Source: Thermoanaerobaculales bacterium (lineage in GTDB: Bacteria > Acidobacteriota > Thermoanaerobaculia > Thermoanaerobaculales > Sulfomarinibacteraceae). From it: a stretch of 64,000 nucleotides of DNA. Below the pieces are notes generated by a model, which saw only the letters and a program-made list of their open reading frames with translations, had not been told where the DNA came from and did no database searches. This document shows positions 1-64,000 of this stretch, in pieces. The position numbers and the translations under genes are program-made. Where the stretch lies: positions 2,006 through 66,005 of the forward strand of contig JAOZPW010000001.1 of the NCBI GenBank assembly GCA_029932545.1. Reading direction: 5' to 3'. Position 1 is the first letter of the stretch, and every line of letters begins with the position of its first letter.

Positions 1-180
1 GTTGCGGGGCATCACGCCCAACAGGAGGAGAAAAATGGTCAGCGCTCGGCCAAGGAGCACGGCCACTCTTCGATCACCATTGAATGTTGAACGGGGAGCC
101 TTTGATATCCGTTTCTTGTTGTGAGAATGCCGGCTAAATCCAGTGTCTTCAATCATGTCGGAGAGATGGTAGCATGAGAT

Positions 181-1170
181 ATGTTTTCACGGCCCAATCC
201 AAATTCGCCTGCAGCAATCCTCACCGGCTGGCTTGCCGCTCTGTGTGGCGGCATTATCGCCCTCGCCCTCATCGCCGGTGGCCAAGGTCTGGGTGCGATC
301 CTCGGAGGCTGTCGTTGGATCGGCCTGACCCTGCCCCTGCATCAACAGACGTGGGCCCTGGTCAACCAGCCCACACTGGCCTTTTCCACGCAGGGTCCTG
401 CTGTAGGGTACTGGTTGGGCGGCATGGCGGCCTGCCTCCTTGTTGCCGTCCTCTTTGTACCTCTTATTCCGAGACCACAGGGTCTGACCTCGGAGCTCAT
501 CGCTGTCCAGATCTCCTGGATGGCCTCGGTCCTCGGCCTCGGGTGGATGGCTCTCCTGGATCCCTGGGACGGACACCTCTCCCGTTTTCTCCGACTCCAT
601 GATATGTCGCCGGTGGCCGCCTGGCTGATTCCCGCACTGGGCGCGTGGGCCGCCCTGATTCCCACTCTGCACCTGTTGGCCCTGGCCCGCGGGGCTCAGC
701 CGCAGCTCAGTCGTTCGGGAAGAATACTGACTGTGGTGATACACCTGGTCCTCCCGGCCTTCGTATGGATCGCCGCAGGAGTGTTCGTCGTGTTCCGCAC
801 GGGTTCCACCTTTCACTCATCCCCCCTCGAAGGACTCGGATCCTTTCTTGTGCTCTGGCCGCCGATTGTTGCTGCCGCCCTACCCTCGGTCGCTGCCTTG
901 ATGATGGCCTGGTTGGCCTTTCCCAGCCCCTGGGTCAACCACCTGGAACCGGTGCGCCTGAAAACGACCGCTCTCCTGCTGGTAACCGCCACCGTTCTTG
1001 TCGGTCTACAGTTGATCCTGGGCGCACCGTCGGGTTCCGGCACATGCCGAGGCGTGCTCTGGGCTCATGCCGACAGCCGTAACAATCTGAGACCCTGGGT
1101 CACCCCAACGTCGATTCTCGGCGCCGCCGTCCTGCCCGGTGTCGGCGACAATGGTCCGGGTGGGGAATAG
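181..1170 (+). CDS. hypothetical multi-pass membrane protein
   Basis: 329-aa ORF rich in Leu/Ala/Gly/Trp with several long hydrophobic stretches. No family recognised and the start is uncertain. Confidence 0.45.
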   Translation: MFSRPNPNSPAAILTGWLAALCGGIIALALIAGGQGLGAILGGCRWIGLTLPLHQQTWALVNQPTLAFSTQGPAVGYWLGGMAACLLVAVLFVPLIPRPQGLTSELIAVQISWMASVLGLGWMALLDPWDGHLSRFLRLHDMSPVAAWLIPALGAWAALIPTLHLLALARGAQPQLSRSGRILTVVIHLVLPAFVWIAAGVFVVFRTGSTFHSSPLEGLGSFLVLWPPIVAAALPSVAALMMAWLAFPSPWVNHLEPVRLKTTALLLVTATVLVGLQLILGAPSGSGTCRGVLWAHADSRNNLRPWVTPTSILGAAVLPGVGDNGPGGE

Positions 1171-1246
1171 ACGGCTTTGCCCCGTGGTTAAAGAAAGTTG
1201 ACCACCCCTGATCGGGGCAAGTCTACCCAAAGAAAGTGGAGGAAAC

Positions 1247-1840
1247 ATGAAAAACCTTGTTGCAAAGAAAGCCCCTAATTTTACCGCCCAGGCGGTCCTG
1301 GAAGACAATACAATGGCGGACCTGACCCTGTCGGACTACCGTGGCAAATACGTCGTGCTGTTCTTCTACCCCCTTGATTTCACCTTCGTCTGCCCATCCG
1401 AGATCATCGCCTTCGATGACAAGCTTGACGAGTTCAACAAGCGCAACTGTGAGGTCATCGGCGTCTCTGTCGACTCGCAGTTCAGCCACTGGGCCTGGAA
1501 GAACACCCCCCGGAATCAGGGCGGTCTTGGTCAGATCCGTTTTCCAATCGTCGCCGACCTCAAAAAGACGATCTCCAAGGATTACGGGGTTCTCCTCAAG
1601 AAAGAGGGGATCGCGCTGCGGGGTCTGTTTATTCTGGACAAGGAAGGTGTCATTCACCATTCGACGATCAACCACCTCTCCCTGGGTCGGAATGTTGACG
1701 AAGTACTGAGAACTCTCGACGCCCTTCAGTTCACCGAAGAGCATGGTGAGGTCTGCCCTGCCAACTGGAATCCAGGAGATGCCGCCATGAAGCCGACGTC
1801 CGATGGCGTCGCCGAATACCTTGGCGAGCACATGAGCTAG
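1247..1840 (+). CDS. typical 2-Cys peroxiredoxin (AhpC/Prx1 family)
   Basis: 197-aa ORF with peroxidatic Cys motif FTFVCPSE and resolving Cys in [17 protein letters not shown] lies just upstream of the ATG. Confidence 0.9.
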
Positions 1841-1895
1841 AATGTCCATTGGGCCGGCCTTCGGGCCGGTGCCAATTACTCTCACTGGAGGTCCC

Positions 1896-2402
1896 ATGAA
1901 CCCGAACGTCGAAAAAGCCATCAACGAACAGATCCACGCAGAGTTCTTCTCGTTCTACTTGTACCTGTCGGTCTCTGCCTATTTCAAGACCATCCATCTG
2001 GACGGCTTTGCCAACTGGATGAATATCCAGGCCCAGGAGGAGTACTCACACGCGATGAAGCTCTTTGACTTTCTGATTGAACGGGGTGGACAGATCGAGT
2101 TGATGGCCCTGGACGCGCCCCAACATCAGTGGGCGTCGCCCTCAGCGGCCTTCGACGCCGTTCTGGCTCATGAGAAGTACATCACCGATCGCATCAATAC
2201 TCTGGTCGATATCTCGACCCAAGAGGGAGACCATGCGACCACCGTGATGCTGCACTGGTATGTCAGCGAACAGGTCGAAGAAGTCGCAACAGCCGACACC
2301 CTGACCAATCAGGTCAAGATGGTCGAAGGCTCACCACATGGGCTGCTGATGCTCGACCGCGAGCTCGGTGCACGCCAGATGGCCACTGCTGAACCTGTTT
2401 AA
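1896..2402 (+). CDS. ferritin-like iron storage protein
   Basis: ORF 1842..2402 trimmed to ATG 1896, which follows GGAG. Ferritin-type helix pattern (INEQIHAEFFSFYLYLS, QAQEEYSHAMK), about 168 aa. Confidence 0.8.
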   Translation: MNPNVEKAINEQIHAEFFSFYLYLSVSAYFKTIHLDGFANWMNIQAQEEYSHAMKLFDFLIERGGQIELMALDAPQHQWASPSAAFDAVLAHEKYITDRINTLVDISTQEGDHATTVMLHWYVSEQVEEVATADTLTNQVKMVEGSPHGLLMLDRELGARQMATAEPV

Positions 2403-2418
2403 CTTTCCCGACGATGAC

Positions 2419-2456
2419 AAAAAGGGCGTACAGCCAATCGGTTGCACGCCCTTTTT
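2419..2456. terminator. bidirectional rho-independent terminator candidate
   Basis: AAAAAGGGCGT (2419..2429) pairs with ACGCCCTTTTT (2446..2456), flanked by an A-run and a T-run. It lies between the convergent ferritin and rimK-like genes. Confidence 0.6.
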
Positions 2457-2638
2457 GAACCTCGTTGCGTTTTTTTCAAGTCGTTCGGTAATGCACCCGA
2501 TATCAAGGGTCTCAACGACATCCATGATCCGGAAGACTTTTATCGCTCTACCCTCCCCCGACAATGCGCGCAGCGCATTATAGGAGCCTGTGGGGCAGAG
2601 GCCGGGGATCAACTCAACTCTGTAGTCGCTTCGGCGGC

Positions 2639-3526
2639 CTATGCCCTACAGGCTCCTAGTCCTACCGCAAATCGAACAATCTCCGACGCCACATCAATGC
2701 CCGTCGCCTGCTCAACCTGTTTGAAGCCCGGCGTTGGGTTGACCTCACAGACGACGGCCCCACATGGGCCCTCGAGAAGGTCCACGCCACAAAGCCCCAG
2801 TCCCAGCACCTTTCCGGCAGCCACGGCAAGTTCAACCTGGCAATCGTCCAGATCGGCGCTCCGGGCAGATCCTCCCCGGGCCCCATTGGATCGCCATTCA
2901 CCTTTCACTGCCTCGAAGTACGCCGACGCGATGACACGATCCCCGGCGATCAGAACCCTTGTTGACCGGCCATCGCATTCGATCCATTCCTGCACAACAT
3001 ACTCATCCCCCAGACGCCACAGGGAATCCAATACGCTTTCCAGGTGGTCCAGTTGCCGGCACACGATCACACCGACTCCCATTCGTGACCGACGAAGTTT
3101 GACGACAACCGGCAGGCCCAGAATCGAGACGGCAGCGGTAGCGGTTCTTTCGGGATCCATCGCCGCGAGGGTCTTTGGGGTCGGAAGACCCGCGTGCGAA
3201 AGCATCAAGAGACTTCGCCAATGATCTCGCCCTACACGAAATGACTCGGCCCCATTGGGCGTGGGCACGCCTGCACTTTGAATGGCCTCGACCATCGCCA
3301 GCATGGTCTCCGGTCGCCAGTTACCGACGCGAACGATCGCACCCCGAGGTGCGGGGTTGAGCACACTTCGCCCGTCGAGCAGAATGTCCGTCATCCCACC
3401 GCCCGTTTGCACGACCGCCTGAGTCGCATCGACGATTTCGACGTCAACGCCCAAATCGTTCCCCGCTTCGACCAGCCGACGGTTGGTGCCAACATCGGGT
3501 CGCGCGGTCAGAACCAACAATTTCAT
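2639..3526 (-). CDS. RimK-family ATP-grasp alpha-L-glutamate ligase
   Basis: ORF 2639..3574 trimmed to ATG at 3526 (MKLLVLTARPD...). ATP-grasp signatures are LPVVVKLRRSRMGVGV, VVQEWI and CEVNPTPGF. Confidence 0.75.
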   Translation of the reverse strand: MKLLVLTARPDVGTNRRLVEAGNDLGVDVEIVDATQAVVQTGGGMTDILLDGRSVLNPAPRGAIVRVGNWRPETMLAMVEAIQSAGVPTPNGAESFRVGRDHWRSLLMLSHAGLPTPKTLAAMDPERTATAAVSILGLPVVVKLRRSRMGVGVIVCRQLDHLESVLDSLWRLGDEYVVQEWIECDGRSTRVLIAGDRVIASAYFEAVKGEWRSNGARGGSARSADLDDCQVELAVAAGKVLGLGLCGVDLLEGPCGAVVCEVNPTPGFKQVEQATGIDVASEIVRFAVGLGACRA

Positions 3527-3624
3527 CGTACCGGTCCGCAAAAGACGCCCCTGGTTTTTGTCTGCATATCTCACCCGCTTCCCAAAGCTTCGGACAATTC
3601 TAACCCGGGTGTTTATACTGACGT

Positions 3625-4062
3625 ATGGTCGTACACACCGAGAGAATCGAAGTTCAGACCCAAGGCCACGGTCATACTTTGGATCTGACCCAGGAGAGTG
3701 CTCTGTGGTTGAACCGGATCAAGGCTGGCGACGGTCAGATGACCGTATTCGTCCCCGGGTCCACCGCTGCCATGACCACCATAGAATATGAACCCGGAGC
3801 GCTGCAGGATCTCGAAGAAGCCTTGGAACGGCTCGCTCCGTCTGACGTTGAATACCACCATGATCGAAGATGGGGCGACGGCAACGGATTCTCCCATCTC
3901 CGGGCGGCCGTTCTCGGGCCGTCGCTTACAATTCCCGTCACCAACGGGCGGTTGCTGCTGGGGACCTGGCAGCAGTTGGTCTTAGTGGAGTGTGATGTCC
4001 GCGATCGCACGCGGTCCATCGTCATGTCGTTTGTCGGCACCGCCGACCCGGGAGATTCCTGA
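3625..4062 (+). CDS. YjbQ/UPF0047 family protein (secondary thiamine-phosphate synthase-like)
   Basis: 145-aa ORF with the YjbQ pattern: HTERIEVQTQGHGHTLDLT, TTIEYEPGALQDLEEALERLAP, and the HLRAAVLGPS...PV..G.L.LGTWQ region. Confidence 0.75.
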   Translation: MVVHTERIEVQTQGHGHTLDLTQESALWLNRIKAGDGQMTVFVPGSTAAMTTIEYEPGALQDLEEALERLAPSDVEYHHDRRWGDGNGFSHLRAAVLGPSLTIPVTNGRLLLGTWQQLVLVECDVRDRTRSIVMSFVGTADPGDS

Positions 4063-4472
4063 TGCCCCATCTGATACTCGAAGGACCAACAGATTTTTCA
4101 TCCGCCGTCACCGGGATCCACACCGAAGCCCGACGTTGGGGGCGAGCCGTACTCAAGACGGAAGGGTGGTGGTCGCGATCCGACGCCGGGGCCCTGCTTT
4201 TCGAAGGGGTCATCGTAGAGTTTTCTCGCGCCCTGCACCCGCTTGCCTTGGTGGCCCCGCATCACGGTGACACCAGCGTACGACTCTGGCCCTATATTGA
4301 TATCGAGAGAACCCACGCCGTCCAGCGCTGGTTGGCCCTGATTGCCGCAGATCTCCAGAATGGCGGCGCCGGCGTACTCAAGAAAACCAACATCCCGGAC
4401 GAGATCTTGCACGGACTCGAGTTCAAGAAAGGTCACGTCCTGTCAAGTGGTGTACGAAGGGCCTATGCGTAA
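4062..4472 (+). CDS. hypothetical protein; 3' end runs into the IS inverted repeat
   Basis: 136-aa ORF overlapping the yjbQ-like stop (ATGA). The last ~8 codons lie inside the left inverted repeat of the IS256-family remnant, so the C-terminus may be altered. Confidence 0.4.
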   Translation: MPHLILEGPTDFSSAVTGIHTEARRWGRAVLKTEGWWSRSDAGALLFEGVIVEFSRALHPLALVAPHHGDTSVRLWPYIDIERTHAVQRWLALIAADLQNGGAGVLKKTNIPDEILHGLEFKKGHVLSSGVRRAYA

Positions 4473-5491
4473 TCCATGACGATCATGCCGAGAGCGGTAG
4501 TGATTCTGGCAGGACCTCCCTTCGTGTTGGTGGTTGAAATGTTGGTGATCGATCTTTGGCGGCGGAGAGAGCCGTAAGAGTCATGTACCGACGTCCGATG
4601 GCCCACTCGTCGGATTGCTCGCACAAGAGAGCGCCTACAAGACGAATGATGGATGACCGATTTGGGAAGATGCCGACGACACCGGTACGGCATTTGATTT
4701 CCTTATTGAGGCGTTCCTGGGGGTTGTTGGACCAGATTTTCTTCCAGATTTCGATTGGGAATACGGCGAAGGCCAAGATGTCATGTGCGGCCTCTTCAAG
4801 AAGCGCTGCAGCTACCGGAAAGTTTCCCTCGAGTTGGTCCACAACCACCCAAAGTCGGTTCCAGACAGAATCTGCATCAGGTTGAAGGAAAATCGTACGA
4901 ACCAACGTGGCGACAAACGCCTGGGCATTCTTGGGCACTTTGGCTAACAGATTCCTCATGAAATGAGTCCGGCAGCGCTGCCAAGACGTACCTGGAAAAG
5001 TTGTTTGGCAATCTCGGAAACCTGGGATTTGGAGATTCCGTCGATCCCGAGCTGTTGGACCAGGCGTTCCACTTTTCGGGTCGAAACGCCCAAGACATAA
5101 CTCTCAGCGATGACGTTGAGAAGGGCCTTTTCAGACCTCCGCCGGGCTTCCAAGAGATTGTTGGGAAAGTAGGACCCCCTTCGCAGTTTTGGAATCTTCA
5201 GGTCAATCGTCCCGACCCGGGTATCCCAACGACGGCTCCGAAATCCATTCCGGTGATTCGTCCGATCAGGGCTACGTTCCCCATAGCCGGCACCACAAAT
5301 CGAGTCTACCTCTGCACCCATGAGTTCATCAGCCATCACCCGCACCATCTCCCGAAGCGTATCCGGGTCATCCTCCTCGAGCCTCTTGCGGATCTCATTG
5401 AAAAACGCCATATTGTTCTTGGTCATTGCTGTCTCCTTATTGAGGTTTGGTCATCTCATGGAGAATTACGCAATGGCCTTCATTATGCAAG
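4449..5491 (-). mobile_element. IS256-family insertion sequence, internally deleted derivative (~1.04 kb)
   Basis: Imperfect terminal inverted repeats: GTGTACGAAGGGCCTATGCGTAAT..CCATG at ~4450..4478, matched by the reverse complement of CATGGAGAATTACGCAATGGCCTTCATTATGCA at ~5457..5489. They enclose the split transposase ORFs. Boundaries are good to about 10 bp. Confidence 0.65.
4483..5426 (-). pseudogene. IS256/mutator-family transposase, internal deletion plus frameshift
   Basis: N-terminal piece 4956..5426 (...GVSTRKVERLVQQLGIDGISKSQVSEIAKQ). C-terminal piece 4483..4959 extends upstream in its own frame as TFPGTSWQRCRTHFMRNLLAKVP. The junction is at ~5000, and together the pieces give ~314 aa against ~400 aa for intact family members. 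The missing block is where the first two DDE aspartates normally lie. Confidence 0.85.
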
Positions 5492-5623
5492 TTTCGTCGG
5501 CCCGCTTGTAACGCCTGTGAGGTTGTGGAAAGCGGGGCCCCTACCCCCCTTCCCACAGCCCATCACAGGCACGACGACGATGAACAACTCTTCACTCTTA
5601 CACCACGTCGGTGGACTCTACTC

Positions 5624-5685
5624 TTGGGTTTTCGTTCGCACTGGACATGCCAACATCCAGTGACCGTTGCGTTGATTTGTTAGAA
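5624..5685 (-). other. truncated attC (R''/L'' half only) at the distal end of the array
   Basis: 62 bp matching the ORF-proximal half of the long attC family at 8549..8659, with ~5 mismatches by eye, including TTCTAAC (reverse complement of GTTAGAA 5679..5685). The partner arm (GTTGGCATG...CTCAGC...R') is absent. Confidence 0.7.
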
Positions 5686-5719
5686 GGCAGGCGGTATTTC
5701 ATTCGTTAAGACCTGATGC

Positions 5720-6268
5720 TCAGTTGCCGAGATCCAGATTTTCGGAAATGAAGTCCTCAAGAAACTGAAGGTCCCGTCGTTCAACAGTGATCTGATTTCC
5801 AAAATCGATCGCCCTGCGTTCCGTCTGAGCGAGGCGAGCTTCTATTTCCTTGGTTGACCTCCGGATCTTTTCGAGCATTTCAGACATTTCTTCTGATTCA
5901 GGTCCAGAAAGTTCACGGGCATTTTCTTCCATTCGCTCGATCATCTCTTCGGACCTCACGACAGATTCAGCGAGTGTCTCTCGGTATCCATTGGCCTGCA
6001 TCAAGAGTGTTTCCAGGCTCTCAACTTTGCGCGCCCGAAACTGGAGATAAGCGATTGCAAGTTCGAGTTTCTTGAGTTCGATCTCCCGGCCTTTTTGTTC
6101 AACGCCGTCACTCAAGACTCTCAACAACTCCCGATTCACCTCCACAAGGGACGCCAGTTCCCCGCATTTGACGGTGCCGGGTTCCGAAACCCCCTGGGCA
6201 GATCCTGGTCCCCCAATCAAAAGGTACACGGCCACAAGACCTACGACGAGGAAGTTTCGAAATCTCAT
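5720..6268 (-). CDS. cassette 6: secreted coiled-coil protein of unknown function
   Basis: 182-aa ORF with an AGGGGGG RBS, signal-peptide-like N-terminus (MRFRNFLVVGLVAVYLLIGGPGSAQG), then Glu/Arg/Leu-rich heptad-like sequence. Confidence 0.7.
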   Translation of the reverse strand: MRFRNFLVVGLVAVYLLIGGPGSAQGVSEPGTVKCGELASLVEVNRELLRVLSDGVEQKGREIELKKLELAIAYLQFRARKVESLETLLMQANGYRETLAESVVRSEEMIERMEENARELSGPESEEMSEMLEKIRRSTKEIEARLAQTERRAIDFGNQITVERRDLQFLEDFISENLDLGN

Positions 6269-6305
6269 TGACCCCCCTGCAAATGAATGCTCACTCTGAT
6301 CTGCC

Positions 6306-6372
6306 TTATAACTTGAAGCTCAATGGACCAGACCGCGCAGCGGTATGGGTCCATTGGAGCGATCCGTTAGGC
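6306..6372 (-). other. attC site (67 bp) of cassette 5
   Basis: Plus strand reads TTATAAC-TTGAAG-CTCAATGGACC...GGTCCATTGGAG-CGATCC-GTTAGGC. The L arms pair, with one extra base on the ORF-proximal arm. Confidence 0.8.
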
Positions 6373-6451
6373 GACGTAATTTATTCATGATTAATAGGTT
6401 ACGAGGGATTGTATGATTGTTGTCCCTGGCATCAGATTTCCGTAGAGGCGG

Positions 6452-7609
6452 CTACCAAATCCCAGCGGCATGTTGAGTTCGAAGGATCTCGACCATTTCC
6501 TCCTTGAGATCGCCAGGGGCACTCTCTATTGCTTCATTGAGAGGTTGGTTCTTTGTGCCGTTTAGATCCACAAGTCGCGTTTGGACGTGTTCCTTAACTC
6601 GAAAGTGCTGCCTTATGTTGCTGGAAAGAGACCATTTTGCTGAACCTCCCGTAAGGAAGAGGTTGAGGTCCTTTCTCTCGTCACAGAACGCGAGGTTACT
6701 GATCAATAGGTCAAGATATGCAATGTCGCCGCTTGCGAAGTAGGCACCCCAAAACATGTCGTTTTGGGACGGGGATACCGGTAGGGCTGTCTTGATGGCC
6801 GAAGTGTCGGCTGAGAGTTTCAATGCATTTGTGAGAACACCTCGAGGGCCATCCGGTTGTTTGGAAATGGTCTCCTTCCACGCGCCTATTCTTGTTGGAT
6901 TTGAAGAAAACACCTCTGTAAGGAAGCCAACGGCTGGTGGGAAGGTTTCGCTATTTTCCAGAATATCGCTTTCACTGAGAGCGTAAATCGCTTCGTCAAT
7001 GAACTCGGGCCTCGGATCAAGGTAATAGGAGTCCATCAATTCGCCCAAATCGAAGGACTCGAGCCTGTGCTTTGCTTCGAAGGATCTCTTGAGTTCCAGA
7101 CATACATCTGCCACGCGATCACAGACGTTCGCGGTGAAAGTGTACTCACCAAGAAGATCCTGAGGTTCGATGATTAATCCTAGATAGGCGCGACCAAGTT
7201 GCATTCGTTGCTCGGGAGGCGGCGCGACTCCTGAACACAAATCGTTGTCTGGCTCTGACGCGTACTCACTACCATCTGGGCCGATCACCGCCAAGTCAGC
7301 GATGATATCGCAGTGCCCTTTATTATTGGCTTGCCCCCCAGAGAAGAACACAAATGCAACGATCATGTCACCGCGTTTCACATCACTCGTCGTCGAAAGG
7401 CTCGGGGTATATCCGGGAGATGCCGGTTGGTCCCATTGCTCCAGGAACGATTCAGGTTCAGACGATAGGAGCATCATGGAACCGAATGAGCCTACGGACT
7501 TTCTCCACTCTGAGTCGGGGACTACACCGTCCTCGCTGTACCATTGCGCTTGTACCTGGCTAGGAATCAGAATAGCGATGGCGATGAGTGGCAATAGGAA
7601 AATCTTCAC
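6452..7609 (-). CDS. cassette 5: secreted protein of unknown function
   Basis: 385-aa ORF with a GTG start behind AAGGAGG and signal peptide MKIFLLPLIAIAILIPSQVQA. No family recognised. Confidence 0.7.
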   Translation of the reverse strand: MKIFLLPLIAIAILIPSQVQAQWYSEDGVVPDSEWRKSVGSFGSMMLLSSEPESFLEQWDQPASPGYTPSLSTTSDVKRGDMIVAFVFFSGGQANNKGHCDIIADLAVIGPDGSEYASEPDNDLCSGVAPPPEQRMQLGRAYLGLIIEPQDLLGEYTFTANVCDRVADVCLELKRSFEAKHRLESFDLGELMDSYYLDPRPEFIDEAIYALSESDILENSETFPPAVGFLTEVFSSNPTRIGAWKETISKQPDGPRGVLTNALKLSADTSAIKTALPVSPSQNDMFWGAYFASGDIAYLDLLISNLAFCDERKDLNLFLTGGSAKWSLSSNIRQHFRVKEHVQTRLVDLNGTKNQPLNEAIESAPGDLKEEMVEILRTQHAAGIW

Positions 7610-7654
7610 GATACCTCCTTCGAAATGGGTAGCGGTTCGGTCATGCGAAACGAG

Positions 7655-7729
7655 GCCTAACGGTCCGAGTTCAGCGGACCGGGGCCGCGGCCGCCGCGGA
7701 CCGGGGTCCGCTGGAACGAGATGTTAGGC
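7655..7729 (-). other. attC site (75 bp) of cassette 4
   Basis: GCCTAAC (7655..7661) and GTTAGGC (7723..7729) are perfect complements. Inner arms TTCAGCGGACC / GGTCCGCTGGAA pair with one extra G. The cassette stop codon TAA lies inside R''. Confidence 0.85.
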
Positions 7730-8125
7730 ATCCGCAATCCGCTCAGAGATCTTCACCATCGGCTCAGGATTGACGTAGAGCTGCCAAACCGCAACCAGTT
7801 CATCTTCGACGACGACACGCCACGCCGCGGGAACCACCCAGTGATTCTCTGGCTTGAGAGCCCCGGCCTGATCGAATGTGCCCTCCGCGACACCCAGCAG
7901 AACCACGACGTTGCCTCTGGCGAATGTGTCCTTCACCTGGATTCGGAAGTCCGGCACCATCGAGAAGTAACTCCTCCACCCGTCACGCATCTGCTCGCGT
8001 CCGCAATGCTCACTGCCGTCTGAGTCCACAAACACGTGGCCCTCTGTCATCAATTCCGCAAGACGATCTGGATTCCCGGAGTTGATGGCGTCAACGAAGG
8101 AGCGTGCAGTTTCCGTTGAAGTCAT
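7724..8125 (-). CDS. cassette 4: SnoaL/NTF2-like (DUF4440-type) small protein
   Basis: 133-aa ORF behind an AGGAG RBS. The N-terminal ARSFVDAINSGNPDRLAELMTEGHVFVDSDG pattern is typical of the nuclear transport factor 2 / SnoaL fold. Confidence 0.7.
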   Translation of the reverse strand: MTSTETARSFVDAINSGNPDRLAELMTEGHVFVDSDGSEHCGREQMRDGWRSYFSMVPDFRIQVKDTFARGNVVVLLGVAEGTFDQAGALKPENHWVVPAAWRVVVEDELVAVWQLYVNPEPMVKISERIADA

Positions 8126-8145
8126 TTGCCGATGCTCCTGAAGCG

Positions 8146-8235
8146 GCCTAACGACCGAACTCAGTTGACCGGCAGCACGGCGCAGAGCGAAGCGGCGCGA
8201 CGGGTTGCTGGGTCAACTGCAGTGATTTGTTATGT
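8146..8235 (-). other. attC site (90 bp) of cassette 3
   Basis: GCCTAAC (8146..8152) ... CTCAGTTGACC ... GGTCAACTGCAG-TGATTT-GTTATGT (8229..8235). There is an extra base in the ORF-proximal L arm, and the stop codon lies inside R''. Confidence 0.85.
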
Positions 8236-8526
8236 GTTTGCATTGAACTTAGGCCAGCGGTTGTAGCCTTTTTGTGGGTTATTTGACTCATTTTTGCGAA
8301 TATACTCAACCTCTTTAGCTGACAGCTCTTCTTCTGTTGCTGTCTCTGACTCCCAAAGAATTTGTTTTCTTATCGTATAATCTTTGCGGACATCATCTGG
8401 AAGGCTTTTGAAATCTTCATTGACTATGGCCATGTCCGGGCTGCCATAATATCTATAACTACCTACACTATCTTTACCAATGTATATCTTGCCTGTTGGG
8501 CACGTAATCATATAGATTTGTTTCAT
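8230..8526 (-). CDS. cassette 3: stand-alone GIY-YIG nuclease-domain protein
   Basis: 98-aa ORF: IYMITCPTGKIYIGKDS...YYGS (GIY...YIG block), then SAKEVEYIRKNESNNPQKGYN (E...N block). The cassette is visibly AT-rich relative to its flanks. Confidence 0.65.
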   Translation of the reverse strand: MKQIYMITCPTGKIYIGKDSVGSYRYYGSPDMAIVNEDFKSLPDDVRKDYTIRKQILWESETATEEELSAKEVEYIRKNESNNPQKGYNRWPKFNANT

Positions 8527-8548
8527 TGGTGTATCTATTTCTTTTTAC

Positions 8549-8659
8549 ACATAACGCTTGAACTCAGCGGCGCTGGTTGTTGGCATGGCCGGTGCCTTTG
8601 GGTTTTCGTTCGCACTGGACATGCCAACAATCAGTGACCGTTGCCGTGATTTGTTAGAC
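8549..8659 (-). other. attC site (111 bp, long family) of cassette 2
   Basis: ACATAAC (8549..8555) ... CTCAGCGGCGCTGGTTGTTGGCATG ... CATGCCAACAATCAGTGACCGTTGCCGTG-ATTT-GTTAGAC (8653..8659). Roughly 85-90% identical by eye to the site at 9358..9469. Confidence 0.85.
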
Positions 8660-8728
8660 CGCGAAGTGTTACCTATGTCCATGGACTGTTTTGTTGCCTC
8701 TGGCCCAGCCGGCCCCCACATCTGCAAA

Positions 8729-9076
8729 TTACCGAGTCTGATCAGGTTTCATCCCCAGTTGAACTCTGACAACTCGTTCAACGGATATCATGTCTGGCTG
8801 CGAAAGTTCACCGAGCCGCGTACCCAAACGCCCTTTGGTTACGGTTGCAATCTGATCGGCCATTGCCTTCCGCTGTTCGCCGTTGAGGTCCACGTAGGTT
8901 TCGCTGGGATACAACTTGGACACGTTACTTGTGAGCGGAACAACCTGGACTCGATTCAAATGCTGGTTGGCTGCATCATTACTGATGATGACGGCAGGCC
9001 TTCGCTTCCGAACTTCACCACCAAGTGATGGATCAAAATTGACCCACCACACCTCACCGCGTTTCATCAGCGACAT
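8729..9076 (-). CDS. mazF: cassette 2: MazF/PemK-family type II toxin (endoribonuclease)
   Basis: 115-aa ORF with the MazF/PemK N-terminal signature ([29 protein letters not shown]...VVPLTS). It overlaps the upstream antitoxin ORF by 23 bp. Confidence 0.85.
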
Positions 9077-9284
9077 CCATCATCGTGGTTTCTGCCCACT
9101 CCATTGCCTCTGTTTCGCGCTCTTCTTCCTGAGCCATTTCACGGTAGGCGGCAGACAACTCTTCCTCCACGACGTGGGGACGAACAAGTGATTCGATAAA
9201 ACGGCTAATTCGTCTTCGACCGACTATTCGGTGAAGACCGTGATAGACATGCTCGTCAACAGTGATGGTTAGCTTTTTTTGCAT
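9054..9284 (-). CDS. cassette 2: ribbon-helix-helix type antitoxin
   Basis: 76-aa ORF with N-terminal beta-strand/helix pattern [18 protein letters not shown] and an acidic C-terminal tail. It overlaps the mazF-like gene and has an AGGAGA RBS. Confidence 0.7.
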
Positions 9285-9296
9285 GGCCGTTCTCCT

Positions 9297-9333
9297 ATAC
9301 GTGTAATATACGTGTAATAGAGAATATTGGCAA
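9297..9333 (-). promoter_or_regulatory. cassette-internal sigma70-type promoter with tandem 11-bp operator-like repeats
   Basis: Minus strand reads TTGCCA (9333..9328), 17 nt, TATATT (9310..9305), then AGGAGA and ATG 9284. The tandem direct repeat ATACGTGTAAT x2 (9297..9307, 9308..9318) overlaps the -10 and the transcription start. Confidence 0.6.
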
Positions 9334-9357
9334 GGGGTTCACACCATCGATTCGACG

Positions 9358-9469
9358 GTCTAACGTTTGAGCTCAGCGGCGCTGGTTGTTGGCATGGCCG
9401 GTGCTTTTGGGTTTTCGTTTCGCACTAGACATGCCAACAGCCAGTGACCGCTGCAGTGATTTGTTAGGT
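9358..9469 (-). other. attC site (112 bp, long family) of cassette 1
   Basis: GTCTAAC (9358..9364) ... GCTCAGCGGCGCTGGTTGTTGGCATG ... CATGCCAACAGCCAGTGACCGCTGCAGTG-ATTT-GTTAGGT (9463..9469). The stop codon of ORF 9464..9901 lies inside R''. Confidence 0.85.
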
Positions 9470-9901
9470 TTCCTCCGGGGTTTCTGTTGACGTCCAGAGC
9501 TGTCCTGGACGAACTTCACAACAGTTGTAACACCCGCTTTTACCGTCACCCTTGTTGAACCAAACATGTTTCCATCCAACGGCATCACAAGAATCTGGGC
9601 GCAATTCTGACCAAAAGGCTTCTATGAATTCCGCTGGTTCCTGTGGTATCACTCTCATGGTGCTCGCGACCTCAACAACGTCGGTGCCGAGAGGATCTTC
9701 CAGTTCCTCTATCCAATACTCATCAAGGTATTCAATGCCAACGTCATCGGAACCGTACCGTTCAAAATCAGCGAGAATGACCTCCTCCGCTTTTGAACGA
9801 CTCTCTGCTTGAACAACCACCACGCGCTCCTCGTACCTGGTGATCTTGTTGGGATTCTCATTCCGAAACTGGAATAGACCCAACGCACTGAACCACTTCA
9901 T
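9464..9901 (-). CDS. cassette 1, distal ORF: hypothetical protein with Cys-rich C-terminus
   Basis: ORF 9464..9913 (TTG) trimmed to ATG 9901 (MKWFSALGLFQF...). The C-terminus carries SCDAVGW...SGCYNCCEV. Possibly DUF4288-like, recalled from memory only. Confidence 0.6.
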   Translation of the reverse strand: MKWFSALGLFQFRNENPNKITRYEERVVVVQAESRSKAEEVILADFERYGSDDVGIEYLDEYWIEELEDPLGTDVVEVASTMRVIPQEPAEFIEAFWSELRPDSCDAVGWKHVWFNKGDGKSGCYNCCEVRPGQLWTSTETPEET

Positions 9902-9995
9902 TAAACCGTCCAATCCTGAGCCTGAGGCCTAAGCTCTGCGGGCTTCCCCCGCATGGGTGAGGCCCACTGCAATGAAGTGTCACGCAGTGTCGCCA

Positions 9996-10394
9996 TTATG
10001 CCCCTTGGGACTTGAGTTCCGCCATCACTTCAGCGAGTCCTTCGTGGGCCGACTCATCTGCACCAAGATCAATCGCGCGCCGGAAAAACGGCTCCGCCTT
10101 TCCGGGGTCGGCGCAGATGGCGTCGTAGTAAAACCCAAGGCTCTCAAACGCCTCAGGGTCTTCGGGGTCGATCTCCGCTGCCCTGGTATAGCTGGCTTCT
10201 GCATCCTCGAGGCTGTAACGCCCCTCATCGTTGGATACCTGAATCAGATCACCTCTGAGGCACCAAAGCTCAATGGAATCTGGATGTACTTCCAAGGCGC
10301 GCTCGACAAGCTCAAGATCTTCGGCGCAGACGCAGTCATTCTTGGAGACGGTCTGGCCGATCTGGGCGGCAATCTCTTCTGGTTTCTCTTTCAT
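9996..10394 (-). CDS. cassette 1, proximal ORF: small TPR-like repeat protein
   Basis: ORF 9996..10403 (GTG) trimmed to ATG 10394, which has a GAAGG RBS at good spacing. Helical-repeat motifs are AEASYTRAAEIDPEDPEAFESLGFYY and AEPFFRRAIDLG. Confidence 0.65.
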   Translation of the reverse strand: MKEKPEEIAAQIGQTVSKNDCVCAEDLELVERALEVHPDSIELWCLRGDLIQVSNDEGRYSLEDAEASYTRAAEIDPEDPEAFESLGFYYDAICADPGKAEPFFRRAIDLGADESAHEGLAEVMAELKSQGA

Positions 10395-10403
10395 ACTGTT
10401 CAC

Positions 10404-10485
10404 ACCTTCGAATAGGAACCTAACTATGTAATTAGGTTGCAGAAACGCAACCTATTTCTCGGCGGATTGTTATGTTGCAGGGTGG
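10404..10485 (-). other. attI recombination region; predicted crossover box GTTAGGT
   Basis: ACCTAAC at 10418..10424 (minus strand GTTAGGT) lies inside the palindrome AACCTAA-CTATGTAA-TTAGGTT (10417..10438). A second inverted repeat AGGTTGC-AGAAAC-GCAACCT follows at 10434..10452. This is the space between the first cassette and intI. Confidence 0.6.
10423..10450 (-). promoter_or_regulatory. candidate cassette promoter (Pc) inside attI
   Basis: Minus strand reads TTGCGT (10450..10445), 16 nt, CATAGT (10428..10423), firing into cassette 1. Sequence match only. Confidence 0.3.
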
Positions 10486-10514
10486 TTGCTTTGTCCATGT
10501 CCCAAGATTACAAT
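10486..10514 (+). promoter_or_regulatory. candidate intI promoter
   Basis: TTGCTT (10486..10491), 17 nt, TACAAT (10509..10514), about 40 bp upstream of ATG 10554. Confidence 0.5.
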
Positions 10515-10553
10515 AGGTTGAGAGTCCCGTCCACGCTGCGGATAGGAAATTCG

Positions 10554-11573
10554 ATGAAAACAAATATTGCATCCGCAGCAACCAGGAAACCCAATCTTCT
10601 CGACCGAGTTCATGAAGTGGCGAGGGTTCGCCACCTTGCGTATCGGACAGAGCAGAGTTACGTCAACTGGATCAAGAGATTCGTTCTCTTTCACGATATG
10701 CGCCACCCTGCCCAAATGGGAAAAATCGAGGTGGAGGGTTTTCTCACCCACCTGGCTGTCCGCGATCGTGTGTCGGCCTCCACTCAGAATCAGGCACTTT
10801 CTGCCATCTTGTTCTTGTACAAACACGTTCTCAACCAGAAGCTGCCCTGGCTCGATGATGTCATCCGAGCCAAAAGACCCAAGCGTATTCCCATTGTCCT
10901 CTCGCGATCCGAAATAACCCGCCTGTTCGTCCACCTCGACGGAACTCCCCGCTTGGTTGCCGGCCTCTTGTACGGTTCTGGCCTTCGCTTGATGGAGGCT
11001 CTGCGTTTGAGAGTTCATGATCTCGATTTTGACTACGGTCAGATTCTCATTCGAGACGGGAAGGGCGGCAAGGATCGCCACACCGTTCTTCCTTCTGGGT
11101 TGATTCCCGACATCAAGCAACATTTGGTATTGGTCGAATCGATCCACCACAGCGACCTGGAACGAGGAGAAGGCCAGGTGAAGCTCCCCTCTGCGCTGGC
11201 AAGAAAGTACCCCACCCGCGCCACCGCGTGGGGTTGGCAATGGGTTTTCCCTTCTCCGACATTTTCATCCGACCCTCGTGACGGCATGGTTCGGCGCCAC
11301 CACCTCTACCACCAACGAATCCAACGCGCGGTTTCACACGCTGTCCGAGCAGCCATGCTCAACAAGACGGCAACCTGCCATACGCTCCGGCACTCGTTTG
11401 CGACCCATTTGCTCGAGGACGGTTACGACATCAGAACGGTGCAGGAACTCCTGGGCCACAAAGATGTCAAGACGACGATGATCTATACGCATGTGATGAA
11501 TAATGGCCGCTGCGGTGTGATCAGCCCGTTGGACAGGGGCCGAATCAAGGGGGGCCGAAGGGGTGATCCATAG
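10554..11573 (+). CDS. intI: integron integrase IntI (tyrosine recombinase)
   Basis: Recombinase boxes GLRLMEALRLRVHDLD, HTLRHSFATHLLEDG and LLGHKDVKTTMIYTHV, plus the IntI-specific insertion LPSALARKYPTRATAWGWQWVFPS. ORF 10437..11573 was trimmed to ATG 10554. Confidence 0.93.
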   Translation: MKTNIASAATRKPNLLDRVHEVARVRHLAYRTEQSYVNWIKRFVLFHDMRHPAQMGKIEVEGFLTHLAVRDRVSASTQNQALSAILFLYKHVLNQKLPWLDDVIRAKRPKRIPIVLSRSEITRLFVHLDGTPRLVAGLLYGSGLRLMEALRLRVHDLDFDYGQILIRDGKGGKDRHTVLPSGLIPDIKQHLVLVESIHHSDLERGEGQVKLPSALARKYPTRATAWGWQWVFPSPTFSSDPRDGMVRRHHLYHQRIQRAVSHAVRAAMLNKTATCHTLRHSFATHLLEDGYDIRTVQELLGHKDVKTTMIYTHVMNNGRCGVISPLDRGRIKGGRRGDP

Positions 11574-12326
11574 CTGCCGCAGGTTGATGTGGATCCTAAA
11601 ACCCTTGAAATAGGGATGTTGGCGGATCTCGCAACATCACATCCTCTGTTCGTTTGTGTCTCAATGAAGGCCATGAAGCCTCGGATCGAGTCTACCAGGG
11701 ATCAAAAGAGCCGAAGATCCAGAACCGGCCGCTGGCGCCGCCGCTGCACCCGTCACCGACGCGGTCGCTGTTCCTCATTCTGCCTACTGTCGCCGACTCT
11801 GCCTCTGTCGCTGCGTACTGAACCCGCCGCTGAATCTGCCGCTGTCCCAGACAGCTATCACGGCTTTCCAGCCCCGGCCTTCGGGGGCGCTTCAAGGTTA
11901 CCGTAAGCTCAACGACTGTCGATCGCCCCCGCTCGGTGCATTTTCCTCAAGGGGCTCCGTAACAGAAATCGGGGGGGAACCGCCCCTTGAGGAAAATGAC
12001 CTCGGCAGCCTACACCGTAGGCCGAGACTCGATTGCCGACGGTGCCGCCGTGGGTTGCCCGGTGTCGCCCTTCTTCGCATCGACGGCTCGGTTGGGGGTC
12101 CTGCCCGGTGAAGAGAGGGCGCACCCGGCACTCCCCGTCCAAGAGGGGCACTCCCGGTTTCCAGCGTCACAATAGAGCCTCTTGCAAGACTCCGAGAGTC
12201 ACGATGCGGGGCAGGAGCCCCGCGCTCCAACTTGCATTCCCGGCAAGCCTCTTTGTGGCTATTCCTCTGCGCCTCTGCGTTGATTTCCTGGCCCGAAGGG
12301 CCCCATGCAATTCGTTCGACGAATTG

Positions 12327-15155
12327 CTACAGTATCTCCCGCAAATACACCCCTGTATACGACTTCTCACACTCGGCGACCTGCTCAGGGGTTCCGGCGG
12401 CAACCAGGGTGCCGCCGCCGTCACCGCCTTCGGGGCCCAGGTCGATAATCCAGTCGGCGACCTTGACGACGTCCAAATTGTGTTCGATGACGACGATGGT
12501 ATTGCCTCGATCGACCAGAGCCCGGAGAACACCGAGCAATCTCCGGACGTCGTCAAAATGCAGTCCGGTGGTCGGCTCATCCAAGAGATAGAGGGTTGTC
12601 CCGGTTGCCCTCTTGGCCAACTCTCTCGAGAGCTTGACGCGTTGGGCCTCACCGCCCGAAAGGGTTGTCGCCGCCTGGCCCAGGTGGATATATCCCAATC
12701 CGACGGCGGTCAGGGTGTCGAGGACCCGTTTGACCTTGGGCACCGGATCAAAGACCTCACGGGCCTGGTCGATGGTCAGGTCGAGTACTTCGGCGATGTT
12801 GAGTCCCTTGTATCGGACCTCCAGGGTTTCCCGGTTGTAGCGGGAACCGTGGCAGACATCACAGGTGACGAAGACGTCGGCCAAAAAGTGCATCTCGATA
12901 CGAACCTGCCCCGCTCCCTGACAGGCCTCGCACCGTCCTCCCTTGACGTTGAAGCTGAATCTCCCGGGTTTGTAGCCTCGTGCCCGGGCCTCGGTGGTTC
13001 CGGCAAACAAGGACCGGATCGGGTCAAAGACCTTGGTGTAGGTTGCAGGATTTGACCGGGGCGTACGCCCGATGGGGCTCTGGTCGATAGCGATGACCTT
13101 GTCCAGGTTCTCGGCCCCCTCGATGGTGCCGTGCCTTCCGGGTCGGGCCATTGTCCCGTAGACTTCGCGCGCCACAGCTTTGTGGAGGATCTCATTGACG
13201 AGTGTTGATTTCCCCGACCCGGACACGCCGGTGACGCAGATCAGACACCCCAGGGGAAAGGCGACGTCAACGTCTTTAAGGTTGTGCTCGCGCGCGCCGT
13301 GAATGACCAGGTCTCGGCCGGTCCCGGGGTTTCGATGGGCAGGGACGGGAATCCTCTCGACACCGGACAAGTACCGACCGGTCAGACTCTCGGGGGCCTC
13401 CAGAATTACCTCCAGCGGGCCCTGGGCCACGACTTCGCCACCGTGACGACCAGCGCCAGGACCCATGTCGATCACCCAGTCCGCCTGGCGAATGGACTCT
13501 TCGTCATGTTCGACCACGACCACGGTGTTGCCGAGATCCCGCATGCCGAACAGGGTGTTCAAAAGCCTCTGGTTGTCTCGCTGATGAAGGCCGATCGAAG
13601 GCTCGTCCAATACGTACAAGACTCCCATCAGTTTTGATCCCACCTGGGTCGCTAATCGAATTCGCTGACTTTCGCCCCCAGAGAGCGTTCCTGCCATCCG
13701 GTCAAGACTCAGGTATTCCAGGCCGACCGACTCCAGGAACATCAGGCGGTCTCGGATCTCCCTCAAGACCTTGGTCGCGATCTTCTCGTCCCGGCCGGAC
13801 AGGCTGATGTCGGCAAACCAGGCCCGAGTCCGATGGATCGGCATGGCCGACACCTCGGAGATACCGGCGCCGTCGACGAGAACCGCCAGAGACTCGGGCC
13901 GAAGGCGTGCGCCGTTACACGACGAACAGGTGGTAAATGACATATAGCGCTCGAGCTCTCGCCGAATTTCTTCCGATGCCGTCTCGCCATACCGTCTTTC
14001 GATCCTCGGGACCAGTCCTTCCAATCGGTCCCGGAAGCGGTAGGCGCCCTTCTTGCCCTCCCATACGAAATCGAACTCGTCATCGGACCCGAAAAGAATC
14101 AAGCGGCGAATAGCTTCGGGAAGATCCCGCCACGGCGTTCTCAAGTCAAACCCGAGGGATGTTCCCAGTTGACCCAAGAGCCGACCAAACCACGAGGCGC
14201 CGCCATTGGTGACTGTCGCGAGGCACCCGGCGCCGATCGATCTGGTTGGATCCAGCACCAGCTTTTCGGGGTCGATCTCTCTCAGAAAACCCAGGCCCGA
14301 GCACTTCGGACACGCTCCCTGTGGCGAGTTGAAGGAGAAAAGGCGCGGCGAAACCTCCGACAGAGAAAAGCCACACTCCAAACAGGCCAGGAGCGACGAG
14401 AGTTGCATCTCCGGATGACCTTCGGCGGCAATGCGAACCAACCCCTGACCAACCTTGAGTGCGGTCTCCAGAGATGACGCCAACCGGCTCTTGACACCCT
14501 CCCTGACAGAGAGGCGATCAATGACCACCTCGATCGTATGTTTCCGCTTTTTGTCCAGCTCGGGTCTTTCGGCGATCTCGACAACTTCGCCGTCAACCCG
14601 CGCCCGAACGAATCCCTCCCGCCCCATCTGCTCGAACAGTTTTCGGTGTTCACCCTTGCGGTCCCTGATGAGGGGCGCCAGGACCAAAAACCGGCTGCCG
14701 TCGGGCAGGCCCAGGATCCGATCAACCATCTGGTCAACGGTTTGAGATTGGATCGGCGTGTGATGCACCGGGCAATGCGCCACGCCGATCGAGGCCCACA
14801 GCAGCCTCAGATAATCGTGAATCTCGGTAACGGTTCCGACGGTCGATCGGGGATTTTTTGACGTGGTCTTCTGTTCGATCGAAATGGCGGGGGAAAGACC
14901 TTCGATCAAATCAACGTCGGGCTTCTCCATCTGATCCAGAAACTGCCGGGCGTAGGCCGACAGACTTTCGACATAGCGTCGCTGTCCTTCGGCAAAGAGC
15001 GTATCGAATGCCAGGGAACTCTTGCCGGACCCCGAAACTCCGGTGATGACGACCAGTCGATTCCTGGGAATCGATACGTCGATATTCGCGAGGTTGTGTT
15101 CCCTCGCCCCTCGAATGACGATCTCGTCACGAATGCCGGTCGGCTCATGGTCCAT
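12327..15155 (-). CDS. uvrA: excinuclease ABC subunit A
   Basis: 942-aa ORF with two ABC ATPase modules ([32 protein letters not shown] signatures) and zinc-finger Cys pairs. Confidence 0.97.
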
Positions 15156-15345
15156 GTCTCAAACTCCCCAGGGATCTAACCGGAAAATGGCCGGTTCTAT
15201 TCTCCATCAAGACTGGCTGAGTTCCAATACTGTCCGACGTACGCACCCGCTCACGGCCAGGATGGCCGCACCACAAAGGATCGAAAAATTGTGGTGCAGG
15301 CTTCCAGCCTGCTTGAGTTCTCAACTGAACAGTATTGGGCTTAGC

Positions 15346-15810
15346 TCAGGAGTCTCTCTCCTTCATCGCCTGGTCGGCTTCCCGATCCAATGTCCGTTGC
15401 CTCAGGGTCTCCCTCTTGTCGTGGAGTTGCTTGCCCCGGACGAGCGCCACCCGGACCTTGATCCAGTTCCCGTCAAGAACGACTTCGATCGGCACGACGG
15501 TCAGGCCCTTTTCCGCAACCTTGGACGCCAGGCGGAGAATCTGTCGCTTTTCCAAGAGGAGGCGCCGCCGTCTCAAGGGGTCGTGCCCCGAGTAGCCGGC
15601 ATGTTCGTAGGGGCTGATATGACAGCCCACCAGAAACGCTTCACCTCTCTTGAAGTCCACATGGGCCTCTTTGAGGTTGATTCTGCCGGCTCGAATGGCC
15701 TTGACCTCGGTGCCGACCAACTCGATCCCGGCCTCTACCGTCTCCAGAAGGTGGTAGTCGTGCCTGGCCTTCCGGTTGGTGGCTATGACTTTTCGTTGGC
15801 GGTCGACCAC
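15346..15810 (-). CDS. smpB: SsrA-binding protein SmpB
   Basis: 154-aa ORF: IATNRKARHDYHLLETVEAGIELVGTEVKAIR...KRE C-terminal tail. Confidence 0.95.
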   Translation of the reverse strand: MVDRQRKVIATNRKARHDYHLLETVEAGIELVGTEVKAIRAGRINLKEAHVDFKRGEAFLVGCHISPYEHAGYSGHDPLRRRRLLLEKRQILRLASKVAEKGLTVVPIEVVLDGNWIKVRVALVRGKQLHDKRETLRQRTLDREADQAMKERDS

Positions 15811-15811
15811 C

Positions 15812-17335
<1,524 letters not shown>

Positions 17336-17428
17336 ATTTTCAATCCTGGCCTCGATCCTACGGGAAACCCGCCCAAGAGGCAATGAACCCACCCCCGAAA
17401 GACTTGATTGGATGATAATATCGGTTCG

Positions 17429-17992
17429 ATGATTTCGTTGTTTTCTCTTGCCGTGGTGGCGACCCTGATAGCACCAGCCCCACTGACCGCCCACATCTCA
17501 CCGGAGCATCAATCCCTGGATGTCCGATTGGAACTCAATGTTCCGCTTCCGGATGTGTTCATGGACGCTCTTCCGTCGGGGGGCGTTGTCCGAGTGATAT
17601 ATCCCCTTCGAGTCCGTTCGAAACGGAGTTTCTGGTGGGACGGCCGCATATGGAAGGGTGAATTAACCAGCCAGGTTTCCTTTGACCCCATTACGGGCAG
17701 GTATCGCTGTAAATTGCTTCTCGATGAGATCGTTGTTGACTCGAAGGAAGTTGATACCATGAACAATGCCGTCACCTGGTTGAGAGCCCCACCATCGGTC
17801 CAACTGGTTCTTCGTGATGATTTTAAGAAACTGGATCGACTCTATCTTCGAGCCCGCGCCGTCTTTTCGACATCGACGACGTGGTTGGTTTTCCCTGATC
17901 GGGAAGGTACCGACTGGGTAACGGTTCCCGTCATCCAGGACCCGGTCGCGGCCAAGGAGCCGGGCAAAGCCCCTCATGCGGACTCCGGCTGA
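17429..17992 (+). CDS. DUF4390-like periplasmic protein
   Basis: First ATG of ORF 17408..17992. Signal-like N-terminus and the pattern RVIYPLRVRSKRSFWWDGRIW...FDPITGRYR, in the usual position upstream of an NtrY-type kinase. Confidence 0.6.
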   Translation: MISLFSLAVVATLIAPAPLTAHISPEHQSLDVRLELNVPLPDVFMDALPSGGVVRVIYPLRVRSKRSFWWDGRIWKGELTSQVSFDPITGRYRCKLLLDEIVVDSKEVDTMNNAVTWLRAPPSVQLVLRDDFKKLDRLYLRARAVFSTSTTWLVFPDREGTDWVTVPVIQDPVAAKEPGKAPHADSG

Positions 17993-18177
17993 CGCCATGC
18001 CTCTTAATCCGTATTTCTCACCAATGATCTGCTACGGAGCAAAATACGCAATAAGCTGTGGTGTTTTCTTGAATTCGCTCAATCAACATAGTGCGGACTA
18101 TGCCTCATTCGCTCATCCTGCGAAAAACACCACAGCTCACCACGTCTTTCGCACCTCGCGACGAAAACTGGTGAGAA

Positions 18178-20295
18178 ATGCGGATTAACTTCCGGTCCTG
18201 GTATCGATTTCGGAAGGAGAACCGCTTTCTCTTAACCGTTTTTTCCATCATGCTTCTCCTGTCGGCTGGGGCTTTTTTTCTCTCCCAGCGAACCCAGGCG
18301 GCGTCCTCTCAGGAGCTGACCAACCGCCTGCTTCTTTTCGTTCTCTGGTATCTCGATGTTTCTTTGATCCTGGTGCTCTCCTTTATTATTGTTCGGAGCT
18401 TGATCAAGCTTCTGCTGGAGCGTCGCGCCGGCATCCTCGGCGCCCGTTTCAGAACGAAGTTGATCTTGACTTACATCGTCCTGACCTTTGTGCCGGTGAT
18501 CTTTATTTTCCTGATTGCCACAAATCTGCTCCAGCACTCAATTGACCGCTGGTTTTCCTCACCCGTTGAAAATATTCTCCGGGGAGGCCGGAACCTCGCA
18601 GTCGAACTTCGGGAGACGATTGAAGACCGGTTGGAACGCCAGGCAGCCATCGCAGCCGCAGAATTGGAAAAAAGACCACGAGACACCTCTCTGGCCGACC
18701 TTCAGCGAGTGATGGCCGTCGATCTTTTGGCCCTCTTCGACGGTGACATTCTGATTGAATCCGTTGCCGATCCCCGGAAAATTCCGGCGCCCGTGCCCGA
18801 GCTTCGATGGTCGGAACTCGAGACTCAAGGGGTTCGCGTCGATCGATGGCGAGGAGGGCTTCTTATCAGGGCGTGGACCCCGATCGGAACGGACAACAAG
18901 CACATGGTTGTCGGGGCAATCCTCCCCAGCAACCTTCTGCTTCACCTTCAAAGGGCAACCGATGCGGACGCCCAGTTTCAAGAAATGAAGGCCCAACAGG
19001 GTACGGTCACGGCCACCACAATTCTGGTCTTCCTTTCGGTGACGCTGCTCCTTCTGTTCTCTACCGTCTGGCTCGGTTTGTATCTCTCAAAGCGATTCAC
19101 CGAACCGCTCCTCGCCGTCGTTGACGCCACTCGGCGGGTGGCCGAAGGCGATGCCCTGGAAGAGGTTGTCGCCCCCGCTTCGGATGAGGTCGAAGTATTG
19201 GTGGACTCCTTCAACGCAATGGTCCGCCGCGTCCGTTCGACCGAGCAGGAGATTATGTCCTCAAACCAGGAACTGGCCACACTGCTTGCGACAATTCCCA
19301 CAGGAGTCCTGACACTGAGCCCGGACAATGTCCAATTTCGGCCCAATGCCGCTGCTGCCGTGATGCTGGGGCATACGCCGTGGCAACGAACCTGGCAACC
19401 TGTCGATATATTGAAGACAACCGGCCTCGAGGAACTGCGCCTGTATCTTGAAAGCCCTGACCACCACCGACAGCGGCTGGAAATCGATCTGACGGTAGGT
19501 GGTGAAACCTGCCGTGTCGAGGTCTCCCGCCGCCCCCTTGCCGGCGGTGGTTCAGTGGTCGCCATGGACGATCTGACCGAGTTGGTGGCGGCACAGCGTC
19601 AGGCGGCATGGAGTGAGGTCGCCCAACGGATCGCCCATGAGATCAAGAACCCCCTGACACCGATCCGATTGGCTGCCGAACGGGTCCAGCGGCGAGTCGC
19701 CGGTCTGGGAGGAGACCTTGAGCACATTCTCTCGTCCAGTTGTGAGGCGATTATCGCCCATGTCTCCGGGCTCCAGGACCTTGTCAACGCCTTTCACCAG
19801 TATGCGCAGATGCCCACAATCACTCCGCAACCATGGTCGATCAACCGTCTGGTCAATGAGACGGCGGCCCTGTATGTGGATTTTCGGCCAGGGTTGGCGA
19901 TTGTCACCGAGTTACCGGAAGAACCTCTCTGGGCCATGGTGGATCCGGTTCCGTTTCGACAAGCTCTGGTCAATCTCATCGACAACGCGGCTGCGGCCAT
20001 CCCGGGACCGGGACGCATCGATATTCGTGCATGGGCCGACGACACCAGTGCCATACTCGAGATCCTCGACAGTGGTTCCGGGCTCCCAACAGAGGATGTG
20101 CGGGTTCTGACCCAACCGTTCTTTTCGACCAAGGGGCGGGGTTCAGGCATGGGCCTGGCCATTGTCGACCGTATCGTCCGGGATCATGACGGTGTGTTTG
20201 AAATTGGAAACCGTGAAGGGCAGGGTTCTCGAGCACGTATTTCTCTCTTTGGCGCTGTCGTCACCCAACCGGACACTGCCCATGAGTCGGACTGA
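18178..20295 (+). CDS. NtrY-like sensor histidine kinase (TM-HAMP-PAS-HisKA-HATPase)
   Basis: 705-aa ORF with N-terminal TM helices, H-box VAQRIAHEIKNPLTPI, N-box LVNLIDNAA, and G-boxes DSGSGL / GRGSGMGLAIV. Confidence 0.85.
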   Translation: MRINFRSWYRFRKENRFLLTVFSIMLLLSAGAFFLSQRTQAASSQELTNRLLLFVLWYLDVSLILVLSFIIVRSLIKLLLERRAGILGARFRTKLILTYIVLTFVPVIFIFLIATNLLQHSIDRWFSSPVENILRGGRNLAVELRETIEDRLERQAAIAAAELEKRPRDTSLADLQRVMAVDLLALFDGDILIESVADPRKIPAPVPELRWSELETQGVRVDRWRGGLLIRAWTPIGTDNKHMVVGAILPSNLLLHLQRATDADAQFQEMKAQQGTVTATTILVFLSVTLLLLFSTVWLGLYLSKRFTEPLLAVVDATRRVAEGDALEEVVAPASDEVEVLVDSFNAMVRRVRSTEQEIMSSNQELATLLATIPTGVLTLSPDNVQFRPNAAAAVMLGHTPWQRTWQPVDILKTTGLEELRLYLESPDHHRQRLEIDLTVGGETCRVEVSRRPLAGGGSVVAMDDLTELVAAQRQAAWSEVAQRIAHEIKNPLTPIRLAAERVQRRVAGLGGDLEHILSSSCEAIIAHVSGLQDLVNAFHQYAQMPTITPQPWSINRLVNETAALYVDFRPGLAIVTELPEEPLWAMVDPVPFRQALVNLIDNAAAAIPGPGRIDIRAWADDTSAILEILDSGSGLPTEDVRVLTQPFFSTKGRGSGMGLAIVDRIVRDHDGVFEIGNREGQGSRARISLFGAVVTQPDTAHESD

Positions 20296-20321
20296 CCGGC
20301 CCACCCTCGAAGGGTTGGGAA

Positions 20322-22526
20322 TTGACCGTATTGAAATCCAGAGATACCATCGAGCCTATGACATATCCAGGCAATCCGGAACTCTCTGCCCAGGCACAAG
20401 AGCGGGTTATGTCCGCGTTTCGCCAAGTGGTCACCAAAATTCAGGATGGTTTGTCCAGTGAGGCCCTGATTGGACTGGAGTTTGTTCTCCGCCTTGATCC
20501 AACATTCGCTCCCGGGGTCGCCCTACAGGAGCAGTTGATCAGTGACCAATCCAACATTGATCTCTCCAACATCATTGCCCATCTTGAATCACCCGATACG
20601 GATACCATCAACCTCTTATTGATAGAAGCTGTCGAAGAGTATAATCAACACAACTACCTCGAGGCTCGGGAGCGTGTCAAAAAGGTTCTGATTGATCTTC
20701 CGGGTCATGCCGAAGCCAGGAACCTGGCCACTCAGATCGACGATGCCATCAAGGTGGAAACTCAGGTTGGACAGTTTCTGACCCAGGCAAAAGAGGCCTT
20801 GGCCGCCAATAGACCACAGGAAGGGGCCAATTTTGTCCTTATGGCCCAGGCTCTCGACCCCCATCACGCCGGAATCGAAGCAACTCTCGCTGAGATTCGT
20901 CGGGCCAGCCCCTCAACTCAGACTCCGGTTGCAGCACACCCGCACGAGGCATCCTCCGAGACACCTGTAGATTTTGGAACGCAGGCAGACGAACAGCCCT
21001 CGACTGATGCCCCTGTTCCTCAAGAGGGTGGGTTTGCCGTCTCCGGTGATTTTGGGATCACTCCTGCCGGTGAGACCGAATCAGACTCGTGGGATGTTGC
21101 CGGCGCCTTCGACGAACCAGCCTCTCAGCCGGACCAGGCCCATGTGCAACCACCCGATCCAGGAGAGTTCGAGCTTGGCGGCAATGTGGCCGATCTCTTC
21201 GAGGTGTCGTCCGACTCCTCAGAAACACCATTGTGGGAAGAATCGGAACCTCCTGCACAGCCACCAACACAAGACACCGACACAGTAGAGGATCTCCTCG
21301 CTCAAGGAACGGCCGCCTTGGAGCTTGGGAAGCCTCAAGACGCCTTGCACCATTTATCAAAAGTCTTCCAGACCGACCCGGAGAATTTGCGGGCGGAGGC
21401 CCTGATCGACAGGGCCCGGTCGGCGATCGACGCCCTGGAACACCAACTCCAGGCCTCGTTGTCCGAAGCGGAGATGGCCTGGGACTCCGGCGAAAAGGAC
21501 CGTGCTCGGTCCGTGATCGAAGAGATTCTGATTGCGGCTCCTGACAACGAGGACGCACAGGTGTTGAAGGCCCGCTTCATTTCAGAGGACTCCGATCCGG
21601 TGTTTTTGCCCTCTCCACCAGTTGACTCGATCGTCCCTCCGACCCCTGAGACCACTACCGCCACTGAAGAAGCCTCCGAGGAATACAGCGCTGCCTTCCA
21701 AGACTTTGACTCGGACCTGGACCTATTGAGTACAGATATTCCATGCAAAGAGACTGTTCCTCCGGTGGGCGGCGAGAGCCGTGTGCCGTGGCGATGGATC
21801 GTCCTCGGCACGGGCGCCATCGCCGTTGTCTTGCTGGGGATGTGGCTGGGTTCACGCTTCTTGCCACAAGGTGGAGAGGATGTCGACACCGCCCGAGCAG
21901 TCTCTGAACGGATCGAAAATGCTCAAGTTCTTTTTGACCAAGGCAAGGGGGAGGAGGCCCTGGATCTTCTTCGGTCATCTGAAGTTGAAGGAATCGATCA
22001 ACAACGAATCGATAAACACATTGCTCGATTCGAGGCGGCGTTGACTCCCCCAACCCCCACACCAATTCCTGAATCTGTAGAAACCGGTCGCTCATTGATG
22101 AATGAGGATCGGTGGCTGATGGCCTTTGAAGTCGTCGAACAGGGCTTGTCCAAACACCCCGGGGATTCCGGTCTTCTGGAACTCAAGGAACAGGTCGCGT
22201 CGATCGAACCTCGTCTCAATGCCCTGTTCAGTGGGTTGTCCAAAGGAGATTTTCAGGGCTGCGCTACCCTTGGGGCAGAGTTGGCTGAGAAGTATCCAAA
22301 CCAAGAGGGTTTTGGTCTGATTCTCGATCGTTGTCTCTTCAATGCGGCTTTGGCCAACCTTCGTTCTTATAATCTCACCGGCGCTCGCGGACACCTGACT
22401 CGTCTGCAGGCTCGGCATCCGGATGACAACGACGTTACCCGGATCCTGGATTTTATCTCGAGTTATTCCAGTCGTCCGGTCGACATGCAGTTGGAAATCT
22501 TTGTTGGAAGCCTGGGTTTCAGATGA
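20322..22526 (+). CDS. TPR-repeat protein with acidic low-complexity linker and one TM segment
   Basis: 734-aa ORF with TPR-like helices at both ends, a Pro/Glu/Asp-rich centre, and the hydrophobic stretch WRWIVLGTGAIAVVLLGMWLG. The start is uncertain (20322 or 20358). Confidence 0.6.
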   Translation: MTVLKSRDTIEPMTYPGNPELSAQAQERVMSAFRQVVTKIQDGLSSEALIGLEFVLRLDPTFAPGVALQEQLISDQSNIDLSNIIAHLESPDTDTINLLLIEAVEEYNQHNYLEARERVKKVLIDLPGHAEARNLATQIDDAIKVETQVGQFLTQAKEALAANRPQEGANFVLMAQALDPHHAGIEATLAEIRRASPSTQTPVAAHPHEASSETPVDFGTQADEQPSTDAPVPQEGGFAVSGDFGITPAGETESDSWDVAGAFDEPASQPDQAHVQPPDPGEFELGGNVADLFEVSSDSSETPLWEESEPPAQPPTQDTDTVEDLLAQGTAALELGKPQDALHHLSKVFQTDPENLRAEALIDRARSAIDALEHQLQASLSEAEMAWDSGEKDRARSVIEEILIAAPDNEDAQVLKARFISEDSDPVFLPSPPVDSIVPPTPETTTATEEASEEYSAAFQDFDSDLDLLSTDIPCKETVPPVGGESRVPWRWIVLGTGAIAVVLLGMWLGSRFLPQGGEDVDTARAVSERIENAQVLFDQGKGEEALDLLRSSEVEGIDQQRIDKHIARFEAALTPPTPTPIPESVETGRSLMNEDRWLMAFEVVEQGLSKHPGDSGLLELKEQVASIEPRLNALFSGLSKGDFQGCATLGAELAEKYPNQEGFGLILDRCLFNAALANLRSYNLTGARGHLTRLQARHPDDNDVTRILDFISSYSSRPVDMQLEIFVGSLGFR

Positions 22527-23020
22527 GCACCTCCGACTCAAACCATCCTTTGAGGAGCTGGGACCGGTTGTCCGATATCGATGTTGAAAACATCGAATCG
22601 GAAACGACCGACCCCTCCGTCATCAGCCCGGCACTGGCCGACACCGTGCCACGGAGTGCTCGATTGGGCGCAGCCTGGGCCGATTTGGTCGTTGTCGGCG
22701 CCCTGACGACGTCGATGATCGGCGCTGTCATCGTGTCGGGTTACCCCTTGAGTATTCGGGCCCTCCCCTGGGCCGTTATCGTTGCACTGATCGGTTGGGG
22801 CGCGGCCTGTGGCGTCGTCCTTCGCGTTCGGCGAGGTACTCTGGGAATGATGATGGCTGGATTCGTATTCACTGAAGAGGTTGCCGGCCGTCGTCTGGGC
22901 TGGACTGTTGCCGCCGCTGCATTCAGTGCTCTTCTCCTCGGCCTCCCGGTCCTCCCTGGGGGCTCGGCCACATCACTGTTGTCGGTTGCTTCCGGATCCT
23001 CCATCGCTCCCAATCCGTAA
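22523..23020 (+). CDS. RDD-family-like membrane protein
   Basis: 165-aa ORF overlapping the upstream stop, with ARLGAAWADLVVVG followed by three hydrophobic segments. Confidence 0.5.
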   Translation: MSTSDSNHPLRSWDRLSDIDVENIESETTDPSVISPALADTVPRSARLGAAWADLVVVGALTTSMIGAVIVSGYPLSIRALPWAVIVALIGWGAACGVVLRVRRGTLGMMMAGFVFTEEVAGRRLGWTVAAAAFSALLLGLPVLPGGSATSLLSVASGSSIAPNP

Positions 23021-23028
23021 GAAGCCTG

Positions 23029-23793
23029 ATGTCTGAGTTTGTTCTGTCGGTTGTCATCCCAGCTTATAACGAAGCCGATCGTCTACCGAAGACACTCGAG
23101 AGCATTGACCTTTTTCTCCTTGAGGCCGAGGACCTCGGGCCGGCCGAGATCATCATCGTGGATGACGGGTCTAAAGACCGAACATCAGAGGTTGGCAATG
23201 CCTTCCAATCCTTCGGAAATACCGTCGTGCGGGTTTTTCGCCACCAAAAGAACCAGGGGAAAGGCGCTGCCGTCCGAACGGGATTCGAACATTCGAAGGG
23301 ACGGCAAGTCCTCCTGTCGGACGCGGACCTTGCCGCTCCGATTGCAGGACTTCGTCGTATGACTCCGGCATACGGTGACTCGACCGTGGTCGTGGGGAGT
23401 CGAGCAGTGGACCGTGCCCTGCTCTTTGATCCTCAACCCCTCTATCGGGACCTGATGGGTCGCGCCTTCAATCTGATGGTCCGGGCTCTTCTGCTCCCGG
23501 GGATATTTGACACACAGTGCGGCTTCAAACTCTTCCCTGGAGGGCTTGCTCGGTCGTTGGCAATGGTCCAACGGACTGATGGTTTTGCTTATGACGTTGA
23601 GTTGTTGGCATTATCCTTGTCCTGGGGTTACAGCATCGTCGAAGTAGGCGTGCCCTGGGGCCATGTTGAGGCCTCCCGAGTACAGCCGGGGAGGCATAGC
23701 GCCCAGATGTTCCGAGATCTCCTAAGAATTTCCCTTCGGCGTTGGTCCCTCGGACTTCCACGTGAGCCGCATGAAGGGGTCTCCCTTGGCTGA
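23029..23793 (+). CDS. family 2 glycosyltransferase (dolichyl/polyprenyl-phosphate glycosyltransferase-like)
   Basis: 254-aa ORF with LSVVIPAYNEADRL, IIIVDDGSKD and LLSDADL motifs. Confidence 0.8.
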   Translation: MSEFVLSVVIPAYNEADRLPKTLESIDLFLLEAEDLGPAEIIIVDDGSKDRTSEVGNAFQSFGNTVVRVFRHQKNQGKGAAVRTGFEHSKGRQVLLSDADLAAPIAGLRRMTPAYGDSTVVVGSRAVDRALLFDPQPLYRDLMGRAFNLMVRALLLPGIFDTQCGFKLFPGGLARSLAMVQRTDGFAYDVELLALSLSWGYSIVEVGVPWGHVEASRVQPGRHSAQMFRDLLRISLRRWSLGLPREPHEGVSLG

Positions 23794-24691
23794 TGCCTGG
23801 TTAAACACGGCCTTTCTTGAGCACCTTGAATGGGAGAGAAATCTGTCACCAGCCACCCTGAAGGCCTACCGCCGAGAGATTGCCAGGGCCGTGGGATTTT
23901 TCTCCAGCGACCTCGGTCTGAAGGACCCGTCGGGGGTCACCCCGGCATCCGTGCGCTCTTTCTTGGCTCATCTCCATGGCCTTGGGCTCAGCCCTCGATC
24001 CACCGAGCGAGCTCTGGCTGCCATAAGAACCTATTTCCGGTTTCTTGTGGTCGAGAATATTCTTTCGGCCAACCCGGCAGACACCGTGGTGCATCCTCAA
24101 CGCCGGCGCCGAGCCCCTCCAGTAACTCCATTGGCCGTCATCGAGGATCTCCTGGAATCCTTTCCGCCAACCCCCGCCGGAATCAGGGATCGCACCCTGG
24201 TGGAGTTTCTCTACGGATCAGGACTCCGGGTCGGGGAACTGGTCGGTCTGGATCTCACCGATCTGCAACTCAAAGCGCGTCTCGTCCGCGTCCGAGGTAA
24301 AGGACGCAAGGAACGTATCGTGCCCTACGGTACCCAGGCCGCAGCTGCACTGAGCACCTACCTCCCCGTCAGGGCTCAGTGGAAACAGGGCGCCACGCTC
24401 TCCACCGAAGCCCTTTTCCTCAACCAACGCGGGGGACGCCTGACTGACCGGTCCGTGCGGAGAATTCTCGCGGCTGCTGTCCTCAAGACCGCGACCCAAC
24501 ACCAAGTGCATCCTCACGCCCTTCGGCACGCTTTTGCTACTCACCTTCTCGAGGCGGGAATGGACCTCCGGGCCATCCAGGAACTCCTGGGCCACGCATC
24601 GTTGGCAACCACCCAGATCTATACAACCGTCGACCTGGCGCACTTGATGACCGTGCATCGCAAGAGTCATCCGAGGTCCCGGAGGAAGTAG
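23762..24691 (+). CDS. tyrosine recombinase XerC/XerD family
   Basis: 309-aa ORF: SPATLKAYRREI, GLRVGELVGLDLTDL, HALRHAFATHLLEAG, LLGHASLATTQIYTHV-like (QIYTTV). Confidence 0.85.
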   Translation: MSRMKGSPLADAWLNTAFLEHLEWERNLSPATLKAYRREIARAVGFFSSDLGLKDPSGVTPASVRSFLAHLHGLGLSPRSTERALAAIRTYFRFLVVENILSANPADTVVHPQRRRRAPPVTPLAVIEDLLESFPPTPAGIRDRTLVEFLYGSGLRVGELVGLDLTDLQLKARLVRVRGKGRKERIVPYGTQAAAALSTYLPVRAQWKQGATLSTEALFLNQRGGRLTDRSVRRILAAAVLKTATQHQVHPHALRHAFATHLLEAGMDLRAIQELLGHASLATTQIYTTVDLAHLMTVHRKSHPRSRRK

Positions 24692-24951
24692 GGACATCGC
24701 GCATTGCCCAAAGGGCAATCACGGCGAAGCCGTGGAGATCGCGAAGCGATCCGCGTGGGCAAAGGACCCGCGCCCAGCCCGAAGGGCTGCCGAGCCGAGA
24801 GGCTCGGACCCGCGAAGCGGGTGGCGTGGGCAGAGGACATCGCGCATTGCCCGAAGGGCAATCACTGCTGTAGAGGCACGGCGTGCCGTGCCCGGGCTTT
24901 TTGGGTTGGCTCTGGTTGTTGAAACACGGGCACGGCACGCCGTGCCCCTAC
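24692..24951. repeat. array of nine abutting GC-rich hairpins including a duplicated 31-bp unit
   Basis: The 31-bp unit GGACATCGCGCATTGCCCRAAGGGCAATCAC occurs at 24692..24722 and 24835..24865. Stem-loops with GAA/AAA/GAGA loops are at 24703-19, 24720-34, 24737-51, 24753-73, 24775-89, 24790-807, 24808-22 and 24846-62. A 25-bp stem (24870..24894 / 24927..24951, one mismatch) follows. Confidence 0.8.
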
Positions 24952-26294
24952 ACACCCCACCCACCAATCAACTCCAGCGCTCTTTCGGCCTGAGCTGCCC
25001 TCCGTTCCCTCTTGGACCGGATTCGTCTCAGGTCTTCGGGGCACCGAAGGAGACCCCATGTAATGTTCGACGGTTGAAAACCTGCCGCCGGCCGCTCCGT
25101 CAAATGGCGTATGAGACCTCCCATGGCCGTTTCCGCAGGAGGCGCCTGGGGAGACTCTCCCTTGAATTCCGACGCGAGGGTTCTTCCCGCCATCAGACCT
25201 GTTGCGGCCGATTCAACATAGCCTTCGACGCCGGTCATCTGGCCGGCGACACGGATGGCCGGCTTTTGTACCAGGCGAAGCAGGGGATCGATGTGGGCCG
25301 GGGCGTTGATATAGGTGTTGCGGTGCACCATGCCAAACCGAGCAAACCGGGCCTCTTCAAGGCCGGGAATCATACGAAGGACCCTCTTCTGCTCGATCTG
25401 CTTCAGTTTGGTCTGAAATCCTACCAAATTCCAATGGTCCGCGGCCAAATCGTCCTGCCGGAGCTGAACAACGGCCCAGGGACGTATACCGGTATTGGGG
25501 TCGATCAAGCCGACCGGCTTCATCGGCCCGAACCGCAGGGTGTCCCGACCTCGTTCGGCCATCACCTCGATCGGCAAACACCCCTCGAAGAACGAGATAT
25601 CCTCCTGTTCGAATTGTTTGAAATCGACCCTCTCTGCAGCCAAAAGTTGGTCAATGAAGGCCTCATACTGCTCTCGGTTCAACGGGGCGTTGAGATAGTC
25701 AGCCCCGTCTCCCTTGTCGTATCGGGAAGCCCTGAAGAGCCGGTCGTGAACCAGTGAATCTGCCGCAACGACCGGTGCCACGGCATCAAAGAAACTCAAG
25801 GCCTCCTCCCCCAACAGCGATTGCAAAGTGGCGTGAAGGCCTGGAGATGTCAGAGGTCCGGTAGAGATAATTGCCGGTCCTTGGGGAAGGTCGAGAACCT
25901 CCATTCGCTCAATCGTTATCAACGGGTGGGAGGAAATCCTCTCGCCCACCCTCTCGGAAAAGAGTGTTCTGTCGACAGCCAGGGCACCCCCAGCCGGAAG
26001 GGCGGTTTCCCGGGCACTCTTGATGATCAGTGATCCCAGACACTCCATTTCTCTCTTGAGCAACCCCACCGCGTTGCCCGGCGAGTCTCCTCGCAGGGAG
26101 TTTGAGCAGACCAGTTCGGCAAAACCATCCGTCGTGTGGACCGGCGTTGTGCGTGTTGGTCTCATTTCAAACAGGCACACAGGCAGACCCGCCTCGGCCA
26201 ACTGCCACGCAGCTTCGCAGCCCGCCAGGCCCGCACCGACAACAGGAATCGCGGCTTCGCCGGCCCTCTTTTCCCTTTCTGAAACCTCAATCAT
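24948..26294 (-). CDS. trmFO: methylenetetrahydrofolate--tRNA-(uracil-5-)-methyltransferase TrmFO
   Basis: 448-aa ORF with FAD-binding VVGAGLAGCEAAWQLA and typical TrmFO/Gid length and motifs. Confidence 0.9.
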   Translation of the reverse strand: MIEVSEREKRAGEAAIPVVGAGLAGCEAAWQLAEAGLPVCLFEMRPTRTTPVHTTDGFAELVCSNSLRGDSPGNAVGLLKREMECLGSLIIKSARETALPAGGALAVDRTLFSERVGERISSHPLITIERMEVLDLPQGPAIISTGPLTSPGLHATLQSLLGEEALSFFDAVAPVVAADSLVHDRLFRASRYDKGDGADYLNAPLNREQYEAFIDQLLAAERVDFKQFEQEDISFFEGCLPIEVMAERGRDTLRFGPMKPVGLIDPNTGIRPWAVVQLRQDDLAADHWNLVGFQTKLKQIEQKRVLRMIPGLEEARFARFGMVHRNTYINAPAHIDPLLRLVQKPAIRVAGQMTGVEGYVESAATGLMAGRTLASEFKGESPQAPPAETAMGGLIRHLTERPAAGFQPSNITWGLLRCPEDLRRIRSKRERRAAQAERALELIGGWGV

Positions 26295-27322
26295 CTCCGC
26301 CTCCGAATCAGTCCGTCCGGACCACGTTCAACGAGACCTTGTATTTCCATCTCGACGATTTTCGCTTGAACCAAATCCACGCTCTGTCCCATCCTCTCGC
26401 CCAGTTGATCCACGGAAACGGCTTCGCCAAACTCCAGGAACATCACCTCCGGGTCAATGTTCGGCATGCTGTCGGCCTCGAGACCCAAAGCATCGAGAAG
26501 ATCTTTTGGGCAGGTCACCGGTTGGGCCCCGGCCCGCAACAGACCGTTGGGTCCCACCGAGACCTCGGAGAAGATGCTTCCGGGCACGGCCATGACATCT
26601 CGGCCTTCATCCAGGGCCTGTCGGGCCGTACTAAGAGCCCCGGAACGGGCGGCGGCCTCGACTACAACAACGATCGAAGCCAATCCGGCAACAATCCGGT
26701 TTCTTTCGGGAAAGTGGTGCCGCCGTGGAGGCGACCCAGGTAGATACTCGGTCAAAAGAGCGCCGGTCTCGGCAATTTGATCTGCCAGGCGGGCGTGTTC
26801 GGGCGGGTAGATCCTGTCCGGTCCGCATCCCCAGACCGCCCATGTTGTTCCTCCAACACTGAGTGCACCCTCGTGAGCCGCGGCATCCACACCTCGTGCC
26901 ATACCGGAGATAATTGTGCCGCCGGCCCGGCCGACACTTTCAGCCAAAAACCTCGAAGCTTGAATGCCATAGGGTGTCGCCCGACGAGACCCCACGATCG
27001 CAACCGACGGTCCACCACCCAATAGCCCTTTGACAAAAAGGCCCAATGGGGGGTCCGCCGTGTGGTTCAGGCCTCCAGGGTAGTCAGGCGCCTCAGAACT
27101 CATCCACCGCCACCCGGCCCGGGAGACTCGCTCCAGAAGCTGGGGAACTGCCGACTCTTGGGTCATCCGGGCAGCATCCAGTATCGCCTTGGGCACTTTG
27201 CCGTCCAGAACATCGGCCAAGTCCTCGGCTGGGTCCCCAGCCTCGGCAACGATCCTGCGGACCTTGGCGCCCCCTCCGGCCATCAAGAGCCCCAATCGCG
27301 AAATCATCCCACATTTTCCCAT
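26291..27322 (-). CDS. dprA: DNA processing protein DprA
   Basis: ORF 26291..27388, start placed at ATG 27322 (27307 is also possible). Rossmann-like core VAIVGSRRATPYG...SGMARGVDAAAH...VVVVEAAARSGAL. Confidence 0.85.
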   Translation of the reverse strand: MGKCGMISRLGLLMAGGGAKVRRIVAEAGDPAEDLADVLDGKVPKAILDAARMTQESAVPQLLERVSRAGWRWMSSEAPDYPGGLNHTADPPLGLFVKGLLGGGPSVAIVGSRRATPYGIQASRFLAESVGRAGGTIISGMARGVDAAAHEGALSVGGTTWAVWGCGPDRIYPPEHARLADQIAETGALLTEYLPGSPPRRHHFPERNRIVAGLASIVVVVEAAARSGALSTARQALDEGRDVMAVPGSIFSEVSVGPNGLLRAGAQPVTCPKDLLDALGLEADSMPNIDPEVMFLEFGEAVSVDQLGERMGQSVDLVQAKIVEMEIQGLVERGPDGLIRRRR

Positions 27323-27367
27323 CAGCCCCTCCGTCACGAACTTCCCAATCCTAAGAGATCCGAACCC

Positions 27368-28198
27368 ATGGTGAGAAATTCGGGGCAAAAGATTCGTCTT
27401 GCAGGGTATACTGGATCGGTGAAATTTAAGGTCCTTGGTTGTTTTGGTGGTGACGATCCTTCCTGTCGAATGACCTCCTTTTTAATCAATGACACCGTGG
27501 CAATTGATGCGGGAGCCATCACACGGGCACTCGAAATCGAACAGCAACGACGGATTCGGCATGTGGTTATCACCCACACCCATAGCGACCACACGGCCAC
27601 CCTCCCCTTCCTGATTGAAAATATTTTTGGCTTCGATGATGACGCCGTGACCATTTATTCGACCCGGCGCGTCCTGGCAAATGTCAAGCGCCACCTTTTC
27701 AATAACGATACATGGCCGGATTTTAGTCGCATACCCAACCATCTCTACCCCTCGGTACGTTTTGTTGAAATCACCGCCGGTGAACCATTCACAATTGGCG
27801 GCGTAGAGGGGGGAGATCTGGAGATCACACCGATTCCGGTCAATCACATCGTGCCGACCGTCGGTTTATTGATCCGACAAGCTCAGTCTTCGATTGGCTT
27901 CACATCCGATACCGGTCCGACCGAGGAATTCTGGGAGCGGGCCAACCGGACCGAAAATTTAGAGGCGGTCATCACAGAATGTTCTTTTCCAAACCGGCTT
28001 CAGGCCATTGCGGACATCAGCCTTCATTTAACACCAGGCACCCTTGCGGAGGAGTTGAAAAAACTCAACACCGGGCCCCTTGTGCGCCTCTACCACCTTA
28101 AGCCACCGTATCTCGATGAAATCAGGGCGGAGTTGCAAACCACGCCGTTTTCACATCCAGTCGAGGAGCTGGAGCAGGACCGGGTCTACGATTTCTGA
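27368..28198 (+). CDS. MBL-fold hydrolase, class II 3',5'-cyclic-nucleotide phosphodiesterase-like
   Basis: ORF 27062..28198 trimmed to ATG 27368, since the upstream part is antisense to dprA. VLGCFGG, metal motif ITHTHSDH, and C-terminal LYHLKP. Confidence 0.7.
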   Translation: MVRNSGQKIRLAGYTGSVKFKVLGCFGGDDPSCRMTSFLINDTVAIDAGAITRALEIEQQRRIRHVVITHTHSDHTATLPFLIENIFGFDDDAVTIYSTRRVLANVKRHLFNNDTWPDFSRIPNHLYPSVRFVEITAGEPFTIGGVEGGDLEITPIPVNHIVPTVGLLIRQAQSSIGFTSDTGPTEEFWERANRTENLEAVITECSFPNRLQAIADISLHLTPGTLAEELKKLNTGPLVRLYHLKPPYLDEIRAELQTTPFSHPVEELEQDRVYDF

Positions 28199-29172
28199 AA
28201 GGCCTGCGGGGCTAGCAGGGCCCCCAGATCAGCGTTGAGATCAAAGACCACCCGACCGCGAAGACCTGGAGCAAAAATATCGTGTTTGGGCGCAAGGGTG
28301 GCCCTCAGAACAAGATGCTCCCCTTCTTTGTGAAGACTCAGTGCTTCAAATGGAAACTGTCCTTCTATTCGATCCAGGCGCCATCCTGAGTCATGATCGG
28401 TCACCCGAAACTCGACGGTCTCTCCCAGTAAATCCTTAATGACGGCACGATCACCCACTGTTGTAGCCTCTTCCACATCGATTCTTCTCTCTAGAATGGC
28501 CGATGGGTCCCGCCACAGCACCGACGCCTCTCCCCCTTCTCGAGCCACCTCAACCGTTGTCGGTTGGGGACCATGGTCGAACATCAGCCCTTCGATCACC
28601 TCTCCATCAACGCGTTGACCCCTGATGAGTATCTGTTCCATGCGTTCTTTGTCGACAGAGCACCGGGTCTTTGAAAACAAATCTTCAATTTCCAACACCG
28701 TATCCCGAAGGAGAAACCTGGCGGAGTCAGAGAACCACAGGAGTGTGAATTCTGGTGGCGTTTGGGAAGCGCTCGAACCTGTCTCCAGAAAAGCCTGCTG
28801 CCGGCCGGCAGCCTCCCGGCAGAGAATCCCTCCATCAAAGGTGTAGACGCCATCTGGACCGAGTTCTTCCCTGCCCAACCCCACCCGCACCGGGAGACCG
28901 GGGGCCACAACGGTACTGCCAACCTCAAACCATGGCCACCGCACTCCAAAGGCCGTTCCCCACCGATGCGGCCCGGAGGAAACCAGGGCTATCAATTCAT
29001 CGAAAGCACCAAGGCCTGAACACCACCTGGCTTCGGCAATCTCCTCCACTTTTCCCTGCTTTGGGCCGCCGATCCTCAGGGGAAAGCGCCGGGCCATCAA
29101 GGCCGCCGCCTCCGCCGCCCCCTGCCGGGGATCAATCCCAGCAGCCGATACCAGGGCAGCAACCCGGTTCAT
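28186..29172 (-). CDS. hypothetical protein, translationally coupled to pdxT
   Basis: 328-aa ORF whose start overlaps the pdxT stop (ATGA). No family recognised. Confidence 0.55.
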   Translation of the reverse strand: MNRVAALVSAAGIDPRQGAAEAAALMARRFPLRIGGPKQGKVEEIAEARWCSGLGAFDELIALVSSGPHRWGTAFGVRWPWFEVGSTVVAPGLPVRVGLGREELGPDGVYTFDGGILCREAAGRQQAFLETGSSASQTPPEFTLLWFSDSARFLLRDTVLEIEDLFSKTRCSVDKERMEQILIRGQRVDGEVIEGLMFDHGPQPTTVEVAREGGEASVLWRDPSAILERRIDVEEATTVGDRAVIKDLLGETVEFRVTDHDSGWRLDRIEGQFPFEALSLHKEGEHLVLRATLAPKHDIFAPGLRGRVVFDLNADLGALLAPQAFQKS

Positions 29173-29765
29173 CGGCCCTGCCGTTCTATTTCCCGAAGGA
29201 AAAGTTCGTGAATCACTGTGCCCTTTCCCAGCTCTGGATGGAATGTGGCGGCCAGGATTCCCGGGGACCGAAGAAGAACCGGATCATCACCCCTCCACGC
29301 CAGGGTCTCAACGCCTTCGCCAACCCTTGTGACCCTCGGCGCCCTGATAAAAACAGCCTCGCCGGCGTTGTCTCCCTGATATTGAGGACTGAAGTGCAAG
29401 GCTTCGACCGATGAAAAGACCTGACGACCATATGCGTTTCTTTCGATGTCAACGTCCAGGGCGCCAAGACTCTGCTGGTGGGGGGTGACCTTTTTTGCGA
29501 GGAGTATCACTCCGGCGCAGGTTGCCAGCACCGGGAGCCCAGAGTCAATTCTCTTTCTGATCCGCACGAAAAGCTCTTGCGGTTCCATCAGGCGCAGCAT
29601 TGCAGAGCTCTCGCCGCCAGGAAGCAACAAGGCGTCGACCGCCTCCAGCTCATTTGCCGTTCGGACGAGGACACTCGAGACTCCGAGCCGTCGAAAGACC
29701 CCGCGATGCGCTTCAAACGCACCCTGAAGGGCCAGAACCCCAATTACGTGCTGATCCTTCAACAT
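29169..29765 (-). CDS. pdxT: pyridoxal 5'-phosphate synthase glutaminase subunit PdxT
   Basis: ORF 29169..29825 trimmed to ATG 29765. IGVLALQGAFEAH, LLLPGGESSAM, CAGVILL and FHPEL motifs. Confidence 0.9.
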   Translation of the reverse strand: MLKDQHVIGVLALQGAFEAHRGVFRRLGVSSVLVRTANELEAVDALLLPGGESSAMLRLMEPQELFVRIRKRIDSGLPVLATCAGVILLAKKVTPHQQSLGALDVDIERNAYGRQVFSSVEALHFSPQYQGDNAGEAVFIRAPRVTRVGEGVETLAWRGDDPVLLRSPGILAATFHPELGKGTVIHELFLREIERQGR

Positions 29766-29910
29766 CTTCGGAAACTCAAAGCCTGCTTTCTGGTCAGGCG
29801 CCTGCACCCGCCACCCAAAGAACACATCAAAGGGTCCCGGTGATTTTTTTGGGCCCCTTTTATGGACAGATAGCCGACAGCTGATAGCCGATAGCTACCA
29901 TGTTCGACTG

Positions 29911-30798
29911 TTACCATCCACGCCGGGAGAGCATTTCCTCTGTCGTGAGTTTTCCGGAATCCAAGCCTGACATCGCCTCACCCAAACCCTTTGAGATTTC
30001 CAAAAGCTTGGAGGGGTCTTGCCAATGGGTCACTGCCTGAACGATTGCCTTCGCCCGCCGGTCAGGGTCATTCGCTTTGAAAATTCCCGATCCAACGAAA
30101 ACCGACTCGGCACCCAACTCCATCACCAAAGCCGCATCTGCGGGCGTCGCAATTCCTCCCGCGGCAAAGTTGGGAACAGGAAGTCGCCCATGTTCCGCAA
30201 CCCAACAGACCCACTCATAGGGGGCCTGGATCTCTTTGGCGTAGGCCATCAGTTCATGCTGATCAAGGATCCCAAGTGTACGAATGCCCCGCTGCACGGC
30301 CCTCATGTGCCGAACGCCTTCGACGATATCTCCGGAACCGGCTTCCCCTTTGGTTCGAATCATCGCGGCGCCTTCACCGATACGACGAAGAGCCTCGCCC
30401 AGGTTCCTGCAGCCGCAGACAAAAGGCACGTCGAACCCGTGTTTGTTGACATGGTTTTCATCGTCCGCCGGCGTCAAGACCTCACTCTCGTCGACGAAGT
30501 CGACCTCGAGAGCCTGGAGCATGCGAGCCTCGGCAATGTGCCCGATTCGACACTTTGCCATCACAGGAATCTGAACAGTTTCTTGGATTTCCTGGATCTT
30601 CTCCAGGGCGGCCATTCGTGCCACCCCGCCTTGAACCCGGATGTCGGCCGGCACGCGCTCCAACGCCATGACGGCGGCAGCGCCGGCATCCTCAGCGATC
30701 TTCGCCTGATCCGCTGTGGTGACATCCATAATCACGCCACCTTTCAGCATTTCGGCCAACCCAACCTTTATTTGGAACTTTTTATCATGGTTTTGCAT
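29911..30798 (-). CDS. pdxS: pyridoxal 5'-phosphate synthase lyase subunit PdxS
   Basis: 295-aa ORF: [50 protein letters not shown]. Confidence 0.95.
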
Positions 30799-30848
30799 TA
30801 CACCCTCCGAACCGCCGCATTGTACACCCTAGAGGTCCGGCCGGACCT

Positions 30849-31442
30849 CTAGACATGCATACCGGATTCGTTTTTTGTTTGTGGCGTCACCCCTGGTTTT
30901 CGGCGCAACCGGAGAAGGGACACCGTGTTGACAACGATGTGGGCAGCAGCAGCGGCCGGATACCCCCACTGTTCAAAAACTAGACCGAACGCCAAGCCAA
31001 GAACCAGTGCAATCACCGGCCACGCCCAAAGACGACGGTCCGGAACGATGTGCAACAGGGCGAAGAGAACCGCAGCAGCCACCAACCCAATCCACGGCTG
31101 AAGCAGGGCTCTGATCAATGCCTCTTCAGCCAGGCCGGAAAAGACCGCGACCGCCACAGCATCAAAGAAGCTCCAGCCCTGGACCATGTCGGCCTGCCAT
31201 CGCTCGAGGTCTTTGACGATTGGGACGAAGAGCAGGACCCCCATGAAGGCCAGAGCGACCCCTCCAGCAACAACGCCGGCGCCGAGCGACTCTATCCACG
31301 GTGTCCGGGGCAGCAGCGCCGTCATTGGTCCTTGGCCCCTGAAGAATAATCCGACCGCAGCCACGACCGCCAGAACACCCTCCTGGTGCAGCAGCGCCGT
31401 AGCCCGTATTGGCACGGGATCAACGGTGAATGATCGTGTCAC
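30849..31442 (-). CDS. CPBP-family intramembrane glutamic endopeptidase (CAAX protease-like)
   Basis: 197-aa hydrophobic ORF with [12 protein letters not shown] and FALLHIV motifs. Its start overlaps the gyrA stop. Confidence 0.7.
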
Positions 31443-33952
31443 GCCTCGGTTTGGGGTTCATTATCAACTTGGGGTTCATTATCAACCGGTTCGCCCTCGT
31501 CGGCATCAATAACTTTGGCGACTGAAACGACCTTGTCCCTTTCACCAACACGGATAACTCGGACACCCTGTGTGGCCCGGCCCGCTTGTCGTATCTCCTC
31601 AACCCTGGTCCGGATGACAATGCCCTTTTCGGTGACCAGAAGTACCTGGTCAACCTCTGTCACACACCGGATCCCGGCGACCATTCCATTTTTCTCGGTG
31701 AGCCGGATGAGAATAATGCCCTTCCCTCCGCGTCCCTGCACACGGAATTCCGAGAGTTGGGTACGCTTGCCAAACCCCTGGTCGGTCACGACCAGGATGT
31801 CCGCCTCGGAATCCGCTTCGAAGGAGGCAACTTCCTCGACCCAATCGTCGGTCCCTATTGTGATTCCTCGGACCCCCGCGGCGGTCCTGCCCATCGATCG
31901 AACCTGATCCTCGTGAAAACGAATGGCCCGCCCGCGATGCGTTCCCATGAACACATGGCTGTTGCCGGTCGTCAGGTGCACGGTCAACAGGTCGTCGTCC
32001 TCGTTGATGGTGACCGCTCGTAACCCACTGGTTCTGATGTTTTCGAACTCACTGAGCGCGGTACGCTTGACCCTCCCTTTTCGTGTGGCAAAGAACAGGA
32101 ACTGATCCTCTTTGTCGTCAAAGTTCCGAACCGCCAAAAGGGTTTCAATCCTCTCATTTTCCCCAAGTTTTAGAAGGTTGACCATTGCCCGCCCCTTGGC
32201 GTTGGGGGCAACTTGGGGCAACTCGTAGACCTTCCTGGAAAAAACACGTCCGGTGTTGGTGAAAAAGAGCATCGTCGCGTGGGTCGAGGCGACGAAGAGT
32301 TTCCAGACCTCGTCCTCCGCCTTGGTTGCCATGCCCACCTTGCCCCGTCCACCTCGCCGCTGGGCCCGATATTCAGTCAACGCTGTCCGCTTGATGTAGC
32401 CCCCACGGGTTACCGTGATGACCATGTCCTCTTCGACAATTAGATCCTCCATCTCAATGTCGGAATAATCGTCAACAATCTCGGTTCGTCGAACGTCTCC
32501 GAAAGTGGCTTTGACTACTTCCAGTTCCTCAATGACGATATCTTCGACCATAATGTCGGACCGAAGAATCTCCTCGAGATGTGCAATTGTTGCCTGGAGT
32601 TCCCGGTACTCCTCAAGGATTTTGTCACGCTCCAGGCCCGTCAACCGCTGCAGGCGCATGTCGAGGATGGCCTGCGCCTGAAGTGCTGACAACCCAAACT
32701 CTTCCATGAGGCCCGCTTTGGCTTCTGGGGGGTCTGCCGCTGCCCTGATGAGCTTGATGACAGCATCGAGGTTGTCCAGTGCAATGACCAGTCCCTCGAG
32801 GATATGGGCGCGCTCCTTGGCCCGGGCCAGGTCAAACTGTGTACGCCGCACGACCACTTCTTTCCGGTGGTCGATGAAATGGCCAAGCAGTTCTTTCAGG
32901 CTAAAGACCTTTGGCTGCTTGTTAAGAATTCCCAAAAGGATGATCCCGAAGGAGGCCTGCATCTGGGTCTGTTTGTAGAGTTGATTGAGGACGATCTCGG
33001 GAATTGCGTCTCGTTTGAGTTCGATTACAACCCGGATCCCATCCCGGTCACTCTCATCTCTGAGGTCGGCGATGCCGTCAATTTTCTTTGTATGGACCAG
33101 GCTGGCTATTTTTTCAACCAGGGTTGCCTTGTTCACCTGATAAGGCAACTCTTCCACGATGATACGTGGGCGTTTCTTGCCGTCGGGCTCTTCGATGCGT
33201 ACCCGGGCCCGCATCCTCAGGCTGCCTCGGCCGGTCCGATAGGCATCGACGATGCCCCGCCGCCCGTGAATAAACCCGGCCGTCGGAAAGTCGGGACCGG
33301 GAATCAAGGACAACAGTTCATCGAACGACACCTCCGGGTTTCGGCAAACGGCCATAGCGCCGTCGATGATTTCTCCAATATTATGGGGCGGAATATTGGT
33401 CGCCATACCTACAGCAATACCGGTAGACCCATTGACCAAAAGGTTGGGGTAGGAGGCCGGCAGAACCTGTGGTTCACTCATCGACCCGTCGTAATTGGGG
33501 CTCCAGTCCACGGTCTCTTTGTCGATGTCGTCACCGAGAAGTTGATGCGCCAGGCGAGTCAGGCGAACCTCGGTATAACGCATCGCAGCAGCAGCATCTC
33601 CGTCAACCGAACCGAAGTTGCCCTGGCCGTCAACCAGGATGTATCGCATGGAGAATTCCTGAGCCATACGAACGGCGGTATTGTAAATCGCCAAATCGCC
33701 ATGGGGGTGGTACTTACCCATGACGTCACCGACGATGCGTGCCGATTTCTTGTAGGGCCGGCCGGCGGTACTCCCGCTTTCCCACATGCCGTAGAGGATT
33801 CGACGGTGAACCGGCTTGAGTCCATCCCGAACATCAGGCAATGCGCGCCCGATGATCACGGACATCGCATAATCCAGGTACGAATTCTTCAGTTCTTCTT
33901 CAATAGCGATCGGCTGGCTTTGGCCTCGTGGCGTGTTATGGGTTTCATTCAT
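31439..33952 (-). CDS. gyrA: DNA gyrase subunit A
   Basis: 837-aa ORF: [12 protein letters not shown], the active-site region AAAMRYTE, and C-terminal beta-pinwheel repeats with an acidic tail. Confidence 0.97.
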
Positions 33953-33963
33953 GGGTTGTTCCG

Positions 33964-37466
<3,503 letters not shown>

Positions 37467-37495
37467 AACTGCCGGTGAGCGTGTAACCCCAAGTT

Positions 37496-38602
37496 CTACT
37501 GCCGCATCGGCATCAGAACGTAGATATACTCCTCAAGACGAGGGTCATCCTCAACCGGAACAACCACCGTCTGCGTATTTCCATCTTTCATCTGCAATTC
37601 AACAACATCAACATCCAGCGCTTGAAGAACATCCATTAAATAAACGGCATTAAGGGCTACATCGATCGATTCACCCTGATACGAGATGGTTAAGATTTCT
37701 TCGGCACTCCCCTTGTCCGACCCCATGGAAATCAACGTCATCTCGCCGGCGCTCGGATCAAAACGGAAACGAACCCCTCGCGCCTTCTCATGCGCCATCA
37801 AACTGACTCGCCGAAGCGATGACAACAGTTCTTGTCGATCTACCCGGGCCCGGTAGGGATTATCTCTGACGATCACCCTTTCATATTGAGGAAAACGGAG
37901 ATCGACAATCCGGGACACCAGTGTCCTGTCTCCCATCCAAAAGCCCATATGGTTTTCTCCAACAGAAATGCGAACATTTTCGTCAGAGAAGCGACTGAAT
38001 TCCGTCAAGAGTTTTCGGGGGAAAAGTTGTTGTTCAAACGGAGGTGTGTCCATCGGCGCTGCAGCCCTGACGACTGCAAGGCGATGTCCGTCGGTAGCGG
38101 CAATTTCTATCTCACCTGGGAGAAGTTTAACCAACGCCCCGTTGAGCTGAAATTTTGGGTCGTCCTTTGTAATTGCAAAATCAATACGCTTCAACATTAA
38201 CTGAAAAAGGTCGAGAGGAAGTTGATAGTCACTGGAATCCGGAACCTCCGGGACAGTCGGATACTCAGCCGGATCGGTTACGGACAAACGCGAATGAAAT
38301 CTTCCACTCGTGATTTCAACGGCATCTCCATCCAATCTCAGAACAAAATCCTCCGCCGGCAAATTGCGCACCAGATTCTGGAAAACCCGATTCTCGAGGG
38401 TCACCCTTCCTCCGGTGTGAACAGCGGCGGCACACTCCGTCAATATTGTCAGGTCAAGATCCGTCGCAACCAACCGAAGACCATCCTCAACCGTCTCGGC
38501 CAGAATGTTTGCAAGAATCGGAATTGTCGTTCGATGTTCGACAACACCCTGCAGAATTGAAAGCTCCTGAAGTACGAGGTTACGCTGTAATTTTACTTCC
38601 AT
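37496..38602 (-). CDS. dnaN: DNA polymerase III beta sliding clamp
   Basis: ORF 37496..38605 (TTG) trimmed to ATG 38602. Three-domain beta-clamp length, ending in MPMRQ. Confidence 0.95.
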   Translation of the reverse strand: MEVKLQRNLVLQELSILQGVVEHRTTIPILANILAETVEDGLRLVATDLDLTILTECAAAVHTGGRVTLENRVFQNLVRNLPAEDFVLRLDGDAVEITSGRFHSRLSVTDPAEYPTVPEVPDSSDYQLPLDLFQLMLKRIDFAITKDDPKFQLNGALVKLLPGEIEIAATDGHRLAVVRAAAPMDTPPFEQQLFPRKLLTEFSRFSDENVRISVGENHMGFWMGDRTLVSRIVDLRFPQYERVIVRDNPYRARVDRQELLSSLRRVSLMAHEKARGVRFRFDPSAGEMTLISMGSDKGSAEEILTISYQGESIDVALNAVYLMDVLQALDVDVVELQMKDGNTQTVVVPVEDDPRLEEYIYVLMPMRQ

Positions 38603-38605
38603 CAA

Positions 38606-38840
38606 CGACTCCTCCGACGAAGGATAATCCCATAATCTGTGTAAAAGCTAACATAAGTATTCATCGTCGTCGAGACAGTGAAAAAGTAGCATAAAGCACG
38701 GAAATGTTCTATCGAAACAAGATAAGGGCTAAAAAACCTGTGTATATTTCTGTGTGTTTTCTGTGGAAGAGGGAGAGTCACCAGCAAAACCCACAGGAAA
38801 ACACAGGTTATTGACATAAAATTCACAGGGGTCTGTGAAA
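38606..38840. other. candidate chromosomal replication origin (oriC), dnaA-dnaN spacer
   Basis: 235-bp AT-rich spacer with at least 8 DnaA-box-like 9-mers ending in CACA (or TGTG on the other strand). Examples: TGTGTAAAA 38638..38646, TGTGTATAT 38739..38747, TGTGGAAGA 38762..38770, AAATTCACA 38819..38827, TGTGAAATC 38834..38842. Confidence 0.6.
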
Positions 38841-40142
38841 TCAGGGGCGCTGAAAATGGTCTGTGAAGGAGGTGAGTGTTGCGTCAAAATCCGGATTGGA
38901 ACGTCTCATTTTTCCAACAGTTTCAACCGCATACATTGCGGTTGAGTGATGTTTGGAAAAAAGGCGGCCGATTTCCGGATAACTGAGATCCAAAAGATCC
39001 CGAATCAGAAACATTGAGACCTGACGAGGAAGAGCGATAGATCGACGATTATTGCGACCTTTGATGTCGGAAACCCGAATACCATAGTGTTGGGCAACGA
39101 ATCGAATAATGTGATTAGGCGTGGTTTCCTGTTCTTCTGGGAGGATATCAAAGAGAGCCTGGCGGACGACGTCGGTAGTCAGGGGTGCGTTTCTCAATTG
39201 GGAAAAAGCAATTGTACGATTGAGGCAACCCTCCAATTCTCGAACGTTGTTTTGAACTTGGCGAGCGATAAAAAGGACGACATCTTCGGGAAGATCCCAT
39301 CCTTGGGCCCGACCCTTCTCTTTCAAAATGGCACAACGGGTTTCAAGGTCAGGAGGTTGGATATCAGTCAGCAGACCCTGCATGAAGCGGGTGCGAAGAC
39401 GTTCTTCGAGTCCCTTGATGTCGGCGGGTCGGCAGTCGGAGGTAAACACAACCTGTCTTCCGGAACTTTGAAGGGTGTTGAAGGTATGGAAAAATTCCTG
39501 CTGTGTTGCTTCCTTGCCGCCAATGAACTGGATGTCATCGACTAAAAGGATGTCCACATCTCTGAAGGTCTGGCGAAACAGGTCAAGATCCTTGGTCTGA
39601 AGACAGTAGATAAACTCATTTACGAACTGTTCGGTAGTCAGGTAAACGACTCGAAGGCCCGGTTTTTTTTCGACGGCCCTATGAGCAACCGCATGGAGCA
39701 GGTGCGTTTTTCCAAGACCGGAGCCCCCATAGATAAACAAGGGATTGTACGTCTCTCCTGGCCGCTCGGCGACGGCTTCTGCAGCCGCACAGGCAAATTG
39801 ATTTGACGGCCCGATGACAAAACGGTCGAAAGTGAAATGAGGAGTCAGGGGCAGCGTTTGTATTCTTCGGGTTGATTCCTTCTGGCTTGGAATCGAGGAC
39901 GGTTGCACTGAACCCAAACGAACTTGGAATTGCCGACCAAAATGGCTCCGGGCTACGGCCTCGAGGTCGCTGATGAGATGGTCCTTGATCCAGTCGAGAA
40001 CGATTGGTTTGTCGGAGGTCAGAACCAGGAGATCCTTTGTTTCCTCTTGAACCTGCAGCGGGGGAACCCAGGTTTCATAATCCTCATCACCGAGCATTTG
40101 GCGGAGGTGCGGTTGAAGTGCAAGCCATTTATTCATAACCAT
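38841..40142 (-). CDS. dnaA: chromosomal replication initiator protein DnaA
   Basis: ORF 38841..40199, start placed at ATG 40142 (MVMNKW...). AAA+ motifs GGSGLGKTHLLHA and LLVDDIQF, with a C-terminal DNA-binding helix region (HSTAMYA). Confidence 0.95.
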   Translation of the reverse strand: MVMNKWLALQPHLRQMLGDEDYETWVPPLQVQEETKDLLVLTSDKPIVLDWIKDHLISDLEAVARSHFGRQFQVRLGSVQPSSIPSQKESTRRIQTLPLTPHFTFDRFVIGPSNQFACAAAEAVAERPGETYNPLFIYGGSGLGKTHLLHAVAHRAVEKKPGLRVVYLTTEQFVNEFIYCLQTKDLDLFRQTFRDVDILLVDDIQFIGGKEATQQEFFHTFNTLQSSGRQVVFTSDCRPADIKGLEERLRTRFMQGLLTDIQPPDLETRCAILKEKGRAQGWDLPEDVVLFIARQVQNNVRELEGCLNRTIAFSQLRNAPLTTDVVRQALFDILPEEQETTPNHIIRFVAQHYGIRVSDIKGRNNRRSIALPRQVSMFLIRDLLDLSYPEIGRLFSKHHSTAMYAVETVGKMRRSNPDFDATLTSFTDHFQRP

Positions 40143-40298
40143 CGGGGAGCTTACCATCAACACGATTAAGGGACACCCCCGCTGATAAAGAAAACACAAA
40201 CCGAAACAAAGGTGGCCCCTTCAGCGGCGTGTAGACTTGACACCCGAGGAGTCCTGCGTTAAGGTTTGCCGCCCTATGTATTTGGAGTGTGATGTATC

Positions 40299-40433
40299 AT
40301 GAAAAGAACATTCCAGCCGAACAACAGGCGCAGGAAGAAAAAACACGGGTTCCGGCTTCGGATGCGGACTCGCAACGGTCGCAAAATTCTCAGAGCGCGA
40401 CGGAGAAAAGGACGCAAGACGATCTCGGCCTGA
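40299..40433 (+). CDS. rpmH: 50S ribosomal protein L34
   Basis: Hand-translated 44-aa ORF, absent from the ORF track: [44 protein letters not shown]. It is hidden in another frame of ORF 40289..40822. Confidence 0.93.
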
Positions 40434-40444
40434 GCGGCCGGGGC

Positions 40445-40822
40445 TTGCCCAAAACACGACGCCTTCGTAAAAGGGCGGATTTCCAAAGGATTTATCGGAA
40501 CGGCATTCGAGTCGTAGGCCGATTTGTTGTGCTGTTTGTGGAAACCGGTCCCTTGGCACAGAGGCGCCTGGGCATTACAGCGTCCCGAAAGATTGGGCCG
40601 GCAGTCACCAGAAATCGATGTAAACGGCGAATTCGAGAGTTGTTTCGATTGAACAGCAGGCTGTTGTTTGGTGGTGACTTTGATATGGTAGTGAATGCCC
40701 GCCGGGGTTGTGCTGATGTGGCCTGGCAGGAAATTTTGCACGATTACACTCGGTGTCTGTCCCGTCTTCATCGGATCCTTGAAGAGAAAGACCGGGGCGA
40801 ACCGACCGCAACCAAGAGGTGA
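40445..40822 (+). CDS. rnpA: ribonuclease P protein component
   Basis: C-terminal ~125 aa of ORF 40289..40822 (LPKTRRLRKRADFQRIYRNG...RNRCKRRIRE). The start is tentatively TTG 40445, just after the rpmH stop. Confidence 0.8.
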   Translation: MPKTRRLRKRADFQRIYRNGIRVVGRFVVLFVETGPLAQRRLGITASRKIGPAVTRNRCKRRIRELFRLNSRLLFGGDFDMVVNARRGCADVAWQEILHDYTRCLSRLHRILEEKDRGEPTATKR

Positions 40823-40825
40823 TCA

Positions 40826-42484
40826 ATGTCGATGGAAAAGCGAATTCTGATCGCCTTTGTGCTGTCAGCCATTATCTTTGCCATATGGTCCATAATCTTT
40901 CCTCCCCCAAAACCGGTCCGCACCAAGGTGGTTGAGACGGCGGTTACGACGGCGGCAAGCACCGTCGACGAAACAGGGGTGATGGAAGAAGGCAGCGTTG
41001 AGACGGCCGCCGTTGCCGGCACACAAAGCCTTCTTGGTGCAACGGGCGGCGGGCAGGCGTTGGTTGTTAAAATGTCCAACGATGTCATGGACATTGCGTT
41101 CAATACGCAAGGTGCGTCTATTGAGAGTTTAGTTCTCAAGAGATTTGATGATGTTGCCGGAGAACCCCTGAATCTGGTTCAGTCTGTCGAACATCCCGAA
41201 AGAACACACCCGCTTCAAATGGTCATTGATGGGTCTCCGGACACACGGGTGTACGAGGCCGTTGAGACCAATGGGCTCCTGACGTTTACCTGGGCGGACG
41301 GAGAGGGTCGGTCGATCATTAAAACAGTCTCGATTGACCAGGGATACGGGCTGAATGTTTCGGTTGAGGTACAAGGCGTCGGCCCCGAGAGCGTGATGAG
41401 TCTCGGTACCGGCATGCGTGATACCGGCCCTGTTGAAAGAGCCAACCGCTTTGCAACCTGGGGCGATGCAACGGTTGTGACGGTTGAGGACAAGGAAGAT
41501 TACCGCCGAGAAAAGGTCGACGGCTCTGTTTCGGTTCAGGGAACCGGCTTGAGGTTTACGGGCTTTGAAGACACCTATTTTCTCAGCGTCTTCCGTGCCG
41601 AAGAAGGCGTGTCAAAGGTCGTAATTAACAAACTTTCTCTAACCGAGACCGACGACAAGGGAGAGGTGGTTGATCTTCCGGTTCTTCGTGTCGATATCGT
41701 CTCGTCTTCGGGCTTGTTCAAAGGAGAGCTTTTCTCCGCGCCGAAGGAATTTGACCTCTTACAGAAAGAAGGTGGGGGGCTGGAAGAGACCCTGCATTTT
41801 GGGATTTTCCATCCGATCGCAGTATTTTTTCTTAAAGTCTTGCGATGGATTTTTGGTTATGTCGGCAACTGGGGTTGGGCCATTGTGCTTCTGACGGTGG
41901 CCATTCGTATGGCGCTCTTTCCCTTGATGCACAAGTCGACGGTGTCGATGCGCCGGATGCAGAAGGTTCAGCCCAAGGTCAAGGCGATTCAGGAGAAGTA
42001 CAAGAAAAACAAAACCGACCCCCAAGTCCGGCAAAAAATGAACCAGGAGACGATGGCGCTCTACAAAGAAGAGGGGGTCAACCCGGTGGGAGGGTGTCTC
42101 CCAATGTTGGTGCAAATGCCAATTCTCTTCGCACTTTACACGTTATTCGCCCACGCGATTGAGCTCCGGCATGCCCCGTTTATCTGGTGGATTACCGATC
42201 TCAGCGCGAAGGATCCGATTTACATCACACCAGTGTTAATGACGGCAACGATGTGGTTACAGCAACGCTTGGCGCCACAGGCCGGGGATCCCAACCAGAT
42301 GCGCATGATGCGCATGATGCCGCTGGTCTTTGGAATTATGTTTCTTGGTTTTCCCGCCGGTTTGGTGCTGTATTGGTTGACCAATAATGTGGTTTCGATC
42401 CTTCAGCAAGAGGTTACACTTCACCTGGTAGGTGAGCGAAAACGGCCTGGCGGCGGGCGGCGGCAGGCGAAGGGGAAAAAGTAA
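40826..42484 (+). CDS. yidC: membrane protein insertase YidC
   Basis: 552-aa ORF with an N-terminal TM, a periplasmic domain, and a conserved C-terminal core (GWAIVLLTVAIRMALFPL, GCLPMLVQMPILFALY). Confidence 0.93.
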   Translation: MSMEKRILIAFVLSAIIFAIWSIIFPPPKPVRTKVVETAVTTAASTVDETGVMEEGSVETAAVAGTQSLLGATGGGQALVVKMSNDVMDIAFNTQGASIESLVLKRFDDVAGEPLNLVQSVEHPERTHPLQMVIDGSPDTRVYEAVETNGLLTFTWADGEGRSIIKTVSIDQGYGLNVSVEVQGVGPESVMSLGTGMRDTGPVERANRFATWGDATVVTVEDKEDYRREKVDGSVSVQGTGLRFTGFEDTYFLSVFRAEEGVSKVVINKLSLTETDDKGEVVDLPVLRVDIVSSSGLFKGELFSAPKEFDLLQKEGGGLEETLHFGIFHPIAVFFLKVLRWIFGYVGNWGWAIVLLTVAIRMALFPLMHKSTVSMRRMQKVQPKVKAIQEKYKKNKTDPQVRQKMNQETMALYKEEGVNPVGGCLPMLVQMPILFALYTLFAHAIELRHAPFIWWITDLSAKDPIYITPVLMTATMWLQQRLAPQAGDPNQMRMMRMMPLVFGIMFLGFPAGLVLYWLTNNVVSILQQEVTLHLVGERKRPGGGRRQAKGKK

Positions 42485-43083
42485 TGGAACAGACTGACCA
42501 TCGTTTTCGGGGAGGAAACCTGGACGAGAGCTTAACTGCCGCATGTACCGGCCTTCGGGCCCATGTGGGTGAAATTCAGTATGAGATCCTCGAGGAGGAC
42601 CGGGACGGGGTTGAGATTGAAGCGAGAGTTGACCCCGTGGCGGTCCTGGGGCTGTTTCTATCAGAAACATTCAAGGCCGGGGATCTCGATCTTCAGGTTC
42701 GGTTGTCCGATGGTCCGGAAGCGTTAGGTGGGGACCTTTGTGGGGGCGACTTTAGAGTATTGACAGCCGGGCTGGGGAAGGGCCTGGATGCGCTCCAATA
42801 CCTCTGCAACCGTGTATTGAACAGGCGGCTTCAAGACCACGTACCGGTCCATCTCGATGGTGAGGGCTATAAAGAGCGGAGGGCCGTAAAGCTTCAAGAT
42901 GAAGCAGAGTCGGCGGCGGATTCAGCGATGCAGCAGCGAGGCGCCGTAACACTCGGCCCATATACACCGGCTGTGCGGAGAGAGATTCACCTCGCTTTGG
43001 CTGACGACCCGGATGTTGAGACATTTTCCGATGGTGAAGGCTTTCTCAAGCGGATTGTCGTCCGTCCTCTCGGGCGGCGCTGA
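42484..43083 (+). CDS. jag: Jag/KhpB-like RNA-binding protein (KH + R3H)
   Basis: 199-aa ORF directly after yidC. C-terminal R3H-like block LGPYTPAVRREIHLALADDPDVETFSDGEG. Confidence 0.75.
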   Translation: MEQTDHRFRGGNLDESLTAACTGLRAHVGEIQYEILEEDRDGVEIEARVDPVAVLGLFLSETFKAGDLDLQVRLSDGPEALGGDLCGGDFRVLTAGLGKGLDALQYLCNRVLNRRLQDHVPVHLDGEGYKERRAVKLQDEAESAADSAMQQRGAVTLGPYTPAVRREIHLALADDPDVETFSDGEGFLKRIVVRPLGRR

Positions 43084-44377
43084 CACGATCGTCGCTCGTG
43101 CGACGGCGGCCGGCGCTTCTGCGTTGGCTGTGATTCGTGTGAGCGGCCCGGAAACCTGCAGGTTGGCCGGGCTTCTTTCCCCAGACATCAACATGGCGTC
43201 GCCCTGGCGGGCCGGGGTGGTTCGGCTTCACGACGAGAGTGGCGTTTTTTTAGAGGAAGCAATCATTATTCCTTATCGGGCGCCGAGGAGCTATACCGGT
43301 GAGGACATGCTGGAGTTGATGGTCCACGGTTCCCGGTGGATTGTTGATGCCGTTGTTGGGACTATTATTTCCGCTGGTGCGCGGCAGGCTGCACCCGGAG
43401 AGTTCACCCGGCGGGCTGTTGCCAACGGCAAAATGGATCTGGTCCAGGCCGAAGCAGTCAACGAAGTCATTCAGGCGGAGACTGAATGGCAGGCGCGAAT
43501 GGCCAGAGAACAGCTTCACGGGGTACTGTCACAGGAGTTTAGGGCTTTGAAGGACGCGCTTGTGGCCCTCTTGGCTGAGGTTGAGGGGTCGTTGGACTTC
43601 GAAGAACAGGGTGTCGTTGTTGACCAGGGGGCGCACGAAGCGGCCAGGAAGGGCTGTGTGGCCCGAATTGACACATTGTTGGTCACTGTGGGCGCAGGGG
43701 TTCGGGTGCGGGAGGGGGCTCGCGTTGTCATTGTCGGCAAGCCCAATGCTGGTAAATCGACGCTGTTTAACACGCTTCTAGCGCGGGAACGGGCTATTGT
43801 GGCGCCAACACCAGGAACAACGCGGGATGTTCTCGAGGCCGAACTCGAGATCGAAGGCCTGCCGGTGATTTTGGTGGACACGGCGGGCCTCCGGGAAGCG
43901 GAAGACCCTACCGAAGCTGAAGGTGTCAGACGGGCGCGCCGAGAAGAAGAAAGGGCAGATCTTATTGTGGCCCTTTGGGACGTTGAAGATTATAACACAC
44001 TGTGTTTTCATGAGTTTAAGAATACCGGAAGGCGATTAGACATTGTCAGCAAGGCAGACCTGGCCGAACAACAAATTGAAGGGGTTTTGGCTATTTCTTG
44101 TCTAACCGGCCAGGGGGTGGATCAACTTCTAGAAGAAATCCATCTACGGGTGGCGGCGCCGGTGGCGGCTATGGAAGGCTCAGTTGCAGTCAATTTGCGC
44201 CAGGCCGAGGCCCTTCTGCGGGCCCGAAAATGCCTAGAGACACTGATTTCTGTGCCCCAAGAGGTGGCTGCGTTAGAAATTCGGTCGGCCATGCTGGCGT
44301 TGCACGAAATCCTGGGCTCGTTGGATGACAACGAGGTTCTTGACGCAGTCTTTTCGTCCTTTTGTGTGGGCAAGTGA
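43013..44377 (+). CDS. mnmE: tRNA modification GTPase MnmE
   Basis: 454-aa ORF: DTIVARATAAGASALAVIRVSG, G-domain GKPNAGKSTLFN / DTAGLRE, C-terminal FCVGK. The start is uncertain (43013 or 43031; it overlaps jag). Confidence 0.9.
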   Translation: MLRHFPMVKAFSSGLSSVLSGGADTIVARATAAGASALAVIRVSGPETCRLAGLLSPDINMASPWRAGVVRLHDESGVFLEEAIIIPYRAPRSYTGEDMLELMVHGSRWIVDAVVGTIISAGARQAAPGEFTRRAVANGKMDLVQAEAVNEVIQAETEWQARMAREQLHGVLSQEFRALKDALVALLAEVEGSLDFEEQGVVVDQGAHEAARKGCVARIDTLLVTVGAGVRVREGARVVIVGKPNAGKSTLFNTLLARERAIVAPTPGTTRDVLEAELEIEGLPVILVDTAGLREAEDPTEAEGVRRARREEERADLIVALWDVEDYNTLCFHEFKNTGRRLDIVSKADLAEQQIEGVLAISCLTGQGVDQLLEEIHLRVAAPVAAMEGSVAVNLRQAEALLRARKCLETLISVPQEVAALEIRSAMLALHEILGSLDDNEVLDAVFSSFCVGK

Positions 44378-44384
44378 GAACACC

Positions 44385-46247
44385 ATGGTAAAGACCTGGG
44401 ATGTGGTCGTGGTTGGTGCAGGGCACGCCGGCATTGAATCGGCGATGGCGGCGGCCCGTATGGGTGCGACGGTGTGTGTGGTGACCCTTCATAAAGAGAC
44501 CATCGGCCAGATGCCGTGCAATCCGGCGGCGGGGGGTATCGGAAAGGGACACCTTGTAGCCGAACTCGATGCATTGGGAGGTATTCAAGGGTGGGCGGTT
44601 GACCGGGCGGGAATACAATTCAGGCGGCTCAACAGCTCAAGGGGTCCGGCAGTGTGGGGTCCAAGGGCCCAGTGTGACAAAGAGCGTTACAGCATTATGA
44701 TGCGAAGGCTTCTAGCCCGAACTCAAGGGATTACGGTCATTGAGGGCGAAGCCAATAGGATCCTTTTTGAGCGTGGTCGAGCCACTGGTGTGGGCCTGGC
44801 GGGAGGAACGAGAGTTTGTGGTCGTTCTGTTATTTTGACAACCGGGACCTTCCTGGGCGGTGTACTTCATACCGGGGACGACCGGCGGGAAGGCGGCCGT
44901 TTTGGAGAGCGCCCCAGTGTTGGTCTTGGAGAAAATCTTCGGGAGATGGGTCTGGAGTTGCGGCGATTCAAGACGGGGACACCGCCAAGGCTTGACCGAA
45001 ACAGCTTGGACTACACAAAGCTGGAAATTCAAGAGGGAGATCACAGCCCGCAACCTTTTTCATGGAGGACGCAGGCGGTGGTCAACAGGGCCGTCTGTTG
45101 GGTGGGTCGCACACCAGAGAGAGTTCGGGAGATCATAGAAGAAAATCTTGACCGATCCCCCCTCTTTGGGGGCCGGATTGACGGTGTGGGACCAAGATAT
45201 TGTCCATCAATCGAAGACAAGGTCGTTCGCTTTCCCCACCACAAGGAACACACGGTCTTCCTGGAACCGGAGACACTCCACGGCCCCAGTATGTATGTTA
45301 ATGGGCTTTCAACCTCCCTTCCGGCCGATGTTCAGGAAAAAGTGGTGCGAGCCGTTCCTGGTTTTGAGAAGGCTTCGTTTATTCGCTTTGGCTATGCCGT
45401 TGAGTACGATGTTGTGGCCCCAAAACAGGTTGCACACGATCTTCAGGTATCCTCGGTTCCCGGCTTGTATCTTGCAGGACAGATTATGGGAACGTCCGGG
45501 TATGAAGAGGCCGCCGCATTAGGGTTCGTCGCTGGAGTCAATGCGGTGGCGTCCCTTTGGGAAACGGAGGGACTGCGGCTGGGACGAGAGCAGGCCTACA
45601 TTGGTGTTTTGGTAGACGATCTGGTGAACCGAGAACACAGGGAACCCTATCGAATGTTCACCTCTCGGGCCGAACACCGGCTCTTGATGGGGGTGGATTC
45701 AGCGAGAGAGCGCTTGATGTCCGAAGGTGTTCGCCTGGGCTTGGTTCCAATGGGAGTGTTTCACGTGGAACAGGCCCGGTGGGAAAAACGGCGCCGAGTA
45801 ATAGAGGAACTTGAGGCCGGCGCCGTGGTTCCGGACCACCTCACCCAAGACCGGCTTCACAAAAGCCTTGGTTTCGAGTTGCGAACACCAACAACATGGG
45901 CTGGAATTCTCCGAAGGCAGGACGTCGATCAGGAGCATGCTGCGGCGATGGCGCCAGGTCTTGGGGAAATGTCAGCAGAGGACACGGCAATCATAATCGG
46001 GCAACTCCGGTATTCGGGATACATTGCGCGTCACGCACGTGAGCGATCGAGGGTCGAACGGCTGCGACATATTCAGATTCCCGCAGACTTTTCTTACAGG
46101 TCTATCATTGGTTTATCACGAGAGGTTTTGGAGGAGATGGAGCGACTTCGCCCCAACACATTGGCGGAAGCCGAGCGCCTCGGGGGGATGACGCCGGCTG
46201 CGATGTCATTGATTGCCGGTCGGTTAAGCACCATGGGGCGTGATTAA
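44385..46247 (+). CDS. mnmG: tRNA uridine 5-carboxymethylaminomethyl modification enzyme MnmG
   Basis: ORF 44325..46247 trimmed to ATG 44385 (MVKTWDVVVVGAGHAGIESA...). Typical GidA length. Confidence 0.95.
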   Translation: MVKTWDVVVVGAGHAGIESAMAAARMGATVCVVTLHKETIGQMPCNPAAGGIGKGHLVAELDALGGIQGWAVDRAGIQFRRLNSSRGPAVWGPRAQCDKERYSIMMRRLLARTQGITVIEGEANRILFERGRATGVGLAGGTRVCGRSVILTTGTFLGGVLHTGDDRREGGRFGERPSVGLGENLREMGLELRRFKTGTPPRLDRNSLDYTKLEIQEGDHSPQPFSWRTQAVVNRAVCWVGRTPERVREIIEENLDRSPLFGGRIDGVGPRYCPSIEDKVVRFPHHKEHTVFLEPETLHGPSMYVNGLSTSLPADVQEKVVRAVPGFEKASFIRFGYAVEYDVVAPKQVAHDLQVSSVPGLYLAGQIMGTSGYEEAAALGFVAGVNAVASLWETEGLRLGREQAYIGVLVDDLVNREHREPYRMFTSRAEHRLLMGVDSARERLMSEGVRLGLVPMGVFHVEQARWEKRRRVIEELEAGAVVPDHLTQDRLHKSLGFELRTPTTWAGILRRQDVDQEHAAAMAPGLGEMSAEDTAIIIGQLRYSGYIARHARERSRVERLRHIQIPADFSYRSIIGLSREVLEEMERLRPNTLAEAERLGGMTPAAMSLIAGRLSTMGRD

Positions 46248-46252
46248 CAACC

Positions 46253-46852
46253 ATGGGCAGGGAATCATTCACCGAGTTACTCCAAGGCCGGGCCCCCAAC
46301 GAGGCGATTGACCGCCTTGTAGCCTATGGAGAGCTTCTCGAGCACTGGGCCGGTCGCCACAACCTTGTGAAGGTGGCCAATCGTCAGGAGTTGGTTGATA
46401 GGCATATTCTCGAGTCACTGGCCCCTCTCGAGCAAATCGACACAACAGGCCGGTTGATGGATGTGGGAAGCGGGGCGGGTTTGCCGGGCATTCCGTTGTT
46501 GTGCGCGATGATTGGTTGGTCTGGACTCCTTGTTGAACCCCGATTGAAGCGTTGGGCATTCTTGGGCCTGGTTATACGGGAACTTGGATTGAACGCGGAG
46601 GTTGTTCGGGATCGGTATGCGGCTGTGGAGGAGACGGGTTTTGACATGGTGACTGCTCGAGCGGTCGGGGGGCATGAGGCACTATTGAGGTGGGCCGTGA
46701 ATCATATAAAGCCAGCGGGAACCGTGGTAATTTGGGCCACTATCGACGAGGAGCAACGTCTTGGTGGGCTCTCGGGGTGGTCTATGTTAAGCTCACCACT
46801 TCCCGGCCTCGATAGGGGCCGTCTTATCTTTCTCAAGGTGTGTTCCACGTGA
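46253..46852 (+). CDS. rsmG: 16S rRNA (guanine527-N7)-methyltransferase RsmG
   Basis: 199-aa ORF: NLVKVANRQELVDRHILESL, SAM motif DVGSGAGLPGIPL. Confidence 0.9.
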   Translation: MGRESFTELLQGRAPNEAIDRLVAYGELLEHWAGRHNLVKVANRQELVDRHILESLAPLEQIDTTGRLMDVGSGAGLPGIPLLCAMIGWSGLLVEPRLKRWAFLGLVIRELGLNAEVVRDRYAAVEETGFDMVTARAVGGHEALLRWAVNHIKPAGTVVIWATIDEEQRLGGLSGWSMLSSPLPGLDRGRLIFLKVCST

Positions 46853-47628
46853 AACCTCGAATCGTAGCCGTCGCAAACCAGAAGGGTGGAGTGGGAAAGA
46901 CAACGACGGTTGTCAATCTCGGCGCCACACTTGCTGCCTACGAGCAGCGTACGGTGATTGTTGACTTGGATCCGCAGTCCAATTGCACTTCCGGCCTGGG
47001 AGTGGAAGGGGTCGATGAAACACTGGGGACGAGTTACGGGTTGATTATCAACGGTTCAGACCCCAATGCCATGGTCAGACCGACAGGGTTCCCCCACCTT
47101 TCGATTATTCCAGCAACCCCCAACCTTGCGGGGGCCGAGGTTGAACTGGTCGGCATGGTGGGGCGTGAATTCAGGGTCAGGGATGGGTTGCGCCAGATAG
47201 AAGGTTTCCGTTTTCTCTTGATGGACTGTCCGCCGGCCCTGGGGCAGTTGACGATTAACGCACTTACGGCGGCCGATGGGCTTCTGATCCCGATTCAGTG
47301 TGAATATTTTGCTCTTGAGGGTGTTCGTGAACTCATGAAGACCATTGAACAGGTGAGGCGGTTTCTCAACCCCGGCTTAGAAATTGACGGTGTCGTTCTC
47401 ACAATGTTCGACGAACGCACCAACTTGGCTCGACAGGTGGCTGACGAGGTTCGGGGTGTTTTTGGAGACCTGGTTTTCGAGACTGTGATTCCTCGGAATG
47501 TTCGGTTGGCTGAGGCTCCCTCTTTTGGGAGACCGATTCACGCCTACGATCTCCGGAGCAGGGGGGCGCAGGCATACCTTCACCTGGGCCGGGAGTACCT
47601 GAGTCGAATGGAGGCTCTCCATGGCTAA
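46840..47628 (+). CDS. parA: chromosome partitioning ATPase ParA
   Basis: 262-aa ORF with the deviant Walker A NQKGGVGKTTT. Confidence 0.93.
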   Translation: MFHVKPRIVAVANQKGGVGKTTTVVNLGATLAAYEQRTVIVDLDPQSNCTSGLGVEGVDETLGTSYGLIINGSDPNAMVRPTGFPHLSIIPATPNLAGAEVELVGMVGREFRVRDGLRQIEGFRFLLMDCPPALGQLTINALTAADGLLIPIQCEYFALEGVRELMKTIEQVRRFLNPGLEIDGVVLTMFDERTNLARQVADEVRGVFGDLVFETVIPRNVRLAEAPSFGRPIHAYDLRSRGAQAYLHLGREYLSRMEALHG

Positions 47629-48481
47629 GAAGGTGTTGGGGCGCGGCCTGAAAGCATTATTGCCCGATGCGCCCCAGAGGCAGGCGGGATTTGCGCTCAT
47701 TGAACTGAGTCGTTTGGTTGCTAACCCCCGACAACCACGGGCGCGATTTGAAAAAGAGAGCTTGGACGCATTGGCGTCGTCAATTGGCGAGCACGGAGTG
47801 CTCCAACCATTATTGGTCAGCGAAGATGGGCCCGGTCGCTATCTTATTCTGGCTGGTGAACGGCGGTGGCGAGCGGCCAAAATAGCCGGTCTCGAGAGAG
47901 TGCCGGTCGTGATTCGTGAAAAGGTTGACACCCAACTCGAGCTCGAACTGGCCTTGGTGGAAAACATCCAACGTCGCGACTTGACAGCACTGGAGGAGGC
48001 CCGGGCCTTTGAACAACTTCGGGTCAGTCGCGGACTCTCTCAGGCACAGATCGCCGAACGGGTCGGTATCGACCGCAGTACCGTCGCGAACTCCTTACGA
48101 CTCCTGAAATTGCCAAAGCGTGTCCAGGATCTCGTCGAGGAGGGGTTGTTGTCAGGGGGCCATGGCCGGACTCTTTTGGCCTTTGCTGAAGCGAGTGAAA
48201 TGGAAACCTGGGCAGAGCGGGTCGTTGCTGAGGGCTTGAGTGTGCGGGCCCTTGAGCGGGCCGCAGTCGCAGCGCGAGAGGGAAAACAGGAACCACCCCC
48301 CCGAAAGAAAATAATCAATCCGAAAGACCCAAACATTCTTAGTGCTGAAAAAAGACTTTCTCTCAAAATTGGATCGAAGGTTGAGATAAGCAAGAGTCAA
48401 AAAGGGGGGCGAATTGTGGTTTCATGTTCGAGCCATGATGAGCTTCTTCGTGTGTTTGATCTATTGATTGGAGATGAGTAA
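47621..48481 (+). CDS. parB: chromosome partitioning protein ParB
   Basis: 286-aa ORF: LGRGLKALL, QPRARFEKESLDALASSIGEHGVLQPLLV, GERRWRAA, helix-turn-helix LSQAQIAERVG. Confidence 0.93.
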   Translation: MAKKVLGRGLKALLPDAPQRQAGFALIELSRLVANPRQPRARFEKESLDALASSIGEHGVLQPLLVSEDGPGRYLILAGERRWRAAKIAGLERVPVVIREKVDTQLELELALVENIQRRDLTALEEARAFEQLRVSRGLSQAQIAERVGIDRSTVANSLRLLKLPKRVQDLVEEGLLSGGHGRTLLAFAEASEMETWAERVVAEGLSVRALERAAVAAREGKQEPPPRKKIINPKDPNILSAEKRLSLKIGSKVEISKSQKGGRIVVSCSSHDELLRVFDLLIGDE

Positions 48482-48858
48482 TGGCACGTGGTGGCGATTG
48501 TCTCAATGGTTTTGTTGATGCGGGGTGTGTGATACGTGGCGAATTGGAGTTCAAGAGTTCTTTTCGCTTGGACGGCAGGGTGGAGGGGCATATTCAGGCC
48601 TCGGCGGAGCTCCTTGTTGGAGAAACGGGGAGCGTTGATGGTGAGATTGACGTTGCCAGGTGCGTCATTGGTGGAGAGGTTCGTGGTACCATTCGCGCGG
48701 CAGAGCAGGTAGTTTTACTTGCTTCAGCGAAGGTTTGGGCAGAGGTCCAGACCCCTGCGTTGGTGATGGAAGAAGGGGCCTTTCTCGAGGGGAAGGTCGT
48801 CATGGAAAGAAAAACCGACCTCAAGGCGGTCGATGGCGCGAAAGCGATGACATCGTGA
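48481..48858 (+). CDS. bactofilin (polymer-forming cytoskeletal protein)
   Basis: 125-aa ORF whose start overlaps the parB stop (TAATG). Beta-helical repeat pattern G.L.F....RLDG.VEG.I......VGETG.V.GEI.... Confidence 0.8.
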   Translation: MARGGDCLNGFVDAGCVIRGELEFKSSFRLDGRVEGHIQASAELLVGETGSVDGEIDVARCVIGGEVRGTIRAAEQVVLLASAKVWAEVQTPALVMEEGAFLEGKVVMERKTDLKAVDGAKAMTS

Positions 48859-48925
48859 GTGCTGAAACCGTGTATGGGTGCCCGAACCAGTCAAAGGTAA
48901 GAATGGAACACCCCTGGAGCCGTGA

Positions 48926-49357
48926 ATGACCCCACCAAATCTATCAATAGTTCTCATAATGCTCTGTTTTTGGGTGACCTTATGGTTGGTCAACCGGTTC
49001 CTGATCCGGCCGGTCAATACCGTATTGGATCAACGCCACGACCGAATCGACGGCGCACAAAAGGAGTGGACCGCCAAGAACGAGGAGCTTCTCTCGGCGA
49101 CCGCTCAAATCGAAGACGAGTTGATTGAGGCGGCACGGGCTGCTGCAAAGACCCGTGAAACCTATCGTGCCGGGGCCCAACAAGAAAAGCAACACCACTT
49201 GGATACGGCAAGGAGTGATGCCGAAGAGCGGTTGGCTCTGGCTCTCAAGCGGCTCAGTCAGGATGCCGAGAAGGCCCGGGCCGACCTCAAGGAACGGGCT
49301 GAAGGCCTCGCGAGAGATTTTGCTCAACGTCTTTTGGGGCGGGAGGTGCACCAGTGA
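48926..49357 (+). CDS. F0F1 ATP synthase subunit b'
   Basis: 143-aa ORF with a single N-terminal TM then a long charged helix (Ala/Glu/Arg-rich). It is the first of two b-type genes. Confidence 0.75.
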   Translation: MTPPNLSIVLIMLCFWVTLWLVNRFLIRPVNTVLDQRHDRIDGAQKEWTAKNEELLSATAQIEDELIEAARAAAKTRETYRAGAQQEKQHHLDTARSDAEERLALALKRLSQDAEKARADLKERAEGLARDFAQRLLGREVHQ

Positions 49358-49923
49358 AGTTGCTGGGGGCCTGGGTTGTCGTTTTTGTTGTCCTCTTGGG
49401 CATGGCGTATGGAGTCGATCATGGAGAGGTCAAGCTCGGTATACCGGTCTTCGTCTGGTTGGCCCTCAACCTGACGGTCTTTTTGTTTCTATTGGCCCGG
49501 TTTATCGGGCGGCCTCTCGCAGCCTTTCTCGAGGCACGGAAAGATGGAATTGCGGGTGATCTCAAACAGGCGAAAGAACGCCTAGTCGAGGCGGAGACAC
49601 TCAAGGCCGAGGTTCTGGATCGCCTCAGTAAGGTTGAGGCGGAGGTTTCCGAAATCCATCAACGATCCGAAACACTTGGGCAGGAAGAGGCCGAGAGGAT
49701 CGCGATTGAGGGTCAGAAAGAGGCCGAACGCCTTCTTCAAAGGGTCAGTGAGGAAATTTCCCAACGGGAGACCGAGACCCGAGAGGTACTGGCTAAGGAA
49801 ACCGCCGAGTTGACAGCCGGGTTAGCACGCGATCTCCTTCAGAAGAGCATGACGGATGCCGATCGGAAACGAGTGATGGACCGAAGCGTTGAAGCACTTC
49901 GTCCTGTGGACCGGGAGGGCTGA
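49354..49923 (+). CDS. atpF: F0F1 ATP synthase subunit b
   Basis: 189-aa ORF with an N-terminal TM region then a coiled helix. Overlaps neighbours by 1-4 bp. Confidence 0.8.
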   Translation: MKLLGAWVVVFVVLLGMAYGVDHGEVKLGIPVFVWLALNLTVFLFLLARFIGRPLAAFLEARKDGIAGDLKQAKERLVEAETLKAEVLDRLSKVEAEVSEIHQRSETLGQEEAERIAIEGQKEAERLLQRVSEEISQRETETREVLAKETAELTAGLARDLLQKSMTDADRKRVMDRSVEALRPVDREG

Positions 49924-50456
49924 TGTCGAAATTCAGGGCGGCGCCCTATATCAAAGCGTTGTTTGAAGTTGCCGGGAATGGCGGTGCTGCCGATGCGATG
50001 ACGGACTCACTTGACCGAGTGGCTCAGGCTCTCCAAGAGGTTCCGGAATTCCAACGGATCATGGTGTCACCATTGGTGCTGCCGGAAGTGAAAACCAGGA
50101 TTCTGGACCAGGTGTTGGATACACTGGAAATTACCGGCCCGGTACGCCGTTTTATCTTTGTTGTTCAAAGTCATTACCGCCTTGAACACATGGATGACAT
50201 CGCCGCCGGCTTCCATTCGATGGTGGATCGGTCTTTGGGGCGGGTTCACGCTCGGGTTGAGGTGGCTTCGGCCTTGGACCAGTCGGCCCAACACGCCCTG
50301 GTGGATGCTTTGGAAAAAGTCCTAGCCACCGTTGTTGTTGCCGATTTCGTCGAAACACCCGAGTTGCTGGGAGGCTTCCGGGTTCAGGTGGGTTCCAAAC
50401 TCTTTGACGGGTCCCTCGCTGGACAATTGAATCAACTGGGCCGAGGGGCCCTGTGA
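49923..50456 (+). CDS. atpH: F0F1 ATP synthase subunit delta
   Basis: 177-aa ORF of OSCP/delta length, ending LLGGFRVQVGSKLFDGSLAGQL. Confidence 0.85.
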   Translation: MSKFRAAPYIKALFEVAGNGGAADAMTDSLDRVAQALQEVPEFQRIMVSPLVLPEVKTRILDQVLDTLEITGPVRRFIFVVQSHYRLEHMDDIAAGFHSMVDRSLGRVHARVEVASALDQSAQHALVDALEKVLATVVVADFVETPELLGGFRVQVGSKLFDGSLAGQLNQLGRGAL

Positions 50457-50467
50457 AACAGGGGTAG

Positions 50468-54720
<4,253 letters not shown>

Positions 54721-54776
54721 GGCCAGGTGTCGCTCGGGCGGGCTCTGTCGTTCAGGATCCTTCCCGCGGGTAAGGT

Positions 54777-56183
54777 CTACTGATACTCTGCCCCCAAAAT
54801 GACACTGACGATGATCGCCCCAACGGCCAAGGGGGCCACAAAACGAAGGAGAAAGTGCCAGACGCCGAAGGTCTTCATCCGTCCATGGCCCTTTTCAAGC
54901 TCCTGTAGGTTTTCGTCTTTAGTCAGAACCCAACCAACGAAAAGTGCAATCAAAAACCCGCCAACCGGCAAAAACCAGTTGCTTGCGAGGTAGTCGAGGG
55001 TCCCAAAGACGCCGGCCGTGGAAGGTCGACCGATGAGATTGATCTCAGAAAGCCCTTGAACGCCTCCCAGACTGAGAGCATTGAGGATGCCGAAGAGTGC
55101 GATGGATCCGCCCATAATCAAGGTGGCTCTGCGCCGGGCCCAACCAAACTCATCGATTGCATAACTCGCGACGACTTCAAGCAGACTGATGGTACTGGTC
55201 AAAGCGGCGAAGGCCACCAGGACGTAAAAAAGGGCGCTGATCACCGCCCCCCCGGGGAGTTTAAAAAAGACCACCGGCAGGGTCGTAAATAGAATCGTTG
55301 AGGATTTGGTAATTTCAAAATCGAAACTGAAAATAATGGAGAACATGATGATGCAGGCCATCACCGCGATGACGGTATCGAGGACACAGACCGTAATAGC
55401 TGCACGTGGAATCGATGTTTTCTTCCTCATATAGCTGCCATAGGTCAGCATCGCGCCCATGCCAAGACTGAGGGTGAAAAAGCTATGCCCCAGCGCCTCC
55501 AAAACCCCCCCGGGGGTCAACTCTGAGAAATTCGGCCGGAAGATGAAGGTCAGCGCCTGATTGAAGCCCGGGGTCCATACAACATAGAAAACCAAGGCCA
55601 GGAGGATCGTAAACAAGATCGGCATCAGGACCTTGGCGGCGCGCTCAATTCCTTTGCCGACGCCGAAGTAGACAACACCGACCGTCGCACCCATAAATAA
55701 CAGGTGGAACAAGGTCTGTTGCCATGGGTTTGAGAGGAAGATGCTGAAAAAGGTCTCGAGGGCGGCAGGATCATGGGCCAGAGGGGCCAGTTTTCCCGAG
55801 AGCGACAGTACGATATAGCGCAGGGTCCAACCTGCAACCACACTGTAGTAGGAAAGAATGACAAAACCGGTTACAACGCCGAGAATGCCGACTCCAGTCC
55901 AGGCAACGCCTCCGGGTCGGTCGCGCCCCAGTAGGCGAAAGGCCCCAACGGGACCCCGTTGGGTCTTTCGGCCCAGGAGCACCTCGGCGATCATGATGGG
56001 CGCTCCGACCAATACGATGGCTCCCAGATAGACCAGAACGAAGGCGCCCCCACCATTTTCGAAGGTGATATAGGGAAACTTCCACAGGTTGCCGAGTCCG
56101 ACGGCACTCCCTGCGGCGGCCAGGACAAATCCCAGGCGGCTACCCCATTGAGCACGCGCATTATGTTGCCGGTGATTTTCCAT
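54777..56183 (-). CDS. sodium-dependent transporter, neurotransmitter:sodium symporter (SNF) family
   Basis: 468-aa ORF: WGSRLGFVLAAAGSAVGLGNLWKFPY, ~11-12 TM segments. Confidence 0.9.
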   Translation of the reverse strand: MENHRQHNARAQWGSRLGFVLAAAGSAVGLGNLWKFPYITFENGGGAFVLVYLGAIVLVGAPIMIAEVLLGRKTQRGPVGAFRLLGRDRPGGVAWTGVGILGVVTGFVILSYYSVVAGWTLRYIVLSLSGKLAPLAHDPAALETFFSIFLSNPWQQTLFHLLFMGATVGVVYFGVGKGIERAAKVLMPILFTILLALVFYVVWTPGFNQALTFIFRPNFSELTPGGVLEALGHSFFTLSLGMGAMLTYGSYMRKKTSIPRAAITVCVLDTVIAVMACIIMFSIIFSFDFEITKSSTILFTTLPVVFFKLPGGAVISALFYVLVAFAALTSTISLLEVVASYAIDEFGWARRRATLIMGGSIALFGILNALSLGGVQGLSEINLIGRPSTAGVFGTLDYLASNWFLPVGGFLIALFVGWVLTKDENLQELEKGHGRMKTFGVWHFLLRFVAPLAVGAIIVSVILGAEYQ

Positions 56184-56291
56184 TGTCTCCTCGCGTCGAG
56201 AACACTAACCGCCACGAAGCGAGAGTGTCAAGCCGGAAAAAAGGGGCCCGATTGCGTTTTGACTTGGCCTGGTCTAGACTATGCGCCCTGT

Positions 56292-56368
56292 CGGGGCGTA
56301 GCTCAGTCTGGTAGAGCGCACGGTTCGGGACCGTGAGGCCGGAGGTTCAAGTCCTCTCGCCCCGACCA
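56292..56368 (+). tRNA. tRNA-Pro (anticodon CGG)
   Basis: Hand-folded cloverleaf: acceptor CGGGGCG/CGCCCCG, anticodon stem CACGG/CCGTG with loop TTCGGGA, T-loop TTCAAGT, encoded CCA. 77 nt. Confidence 0.9.
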
Positions 56369-56612
56369 TTTGCAAATTGTGGCCATATGGCTTTTGAACG
56401 CCTCGTCCTGTAAAGGGTGCCAATAGCCAAAAGAACACAAAATGTATTGGGGAAAGAAGCCCCGAAAATCACGGCCTGAATACCGGGGCGCTAAACCGCC
56501 GACATGTCAATTCTTCACCCATAGCAATTGGTGGGGAGGTGGCAAGGGGCGCCATTGGATTGCCGGGAATCTATAAGCCGCATCCCCAGGAATTGCTCCA
56601 GCGATGACGCTT

Positions 56613-56624
56613 GAACCAATGTTC
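56613..56624. promoter_or_regulatory. LexA operator candidate (GAAC-N4-GTTC, Cheo-box type)
   Basis: The perfect palindrome GAACCAATGTTC lies ~58 bp upstream of the lexA start, consistent with autoregulation. Confidence 0.6.
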
Positions 56625-56681
56625 TCTCTCTCTTGATTTATGCCTTATTTCCGCCTATCCTCATCACAGGGGGTTTCCGAA

Positions 56682-57287
56682 ATGACGTTTCTTACCACTC
56701 GGCAGCGTGATGTCTTGGAGTTCATAGAGAGGCAAATTGTTGCTCATGGAGTAGCGCCCACACTTCAGGAAATCTCCACCCACTTTGGCTTTCTAAGTAC
56801 GGCCTCGGCCCAGAAGCACGTTAATCTATTGGTAAGAAAAAGGTTTCTGGATCGAGATAAACACCAAAAACGCGGTCTGACGGTTGTTGAAGAACGGGCA
56901 GGGCAGGCTTTGACTCCACTGCCGTTGGTGGGCACTGTTGCCGCCGGGTCTCCTATCGAAAACTTTGGAGAGGCCGAGGAGACCACTGTTCCGCCGGACA
57001 TGGTTGGACAGGGGGAGCACTTCGTGCTCCAGGTCCGGGGCCTTTCGATGATTGATGACGGTATCCACGACGGGGACCACATCGTTGTCAAGCGCGTGGT
57101 CGAGGCCAGGCCGGGAGACACGGTGGTGGCACTGGTTGATGGCGAAGCGACATTGAAGCGTTTCTTTCCGGAGGCGGATGGCAAGATCCGGCTTCAGGGG
57201 GCCAATCCAACCCTCGCGCCGATTGTAATACCGGCTTCGAGTGTCGTAATCCAGGGGATTCTGGTCGGACTCTTGAGGAAATATTAG
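56682..57287 (+). CDS. lexA: LexA repressor
   Basis: ORF 56640..57287 trimmed to ATG 56682 (MTFLTTRQRDVLEFI...). Cleavage site VAAG, catalytic S in GLSM and K in ATLKRF. Confidence 0.93.
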   Translation: MTFLTTRQRDVLEFIERQIVAHGVAPTLQEISTHFGFLSTASAQKHVNLLVRKRFLDRDKHQKRGLTVVEERAGQALTPLPLVGTVAAGSPIENFGEAEETTVPPDMVGQGEHFVLQVRGLSMIDDGIHDGDHIVVKRVVEARPGDTVVALVDGEATLKRFFPEADGKIRLQGANPTLAPIVIPASSVVIQGILVGLLRKY

Positions 57288-57346
57288 GGATCCGGACGGG
57301 AGCCCAACACCTTGACGGCAGGTGGGTTCCACGATAGCGTTTCATT

Positions 57347-57694
57347 ATGAGTGATTTGGAAGCACTGACGATCATCCTAACGTCTGTTGGTACTGAGCAG
57401 CAAGCGGTTGAAATCTCAGAGGAATTGATTGACCGGCGTTTGGCCACATGTGTCAACATCATTCCGTGTCTCCGCTCGATATACCGGTGGAAGGGAAAGG
57501 TCTGTGAAGACACTGAGTATCTTTTGCTGGTTAAAGCACCGAGGCGAAACTTCGACGGAGTCTCCGAAGCTATACGGGCCTTCCATTCCTACGAACTCCC
57601 GGAAATTCTCGCAGTTCCTGTCGAAAAGGCAGAAGAGGCCTTTCACCGATGGGTGCTGCAGATGGTTGAGCCCGTAGATGGTGCGAACTCCTAA
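57347..57694 (+). CDS. cutA: divalent-cation tolerance protein CutA
   Basis: 115-aa ORF: LATCVNIIPCLRSIYRWKGKV...SYELPEILAVPV. Confidence 0.85.
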   Translation: MSDLEALTIILTSVGTEQQAVEISEELIDRRLATCVNIIPCLRSIYRWKGKVCEDTEYLLLVKAPRRNFDGVSEAIRAFHSYELPEILAVPVEKAEEAFHRWVLQMVEPVDGANS

Positions 57695-57724
57695 AAAACC
57701 CGATATGGAAGCGGGGGGTGCCTC

Positions 57725-58150
57725 ATGTGGGCAACCCTGAGCCTTGAAAGTCGTTTTGAGAGCATCGAAATCGCCGAACGGGCCTTGGCTGATCTCTTTG
57801 TTGAGGTTGGGTTGGGGGGTGACGAAGAGTACTGGATCCTGACGGCAGTTCGAGAAGCGATCGCTAACGCCATACGTCACGGACATCATGGGCGGCCTGA
57901 CGAGTCCGTCAGGGTGGATTACCGTGTTGAGGCAGGTAGTGTGTCCATTACGGTTGTTGATCAGGGAGAGGGGTTCGACCCGGCAGTGATTCCGGACCCC
58001 AGAGATGCGGAAAACCTCCTCAAACCATGTGGGCGAGGAATCTTCTATATGAGGCGGTTCATGGACGAGGTGATCTTTCGCCACGGGGCAGGGGGAGGTA
58101 CCATGGTGTGCATGAGCCGCAAACTGACACAAAGACCAATCAAGGAGTAA
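57725..58150 (+). CDS. anti-sigma regulatory factor, RsbW/SpoIIAB-like serine kinase
   Basis: 141-aa ORF with HATPase_c features (AVREAIANAIRHG, DQGEGF, GRGIFYM). Confidence 0.75.
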   Translation: MWATLSLESRFESIEIAERALADLFVEVGLGGDEEYWILTAVREAIANAIRHGHHGRPDESVRVDYRVEAGSVSITVVDQGEGFDPAVIPDPRDAENLLKPCGRGIFYMRRFMDEVIFRHGAGGGTMVCMSRKLTQRPIKE

Positions 58151-58155
58151 AGACG

Positions 58156-58494
58156 ATGAAACAACAGATTCGTGACGCTGATGATGTGCGTATTATTTCC
58201 CTTTCCGGCAAGATTACTATCGGCGCAGGTGACGTGATGTTGCGTGAGTTGATCAACGAAAGTTTGGAGTCCGGTCACACCAAGCTCCTGCTGGATCTTG
58301 GCAACATTACGACTATCGACTCTTCCGGAATTGGAGAAATGGTGGCGTCCTATACCTCGGCCAAGAACCGTGGGGCAGAGTTGAAGTTGGTCAACCTTTC
58401 CAAAAAGATCAACGACATCCTGCAGGTCACACAGTTGATTACGGTCTTCGATGTTTTTGATAACGAGGCTGAGGCAGTCCAGAGCTTCGGCTAG
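58156..58494 (+). CDS. STAS-domain anti-sigma factor antagonist
   Basis: ORF 58027..58494 trimmed to ATG 58156, behind AGGAG. Phosphorylatable Ser context TTIDSSGIGEMV. Confidence 0.8.
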   Translation: MKQQIRDADDVRIISLSGKITIGAGDVMLRELINESLESGHTKLLLDLGNITTIDSSGIGEMVASYTSAKNRGAELKLVNLSKKINDILQVTQLITVFDVFDNEAEAVQSFG

Positions 58495-58544
58495 CTGCAG
58501 GGCAGAGACCTGAGGTTCAAGGGTTTTCAGACCACGCTGATGAC

Positions 58545-58967
58545 CTATGCGTTGCCGGGTCCCAGCCCATGGTCTTGGCAAAACGCCCGAATCTTCCGCT
58601 CCATGGTCGTGACGGTTGAACTGTAGGCGTCTTCATCCTCGCCGTAGGGGTCGCGGATCGACCAGGCGATTCTCTCGGCAGTTATTCGGCACGGCAGGGC
58701 GGCCAGACCCGGTTGGCCCATTAAGCTGATCACGACATCGATCGAGTCGAGATCAATGTCCTCAAGGCCCTTGGATGACAAAGCCGTCACTGGGTAGCCG
58801 TGTGAGCGCAGGGTTTCCAAAGAAAGATCGGCCACACGCCCCGTGGGGTGAAGTCCTGCCGAAACGGCGTTGACGGTTGTTCCGCCGATCGTATTGAGGA
58901 TCGATTCTGCCATCGGTGAGCGGCAGGTGTTGGCGTAGCAGACGAAAAGGACGTTGAGTGGGGTCAT
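58545..58967 (-). CDS. low-molecular-weight protein-tyrosine phosphatase / ArsC-like
   Basis: ORF 58545..59051 trimmed to ATG 58967. P-loop VLFVCYANTCRSPMAE and C-terminal DPYG. Confidence 0.8.
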   Translation of the reverse strand: MTPLNVLFVCYANTCRSPMAESILNTIGGTTVNAVSAGLHPTGRVADLSLETLRSHGYPVTALSSKGLEDIDLDSIDVVISLMGQPGLAALPCRITAERIAWSIRDPYGEDEDAYSSTVTTMERKIRAFCQDHGLGPGNA

Positions 58968-59213
58968 CACCCCATTATATGCATGCAAGACCCGGCGGAG
59001 CCGGAAACAATAAAGCACTGACCGGTCCGCCGGGCAGCTCTCAGCAAGCAAGTGCTCTCGACAAGTTCAATTTTTCCCACGATGTGATGTGGCCCCGTCA
59101 AACAACGATCCCAAAGGCAGAGCCGGCCCCGGCTGAGAACCAAAATACCCATGGGCAAGGGCCTCATTGACCGACGTGGCGGTCAAGTGTAGCCTTGGCA
59201 TTGGAGTTTTGTT

Positions 59214-59885
59214 GTGGTTCTGACCGGTTATAACACCGACATTAATTTTGAAGGAACGACGTACCATGTCCAAACAGAGGACAAGGGACGAGCGAATCCG
59301 AATATTGAGTCGTTGGTCTATGCCAGGGGTGAGATTCTTTATTCGAAGAAAACAGCATATGACGATCTGGTCCTCCAGGATGCCGATGACAAAGAGGTTG
59401 CCAACCTAATGGATCGCCAACATCGAACCCTGGTAGAGGCCATCCGCAGAGGGAAGCTTGGGCAACTGACCGGAGGGGCCTCGCGAGAGAGAACGGTGGC
59501 CGGCAACGCTCCGCAACCCCCCACCCAAGAACCTTCATTGGACGAGGTCATCCTGGATTACCTCAAGGCCCAACAGGGGAAGGCGCACCTGATCTTGAGT
59601 TCGTCAGGGGAGAGGGACTTTGTCTACGGATCTGAGACCGAGATCCGGATTGTCGCCGTGGACTCCCAGGAAAACGCACCGCAAGCAGGAGTCAAGGTCA
59701 CCGTTTTGTTCAAGTCGACTGCCGAACCCCGACGGCTCCAACTGGCCGAGGGGGAAACTGACGCCAACGGCGTGTTCCTGGCTCAATCGACCCTTCCGGA
59801 TTTTAATGGTGGGACCTCTGCAGTCGTCGTCACCGCTGAAGGTAATCTCGGACAGTCGGAGATCAAGCATTTGGTTCACCGGTAG
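59214..59885 (+). CDS. hypothetical protein
   Basis: 223-aa ORF with coding-like composition. No family recognised. Confidence 0.5.
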   Translation: MVLTGYNTDINFEGTTYHVQTEDKGRANPNIESLVYARGEILYSKKTAYDDLVLQDADDKEVANLMDRQHRTLVEAIRRGKLGQLTGGASRERTVAGNAPQPPTQEPSLDEVILDYLKAQQGKAHLILSSSGERDFVYGSETEIRIVAVDSQENAPQAGVKVTVLFKSTAEPRRLQLAEGETDANGVFLAQSTLPDFNGGTSAVVVTAEGNLGQSEIKHLVHR

Positions 59886-59904
59886 AGGCGGGGTCGGGCC
59901 CGGA

Positions 59905-59977
59905 GGATTCTGAAGGGTTGCGGTCCGCAGGTTGTTCCAGAGTCCAGCATGACAGTGACCGAAACCCTTCAGAATCC
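59905..59977. repeat. 15-bp perfect inverted repeat (long stem-loop)
   Basis: GGATTCTGAAGGGTT (59905..59919) pairs with AACCCTTCAGAATCC (59963..59977) around a 43-nt loop, 20 bp downstream of the hypothetical gene stop. A T7 run follows at ~60008. Confidence 0.7.
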
Positions 59978-60166
59978 TAAGTGCTGCGCTGCGCGCACGG
60001 CGAGGGATTTTTTTAAAAAGGGGACCGTGGCGATGTTTTGGTGTTTTTGTACACCCCTTTTGCGCGAAGCGCCCTCGCAATGAGTGTGTGGCGGATTGGC
60101 CTACCCGCCGGCCTTGGGCAAAGAGTGGCCAAAACAGGCCAATACGGCGCGCGCTCATTGCGTCCC

Positions 60167-60195
60167 TTGTCAGTCACTGTGTTCTCCTGTACAGT
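60167..60195 (+). promoter_or_regulatory. candidate promoter of the tRNA-Lys/tRNA-Leu/tig unit
   Basis: TTGTCA (60167..60172), 17 nt, TACAGT (60190..60195), 12 bp before the tRNA-Lys 5' end. Confidence 0.5.
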
Positions 60196-60207
60196 ATCGC
60201 CGGTTGT

Positions 60208-60283
60208 GGGCCGTTAGCTCAATTGGCAGAGCAAGTGACTCTTAATCACTAGGTTGGAGGTTCGATTCCTCCACGGCTCACCA
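60208..60283 (+). tRNA. tRNA-Lys (anticodon CUU)
   Basis: Hand-folded 76-nt cloverleaf: acceptor GGGCCGT/ACGGCTC, anticodon stem AGTGA/TCACT with loop CTCTTAA, T-arm GGAGG-TTCGATT-CCTCC, encoded CCA. Confidence 0.9.
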
Positions 60284-60297
60284 TGATCCCCATCGTT

Positions 60298-60383
60298 GCG
60301 AAAGTGGCGGAACTGGTAGACGCGCGAGATTTAGGATCTCGTGGGGTACCCCCGTGGGGGTTCGAGTCCCCCCTTTCGCACCA
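60298..60383 (+). tRNA. tRNA-Leu (anticodon UAG)
   Basis: Hand-folded 86-nt class II tRNA: acceptor GCGAAAG/CTTTCGC, anticodon stem CGAGA/TCTCG with loop TTTAGGA, long variable arm, T-arm GGGGG-TTCGAGT-CCCCC, encoded CCA. Confidence 0.9.
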
Positions 60384-60396
60384 TCTCGGAGAACAC

Positions 60397-61689
60397 ATGC
60401 CGCACCAAATCACCAAACACCCCGATTACACAGTTGAAATCACGGCAGACTTGGACAAGGCCGCCGTCGATAAAGAGCGCGATGTTATCGCCAAAAAACT
60501 GAGATCCCAGGCCCATGTGCCAGGGTTCCGCCCGGGCAAGGCCCCCTTGTCGACGGTTCGAGCCAGGTATGGCGAAGAGATTCGTGAAGAACTCACTGAA
60601 CACCTCGCCGGCTTGTTGTGGCGGCAGATCCTCGATGAGGAGGATGAGTTTCAACCACTGATCCAACCCAGTTTCGAGGAGATGGGGTTCGGTGATGATG
60701 GTGGCTTTTCCTTCAAGGCCCGGTTGGAGGTCAGACCCAGTTTCGATCTGCCTAGCCTGGATGGAATCGAATTGCCTGATCACTCGATTGAGGTCACGGA
60801 AGCTGAGATCCAAGGCGAGTTGGAAGGCGTGGCCGAAGAAAACGCTTCTTGGGAGCCTGCGGCCGAGGACGCTCAAGTGGTTGATGGCGTGATGGTCGAG
60901 GCCGATTTGACGGCAGCGGTTGAGGGTTCGGATGAAGAGCCGACGACCGAGGAGAACGCCCGCATTATCGTAGGGGCAGACGGAATGCCTCCTGAAATCA
61001 GCGAGGCGCTCCAGGGCGCCCGGGTCGGGGACGAACGTGTCGCGACCAGGAGTCCGAGTGAAGATCCAGCCGAAGGGGACACGGCCGAGGAGGCTGCCCG
61101 ATCGGTAACTTACACAATGACGGTCAAGGCCATCAAGAACAAGAGTCTCCCCGAGATCGACGATGGTCTGGCCCAGGGGTTGGGGTTTGACGACCTGGAT
61201 CAGCTAAAAGAGAGAATTGTTGAGGTTCTCGGGGGCCGAAAGGCATCCGAGCGGAGAGACGGGTGGCGGCGCCACATCCTGGATCATCTCGAGGAGGGCG
61301 TGGATCTCGAAAACCTACCGCCGACCCTGGTCAAAGACGCCGTGTCCGGCGATATTCAACGGTTTGTCTATCACCTGGCCATGCAAGGACAGGCACCGGA
61401 CGATCAAATGGACTACCAGGCTCTTCGGGCGCGCTTCGAACCCGAGGCACGCCTCCGGGCTTTGGATACGCTGATTTTGGAGCAACTCGGGGATGAGTGG
61501 CAGATAGAAGTTCCCGAGAATGATGTCGACGCCTACATTGCCGGCGAGGCACAGCAAAAGGGCATTCCCCCAGCTGAACACAAGGCCAACTTGATCAAAG
61601 AAGACCGATTGGACAGCCTGCGTCATGCCTCTCTGATGGCGGCAATTGTCAGTGAGTTACTGAGACGCGCCGGCGCCGAGGAGGACTGA
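60397..61689 (+). CDS. tig: trigger factor
   Basis: ORF 60283..61689 trimmed to ATG 60397, since the upstream part covers the two tRNA genes. Ribosome-binging signature GFRPGKAP. Confidence 0.9.
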
Positions 61690-62279
61690 TGAGTTTCACA
61701 ATTCCCTACGTAGTTGAGCAAACCAGCCGTGGGGAGCGGTCGTACGATATTTTTTCGCGCCTCCTCAAAGACAACGTCATCTTTTTGGGGTCGGCAGTCG
61801 ATGATCAGGTCGCATCACTGGTGATCGCCCAACTGCTTTTTTTGGAAGCAGAGAACCCTGAAAAAGACATCAATATTTATATCAACTCCCCAGGAGGTTC
61901 GATTACCGCCGGGTTGGCAATTTATGACACCATGCAGTACGTCAAACCTCAGGTGGTAACGATCGGCCTGGGTCAGGCAGCATCGATGGGGGCGATTCTC
62001 TTGGCAGGAGGGGCTAAGGGGAAACGTTTTGCACTTCCCCACTGCCGTGTTCTCCTCCACCAACCCCTAATGTCCGGTCTTCAGGGGCAGGCGACCGATA
62101 TTGATATCCACGCCAAGGACCTGATGCGGTTACGGACTCGGTTGAATACAATTTTGGCGAGGCACACCGGCCAATCGGTCGAGAAGATCCACGAAGACAC
62201 GGAGAGGGATTTCTTCTTGGAAGCGGAGGCGGCTGTGGAGTACGGTGTCATCGATGAAATCATCACCTCCAGGGAATGA
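61689..62279 (+). CDS. clpP: ATP-dependent Clp protease proteolytic subunit
   Basis: 196-aa ORF: catalytic Ser in GQAASMGA, His in LLHQP. Confidence 0.97.
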
Positions 62280-62320
62280 TGTGGCGATAATGTGGTATAG
62301 AATGAACCACGGAGGATCCC

Positions 62321-63559
62321 ATGTCCCAGCGTGAAGGAGAGGTCCTGCGGTGCAGCTTCTGCGGCAAGAGCCAGCACGAAGTCAAAAAGCTGATCGCTGG
62401 ACCGACTGTGTATATCTGCAACGAATGTGTGGAGGTCTGCCTCGACATCATTGCTGAGGATCGGGTTCACGAGGCCAAGGTCCACCATCAAGAGCTTCCC
62501 AAGCCTCAGATCATCAAGAAACATCTGGACGATTTTGTCATCGGGCAAGAAAGTGCCAAGAAGAAGCTTTCGGTCGCCGTCTACAACCACTACAAGAGGA
62601 TCGAGTACAAGCAGGCCAAGAACCGGAATGGCGTCGAGTTGGCAAAGTCCAACATCCTTCTCATTGGTCCGACCGGTACCGGAAAGACCCTTTTGGCCCA
62701 GACCCTGGCCCGCCAACTTGAAGTTCCGTTCACCATTGTCGATGCCACAACCCTGACCGAAGCCGGCTATGTTGGTGAGGATGTCGAAAATATTCTTCTC
62801 CGGCTGATGCAGGCGGCAGACGGTGATCGGGAGGCCGCTGAGCGCGGCATTGTCTACGTCGACGAGATCGACAAAGTGGCTCGCAAGGCGGATAATCCAT
62901 CAATCACCCGGGACGTATCGGGTGAGGGTGTGCAGCAGGCCCTGCTGAAGATTCTCGAGGGCACCGTGGCCAACGTGCCGCCTCAGGGCGGTCGAAAACA
63001 CCCACACCAGGAATTCATTCAAATAGACACCACCAATATTCTGTTCATCTGTGGTGGTGCTTTTGTGGGCCTCGAAGATATCGTCGCCGGCCGGCTCAAC
63101 CAGAAACGAATGGGCTTTGGGGTCGATCTCGGTGGCAACGAGCACCGTTCGTCGGAGCTTCTGGAAAAAGTCCACCCCGAGGACCTGATCAAGTACGGGA
63201 TGATCCCCGAGTTTGTTGGTAGGATTCCGGTGGTATCCACCCTGCACGAGTTGGATCATGAAAGCCTGGTTCGAATTTTGACGGAGCCCAAGAACAACCT
63301 CGTGCGGCAGTATGAAACAATGCTGTCTTTTGAAGACGTTGATTTGTCGTTCACTGACGACGCACTGGCCTCAGTGGCGACGGAAGCACTGGAGCGAAAA
63401 GTTGGTGCCCGGGGATTGAGGATCATTCTCGAGGAATTGATGCTGGACATCATGTACCAGGTGCCATCCATGCCGGAGACTGATGAGCTTGTCATTTCCC
63501 GAGATGTCGTAGAACATCGTATCCAGCCCTTGACGGGAGTTCGCAAGAAAGTGAGTTAG
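62321..63559 (+). CDS. clpX: ATP-dependent Clp protease ATP-binding subunit ClpX
   Basis: 412-aa ORF: zinc-binding CSFCGK...CNEC, Walker A GPTGTGKT, Walker B VYVDEIDK. Confidence 0.97.
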
Positions 63560-63651
63560 TCGTTATCGTCATTGTCTGACCGTGTTCGCGGTTGGGCCCA
63601 AACGACCCAATCCCGGGTTCGCCGGGAGTACCCAAGAACGAGAGAGTTTTG

Positions 63652-64000
63652 ATGAGTTTGGACGAGTTACTGACCCTCCCTGTCGTCCCCCTGCGGGACA
63701 TGGTGGTTTTTCCCCATATGATGGCGCCTTTCGTCGTTGGACGAAAGCCGTCGGTTATCGCTCTGGAAAATGCGTTGCAGCGGGAAGACTCCATGATTTT
63801 CCTGGTGACTCAGAAGGACCCCAAGGTGGACAATCCGGGACCGGACGATGTTTTCACTCTAGGAGTTACCGCCAGAGTGGTTCAACATCTGCAGTTGGCA
63901 TCAGGCAATATCAAGGTGATGGTTGAGGGATTGGCTCGTGCTGAGATCGTTGATCTTTCTTCTGATGAGGGAACCCTGGAAGCCACGGTTCGTACTCGGA
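63652..64000 (+). CDS. lon: Lon protease, N-terminal fragment (continues past the window end)
   Basis: Hand-translated from ATG 63652: MSLDELLTLPVVPLRDMVVFPHMMAPFVVGRKPSVIALENA...GNIKVMVEGLARA, a typical Lon N-domain. It is open to the window edge and absent from the ORF track. Confidence 0.85.
   Translation, partial: MSLDELLTLPVVPLRDMVVFPHMMAPFVVGRKPSVIALENALQREDSMIFLVTQKDPKVDNPGPDDVFTLGVTARVVQHLQLASGNIKVMVEGLARAEIVDLSSDEGTLEATVRTR

Follow-up and report, generated by a model that had tools for sequence, protein, structure and literature searches.

Does the R′ box that closes each attC site of a cassette array belong to the R″ box of its own site or to that of the next one, and what would leave such a pattern behind? 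This question is raised by an integron in a 64-kb stretch of DNA (64,000 nucleotides, here called the window). From the letters alone, the initial annotation had claimed that, read in cassette orientation, every R′ box complements the R″ box of the next site. Our analysis shows that this chain rule is real and that it is the footprint of an integron integrase cutting each cassette at G/TT.

A complete chromosomal integron

The region is a complete integron, consisting of intI, attI, five whole cassettes and a sixth whose attC is cut by an insertion sequence (Table 1). The plus strand encodes the integrase gene; on the minus strand are attI and the six co-oriented cassettes. The host is an uncultured Acidobacteriota bacterium, and the integron is of an ordinary chromosomal kind, located in a uvrA/smpB context that recurs in four independent assemblies, with neither transposon nor plasmid.

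Table 1. Features of the integron and its surroundings (positions in the window)
Feature	Positions	Strand	Remarks
intI (integron integrase)	10554..11573	+	339 aa from ATG at 10554; mechanical ORF begins at TTG 10437
attI	10418..10553	-	crossover G/TT at 10424/10423
cassette 1	9364..10423	-	1060 nt; two ORFs: TPR protein and DUF4288-like protein (Pfam)
attC1 (as integrated)	9358..9469	-	112 nt
cassette 2	8555..9363	-	809 nt; mazE/mazF toxin-antitoxin pair
attC2	8549..8659	-	111 nt
cassette 3	8152..8554	-	403 nt, GC 0.43; 98-aa ORF without assigned function
attC3	8146..8235	-	90 nt
cassette 4	7661..8151	-	491 nt; SnoaL-like protein
attC4	7655..7729	-	75 nt
cassette 5	6312..7660	-	1349 nt; 385-aa ORF without assigned function
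attC5	6306..6372	-	67 nt
cassette 6	5621..6311	-	182-aa ORF; attC left half alone remains, 5685..5621
IS256-family insertion sequence, decayed	4434..5620	-	cuts attC6, ends array; low-coordinate end approximate
uvrA	12327..15155		adjoins integron; smpB and housekeeping genes further out

IntI matches the integron integrase profile TIGR02249 with 467 bits (cutoff 265) over profile positions 1-314 of 315. It aligns almost end to end with the VchIntIA structure 2A3V (E 8e-92, residues 18-328), across the integron-specific insertion (query residues ~190-235) as well as the catalytic boxes R, K, HxxR, H and Y. The protein belongs to the IntI subfamily, the tyrosine recombinases with an integron-specific extra domain. 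In attI, the simple site AACCTAA-TTACATA-GTTAGGT can be read directly and the motif TGCAAC(A/C)TAA is repeated upstream; the crossover box lies 130 nt from the start of intI. A scan of 10300..10800 for the sigma-70 consensus gave no sigma-70-like Pc promoter, a terminator scan around attI gave nothing either, and Rfam at the gathering threshold returned tRNAs only for the window.

The toxin-antitoxin pair of cassette 2 is assigned by a PemK_toxin match (E 1.3e-26) and, for MazE, by NCBIfam; cassette 4 matches SnoaL_2 (E 1.2e-15), and the ORF of cassette 5 has no match in Pfam or NCBIfam. Judged by profile matches and composition (GC 0.43 to 0.60), the cassettes are not duplicates of one another. 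At the end of the array, attC6 shows the left-half motif but no right-half motif, which occurs nowhere in the window; the alignment of attC6 to its family ends after ...CCCAAGAG. The adjoining IS256-family element has an imperfect terminal inverted repeat, read by eye, and two ORFs matching Transposase_mut at profile positions 13-144 and 258-377 only, and the middle of the transposase is therefore missing. Further attC sites were sought across the 64 kb: a structure-only scan gave many hairpins, none with both boxes, and neither of the two half-site motifs of the attC family recurred in the window. The sole candidate for a hidden attC between the two ORFs of cassette 1 (9766..9670) folds with -9.3 kcal/mol; its boxes TTTGAAC/GTTGAGG break both the consensus and the rule, and it was rejected.

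Each R′ box complements the R″ box of the next site

The twelve 7-mers behind the claim had all been located correctly, on the minus strand. The R′ boxes are GTTAGGT (10424..10418), GTTAGAC (9364..9358), GTTATGT (8555..8549), GTTAGGC (8152..8146), GTTAGGC (7661..7655) and GTTATAA (6312..6306); the R″ boxes are ACCTAAC (9469..9463), GTCTAAC (8659..8653), ACATAAC (8235..8229), GCCTAAC (7729..7723), GCCTAAC (6372..6366) and TTCTAAC (5685..5679). Paired along the chain, the six junctions show 0, 0, 0, 0, 0 and 1 mismatches, against 2, 3, 2, 0 and 3 when each whole site is paired with itself, that is, 1 mismatch in six junctions versus 10 in five own sites. The single mismatch falls on the last junction (GTTATAA against TTCTAAC), as had been described. 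For attC4, pairing with its own site and along the chain are the same because its neighbours carry an identical box, and this site is thus uninformative.

Seen cassette by cassette, the start of cassette 1 (GTTAGGT) complements its own R″ box ACCTAAC, cassette 2 carries GTTAGACCG / CGGTCTAAC and cassette 4 GTTAGGC / GCCTAAC. Two boxes in the window, GTTATGT and GTTATAA, deviate from the consensus, and the former, at the start of cassette 3, is paired with the equally unusual ACATAAC. In cassettes 1, 2, 3 and 6 the complementarity extends beyond the 7-mer and reaches 9-12 nt; the start of cassette 6, GTTATAAGGCAG, and its own end, GTTAGAAGGCAG, are complementary at 11 of 12 bases.

The boxes had further been said to fix the cassette boundaries to the base. 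All five intervals fit the ACID definition of a cassette, from the first T of one R′ box to the G of the next (PMC2674596), but the sequence alone resolves a boundary only within the shared GTT(A), because homology between related arrays stops after GTTA. The exact G/TT point is known from published experiments and would apply to this locus by established integron biology.

Circularisation restores the R stems

The proper attC of a cassette is that of its circular form, and the RRRY bases of the integrated R′ box depend on the downstream cassette (PMC2674596; Blanco et al. 2023 preprint, 10.1101/2023.11.21.568050). The five whole sites of the window (67-112 nt) have the boxes and the folded bottom strand of attC sites, with an R stem, an unpaired spacer, an L stem, a variable loop and single-base bulges on the ″ arm only. 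In all five, folding favours the bottom over the top strand. When the cassettes were circularised in silico, a check that the initial annotation had proposed, every R″/R′ stem became perfect, with 7-8 bp in the exact R″..R′ site and as many as 9 bp once 3-nt flanks are added. For cassette 2, the predicted junction of the circular form, in which the G of attC is joined to the cassette's own start, reads ...GAGTTCAAGCG / TTAGACCGTCGAATCG.

Calculated with 3-nt flanks, the bottom-strand free energy changed from the integrated to the circular form from -28.4 to -32.4 kcal/mol for attC1, from -27.3 to -35.2 for attC2, from -21.2 to -26.0 for attC3 and from -19.9 to -22.8 for attC5. The gain amounts to 3-8 kcal/mol in these four of the five sites, while attC4, with its identical boxes, is essentially unchanged. 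The exact circular-form sites have z-scores of -3.9 to -6.3, and none of 200 shuffles folded equally well.

By sequence, attC1 and attC2 are 91.6% identical in the alignment and form one family with the attC6 remnant, at ~90% identity and with a ~60-nt nearly identical core. The remaining whole sites, three out of five, show no relationship in either sequence or length.

Related arrays follow the same rule

Collections of genome and metagenome contigs were scanned with the attC motif, and the 111-nt attC family was also found in two Holophagae MAGs and 21 sediment metagenome contigs. Samples carrying the array of the window include ENA ERZ27227322/3, SRR21545388 and JGI 3300033146. Related arrays contributed 14 further cassettes, 10 of them perfect and 4 with one mismatch; pooled with the window, 15 of 20 cassettes obey the rule perfectly and 5 of 20 with one mismatch. 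Non-consensus boxes covary (GTTATGT/ACATAAC, GTTATAC/GTATAAC, GTTCGCG/CTCGAAC, GTTAGCT/AGCTAAC); the pair GTTAGGC/GCCTAAC is common, with two occurrences in the window and several in related loci. Six related attI platforms can be aligned up to ...ACATAGTTA (GTTA), directly after which they diverge completely, and their junction 7-mers complement the R″ box of the first cassette wherever that box is present.

A search for the same cassette with different neighbours had likewise been proposed beforehand. One cassette does follow two different attCs; its two copies are 98% identical over 430 aligned nt, ~412 of which come after G/TT. In a variant contig, L018, the last 10 nt of attC2 resemble a different family member. 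Two SNPs immediately precede the junction in this contig, so its particular swap of neighbours could be due to homologous recombination between near-identical attCs and not to IntI. Several other contigs were discarded as candidates. A supposed different upstream neighbour of cassette 3 begins with 27 nt of Illumina adaptor; in a supposed diverged strain with compensatory box changes, the differences come down to N-gaps of the scaffold and, away from the boxes, a few SNPs. An apparent cassette exchange in two contigs (L011 and L014) does not break at an attC but 87 nt into cassette 5, and the window contains nothing of the new sequence. In the case of the first cassette of one contig, a supposed homologue of the mazEF cassette with compensatory boxes, the homology covers only the attC and ~30 nt before it.

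Origin of the box pattern

In the accepted mechanism, which the initial annotation had invoked for this array, IntI would recombine the folded bottom strand of the attC of a circular cassette with attI or another attC. An exchange between G and TT of the R′ box would linearise the cassette. Its own TTRRRY would become the 5′ end, joined to the G of the upstream site, and the rest of the attC, from R″ through L′ to G, would become the 3′ end, joined to the TTRRRY of the next cassette. With a cut at G/TT, each R′ box visible in the array would be a hybrid whose variable bases come from the downstream cassette and complement the R″ box of that cassette. Everything tested fits and supports this account: an intact IntI adjoins the array, the attCs are canonical, the R stems are restored on circularisation, and related arrays behave alike. 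We are highly confident that this is a chromosomal integron whose cassettes were linearised and inserted by IntI at G/TT, making the R′ boxes hybrid. Bottom-strand recombination and insertion by this particular IntI are what established integron biology would predict, and its excision and insertion activity here is putative, with indirect evidence from the different first cassettes at homologous attIs and from the cassette that follows two attCs.

Other explanations have to be weighed. Both boxes are bound to the consensus GTTRRRY/RYYYAAC and only four positions can vary, so that neighbouring boxes might often be complementary without any shared history, all the more with GTTAGGC/GCCTAAC being so common. 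However, chance is refuted by permutation: rearranging the six R″ boxes gave one mismatch or less in 2 of 720 orders, both of which just swap the identical GCCTAAC boxes, the five whole cassettes alone reached the observed fit in 2 of 120 permutations, and over the 20 pooled cassettes not one of 200,000 re-pairings was as good. The covariation of non-consensus boxes and the complementarity beyond the 7-mer point the same way, and coincidence is thus exceedingly improbable. The array might instead have grown or been reshuffled through homologous recombination or duplication between similar attCs, its box pattern being inherited from elsewhere. The ~90% identity within the attC family, the altered end of attC2 in the variant contig (L018) and the clearly non-site-specific rearrangements seen in relatives, namely the break inside cassette 5 and the IS cut of attC6, would agree with such a history. 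Yet most of the whole attCs are unrelated, the cassettes are not mutual duplicates, and different first cassettes join attI, a site without homology to attC, at exactly GTTA. A homologous exchange inside an attC leaves the variable bases of R′ with the downstream cassette; it therefore preserves the rule and cannot create it, and we consider this origin very unlikely.

Present-day selection, for competence in re-excision or for a single-strand role of the integrated site, might also keep start and end paired. If the pairing were a pure scar, it should decay, and the stems are perfect or nearly so in 20 cassettes, some with 9-12 bp. On the other hand, one-mismatch cases occur in a quarter of the cassettes, and selection complements insertion by IntI and predicts the same sequences; the data cannot separate history from selection. 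As the explanation in place of a historical scar, selection has a minimal probability. Returning to insertion by IntI, the pattern had also been read as evidence for independent site-specific acquisition rather than duplication. Tandem duplication is indeed excluded, but acquisition one by one in this genome is not demonstrated by the rule, since shuffling by IntI and inheritance of the whole array keep it too. Turnover is better evidenced by the different first cassettes at near-identical attIs, the spread in GC content and the cassette found behind two attCs.

Comparison with known integrons

The chain rule is already known and is textbook knowledge; nothing is new in the rule itself. It has been part of the definition of gene cassettes since the 1990s, and annotation schemes use it already. 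The cassette-boundary rule for integrons was reportedly given by Hall, Brookes and Stokes in 1991 and by Stokes and colleagues in 1997. The published statement is identical to the one made here, without difference in principle, and the window contributes a further array, that of an uncultured Acidobacteriota genome. For the locus itself, the rule delimits five cassettes, marks cassette 1 as a single two-gene unit and places cassette 6 in the array despite its cut attC. The result is one more well-delimited integron of an uncultured Acidobacteriota lineage, with an integrase already labelled in GenBank, and it confirms that integron anatomy can be recovered from raw sequence by a naive reader.

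With the Vibrio cholerae integron, the locus shares the chromosomal location, an intI divergent from the array, a toxin-antitoxin cassette and attCs whose folded bottom strand has bulged bases. It differs in phylum, in size (six cassettes versus ~180), in being cut by an insertion sequence and in having one attC family that covers only three of its six attCs. In its present, truncated form it is not a long-array 'super-integron' with tens of cassettes and highly similar attCs. Mobile class 1 integrons have the same parts (intI, an attI simple site with upstream repeats, cassettes with attC) and the same crossover consensus. In contrast to them, IntI of the window is not of the IntI1 type, as it scores 363.7 bits against the NF011946 equivalog (PRK15417; cutoff 435); its neighbours are uvrA and smpB, and it has no transposon or plasmid context and no resistance genes. 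Taxon-specific attC sites are a feature of chromosomal integrons of Acidobacteria (Ghaly et al. 2021, PMC8352920). The exact IntI protein falls into a 90% cluster represented by RLE36023.1, named 'MAG: integron integrase [Acidobacteria bacterium]' by NCBI, and the recurrence of the 111-nt attC family in Holophagae MAGs and sediment contigs fits lineage- or habitat-specific attC families.

attI platforms without intI

The same sediment metagenomes contain at least four distinct attI platforms that retain just the first ~20 nt of intI and share 71-94% identity with attI of the window. These four have kilobases of upstream sequence, and two shorter contigs show the same replacement of intI. The platforms lie in different genomic contexts, each with a different first cassette, and wherever the attI junction allowed a test, these cassettes obeyed the rule. 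The replacing sequence was considered as a decayed 3′ end of intI and this was rejected, local alignment scores being not above or just marginally above those of shuffled controls, and the alignments never located in intI. Along with the platforms comes a repeat of ~250 nt whose fold covaries strongly and to which no Rfam family corresponds; in the window it lies at 11900..12170. Around it, Rfam gave nothing credible at E ≤1, and a scan of viral contigs gave no match.

Differing, rule-obeying first cassettes at attIs without intI would mean continued capture via IntI acting in trans, possibly supplied by an integron like that of the window. We put forward only tentatively, as a rather unlikely reading, that these attIs capture cassettes in this way and that the repeat might represent an RNA not yet described or a mobile element linked to the integrons of this lineage. 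Both the platforms lacking intI and the ~250-nt repeat are more unusual than the chain rule.

The cassette junctions

The observation that the R′ box closing each site complements the R″ box of the next site, and not its own, is correct and highly non-random. All twelve 7-mers named in the initial annotation were found exactly at the positions assigned to them. The closing boxes show 0, 0, 0, 0, 0 and 1 mismatches with R″ of the next site, against 2, 3, 2, 0 and 3 with their own R″. Here, attC4 is the sole uninformative site, because both neighbours have GTTAGGC. Only 2 of 720 re-pairings of the six boxes reach one mismatch or fewer, and these differ solely by the exchange of two identical GCCTAAC boxes. 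In four cassettes the complementarity extends beyond the 7-mer; in cassette 6, the case with the mismatch, 11 of 12 bases are complementary. Non-consensus boxes depart jointly, as exemplified by GTTATGT with ACATAAC.

The left arm of attI is itself already complementary to TTAGGTT, so that the start of cassette 1 fits its own R″ and the attI arm alike. This looks like a coincidence, since five other platforms (contigs with an attI homologue and a first cassette) have different junction bases.

The five whole cassettes were circularised in silico and both strands were folded as DNA. As had been anticipated, the R″/R′ stem became perfect in all five (7-8 bp within the exact site). When 3-nt flanks were included, the bottom strand became more stable by 4.0 (attC1), 7.9 (attC2), 4.8 (attC3) and 2.9 kcal/mol (attC5), and the energy of attC4 stayed essentially the same. 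Compared with shuffled sequences, the circular-form sites have z values of -3.9 to -6.3; none of 200 shuffles folded as well. The layout is canonical, comprising R stem, unpaired spacer, L stem and variable loop; single-base bulges of the L stem are confined to the ″ arm of the bottom strand, which is more stable than the top strand in 5/5 sites.

Features of the integron region (window positions)
Feature	Position	Strand	Content
Structured repeat	about 11900..12170	+	about 250 nt, between the stops of intI and uvrA
intI ORF	10437..11573	+	likely ATG at 10554
Inverted repeat	about 10525..10544		GTCC-N7-GGAC
attI	10418..10553	-	
attI left arm	10424..10440		AACCTAA
Cassette 1	9364..10423	-	TPR protein, DUF4288-like protein
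Cassette 2	8555..9363	-	mazE/mazF
Cassette 3	8152..8554	-	98-aa ORF, function unknown
Cassette 4	7661..8151	-	SnoaL-like protein
Cassette 5	6312..7660	-	385-aa ORF, function unknown
Cassette 6	5621..6311	-	182-aa ORF, function unknown
attC6 remnant	5621..5685		left half only
IS256-family remnant	about 4434..5620		two ORFs matching Transposase_mut (profile positions 13-144 and 258-377)

Setting of the integron

In minus-strand orientation, the region forms a classical integron, with six co-oriented cassettes downstream of attI. The integrase ORF matches the full length of the NCBIfam profile TIGR02249 'integron integrase' with 467 bits (cutoff 265 bits). Taken from the likely ATG, the protein aligns over almost its entire length with structure 2A3V, the integron integrase of Vibrio cholerae (E 8e-92), catalytic boxes and integron-specific insertion included, and the exact protein belongs to a 90% cluster represented by RLE36023.1, 'MAG: integron integrase [Acidobacteria bacterium]'. 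On the far side of intI from the array lies uvrA. This array, with these housekeeping neighbours, occurs in four independent assemblies, which places the element on the chromosome. Immediately ahead of the start codon of intI, an inverted repeat (GTCC-N7-GGAC) is kept in most related attI platforms, those lacking intI included; it could be an operator.

At the other end, a decayed IS256-family element, itself internally deleted, cuts through the central loop of attC6 at 5621/5620. The right half of attC6 was not found anywhere in the window, so that the array ends at this remnant. The GC content of cassette 3 (0.43 against 0.56 in the window and 0.50-0.60 in the other cassettes) is consistent with a foreign origin.

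Related arrays

Cassettes 1, 2 and 6 share a 111-nt attC family that is also present in two Holophagae MAGs and 21 JGI metagenome contigs, several of the latter also having a homologue of the window attI (71-97% identical). The six attI versions align as far as ...ACATAGTTA; beyond it, similarity is lost entirely and each leads into a different first cassette. In 5/6 platforms, among them the window, the junction 7-mer complements the first cassette's R″ exactly (GTTAGGT/ACCTAAC, GTTAGAT/ATCTAAC, GTTAGAC/GTCTAAC, GTTAGGC/GCCTAAC and GTTATAC/GTATAAC); these are the ones whose first attC retains R″. When the window was pooled with 14 further cassettes, R″ matched the start of its own cassette perfectly in 15 cases and with a single mismatch in 5, whereas the integrated own-site box was matched perfectly in only 2/16. 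None of 200,000 random re-pairings came near the observed fit.

Platforms without intI (L022/L037, L025/L033, L029/L030, L036 and L039) are 71-94% identical to window 10420..10574, and IntI is not encoded on any metagenome contig with an attI homologue (tblastn, even at E 10). Four of them have 3-7 kb of upstream sequence. Across these intI-less platforms, intI is retained only for its first ~20 nt and other sequence follows from a common point near GTTGGCTGCAATATTTGTTTTC, the sequence of those ~20 nt; genes further upstream differ (DUF3999, O-antigen ligase/PMT_2, MetH/Mem_trans). Each intI-less platform has a different first cassette and obeys the junction rule wherever testable.

Members of the 111-nt family are repeatedly truncated or replaced within the central stem-loop, at differing positions (L020, L023 (915..), L029/L030, L037 (1769..), L040, L021/L031). 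L029/L030 and L040 have the foreign end sequence GATGGAGAAGRGTAGTGTCSCCTATAGATTC in common, which suggests that elements may insert into the attC loop.

Insertion, shuffling and inheritance

The proposed interpretation, insertion by IntI, is sound. The pattern agrees with the prediction of the standard model. In it, IntI would cut R′ between G and TT, thereby placing the TTRRRY of an attC at the 5′ end of its own cassette, so that each R′ visible in an array would be a hybrid. Hall, Brookes and Stokes (1991) reportedly mapped the crossover point, and Stokes et al. (1997) reportedly described the structure of the site. The rule is already known and nothing new. By the definition in the ACID paper (PMC2674596), a cassette begins at the first T of R′ and ends at the G of the following R′, and the attC belonging to it is that of the circular form. 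Chromosomal integrons of Acidobacteria whose attCs are lineage-specific have also been recorded (PMC8352920). The locus is a clean example of a known rule, and the integron itself is an ordinary chromosomal one truncated by an IS.

Boundaries fixed to the base had been claimed; they hold within the shared GTT(A), but single-base precision comes from experiments, not from sequence. Chance and tandem duplication are ruled out by the rule. It also survives shuffling and en bloc inheritance, so it does not establish that the cassettes of this genome were acquired independently. Turnover is better supported by the spread of cassette GC (0.43-0.60) together with the differing first cassettes of close relatives.

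One cassette starting TTAGAGGGCGAATTATGC stands behind two different attC types, in contigs L004 and L036, the copies being 98% identical over 430 nt, about 412 nt of which follow G|TT. In contig L018 the mazEF cassette has a different downstream neighbour, and homology stops after GTTA; given two SNPs just upstream of this junction, it may have arisen by homologous exchange between near-identical attCs. In L011 and L014, two independent assemblies, the break is equivalent to window 7574 and not at attC: cassette 5 is kept for its initial 87 nt (5′ UTR and 12 codons) and is then joined to sequence absent from the window that resembles, on visual inspection, the C-terminal portion of a multi-pass membrane protein. 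Contig L013 (ENA ERZ27227323 k141_780112) was rejected as a different upstream neighbour of cassette 3, because its positions 1..27 are Illumina adaptor sequence (TTTCCCTACACGACGCTCTTCCGATCT).

A structured repeat

Further copies of the repeat (about 250 nt) are present, often in multiples, in related arrays (L003, L004, L021, L028, L029, L030, L033, L036 with 4 copies, L037 and L039). They occur in both orientations, next to attI platforms as well as within cassette arrays. Neither an Rfam search nor the viral contigs gave a match. Its fold, strongly supported by twelve copies, comprises 59 pairs; 93% of alignment cells are paired against 41-49% in slid controls, with compensatory changes in 15 pairs. 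G-T pairs outnumber A-C (71 vs 16), which points to the window plus strand as the probable folding strand.

Follow-up and report, generated by a model that had tools for sequence, protein, structure and literature searches.

A large integron gene cassette encoding a predicted exported two-domain protein from a widespread, unnamed family

In the 64,000-nucleotide stretch of DNA analyzed here (the window), positions 6312-7660 of the minus strand form exactly one complete integron gene cassette of 1,349 bp, the sixth in its array. The explanation that best accounts for the observations as a whole, which we hold with about even confidence, is that this is a promoterless cassette whose product is a Sec-exported, two-domain protein that binds a partner in the cell envelope without catalysis.

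Among environmental cassette ORFs, about 11-14% have signal peptides, most of them without a known function (PMC10963911). For the majority of integron cassettes, the encoded protein has no assigned function, which leaves the adaptive value of the vast environmental cassette pool largely unexplained. The cassette described here provides a tractable case: its protein family is large, the structural model is confident, the phyla that carry the family are diverse, and integrons have captured it recurrently. Despite this confident model, the family has no curated entry, name, or solved structural relative. Its function, once defined, would annotate thousands of genes together.

Cassette boundaries and the integron array

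The limits of the cassette are the crossover points, between G and TT, in the R' sites of two attC sites (GTTAGGC at 7655-7661 and GTTATAA at 6306-6312). The cassette starts at T7660 because the R' core of the upstream attC (7655-7729, minus strand; GCCTAAC...GTTAGGC) reads GTTAGGC on the minus strand; this site belongs to the preceding SnoaL cassette and supplies the 5' boundary. The end at G6312 is set by the cassette's own 67-nt attC (6306-6372, minus strand), in which the R'' core GCCTAAC fits RYYYAAC and the R' core GTTATAA is slightly degenerate relative to GTTRRRY. When folded as DNA, the bottom strands of both sites form hairpins (-17.2 kcal/mol and z -4.13 for 6306-6372; z -4.46 for 7655-7729), and none of 200 shuffled sequences was as stable. 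These boundaries agree exactly with the 6312-7660 cassette of 1,349 bp proposed in an earlier note on this DNA.

Seven cassettes, all in the same orientation, follow attI. Their sizes, measured from the R' cores, are about 491, 569, 809, 403, 491, 1,349, and at least 690 bp, the last one being incomplete. The earlier note had described the 1,349-bp cassette as the largest and as well above typical size; it is the largest of this array, but its length is no anomaly among integron cassettes generally. The cassettes that flank it encode a SnoaL protein and a coiled-coil protein, and the nearby cargo of the array includes a MazE/PemK toxin-antitoxin pair, SnoaL, TPR, and DUF4288 proteins. The cassette contains a single ORF that points away from attI. 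A consensus scan of the array revealed no sigma70-like promoter within 6312-7660, and the sole site of this kind in the array is that of the toxin-antitoxin cassette. The cassette would thus be read through from the integron Pc promoter, with its expression in sixth position assumed.

The integron integrase gene intI (10437-11573, plus strand) is divergent from the array. Its product matches TIGR02249 ('integron integrase') with 467 bits against a cut-off of 265, as well as Pfam PF00589 and PF13495; the listed ORF has a TTG start, and homology begins at about residue 40-54. The attI region (10418-10500, minus strand) has its crossover site, GTTAGGT, near 10418-10424, and the array extends from here to about 5622. 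Up to GTTAG, this attI is approximately 86% identical to that of a sister integron (L037), and beyond this point the sequences diverge.

At least five unrelated integrons, with attC sites of unrelated types, also carry family members as cassettes flanked by attC. One such homologue, 54% identical, is the first cassette after a sister attI and thus occupies the best-expressed position. Given that the attC detector has a background rate of 9.5%, homologues were accepted as cassettes only after their flanks had been read. The presence of diverged homologues in other integrons, together with a GC content of 52% in the array versus 56% in the window, supports the horizontal acquisition that the earlier note had envisaged. 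Capture by integrons has occurred several times in this family, a recurrence that points to a selectable, self-contained role in the cell envelope.

The encoded protein and its family

The ORF (6452-7609, minus strand, including the TAA stop) encodes 385 amino acids and starts with GTG rather than with the ATG of the earlier reading. The strong ribosome-binding site AAGGAGG that had been reported is indeed present in the sequence 4 nt before the start (7614-7620, minus strand). Three other public samples contain contigs that encode an identical protein (P0001), and the four gene copies are identical at the DNA level. Therefore, a polymorphism test for selection is uninformative.

Residues 1-21 (7547-7609, minus strand) constitute a predicted signal peptide, MKIFLLPLIAIAILIPSQVQA, followed by Q; cleavage there would leave a mature protein that begins with QWYSEDG. 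Like the earlier reader, we recognized its n-, h-, and c-regions by eye (MK, IFLLPLIAIAILIP, and SQVQA, respectively, with VQA at positions -3 to -1), and AlphaFold assigns pLDDT values below 50 to residues 1-27. This Sec-type peptide suggests that the protein is exported. A crude hydrophobicity rule detects a signal-peptide-like N-terminus in 138 of 165 family members, and six members have lipoboxes. The four cysteines previously placed at about residues 100-170 are Cys100, Cys125, Cys163, and Cys170, and a fifth is located at position 309.

The full-length AlphaFold model (pLDDT 89, pTM 0.84) has a defined inter-domain orientation and upholds an earlier description of two dissimilar halves, of which the C-terminal one is helical: beta strands span residues 36-180, and 12 helices span residues 188-381. 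As modeled, the beta-sandwich appears to pack on the alpha-solenoid to form one rigid unit.

The N-terminal domain (residues 28-182; 7064-7528, minus strand; limits from an HMM) is modeled as an Ig-like beta-sandwich that contains Cys100, Cys125, Cys163, and Cys170. Pairs of these cysteines are kept in 30-60% of members, a degree of conservation that fits an oxidizing compartment, and the domain probably carries disulfides, with C163-C170 and C100-C125 as the putative pairs. The matches of this domain to PDB structures in Foldseek are all beta-sandwiches (the Wzt carbohydrate-binding domain, RhoGDI, NPC2, the alpha2-macroglobulin MG domain, RbmA, and the GH123 N-domain), with a probability of 1.0, E values of 2e-5 to 1e-3, and TM-scores to target of at most 0.69. 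Such matches are generic for Ig-like domains.

Two of these structural neighbors nevertheless raise the prospect of an extracellular matrix, surface, or adhesion protein. In such a protein, the sandwich would recognize a polysaccharide or a polymer at the surface in the way that RbmA and the Wzt carbohydrate-binding domain do, the solenoid would mediate oligomerization, and the cassette would alter the biofilm or the cell surface. For the Wzt domain (8dky/6o14), TM-scores to target are 0.48-0.55; RbmA (4kkr/4kkq), a biofilm scaffold, aligns with an rmsd of 3.4-4.1. RbmA is also the top match, albeit not a significant one (E ~1), when sequence profiles are compared with the PDB, and one homologue adjoins a GH16/CBM6 glycanase. 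Furthermore, it has been proposed that cassette proteins with signal peptides act in interactions between cells and with the environment (PMC10963911). However, most family members lack the sandwich, its fold matches are of the generic kind noted above, no secretion-system signal or surface anchor is evident beyond Sec, and polysaccharide loci are not consistently linked. We therefore consider a matrix or adhesion role to be very unlikely.

The C-terminal domain (residues 183-385; 6455-7063, minus strand), as delimited by AlphaFold models and alignments, is predicted to be a 12-helix alpha-solenoid. Modeled alone, it reaches pLDDT 95 and pTM 0.90, and it carries the motifs YYLDPRP, NDMxWGAYFASGD, ERKDLNLFLTGGSAKWSLSSN, and a C-terminal GIW. 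The Foldseek check recommended by the earlier note thus yielded generic beta-sandwich matches for the N-terminal domain and nothing significant for the C-terminal domain, which matches no PDB fold at E ≤1e-3 (best E 0.27, TM 0.2-0.34). Its weak neighbors are ARM/HEAT solenoids, and its top TM-score is to the PL5-type polysaccharide lyase 7fhw (TM to query 0.34, E 1.8).

The protein had also been said to belong to no recognizable family. This holds for databases: Pfam and NCBIfam give no matches at E ≤10, PADLOC gives none, Pfam covers neither domain in any of 136 family members, and searches of PDB sequences with the single sequence and two profiles return nothing significant. It does not hold for the protein itself, since a profile search against clusters at 50% identity recovered 4,006 cluster representatives at E ≤1e-3 and 2,510 at E ≤1e-10. 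The relatives are all named 'hypothetical protein' in their source databases. They share 30-40% identity across phyla that include Acidobacteriota, Planctomycetota, and Bacteroidota; the organisms named among the carriers belong to phyla that we take to be all diderm. Culturable carriers include Lutibacter maritimus DSM 24450, Thiomicrorhabdus heinhorstiae HH1, Flammeovirga, and Pedobacter aquatilis. The family is nearly absent from PLSDB, and no relative was found in IMG/VR, which speaks against a phage origin.

Among the best 164 members, the C-terminal domain most often stands alone with a signal peptide (69 proteins). The two domains are arranged as N-C in 43 proteins and as C-N in 11, and therefore they co-occur in either order; another region precedes the C domain in 32 proteins, and the N domain is found alone in two. 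The only recognizable fusion partners are TPR, Sel1, and PDZ domains, which are protein-interaction modules. TPR matches are confined to the fused N-terminal regions of other members, and TPR, Sel1, and HEAT profiles do not match the C domain in any of the 136 members.

Evidence bearing on function

Only D284, W287, and G294 are invariant in the family alignment, and conservation reaches at least 90% for N283, A324, W326, S327, L328, G383, and W385. Several members have substitutions at H335, E311, and R312, the residues that were candidates for a catalytic role. On the evidence as a whole, we infer that the protein is most likely non-enzymatic and acts by binding rather than by catalysis. According to this proposal, Sec would export the product to the periplasm or the medium with cleavage after VQA21, and the mature protein would bind its envelope partner through a surface formed by the conserved N283-D284, W287, and W326-S327, with the beta-sandwich serving as a second, co-operating binding module. 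The conserved residues could instead be structural, serving in helix capping or core packing.

An invariant Asp next to aromatic residues could also be compatible with a small glycan-active enzyme. The protein would then act catalytically in the periplasm through a new all-alpha fold, for example as a glycan lyase or hydrolase, with Asp284 as the catalytic residue and the Trp residues stacking on the sugar. The position of D284 between N283 and W287, the conserved W326-S327, and the TM-score to 7fhw all accord with such an enzyme, but the domain comprises merely about 200 residues of short helices, lacks a second conserved acid/base residue, and has no significant fold match. Polysaccharide lyases of this type carry an NNHSYW-type motif, and we rejected a PL5-lyase-like motif here because its His and Tyr are absent. 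A Ser-His-Asp arrangement or metal site was likewise rejected because H335, E311, and R312 are not invariant. Moreover, the fusion partners are neither catalytic nor carbohydrate-binding. A catalytic role is therefore highly improbable in our estimation.

Gene neighborhoods were also inspected. An all-against-all BLAST comparison over 27 loci found no shared neighbor family beyond close relatives, and Pfam annotation of about 40 neighbors, along with precomputed contexts, revealed unrelated functions and no consistent clue. Two closely related loci in Acidobacteriota are the only ones in which an RND efflux operon precedes the family gene, and we rejected it as a general link. Crp/cNMP-binding regulators near four Bacteroidota/Ignavibacteria loci were judged to be common background in those phyla. 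In a Lutibacter array, intergenic repeats of approximately 135 nt were considered as attC sites or as part of an rAID-like array. RNAalifold gave no hairpin for them, no recombinase is adjacent, and the genes of the array are DUFs rather than known immunity families; we assign this array to neither class.

A different context was observed for cyanobacterial homologues that lack a signal peptide, which are true members of the family (113 bits against the C-domain HMM). Their genes lie 55-137 bp downstream of genes with an N-terminal eCIS_core/DUF4157 domain (E 8e-33) and a C-terminal Cys/His domain of about 115 residues that weakly matches LRAT (E 0.009; motifs FHEH...NNCQDY). Both genes of this pair are carried by a plasmid of Acaryochloris marina and by JGI metagenome contigs, and between loci the toxin is 59% and the family member 54% identical. 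In Acaryochloris, the toxin is WP_249370351.1, with its C-terminal domain at about residues 310-429, and the family member is WP_212667247.1. This adjacency hints at an immunity-like role. DUF4157 is a marker of toxins whose toxin domain is C-terminal, and some of these have linked antitoxins (PMC8213781); integron-like arrays of orphan immunity genes provide a precedent (bioRxiv 10.1101/471110).

The helical domain could thus inhibit a papain-like (LRAT or NlpC-P60) toxin in the manner of an immunity protein. Versions with a signal peptide, the 385-aa protein among them, would then be orphan immunity proteins of the periplasm that counter envelope-targeting effectors injected by competitors, and integrons would spread them much as Bacteroidales rAID-1 arrays spread orphan immunity genes. 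Besides the conserved toxin pair and the two precedents, this proposal is consistent with the variable gene context, the lack of a catalytic signature, the predicted periplasmic site, and the repeated capture in cassettes. However, of roughly 70 distinct contexts, only two orthologous loci from a single lineage show toxin adjacency, and no homologue of the toxin domain was found beside any other of these family loci. Within the window, no toxin gene adjoins cassette 6312-7660. The conservation across phyla, with invariant motifs, is unusually high for an immunity protein, fusion to TPR, PDZ, and beta-sandwich domains in both orders is atypical, and the remaining cassettes of the array do not belong to immunity families. 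Furthermore, a gene located 3' of a toxin gene might encode a chaperone or adaptor instead. Such a role is possible but, on balance, unlikely.

Among the roles suggested in the earlier note (exported effector, binding protein, or surface-modifying factor), we favor a non-catalytic periplasmic binding protein as the most likely. As a speculative best guess, and one that is more probably wrong than right by some distance, its partner might be an envelope-active papain-like (LRAT or NlpC-P60 type) enzyme or toxin that the 385-aa protein neutralizes. It is quite doubtful, though conceivable, that the helical domain of about 200 residues founds a new and very widespread family of periplasmic inhibitors or immunity proteins against such toxins, traded by environmental integrons as a non-gut counterpart of the Bacteroidales rAID-1 arrays. 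Should the cyanobacterial members beside toxin genes prove representative, integrons would be tied to defense against interbacterial toxins. If the protein is merely another periplasmic scaffold, the finding is an ordinary one.

Comparison with known systems

The immunity proteins of polymorphic, eCIS, and T6SS toxins and the rAID-1 arrays are small non-enzymatic binders, periplasmic where the toxin targets the envelope, and the 385-aa protein would resemble them in these respects. Changing gene context, recombinase-associated arrays, and the position of distant signal-peptide-less homologues directly 3' of an eCIS_core/LRAT-like toxin gene are further likenesses. Unlike these systems, neither the cassette nor about 68 other family loci have a toxin gene beside them, the family matches no Pfam immunity family and is much more conserved in sequence, and fusions of the helical domain to TPR, PDZ, or beta-sandwich domains are common.

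Each predicted domain also has more general counterparts. The C domain resembles periplasmic alpha-solenoid adaptor proteins (TPR, Sel1, or ARM/HEAT-like) in being all-alpha, with stacked paired helices of 12-14 residues; genuine TPR or Sel1 repeats are frequent fusion partners in the family, and ARM/HEAT solenoids are its weak Foldseek neighbors. In contrast to these solenoids, it has no TPR, Sel1, or HEAT profile match, its best fold E value is 0.27, and it has its own motifs, including a conserved C-terminal G-x-W. The N domain shares the general fold of Ig-like/E-set modules (Wzt carbohydrate-binding domain, RbmA FnIII, RhoGDI, NPC2/ML, and alpha2-macroglobulin MG), but it is only 8-20% identical to them, has its own Cys pattern, shares no nameable ligand motif, and has no Pfam match.

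As a genetic element, the cassette is like those of chromosomal (sedentary) integrons: it is promoterless, has a single ORF and its own attC, and resides in an array behind intI and attI with typical neighboring cargo. It differs from them in that it exceeds its neighbors in size, and its cargo is not a singleton but comes from a family of about 4,000 clusters, members of which recur as cassettes in five or more integron lineages whose attC types are unrelated.

The integron and its sixth cassette

The integron integrase gene (10437-11573), which scores 467 bits on TIGR02249 (cut-off 265), is divergent from the array, and seven cassettes lie downstream of attI, whose GTTAGGT crossover is at ~10418-10424. 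Size and content are known for six of them, which in order carry TPR (~491 bp), DUF4288 (569 bp), a MazE/PemK toxin-antitoxin pair (809 bp), a 98-aa ORF (403 bp), SnoaL_2 (491 bp), and the 385-aa protein (1349 bp). The sixth cassette is therefore the largest of the array, as the earlier note had claimed, the other five sized cassettes spanning 403-809 bp. Region 6312-7660 (minus strand) is indeed one complete integron gene cassette, with limits fixed by the R' cores of two attCs: the preceding site (7655-7729, GCCTAAC...GTTAGGC) sets the first cassette base, T7660, and the cassette's own 67-nt site (6306-6372, GCCTAAC...GTTATAA) sets the last base, G6312. The bottom strands of both sites fold as hairpins far above shuffled controls (z of -4.1 and -4.5).

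The ORF (6452-7609) begins 4 nt after the proposed ribosome-binding site, AAGGAGG, and its start codon is GTG rather than ATG. The four Cys residues placed between about 100 and 170 are at positions 100, 125, 163, and 170, to which a fifth, at position 309, must be added. No sigma70-like promoter was found inside this cassette; the sole one found across the array (9333-9305) is that of the MazE/PemK (MazF-like) cassette (8555-9363, minus strand). A promoter of its own is the usual layout for a stabilizing toxin-antitoxin cassette. As an element, the 1349-bp cassette is ordinary and of a known type.

The attC of the seventh cassette (about 5622-5690, minus strand) is truncated by a degenerate IS256/Mutator-family transposase gene, which persists as two ORFs (4956-5426 and 4483-4959) that cover PF00872 positions 13-144 and 258-377 and lack the part in between. 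Because the second half of this attC was not found anywhere in the window, we conclude that the array ends in a rearrangement.

Several other features of the window were observed. The 182-aa protein of cassette 7 (5720-6268, minus strand; signal peptide MRFRNFLVVGLVAVYLLIGGPGSAQG), a second exported unknown that adjoins the 385-aa one, is Glu/Leu/Arg-rich and coiled-coil-like in appearance, and has no match in Pfam, NCBIfam, or PADLOC. On visual inspection, the start of the 98-aa cassette-4 protein (8230-8526, minus strand), MKQIYMITCPTGKIYIGKD, is similar to a GIY-YIG nuclease motif; the protein has no Pfam or NCBIfam match. The attC of the TPR cassette (9930-9990, minus strand) is short and atypical, with GCTTAGGC as its R' rather than GTTRRRY, and was missed by scans for attC. 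Far from the integron, a first regex/energy attC scan returned strong palindromic hairpins with AAC...GTT ends at 55825-55964 and 2612-2836, which may be coincidental or structures of another kind.

Fold and conservation of the 385-aa protein

The earlier statement that no family could be assigned holds, with searches of Pfam, NCBIfam, PADLOC, and PDB sequences returning no match even at E<=10. The two dissimilar halves noted previously are evident in a confident AlphaFold2 model (pLDDT 89, pTM 0.84) that rests on 19 homologues, where a beta-sandwich spans residues 36-180 and the stretch 188-381 folds into twelve helices. Residues 1-27 are disordered in the model and match the signal peptide. 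The high pTM indicates a fixed arrangement between the two domains.

Foldseek matches of the full model to the PDB fall on the sandwich only and are generic (E 2e-5 to 1e-3), including the GH123 N-domain, the Wzt carbohydrate-binding domain, RhoGDI, NPC2, alpha2-macroglobulin MG domains, RbmA, and TRAP subunits. These structural neighbors are the source of a proposed matrix or adhesion role, which we regard as improbable. When modeled by itself (pLDDT 95, pTM 0.90), the helical domain matched no PDB fold at E<=1e-3, and its best fold matches are ARM/HEAT solenoids (E 0.27-2, TM 0.2-0.34).

The helical domain carries the motifs YYLxPxP, SPxxNDMxWGAFFASGD, ERxDxxLFLTGxSAKWSLSSNAxxH, and a C-terminal GxW. 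The invariant positions are limited to D284, W287, and G294; N283, A324, W326, S327, L328, G383, and W385 are conserved at >90%, and H335, E311, and R312 are replaced in several members. Judged from the aligned residues, the pattern does not resemble that of a catalytic centre, which argues against a novel all-alpha enzyme, a reading we find very improbable. Two Cys pairs of the sandwich recur in the family, one in about 60% of members and the other in about 30%. The second (C163/C170) is retained in the window protein, which has Gly where the former pair has its first Cys and has gained C125. We give an even chance to our favored reading, that the 385-aa protein is exported by the Sec pathway and acts, without catalysis, as a two-domain binding protein in the periplasm or at the cell surface.

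A large family captured by several integrons

A word-indexed search found 19 relatives and no more. When a profile was run against 1.84 billion cluster representatives, 4006 of them matched at E<=1e-3, 2510 at E<=1e-10, and 474 at E<=1e-30. With a separate profile for each domain, we counted architectures in the top 164 proteins: a signal peptide followed by the helical domain only (69), sandwich then helical domain (N-C, 43), another N-terminal region before the helical domain (32), the reversed C-N order (11), and the sandwich alone (2). TPR, Sel1, and PDZ are the only recognizable fusion partners. Signal-peptide-like N termini occur in 138 of 165 members and lipoboxes in six. Source names are "hypothetical protein" throughout, and Pfam gave no match over either domain in any of 136 members. 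Genome matches fall in Acidobacteriota, Thermoanaerobaculia, Chitinophagales, Ignavibacteriae, Campylobacterota, Nitrospinaceae, Thiomicrorhabdus, Lutibacter, Flammeovirga, Oleiharenicola, Treponema, and Planctomycetota, all of them lineages known as diderm. The family has no relative in IMG/VR and is nearly absent from PLSDB plasmids. Very large, unnamed, and structurally unmatched, it is the less ordinary side of the cargo.

A standalone beta-sandwich was also observed on Cupriavidus megaplasmids (Cupriavidus necator p1, NZ_CP068436.1, L080 6878-7489; and NZ_AP025172.1). It is 33% identical to residues 18-182 of the 385-aa protein and adjoins a LysR regulator and a DDE transposase. For the whole C. 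necator record, PLSDB lists a single annotated feature in its gene table, and none within L080 6878-7489.

Each case of integron capture was checked by reading the flanking sequence. At L037 (ENA ERZ23498485, 1-1674), which encodes an N-C protein 54% identical to the 385-aa protein, the upstream region is ~86% identical to the window attI as far as GTTAG and then diverges, and an attC of the same long type as window attCs 2, 3, and 7 lies downstream, which makes the gene the first cassette of a sister integron. The high-GC integron at L039 has an IntI-like gene (E 3e-26), its own attC type, and a toxin-antitoxin cassette plus four more, the fifth encoding a standalone helical-domain protein. 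In the AT-rich array at L047, GCCATAAC...GTTATGG attCs flank the family gene on both sides. L065 has the same layout, but its attC-flanked gene (1860-2560) carries in-frame TAG TAA directly after the YYMEPRPD motif and probably reflects either decay of this cassette copy or an error in sequencing. L049 is a probable cassette case ended by the contig edge, and at L005 a family gene lies ~3 kb past the last recognizable attC of another array. Cassettes make up roughly six of about 65 distinct family loci, in at least five attC lineages, a fraction that is indicative only because the automatic attC detector has a background of 9.5%. Exported proteins without known function are common integron cassette cargo (PMC10963911); recurrent capture of this family by unrelated integrons is unusual.

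A run of seven small same-strand genes in Lutibacter maritimus DSM 24450 (NZ_FOZP01000001.1, L017 6190-11510) includes one family member along with DUF2167, DUF3788, DUF2200, and DUF4919 genes. Each gene is preceded by a conserved ~135-nt repeat; examined as a possible attC, it shows no hairpin by RNAalifold, and the gene upstream of the run is GmrSD_N, not a recombinase. This is a cassette-like array of unclassified type.

Gene neighborhoods and a candidate toxin-immunity pair

No conserved neighborhood was found around family genes. An RND efflux operon precedes the family gene at two related Acidobacteriota loci only (MAG contigs L004/L008 and L006), where the two N-C homologues (36% identical) follow a TetR-OEP-MFP-RND operon on the same strand at a distance of 35-81 bp; the link was seen in no other lineage.

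On an Acaryochloris marina S15 plasmid in PLSDB (NZ_CP064927.1, L081 3648-5639), the gene for a 429-aa protein is followed after 55 bp by that for a signal-peptide-less member, WP_212667247.1, which scores 113 bits with the C-domain HMM. The 429-aa protein has an eCIS_core/DUF4157 domain (E 8e-33) and a C-terminal Cys/His region of ~115 aa (FHEH...NNCQDY) that matches LRAT weakly (E 0.009). JGI contigs (L082-L084) carry a homologue of WP_212667247.1 (54% identical) with the partner upstream (59% identical). DUF4157 is a marker of eCIS-associated toxins whose toxin domain is C-terminal, in some cases with a linked antitoxin (PMC8213781). By layout, the two genes are a candidate toxin-immunity pair.

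This gene order, which is the arrangement expected for such a pair, bears on a more specific version of the binding reading, in which the helical domain would neutralize a papain-like envelope toxin or enzyme. There is also precedent in the integron-like arrays of orphan immunity genes in Bacteroidales (bioRxiv 10.1101/471110). However, the toxin adjacency is limited to one lineage in about 70 contexts, with no homologue of the LRAT-like toxin domain found next to other family genes, and we consider the neutralizing role unlikely. The broader reading of an exported binding protein remains our preference. The likeness to the Bacteroidales arrays is that family members occur repeatedly in cassette arrays, whereas the family differs from immunity proteins in its stronger conservation and its TPR, PDZ, and sandwich fusions, both of which are atypical for such proteins.

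Follow-up and report, generated by a model that had tools for sequence, protein, structure and literature searches.

The second cassette of an integron array located in the window, i.e., the whole 64,000-nucleotide stretch of DNA that was analyzed, is a true mobile gene cassette bounded by attC sites. The cassette has probably acquired a whole type II toxin-antitoxin (TA) operon, sufficient in itself, of the MazE(RHH-like)/MazF(PemK) type, together with the native promoter and the predicted operator of this TA family. The sequence-only reading had proposed a self-promoted TA cassette in this region; re-reading of the sequence bore out the positions of its features to the base (Table 1).

Table 1. 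Features of the TA cassette and of the adjoining integron (positions in the window)
Feature	Position	Strand	Remarks
Whole TA gene cassette, 809 bp (promoter, candidate operator, genes for antitoxin and toxin, own attC)	8555..9363	-	G/TTAGAC junction at 9364/9363; GTTATGT with G = 8555
attC of the TA cassette	8549..8659	-	R'' GTCTAAC, 8659..8653; R' GTTATGT, 8555..8549; retained in the L001 copy of the cassette
attC of the preceding cassette	9358..9469	-	R'' ACCTAAC, 9469..9463; R' GTTAGAC, 9364..9358; contributes the 5' junction to the TA cassette
Toxin gene, PemK/MazF endoribonuclease family	8729..9076	-	115 aa from 9076; 112 aa from ATG 9067 more likely
Antitoxin gene, 76 aa, MazE-like, probable RHH N-terminal domain	9054..9284	-	ORF 9284..9054
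Ribosome-binding site AGGAG	9292..9296	-	7 nt before the antitoxin ATG; GGAG-like purine-rich stretch after box 2 in the family consensus
Candidate operator box 2, distal copy ATTACACGTAT	9297..9307	-	ACGT core, 9302..9299; over the predicted start; deleted in L007
Candidate operator box 1, proximal copy ATTACACGTAT	9308..9318	-	ACGT core, 9313..9310; overlaps the -10 from immediately upstream; equivalent to box 1 in the consensus of the family, TATACGTATA
-10 hexamer TATATT	9305..9310	-	17-nt spacer after the -35
-35 hexamer TTGCCA	9328..9333	-	TTG at the corresponding distance conserved in relatives
attI core GTTAGGT	10424..10418	-	Read from the sequence
intI, integron integrase	10437..11573	+	Probable true start near 10554

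Boundaries and mobility of the cassette

An array of six attC-delimited cassettes adjoins an intact integron integrase gene, the product of which matched TIGR02249 with 467 bits (cutoff, 265) over profile positions 1 to 314 of 315. The attC site of the TA cassette, the five other attC sites, and the attI core are all located on the minus strand. By attC count, the TA unit is cassette 2, as had been proposed, and cassette 1 (10423..9364) then contains two ORFs (TPR and DUF4288) with a 39-nt hairpin and degenerate core sites between them. A canonical attC between these two ORFs was ruled out, the hairpin having CAC/CTT in place of AAC/GTT. The last attC of the array is interrupted at ~5620 by a degraded Mutator-family transposase, the remnant of an IS. 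With six cassettes, the array does not belong to the large sedentary chromosomal integron arrays, which comprise tens to hundreds of cassettes. A 270-nt element adjoining intI was found to be neither a tmRNA nor a tRNA nor a member of any known Rfam family.

The crossover positions of the TA cassette are exactly 8555 (the G of R' GTTATGT) and 9363/9362 (the TT of R' GTTAGAC). Its own attC is ~95% identical to that of the preceding cassette, and hairpin potential was seen in the stems and in the folding energies. In one metagenome contig (L001), 96% identity extends over 8551..9365 and gives way to unrelated sequence beyond both junctions. In a second metagenome contig (L002), the 5' junction, GTTAGACCGTCGAATCGAT, is identical, but the attC in front of it is a different one. 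The presence of the same cassette among other neighbors in two contigs indicates that it moves as a unit that includes its promoter. In a related genome (L007, carrying a 97% identical relative), the TA locus lacks cassette ends and is fixed at the junction between the array and the chromosome. Most members of the antitoxin family do not lie in integrons but at ordinary locations on chromosomes or plasmids, and a tblastn search with IntI revealed an integrase-like match near only 1 of the 85 TA loci (L023). For attC recognition, an HMM of the window-type attC was reliable, and two home-made attC finders were too unspecific for counting cassettes among the relatives.

Toxin and antitoxin families

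The toxin matched PF02452 over profile positions 1 to 108 of 109 (E = 1.3e-26; 93.4 bits versus a gathering cutoff of 23.1), in agreement with the MazF/PemK toxin overlapping the antitoxin gene that had been recognized from the sequence. The ATG at 9067 is the likelier start of the toxin gene because it results in a 14-nt overlap with the antitoxin gene, as in annotated homologues; the overlap amounts to 23 nt if the upstream ATG is used. The best solved relative of the toxin is MazF9 from Mycobacterium tuberculosis (5hjz; E = 1.5e-17). In the alignment with MazF9, residues R26-P27 and P47-L-T49-S50 of the toxin correspond to the RP and PVTS motifs, and we take these RP and Thr/Ser motifs to be the catalytic residues on the basis of published MazF structures. 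The score obtained with the equivalog model of E. coli MazF in NCBIfam (NF007386) was 46.4 bits versus a cutoff of 120, indicating that the toxin is a member of the superfamily rather than an orthologue of E. coli MazF. A toxin gene was present in 83 of the 85 related loci, in most of which it overlaps the end of the antitoxin gene, and plasmid homologues are likewise annotated as an antitoxin-toxin pair. The locus has the layout of a type II TA operon, with a small antitoxin gene first, a small toxin gene overlapping it, and conserved pairing.

The designation of the upstream gene product as an RHH-type antitoxin held as far as the antitoxin is concerned: the protein belongs to a family of at least 2,876 homologous protein clusters, referred to by the sources as CopG family or addiction module antitoxins, and nearly all of the 120 members listed are 76 aa long. 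Assignment to the ribbon-helix-helix (RHH) proteins is probable; MazE-like and RHH-like matches were obtained below threshold. The antitoxin is related to, but not a member of, the NCBIfam MazE family NF050104 (27.2 bits versus a cutoff of 65; E = 3.6e-6; residues 4 to 66). Pfam retrieved nothing at E < 0.01 for the antitoxin itself; at E < 10, the 44 aligned members of the family matched VAPB_antitox, RHH_6, and DUF6364, all below threshold (best E = 0.001 to 0.01). Phmmer and profile searches of PDB sequences with the antitoxin did not return any significant match, the best RHH proteins in the profile search being E73 (E = 0.11) and CopG (E = 0.4). Alignment by hhalign with residues 1 to 20 of CopG gave a probability of 85.8% over these 20 residues only, and alignment with RelB revealed no meaningful similarity. 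The AlphaFold2 monomer (pLDDT, 75) displayed an extended coil (residues 1 to 10), a helix (11 to 20), a turn at G22, and a long helix (26 to 75), with no strand, and a Foldseek search of the PDB with this model gave nothing significant (best E = 4). These two results are neutral with respect to the RHH fold, since formation of its ribbon requires more than a monomer. The N-terminal strand KKLTIT did not vary among the 44 homologues that were aligned and was the same in almost every one of the 84 loci that were read.

Promoter and candidate operator

The hexamers TTGCCA and TATATT, separated by 17 nt, match 10 of 12 consensus positions and form the sole sigma-70-like site detected on either strand of the interval 5500..11700, which covers the whole integron. 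The match alone is not above chance (1 site found versus 2.0 or 4.1 expected), and the sigma-70 consensus may not be that of the host; the significance of the promoter stems from the conservation of its position in relatives. The predicted transcription start is located ~7 nt downstream of the -10 hexamer, inside the distal repeat copy. The sequence-only reading had presented this near-consensus promoter as a departure from typical promoterless cassettes. The promoter is present, and the cassette has at the sequence level the own promoter that characterizes TA cassettes, but there is nothing unusual in this, since self-promotion is the published norm for such cassettes (PMC13108822, PMC4909258).

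The -10 hexamer and the predicted start site fall within two exact and abutting copies of ATACGTGTAAT, as previously described from the sequence, and the hexamer spans the junction of the copies. These copies are the only matches to ATACGTGTAAT in the 64 kb with one mismatch allowed, for 0.10 expected by chance. Rather than an 11-bp direct repeat, the element is more aptly regarded as a pair of near-palindromic 10-bp boxes located one helical turn apart, the sequence of which is TACACGTATA in this cassette and the palindrome TATACGTATA in the family consensus. The boxes were compared in 83 distinct upstream regions of relatives from many phyla, in which the surrounding sequence could not be aligned. 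Two ACGT-centered boxes were found within 70 nt of the antitoxin ATG in 74 of these 83 regions, the motif ACGT-N7-ACGT (11 bp from core to core) being present in 63 of them and a 12-bp spacing in 11 more; a clear two-box site was absent from the remaining 9. Elsewhere in the same loci, the 11-bp-spaced pattern occurred 3 times in 559,372 nt. The typical site in relatives consists of TATACGTATA, one base, and TATACGTATA, and the family consensus reads cTTG-17-TATTAT/ACGTATA.tATACGTATA, followed by a purine-rich GGAG-like stretch. In relatives with two boxes, these always overlap the -10 and start region, and the spacer is always of 17 nt. In one of the two registers observed, the -10 hexamer immediately precedes box 1 (39 loci); in the other, it falls between the cores of the two boxes (~25 loci, comprising this cassette, L001, L002, L006, L008, and ~20 other loci). 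Plasmid homologues with 53 to 55% identity retain TACGT motifs upstream. Together, the two boxes constitute a strong phylogenetic footprint of a predicted autorepression operator, which backs the earlier suggestion that the repeat could have this function.

The exactness of the two copies is also what a recent duplication would give, and the tandem 11-mer could be a neutral slippage product in an AT-rich promoter, devoid of any operator role, the TA genes being expressed constitutively or regulated elsewhere. The locus L007 fits such a scenario, as it harbors a single box and yet keeps a plausible promoter (TTGCCA-17-TATAGA). However, two ACGT boxes spaced by 11 to 12 bp recur in 74 of the 83 relatives, against a scarcity of the pattern in the rest of these loci, and recurrence across unalignable loci cannot be explained by independent slippage events. 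We therefore regard neutral duplication as highly improbable.

The boxes might also function at the RNA level, as a leader element controlling translation or stability or as a MazF cleavage site in the mRNA of the operon, or they might be the site of a host regulator. The commonest register places both boxes downstream of the -10 hexamer, so that they would be transcribed, and they contain UAC. For MazF-mt1/MazF9, the closest solved relative of the toxin, cleavage has been reported at this triplet. In the cassette studied here, however, box 1 is upstream of the -10 hexamer and would not be transcribed, although its conservation equals that of box 2, and 10-bp palindromes one helical turn apart are a signature of dimeric DNA-binding proteins, such as RelB (PMC2812701). 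As for a factor encoded elsewhere, the element accompanies the TA family across phyla and onto proteobacterial plasmids, which points to a cis-encoded regulator. Thus, an RNA-level function or another factor is improbable, and binding of the antitoxin to the boxes as an autorepressor is the reading that we favor. Co-variation did not provide a direct tie between protein and DNA because the KKLTIT strand and the ACGT core are both near-invariant: there was no co-variation of the antitoxin beta-strand with the box sequence to detect, and the test had no power. A literature search for the box sequence combined with "antitoxin" retrieved no relevant paper, and the predicted two-box operator upstream of relatives from many phyla appears to be undescribed in the searchable literature.

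Proposed mechanism and comparison with known systems

We propose that the sigma-70-type promoter directs the synthesis of a single short-leadered mRNA for the translationally coupled production of antitoxin and toxin. Antitoxin dimers would insert their N-terminal beta-ribbon (KKLTIT) into the major groove of the two near-palindromic boxes and, once bound, would mask the -10 hexamer together with the start site, thereby turning transcription off. The toxin, docked on the C-terminal helix of the antitoxin, would probably act as a co-repressor. Excision or loss of the cassette, or degradation of the labile antitoxin, would free the MazF-type RNase and stop growth. Release of the toxin following cassette loss would make the cassette addictive and penalize the deletions that include it.

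No terminator-like site was found on the minus strand from 8729 to 7400, i.e., no intrinsic terminator downstream of the toxin gene, and transcripts may consequently pass the attC and enter cassette 3 and beyond. Given the lack of any other consensus-like promoter in the integron and of a terminator behind the toxin gene, the TA promoter might be the main driver of cassettes 3 to 6, gated by the antitoxin:toxin ratio, which we consider unlikely. If true, expression of the "silent" downstream cassettes would be coupled to the stress-induced decay of the antitoxin, and the cassette would supply an internal, conditionally derepressed promoter rather than act as a mere addiction module.

TA cassettes were cited in the sequence-only reading as stabilizers of large arrays. 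This role is published, but the argument applies weakly here because the array is small and its end is cut by the IS remnant. The same molecular mechanism could have been selected for another benefit, namely, anti-phage abortive infection or selfish addiction, instead of array stabilization or expression of the downstream cassettes. A short, truncated array of six cassettes offers little silent cargo to protect, and the distribution of the family, mostly chromosomal or plasmid-borne and outside integrons, is in keeping with such a benefit. Conversely, neither TA protein matched any PADLOC defense model, nor did the four other cassette proteins that were searched, and TA cassettes are described in published work as penalizing the loss of cassettes (PMC13108822). 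The TA locus of L007, fixed without cassette ends at the array/chromosome junction, is also compatible with retention by addiction. A defensive or selfish benefit is a minority possibility, albeit one to be taken seriously, and we retain the penalty on cassette loss as the preferred role.

The cassette is a well-supported but ordinary example, as self-promoted TA cassettes, PemK/MazF cassettes, and operators of RHH MazE proteins at the -10 have already been published, and it leaves the understanding of integrons and TA systems unchanged. It adds a boundary-resolved TA cassette of the MazEF type from a non-proteobacterial, probably acidobacterial, chromosomal integron, into which the cassette brought along the native promoter and the predicted operator of the TA family. 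It also provides an operator model for a widespread uncharacterized antitoxin family, based on two 10-bp palindromes one helical turn apart and in two registers relative to the -10 hexamer.

The closest parallels are the TA cassettes of chromosomal integrons (relBE, higBA, parDE, phd-doc, and ccdAB in the Vibrio superintegron; hicAB, higBA, and PemK in Treponema), which are likewise attC-bounded two-gene type II operons with their own promoter in an array beside intI. A PemK/MazF cassette is already among those reported (PMC4909258). By analogy with these systems, loss of the present cassette would be expected to result in cell death or arrest (PMC13108822). Unlike the Vibrio and Treponema cassettes, the present one resides in a host that is probably a member of the Acidobacteriota, the chromosomal flank having 86% nucleotide identity to a Holophagae MAG. 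It also differs by the size of the array, six cassettes, and by a MazE-like/MazF family found mostly outside integrons.

Antitoxins MazE4, MazE6, MazE7, and MazE9 of M. tuberculosis combine an N-terminal RHH domain with a C-terminal region that binds the toxin, and the operator bound by MazE6 includes the -10 (PMC9477884). The likeness to MazEF9 (MazEF-mt1) lies in the toxin, for which MazF9 is the best solved relative. Unlike MazEF9 and MazEF6, the cassette encodes an antitoxin without significant match to any solved structure, and it has two palindromic ACGT boxes in place of the single TANNNT-containing sites of the M. tuberculosis operators. [quoted passage not shown] With respect to CopG, Arc, and MetJ, the N terminus of the antitoxin aligns with MKKRLTITLSESVLENLEKM of CopG, covering the beta-strand and helix A, and the DNA-binding mode that we propose likewise involves a beta-ribbon entering the major groove at short repeats. 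In contrast to CopG, the antitoxin ends in a long helix that would bind the toxin; the alignment is limited to 20 residues, and Pfam RHH models remain below threshold. Finally, the DNA-binding domain of E. coli MazE is of the AbrB type, not RHH (PMC9477884), and the cassette has in common with E. coli MazEF (chpA) the PF02452 superfamily, an overlapping operon with the antitoxin gene first, and, by analogy, probable autoregulation at the promoter.

A mobile cassette in a small chromosomal integron

The toxin-antitoxin (TA) unit is the second of six attC-delimited cassettes in the array, as proposed in the sequence-only reading, and the ends assigned there (8555 and 9363) coincide to the base with the two crossover points. 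The overlapping ORFs, promoter hexamers and tandem repeat described in the same reading were likewise all recovered where they had been placed. Comparison with two metagenome contigs revealed that the unit moves as a cassette. Across 8551..9365, attC site included, L001 matches the window at 96% identity, and both of its flanks are unrelated; L002 has an identical 5' junction (GTTAGACCGTCGAATCGAT), preceded by a different attC. The promoter and the repeat are kept in both contigs.

Features of the integron and of the TA cassette in window coordinates
Feature	Position	Strand	Comment
Structured element	11868..12168	plus	~270 nt, non-coding; between intI stop (11573) and uvrA stop (12327)
Integron integrase (intI) ORF	10437..11573	plus	TIGR02249, 467 bits (cut-off 265), full length
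attI core GTTAGGT	10424..10418	minus	
TPR ORF	10403..9996	minus	cassette 1
DUF4288-like ORF	9913..9464	minus	cassette 1
First attC	9469..9358		shared type; array runs leftwards of attI
TTGCCA (-35)	9333..9328		
Box 1 (proximal copy)	9308-9318		
TATATT (-10)	9310..9305		
Box 2 (distal copy)	9297-9307		
AGGAG	9296..9292	minus	5' of antitoxin ATG
Antitoxin ORF	9284..9054	minus	76 aa
Toxin ORF	9076..8729	minus	115 aa; overlaps antitoxin ORF
Second attC	8659..8549		shared type
Cassette 3 ORF	8230..8526	minus	98 aa, AT-rich
Third attC	~8232..8146		unrelated to shared type
Fourth attC	~7727..7655		unrelated to shared type
Fifth attC	~6372..6310		unrelated to shared type
Sixth attC	5694..~5620		shared type
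Degraded transposase ORFs	4956..5426; 4483..4959	minus	adjacent
Recombinase-like ORF	23762..24691	plus	309 aa

Three of the six attC sites, including both that border the TA unit, belong to one sequence type (82-95% mutual identity), which is found with the TA cassette in L001 and also occurs in L007, L166, L140 and L151. Similarity of the sixth site to the others ends at about 5620, where a degraded Mutator-family (IS256-like) transposase begins. Its two ORFs match N- and C-terminal parts of the profile (positions 13-144 and 258-377 of 379), and the end of the array appears to have been truncated by this degraded IS. No canonical attC was found between the two ORFs of cassette 1 (9914..9995, minus strand). 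The sole structure there is a 39-nt hairpin, GGCCTCAC...CTTAGGCC (z = -2.4), with core triplets CAC/CTT in place of AAC/GTT; it may be the remnant of an attC whose decay joined two cassettes, in which case the TA unit would historically have been cassette 3.

In a Holophagae MAG contig (L007; JAUXDC010000175.1, region 1700-6400), a segment with 86% nucleotide identity to the chromosomal flank of the window (2660..4430) is accompanied by three attC sites of the window type and then by the same TA genes (antitoxin 97% identical). These lack either cassette end and one 11-bp copy, and abut the RimK/UPF0047 flank directly. The region is probably the orthologous integron of a related genome. The comparison suggests that the host of the window is a relative of this MAG within the Acidobacteriota, and that TA genes can settle permanently where an array ends. 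TA relatives from other phyla (L073, on the Capsulimonadaceae chromosome OZ255718.1, L050 and L023) lie near attC-like hairpins (GCCTAAC...GTTAGGC) detected with a crude attC finder, and L023 also has an integrase-like match near the TA genes; integrons may have acquired the family on more than one occasion.

Two other elements of the window were noted. The 309-aa ORF contains a 75-nt stretch 72% identical to the 3' part of intI (11385-11459 versus 24521-24595) and probably encodes an XerC/XerD-type tyrosine recombinase rather than a second integron integrase. The ~270-nt element recurs beside the TA genes in L001 and in another related locus (L008). It is a dispersed, highly structured multicopy repeat: one conserved 25-nt pattern matched 98 metagenome contigs, and nhmmer retrieved ~150 copies, often 2-4 per few kilobases and in both orientations, located between unrelated housekeeping genes with flanks that are not conserved. 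Alignment of 79 distinct copies revealed a variable-length hairpin and abundant compensatory covariation, one pair being GC in 44 and AU in 34. The element matched no Rfam family, tRNA or tmRNA; it represents either a structured repeat of the MITE/REP kind or an ncRNA family not yet classified. Its nearness to the integron looks incidental, and it merits separate attention.

Toxin and antitoxin families

The toxin is a full-length PemK/MazF protein (PF02452, E=1.3e-26), which upholds its initial identification, and its best match among solved structures is M. tuberculosis MazF9 (5hjz, E=1.5e-17), in an alignment that pairs the RP and P-x-T-S motifs of the two proteins. Orthology with E. coli MazF was ruled out (NCBIfam equivalog, 46 bits versus a cut-off of 120). 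As judged from homologues, which are annotated with a 14-nt overlap, the ATG at 9067 is the more likely translation start, giving 112 residues. Of 85 related loci, 83 contained the toxin gene, and in the majority of these, as in the window, its coding sequence overlaps that of the antitoxin at the latter's end.

The antitoxin had been described as RHH-type. Residues 1-20 aligned with the CopG strand and first helix (hhalign probability 85.8%), but the protein had no match in Pfam, and Foldseek returned nothing significant with the AlphaFold2 monomer (pLDDT 75), in which an extended N-terminus leads into a helix (11-20) that is separated by a glycine turn from a second, long helix. The RHH type is thus probable. 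Against NCBIfam MazE (NF050104) the antitoxin scored under the cut-off (E=3.6e-6). The family is very large and tightly conserved: it comprises at least 2876 clusters, and 115 of the best-scoring 120 showed at least 75% identity, nearly all of the 120 being 76 aa long. It is named 'predicted CopG family antitoxin' in JGI and 'addiction module antitoxin' in NCBI. The N-terminal KKLTIT is invariant across all 44 homologues in the alignment and, with few exceptions, across the 84 loci read. Neither protein matched the PADLOC defence models.

Promoter and two-box element

A consensus scan placed TTGCCA and TATATT 17 nt apart, with 10 of 12 positions matching. This was the only sigma-70-like site in 7500..10600 and, on either strand, in the whole integron (5500..11700); since one such match is not above chance (2.0 and 4.1 expected, respectively), the promoter call rests on conservation. 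The position is conserved in relatives, and the proposal that the cassette has its own promoter was retained. Terminator-like hairpins at the attC sites were found on the opposite strand only, and read-through from the TA genes into cassette 3 is plausible. The cassette 3 ORF, directly downstream, is the first gene that any such read-through would reach; it had no match in Pfam, NCBIfam or PADLOC.

Two exact copies of ATACGTGTAAT stand head to tail, with no other occurrence in the 64 kb, even at one mismatch (0.10 expected). The -10 hexamer spans their junction, and the predicted start, ~7 nt downstream, falls within the distal copy. Antitoxin relatives (61-99% identity) were compared in 80 fetched genome loci from Acidobacteriota, Planctomycetota, Chloroflexota, Desulfobacterota, Bipolaricaulota, Armatimonadota and other phyla. 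Apart from the boxes, the upstream sequences were unalignable. ACGT-N7-ACGT occurred within 70 nt of the antitoxin ATG in 63 of 83 distinct loci and ACGT-N8-ACGT in 11 more; the remaining 559,372 nt of the same loci contained three occurrences of the 11-bp pattern. Neutral slippage as the origin of the repeat is excluded by this conservation of the boxes across phyla. When the loci are aligned on the core of box 1, they give the consensus cTTG, 17 nt, TATTAT|ACGTATA.tATACGTATA, then a purine-rich GGAG-like stretch. The family box is a 10-bp palindrome, TATACGTATA, with which the window boxes (TACACGTATA) agree at 9/10 positions. The tandem 11-bp repeat first reported, correct as to its two exact copies, is accordingly recast as two palindromic boxes one helical turn apart.

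Promoter and boxes occur in two registers, both with a 17-nt spacer and with the boxes over the -10/start region. Box 1 starts where the -10 ends in 39 loci; in ~25 others, including the window, L001, L002, L006 and L008, the -10 lies between the cores, with the T of ACGT serving as its first T. Action of the boxes at the RNA level or through a host factor is unlikely, since box 1 in the window register is upstream of the -10 and yet conserved equally, and since palindromes and helical spacing suit a dimeric DNA binder. Proteobacterial plasmid homologues (L184-L187; 53-55% identity; strand K-R/K-M-T-I-T) keep TACGT motifs upstream, with 7-bp spacing or as single sites, versus 11 bp. These patterns are a strong phylogenetic footprint for a putative cis-element recognized by the co-inherited antitoxin. 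The autorepression operator initially suggested is likely, the two-box element being conserved over the -10/start region in 74 of 83 loci (63 + 11). No description of this family's two-box operator was found in the literature searched.

Proposed regulation and published TA cassettes

In RelB/relO, adjacent palindromic half-sites are bound on one face and the toxin is a co-repressor (PMC2812701); in M. tuberculosis, the -10 lies within the operator of MazE6, an RHH antitoxin (PMC9477884). In a mechanism modelled on these systems, antitoxin dimers would bind both boxes through their beta-ribbons, side by side on the same helix face, and would block both the -10 and the transcription start; the toxin would serve as a co-repressor. 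If the cassette were lost or the antitoxin decayed, a MazF-type RNase would be set free. The selected benefit could be array stabilization, selfish addiction or phage defence.

A recognized class of cassettes in chromosomal integrons comprises TA cassettes 'containing their own promoter', which are proposed to make the loss of cassettes costly (PMC13108822). Treponema-type integrons have yielded PemK/MazF cassettes, and among the cassettes of that study TA cassettes alone had identifiable promoters (PMC4909258). Because both kinds are already published, the window cassette is a further example of self-promoted TA cassettes, and the contrast originally drawn with typical promoterless cassettes is not distinctive. 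The suggestion that such cassettes stabilize large arrays is weakened here by an array of only six cassettes. Compared with published TA cassettes, that of the window differs in its small array, in its host lineage and in the particular family of its antitoxin.

Follow-up and report, generated by a model that had tools for sequence, protein, structure and literature searches.

The spacer analyzed here lies between two convergent genes in a 64-kb stretch of DNA (the window, to whose positions all coordinates refer unless a locus is named). As the initial annotation had it, the flanking genes encode a XerC/D-type recombinase (23762-24691, plus strand) and a TrmFO/GIDA-family protein (24948-26294, minus strand). 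Folding and a hairpin scan revealed that stem-loops fill nearly all of 24688-24952. The fold z-score was -7.72 for the plus strand and -8.97 for the minus strand, and none of 200 shuffled sequences folded as well. Within these 250 nt lie 9 of the 65 perfect hairpins (at least 6 bp) in the whole window.

Nine hairpins placed end to end had been described from this spacer. We found ATTGCCC-AAA-GGGCAAT (24703-19), CACGGC-GAA-GCCGTG (24720-34), GATCGC-GAA-GCGATC (24737-51), CAGCCC-GAA-GGGCTG (24775-89), CCGAGCC-GAGA-GGCTCGG (24790-807), ACCCGC-GAA-GCGGGT (24808-22) and ATTGCCC-GAA-GGGCAAT (24846-62) in place. The terminal long stem, with a 25-bp core containing one mismatch, spans the trmFO stop codon (24948-24950) as reported, and the 31-mer said to be duplicated 143 bp apart is indeed duplicated, with 0 such repeats expected by chance. 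The hairpins are present but are not independent units, since they follow a 71-72-nt period: two full three-hairpin units and a truncated one are succeeded by a different hairpin module in two inverted copies. The remaining hairpin, GCGTGGG-N7-CCCGCGC, is an alternative pairing across the unit 1/unit 2 junction; the pairing conserved in the family is instead the closing stem CGCGC/GCGTG around each unit. The heptamer GCGAAGC, of which two copies had been counted, occurs three times in the array (24724, 24741 and 24812). It is not enriched window-wide (8 copies on the plus strand and 3 on the minus strand, against approximately 5 expected per strand). The GGCCC-GAA-GGGCC hairpin at 12290-12302, which had been considered related, exists but is not a member of the family. 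The order along the array is GTAG, unit A, unit B and a truncated unit A, head to tail, and then an inverted pair of GTAG-tagged REP hairpins:

24688-24691, plus strand: GTAG end of the first unit, in which TAG (24689-24691) serves as the stop codon of xerC; the ORF ends at 24691.
24692-24763, plus strand: unit 1, type A, 72 nt (covariance model, 97.4 bits), with leader GGACAT, closing stem CGCGC/GCGTG including a G.T pair, and hairpins ATTGCCC-AAA, CACGGC-GAA and GATCGC-GAA.
24764-24834, plus strand: unit 2, type B, 71 nt (covariance model, 63.6 bits; MFE -50.1 kcal/mol, z = -6.1), with the type-A architecture, three different stems (CAGCCC-GAA, CCGAGCC-GAGA and ACCCGC-GAA) and a closing stem of 7-8 bp.
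24835-24868, plus strand: truncated unit 3 (A'), the second copy of a 31-34-bp direct repeat (94%), retaining the leader, the 5' strand of the closing stem and hairpin 1 (ATTGCCC-GAA-GGGCAAT); BLAST matches it to the 5' part of all type-A units.
24870-24892, plus strand: module C, plus copy (REP-like), with GTAG, A and the hairpin GGCACGG-CGTG-CCGTGCC; one mismatch to GTAGGGGCACGGCGTGCCGTGCC.
24893-24927, no strand: spacer between the inverted C modules, with TTTTT at 24898-24902.
24928-24951, minus strand: module C, minus copy (REP-like), with no mismatches to GTAGGGGCACGGCGTGCCGTGCC and GTAG at 24951->24948.
24869-24952, no strand: REPIN-like doublet (HH dimer, GTAG outward), in which the C modules pair into a 25-31-bp hairpin.

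Each unit is predicted to adopt a cloverleaf-like fold, with a closing stem and three hairpins carrying RRA triloops, under RNA and DNA parameters alike. In the alignment of units, 96.8% of the paired cells could pair, compared with 27-40% when the partners were slid. Changes on both sides were observed in 12 of 24 pairs, a level reached by 0 of 500 shuffles, and all three stems of the unit covary. Every one of the three stems differs between type B and type A, with the loops and the closing stem kept; relatives of type B were found at L026:15-85, L031:1-63, L010:4782-4818 and L016:2428-2484. The 97.4 bits scored by unit 1 on the plus strand compare with 10.9 bits on the minus strand. Across the family, G.T/T.G pairs outnumbered A.C/C.A pairs 37 to 5, or 12 to 5 when the invariant pair was left out. 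Compensatory changes maintain the structure of the unit, which is specific to one strand.

The loops fit the c-GNA-g pattern in approximately 80% of cases (29/35 for hairpin 1, 22/35 for hairpin 2 and 30/35 for hairpin 3); elsewhere in the window, c-GNA-g hairpins are scattered. A CsrA-type GGA-loop decoy was considered and rejected, as the loops are constrained triloops that vary among GGA, GAA and AAA. A coding tandem repeat was rejected despite the 72-nt period, given that unit 2 is 71 nt long and the copies are intergenic. The 72-nt cloverleaf shape recalls a tRNA, but the tRNA model had no match in the region and the loops are triloops. At the gathering threshold, Rfam 15 returned only three tRNAs from the window, none of them in the array; with E values up to 10, the long hairpin matched miRNA precursors only, far below threshold.

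A REP sequence carries GT[AG]G 0-2 nt from a fully paired stem of 7-20 nt with a GC-rich base and a loop of 2-5 nt (PMC6006769). In both copies of module C, GTAG and 1 nt precede the stem, which is 7 bp long (GGCACGG/CCGTGCC), has G or C at three of its first four bases, and is closed by the loop CGTG. Units A and B depart from these rules in that the tag is too distant and each unit has three hairpins, which have 6-7-bp stems and 3-nt loops. Between the GTAG of the unit and the closing stem there are 6 nt, and between it and hairpin 1 there are 11 nt; in internal units, AAAG or AGAG stands in its place. The arms of the doublet (24869-24899 and 24922-24952) are 31 nt long, 90% complementary and separated by a 22-nt loop. 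As in a REPIN, two inverted C modules are joined by a short spacer, and they form one long hairpin in both the plus- and minus-strand folds. By sequence criteria, the module C pair is a canonical GTAG-tagged REP hairpin in inverted arrangement. The same order (A unit, degenerate plus copy of C, spacer, minus copy of C) recurs at locus L034. Module C is known from two kinds of site only, because the loci were picked for carrying unit A. The window shows no enrichment of GTAG-tagged hairpins (2 of its 3 sites lie in this spacer), and we rejected the idea that they are a general property of gene ends in this genome.

Both convergent genes take their TAG stop codon from an outward-facing GTAG terminus, xerC at 24689-24691 and trmFO at 24950->24948. 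TrmFO ends in ...IGGWGV* in the window and in ...IGRWGESMGGDLILDT* in the ortholog, diverging exactly at the REP boundary. The C termini differ, and homology therefore ends at the module boundary. In four gene families, a unit directly adjoins the TAG stop of co-oriented genes, and in nearly all copies of the family, the GGACAT of the first unit comes directly after GTAG/TAG. At three independent sites (L030, L002 and the window), the unit lies between a stop codon and a hairpin with a T run. Orientation relative to genes was discounted as evidence for an RNA function, because an abutting TAG stop is observable only in the sense orientation; among the other sites, orientation is mixed.

We also asked whether the spacer might be no more than an intrinsic terminator that evolved in place, grew unusually large and serves the convergent xerC and trmFO genes in both directions. 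The plus copy of module C, and it alone, has the form of an intrinsic terminator, with a hairpin at 24875-24892 followed by CGGGCTTTTT. It is the sole terminator-like site in 24400-25200, a region in which 0.6 such sites are expected by chance. No T runs follow units A and B, and none follows the minus copy of C on the minus strand; most of the array is therefore not a terminator. Units A and B also recur at nonconvergent sites, including upstream of genes, and the modules are shared with unrelated loci at approximately 91% identity and thus are not locally evolved. Contradicted by this dispersed distribution, the terminator reading is scarcely credible.

The distribution of the unit was assessed with a covariance model (R1; 36 units in 27 loci). 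The 36 copies lie at approximately 17-20 unrelated intergenic sites in five Holophagae/Thermoanaerobaculia MAGs (CBDTUG01, JAUXDC01, DAOWGJ01, JAIOSJ01 and JBDLIO01), the window and several metagenomes. Six Acidobacteriota MAGs carry a 22-nt core pattern, on 15 contigs in all, and five of these MAGs hold full units; the pattern was also found on 13 metagenome contigs. There are at least 3-6 units per genome, a lower bound that comes from fragmentary MAGs. In the 64-kb window, R1 detected only the three units of this array, even with filters off. The density is modest, at one site in the window. Viral contigs contained no copy of the unit. The neighbors are unrelated housekeeping genes (encoding a TPR protein, a sigma-54 regulator, a protease, AroB, CysS, AOR and others), and xerC is a neighbor only in the window and in its ortholog, L006. 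Some units lie inside another repeat, in promoter-side spacers, or in either orientation relative to the neighboring genes. The family appears to be specific to the Holophagae/Thermoanaerobaculia clade of Acidobacteriota.

The repeat that can harbor the unit is a composite bounded by 21- to 23-nt TIRs. Its copy in the window (18004-18188) lacks the unit. Paralogs in L025, L029, L001 and L007 are a net 72 nt longer, all at one and the same point, and show no duplication of the target. The unit is a discrete 72-nt cassette, present or absent inside another repeat. It differs from a MITE in having no TIRs, and no duplication distinguishes filled from empty copies.

Orthologous loci differ in copy number, with 2.5 units and the REP pair in the window. 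L006 has 1.2 units and none of the rest, and what it retains of the array is unit 1, to which unit 1 of the window is identical at 70 of 72 positions. At a second locus, there is 1 unit in L002 and at least 2.4 in L021. Orthologous units are 89-99% identical, compared with 54-85% identity at third codon positions of the flanking genes; for L028 and L027, the units are 98.6% identical and the third codon positions 72% and 61%. This suggests constraint or homogenization beyond what would be expected of passive selfish DNA.

Taken together, these analyses make it probable that the spacer is a mosaic cluster of noncoding dispersed repeat modules, analogous to REP/BIME clusters. Of the possibilities raised in the initial annotation, a BIME/REP-like composite is the one supported, by the approximately 17-20 unrelated sites, the mosaic makeup, the variable copy number and a terminal pair that obeys the GTAG REP rules. 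A function specific to this locus had been envisaged unless the motifs were abundant at many gene ends or the array was not conserved as a unit; the motifs do occur at many gene ends, and the array is not conserved as a unit. A locus-specific structured RNA fares no better, as there is no Rfam match and the ortholog lacks most of the array. The modules form an undescribed family of a familiar kind of element and are not a locus-specific device. Two features sit uneasily with the REP reading, namely, that units A and B fall outside the strict REP definition and that they form head-to-tail arrays.

The conservation of the unit raises the question of whether it is primarily host functional, strand-specific and under purifying selection, for example as a protein-bound RNA element of 3' UTRs, in which case the unit would be repeated through recruitment at many genes and not through selfish spread. 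Conservation between orthologous units exceeds that of synonymous sites and of the neighboring spacer, the three stems covary with conservation of the RRA loops and the G.U-containing closing stem, and the position between stop codon and terminator recurs at the three independent sites noted above. However, strong conservation also is expected from copy homogenization or recent spread. In addition, copy number varies, most of the array has been lost in L006, copies are found inside another repeat, in either orientation and in promoter-side spacers, and the unit belongs to no Rfam family. We regard this explanation as rather improbable.

A broader proposal is that the 72-nt cassette represents a new class of strand-specific functional module and not a passive relative of REPs, which would be either a protein-bound 3'-UTR element or a single-stranded DNA substrate of an acidobacterial HUH enzyme. 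We regard this proposal, too, as rather improbable. The proposal rests on the closing stem with its invariant G.U pair, the three c-GNA-g triloop hairpins and the conservation above synonymous sites. As a 3'-UTR element, the cassette might set mRNA stability or translation termination for many genes. The candidate HUH enzyme would recognize a multihairpin cloverleaf rather than a single REP hairpin.

The structure could alternatively matter to the host as single-stranded DNA, and not just in transposition, as a site of fold-back priming, a recombination site, or a Xer- or integron-type site tied to the xerC-like gene. In approximately 80% of the loops, a C-G pair closes a GNA triloop, which is the motif behind exceptionally stable mini-hairpins of DNA (PMC13037366, PMC3201870). 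DNA also tolerates G.T pairs, and the unit folds equally well with DNA parameters. Folding of DNA and of RNA is computationally indistinguishable, however, and the structures suit RNA equally. The link to xerC is coincidental, the other approximately 17 sites lying beside unrelated genes, and this led us to reject a Xer or integron site tied to the adjacent recombinase. Neither features resembling attC or dif sites nor gene cassettes between units are present, and the structured strand seemingly lies on the leading-strand template, a weak point against this role. A host role as single-stranded DNA is very doubtful on these grounds.

The strand placement comes from local GC skew, which would put the structured strand of the unit on the leading-strand template. 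This is the opposite of the IS608-type expectation, but it is one data point and is confounded by gene orientation. We set aside the replication-strand argument from GC skew as too weak.

If the spacer is a cluster of dispersed REP/BIME-like modules, these may spread or duplicate as folded single-stranded DNA. The agent would most likely be a RAYT/TIRYT-type Y1 HUH transposase, with the GTAG foot as its site of action, and tandem copies might arise by slippage or recombination. No ORF with an HUH...Y motif was found in approximately 270 kb (window plus loci), a sample far too small to be informative about a Y1 transposase. A tblastn search of the same approximately 270 kb with Escherichia coli RayT gave nothing significant (best E = 0.48, a spurious ORF). 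Once in place, the modules would form the transcribed 3' UTRs of both genes, with the xerC transcript ending at the plus-strand C hairpin and its T5 run. The progress of 3'-exonucleases could be blocked by the cloverleaf units and the long hairpin. Translation termination possibly is damped by the modules as well, because both stop codons are in or next to stable structure.

GTAG REPs have been reported in Proteobacteria, Cyanobacteria, Chloroflexi and the PVC group, with Acidobacteria not among them (PMC3733652). TAG stop codons derived from their termini, G-T pairs in their stems and their location downstream of ORFs are known features (PMC3733652). GTAG-outward (HH) dimers with 20- to 100-bp spacers are the commonest REP arrangement, and head-to-tail arrays are rare. 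The array resembles GTAG REPs and REPINs (Di Nocera et al. 2013, PMC3733652; Bertels & Rainey 2011, PMC3116915; Quentin et al. 2018, PMC6006769) in several respects. Module C consists of GTAG, 1 nt, a 7-bp GC-rich stem and a 4-nt loop, and its two copies make up an HH dimer, with 35 nt of spacer between them, capable of folding as a single long hairpin. TAG stops are supplied, G.T pairs occur in the stems, and subfamilies differ by complementary stem changes. The elements lie downstream of ORFs, between convergent genes, and in or beside other palindromic repeats, and the makeup of the clusters is variable. Unlike GTAG REPs and REPINs, the dominant module here is a 72-nt cassette of three hairpins, arranged head to tail, whose GTAG is set 6-11 nt away from the first stem. 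Also unlike them, the approximately 270 kb examined yielded no RAYT gene.

The BIMEs of E. coli are mosaics of palindromic units and linker motifs found at the 3' ends of genes and amplified in tandem at some loci, and their tandem arrays alternate inverted REPs (Y and Z). The array has the mosaic makeup, the variable copy number and the location at 3' gene ends in common with BIMEs. It is an analogue only and not a member of the E. coli BIMEs, to which it has no sequence similarity; the multihairpin unit is repeated directly here, not in alternation. MIRU of mycobacteria and BOX of pneumococcus are intergenic modules of 40-100 nt arranged head to tail, with strain-variable copy number and co-oriented with the flanking genes. 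MIRU overlaps stop codons, and BOX has a modular A-Bn-C organization with stable predicted folds; MIRUs are not hairpin cassettes, and BOX elements lack a GTAG foot. The array is like both in being made of tandem intergenic modules, but the sequences are unrelated and the phyla are different.

Closer in phylogeny are the class 3 TnpA(Y1)-associated atypical structures of Acidobacteria, of which there are approximately 600 copies in Solibacter usitatus; they have a CnGA foot and no GT[AG]G (PMC6006769). These structures and the TIRYT/TIR repeats are presumed to be handled by Y1 HUH enzymes and occur as dimers and clusters in Terriglobia-type genomes (PMC6006769, PMC3733652). Compared by description only, they share with our modules the phylum and the character of dispersed DNA secondary structures, whereas the modules have a GTAG foot and belong to Holophagae/Thermoanaerobaculia. 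In most unit loops, a 5'-C...G-3' pair closes a G-N-A triloop, as in the d(GCGAAGC)/c-GNA-g DNA mini-hairpins (PMC13037366, PMC3201870). That motif is a biophysical one and not a family of genetic elements; it implies a very stable DNA fold of the plus strand, and folding in vivo is not implied.

These findings take away the grounds for suspecting a riboregulator peculiar to this locus, or an exotic DNA device, in the xerC-trmFO spacer. They extend GTAG-tagged REP/REPIN-like repeats to Holophagae/Thermoanaerobaculia Acidobacteriota, in which the survey of PMC3733652 did not report them. They also define an unusual REP relative, a 72-nt three-hairpin cassette characterized by head-to-tail amplification, discrete insertion and donation of stop codons. 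If the cassette is under selection, it would offer a tractable case for studying REP-like elements as selfish replicators versus host-recruited 3'-UTR modules. In annotation, the modules alter the C termini assigned to proteins such as TrmFO.

The units also break short-read assemblies of such MAGs, with contigs ending inside units. An exact look-up of the TrmFO protein retrieved no record. An exact match to XerC was found only on a 1.6-kb contig, which breaks exactly at the unit 1/unit 2 junction. The units could serve as copy-number (VNTR-like) markers.

The spacer at 24688-24952, between the convergent xerC (+) and trmFO (-) genes, is a REP/BIME-like mosaic repeat cluster. This was the first of three candidates offered by the initial annotation, which had described nine abutting hairpins here. 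The sequence matches that description and all the listed hairpins were found, including the terminal long one (arms 24869-24899 and 24922-24952), inside which the trmFO stop codon lies. The reported 31-bp duplication was also recovered: two copies of the 31-mer GGACATCGCGCATTGCCCRAAGGGCAATCAC lie 143 bp apart, and 0 would be expected by chance. The heptamer GCGAAGC, given as occurring twice, is present three times in the array and is not enriched window-wide. On either strand the predicted fold of the array is much more stable than that of shuffled sequence (z = -7.7 and -9.0), and of the 65 perfect short hairpins in the window, 9 fall within it. The hairpins are not independent units but are grouped in repeats with a periodicity of 71-72 nt (repeat analysis, families D1 and D3), and the hairpin described with an N7 loop is an alternative pairing spanning a unit junction. 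The features are as follows; DprA is located behind trmFO.

23762-24691, + strand: XerC/D-type tyrosine recombinase, flanking the array
24688-91, + strand: GTAG, with its TAG serving as stop codon of xerC
24692-24763, + strand: unit 1, type A (72-nt three-hairpin cassette)
24764-24834, + strand: unit 2, type B (71 nt), with the architecture of unit 1 and all three stems different in sequence
24835-24868, + strand: truncated type-A unit
24870-24892, + strand: module C (GTAG-tagged REP-like hairpin), + copy
35 nt between the C modules: spacer containing TTTTT
24951-24928, - strand: module C, - copy, with the trmFO stop codon within its GTAG
24948-26294, - strand: TrmFO-type GIDA-family protein, flanking the array

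A full unit is predicted, under RNA and DNA parameters alike, to form a closing stem (CGCGC/GCGTG, with one G.T pair) enclosing three adjacent purine-triloop hairpins. This structure covaries and is strand specific. Across an alignment of 36 units, standard pairs filled 96.8% of cells, compared with 27-40% when partners were slid by 1-3 columns; both sides had changed in 12 of the 24 pairs, and the observed pairing values were reached in 0 of 500 shuffles. That alignment was fitted to the covariance model, and the MAFFT alignment of 16 units gave the same picture. In type-B units (window unit 2 and those at L026, L031, L010, and L016), all three stems are altered while the loops and closing stem are kept. 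G.T/T.G pairs outnumbered A.C/C.A pairs 37 to 5 (12 to 5 once the invariant pair of the closing stem is set aside), indicating that the structure belongs to the + strand. The loops are GGA, GAA, or AAA, and ~80% fit G-N-A closed by C-G, the motif known from DNA mini-hairpins of extraordinary stability (PMC13037366, PMC3201870).

The repeats are modular, dispersed, and cassette-like. When one genome per species was scanned for an exact pattern, 24 loci were recovered, 15 of them from Acidobacteriota MAGs labelled Thermoanaerobaculia, Thermoanaerobaculales, Holophagae, or Acidobacteriota. By blastn, full units were confined to those Acidobacteriota loci, L015 excepted, and matches in other phyla had the first palindrome alone in common. 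A metagenome scan added 13 contigs; the viral contigs scanned contained no copies. Type-A units from different MAGs are ~91% identical, and a covariance model built on them detected 36 units in 27 loci. With filters off, it found only this array's three units in the 64-kb window, scoring 97 and 64 bits on the + strand and ~10 bits on the reverse strand. Units lie at ~17-20 independent sites beside unrelated housekeeping genes (among them those for a TPR protein, a Zn-dehydrogenase, a sigma-54 regulator, a secreted protease, aldehyde:ferredoxin oxidoreductase, and an ABC transporter, as well as aroB, cysS, and prmC). Several are located at contig ends, and a Logan contig with identical XerC ends exactly at the unit 1/unit 2 junction, the usual signature of an assembly-breaking repeat.

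Stop codons are donated by the element. In four unrelated gene families, a co-oriented ORF ends in the TAG of GTAG and the unit starts 0-1 nt later. GTAG also stands 5' of first units that have no abutting gene, and so it belongs to the element. TrmFO ends in ...IGGWGV* in the window, whereas its ortholog at L006, the orthologous locus, runs on to ...IGRWGESMGGDLILDT*; homology therefore ends at the module C boundary, and the new stop comes from module C. Because many genes here end in TAG (21 of 56 long ORFs), the argument rests on the conserved GTAG and not on codon rarity.

At several loci the unit is central in a long-palindrome element of ~250 nt with 21-nt terminal inverted repeats. A 185-nt long-palindrome element at 18004-18188, read on the - strand, has 21-23-nt terminal inverted repeats (TTAATCCGTATTTCTCACCAATG ... 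ACTGGTGAGAAATGCGGATTAA) and appears MITE-like from its sequence. It belongs to the family of the composites in L001, L007, L022, L025, and L029 but lacks the central 72-nt unit, and hence serves as an "empty" reference. The empty junction reads ...CACTATGTT/GATTGAG... and that of filled copies ...CACTATGTAG[GGACAT...GGGCAG]GATCGAG..., so that filled copies are longer by a net 72 nt and show no target duplication. The unit thus behaves as a discrete cassette that can move or be duplicated.

Copy number changes at orthologous loci. L006 is ~92% identical to the window across 7.7 kb of synteny and retains unit 1 (70/72 identical), after which it diverges completely, without unit B, the truncated A, or either C module. 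The orthologous pair L002 and L021 has 1 unit and at least 2.4, respectively. At L028:1946-2010, a partial internal duplication has placed a second copy of the unit's hairpin 3 and 3' closing strand ahead of module C, so the mosaic also grows by sub-unit duplications. A further composite has paralogous copies in a single MAG, DAOWGJ01 (L008:6960-7140 and L018:1860-2040), with ...GGCAAGGSTTTCCGCGRAGTCGTACTTAG 5' of the A unit, a shared ~70 nt (GGTACGTCGCACAAGG...GCCGTTTCCGGACGGGAAC) 3' of it, and a TTAG rather than a GTAG foot.

The motifs are found again at many gene ends and the array is not conserved as a unit, which makes it ordinary by the initial annotation's own yardstick; as a system it is not new in kind. 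GTAG REPs lie mostly downstream of ORFs, often supply their TAG stop, frequently have G-T pairs in their stems, and fall into sub-families whose stems differ by complementary changes (Di Nocera et al., PMC3733652). They occur as singletons, HH dimers (GTAG outward, 20-100-bp spacers), and mosaic clusters, sometimes inside longer palindromes (PMC3733652). Module C conforms to all the operational REP rules, which ask for GT[AG]G within 0-2 nt of a fully paired stem of 7-20 bp, GC-rich at its base, and for a loop of 2-5 nt (Quentin et al., PMC6006769), and the window's C pair is an HH dimer, i.e., a REPIN-like doublet. Besides the two C modules, the window has a single GTAG-tagged hairpin, GTAG-GGGCTG-ATATGA-CAGCCC (15611-15628, +). 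Units A and B are REP-like in working, yet they fall outside the strict definition, since their GTAG lies at too great a distance from the stems and there are three hairpins per unit; head-to-tail arrays such as theirs are reported to be rare among REPs. Acidobacteria are not among the phyla with GTAG REPs in the Di Nocera et al. survey (PMC3733652); what the phylum is known for are TIRYT genes and those class 3 Y1 genes whose atypical structures carry a CnGA foot (PMC3733652, PMC6006769). A literature search found no published description of this repeat family. What is new is an undescribed family in a new clade, with an unusual triple-hairpin, tandemly amplifying variant.

At L030, at L002, and in the window, a unit has a stop codon on one side and, on the other, a hairpin with a trailing T run; on this sequence arrangement, units are very likely transcribed in 3' UTRs. 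There, the RNA structures could stabilise upstream messages against 3' exonucleases, and the xerC transcript would be terminated by the + copy of module C with its T5 run. Structure at or over stop codons may also impede termination, as Liang, Rudd and Deutscher (2015) reportedly found in E. coli for REPs near stop codons. Spread would most simply proceed via a Y1 HUH enzyme of the RAYT/TIRYT type that acts at the GTAG foot of folded single-stranded DNA, and arrays might then enlarge by slippage or recombination. The ~270 kb searched, an uninformative sample, yielded no RAYT/TIRYT-type Y1 HUH gene. Orthologous units are 89-99% identical, above the third codon positions of flanking genes (54-85%) and the adjacent spacer (62-87%), which points either to purifying selection or to copies that are homogenised or recently renewed. 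This excess keeps alive the reading of the cassette as a host-functional RNA or single-stranded-DNA module, which we nevertheless consider improbable.

A GGCCC-GAA-GGGCC hairpin, previously noted as related to the array, does exist: within 12290-12329 it lies just after a second hairpin, GCAATTCGT-TCG-ACGAATTGC. The latter directly follows the TAG stop of a 942-aa minus-strand ORF, again within GTAG. Neither hairpin fits the unit model or module C, and both are probably local 3'-end structure. Nearby, an intergenic stretch at 12175-12230 (CTTGCAAGACTCCGAGAGTCACGATGCGGGGCAGGAGCCCCGCG, with the hairpin GCGGGGC-AGGA-GCCCCGC) is ~82% identical to L030:5903-5957 in a different genome; it has no Rfam match and may be a small RNA, or else a promoter or leader. 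At ~37000-41000, + strand GC skew turns from negative (1-38 kb) to positive (39-64 kb), gene orientation switches from the - to the + strand, and GC drops to 47-48%. E. coli-type DnaA boxes are absent (1 match at <=1 mismatch, compared with 8 expected); the switch could mark a replication origin or reflect gene-strand bias only.
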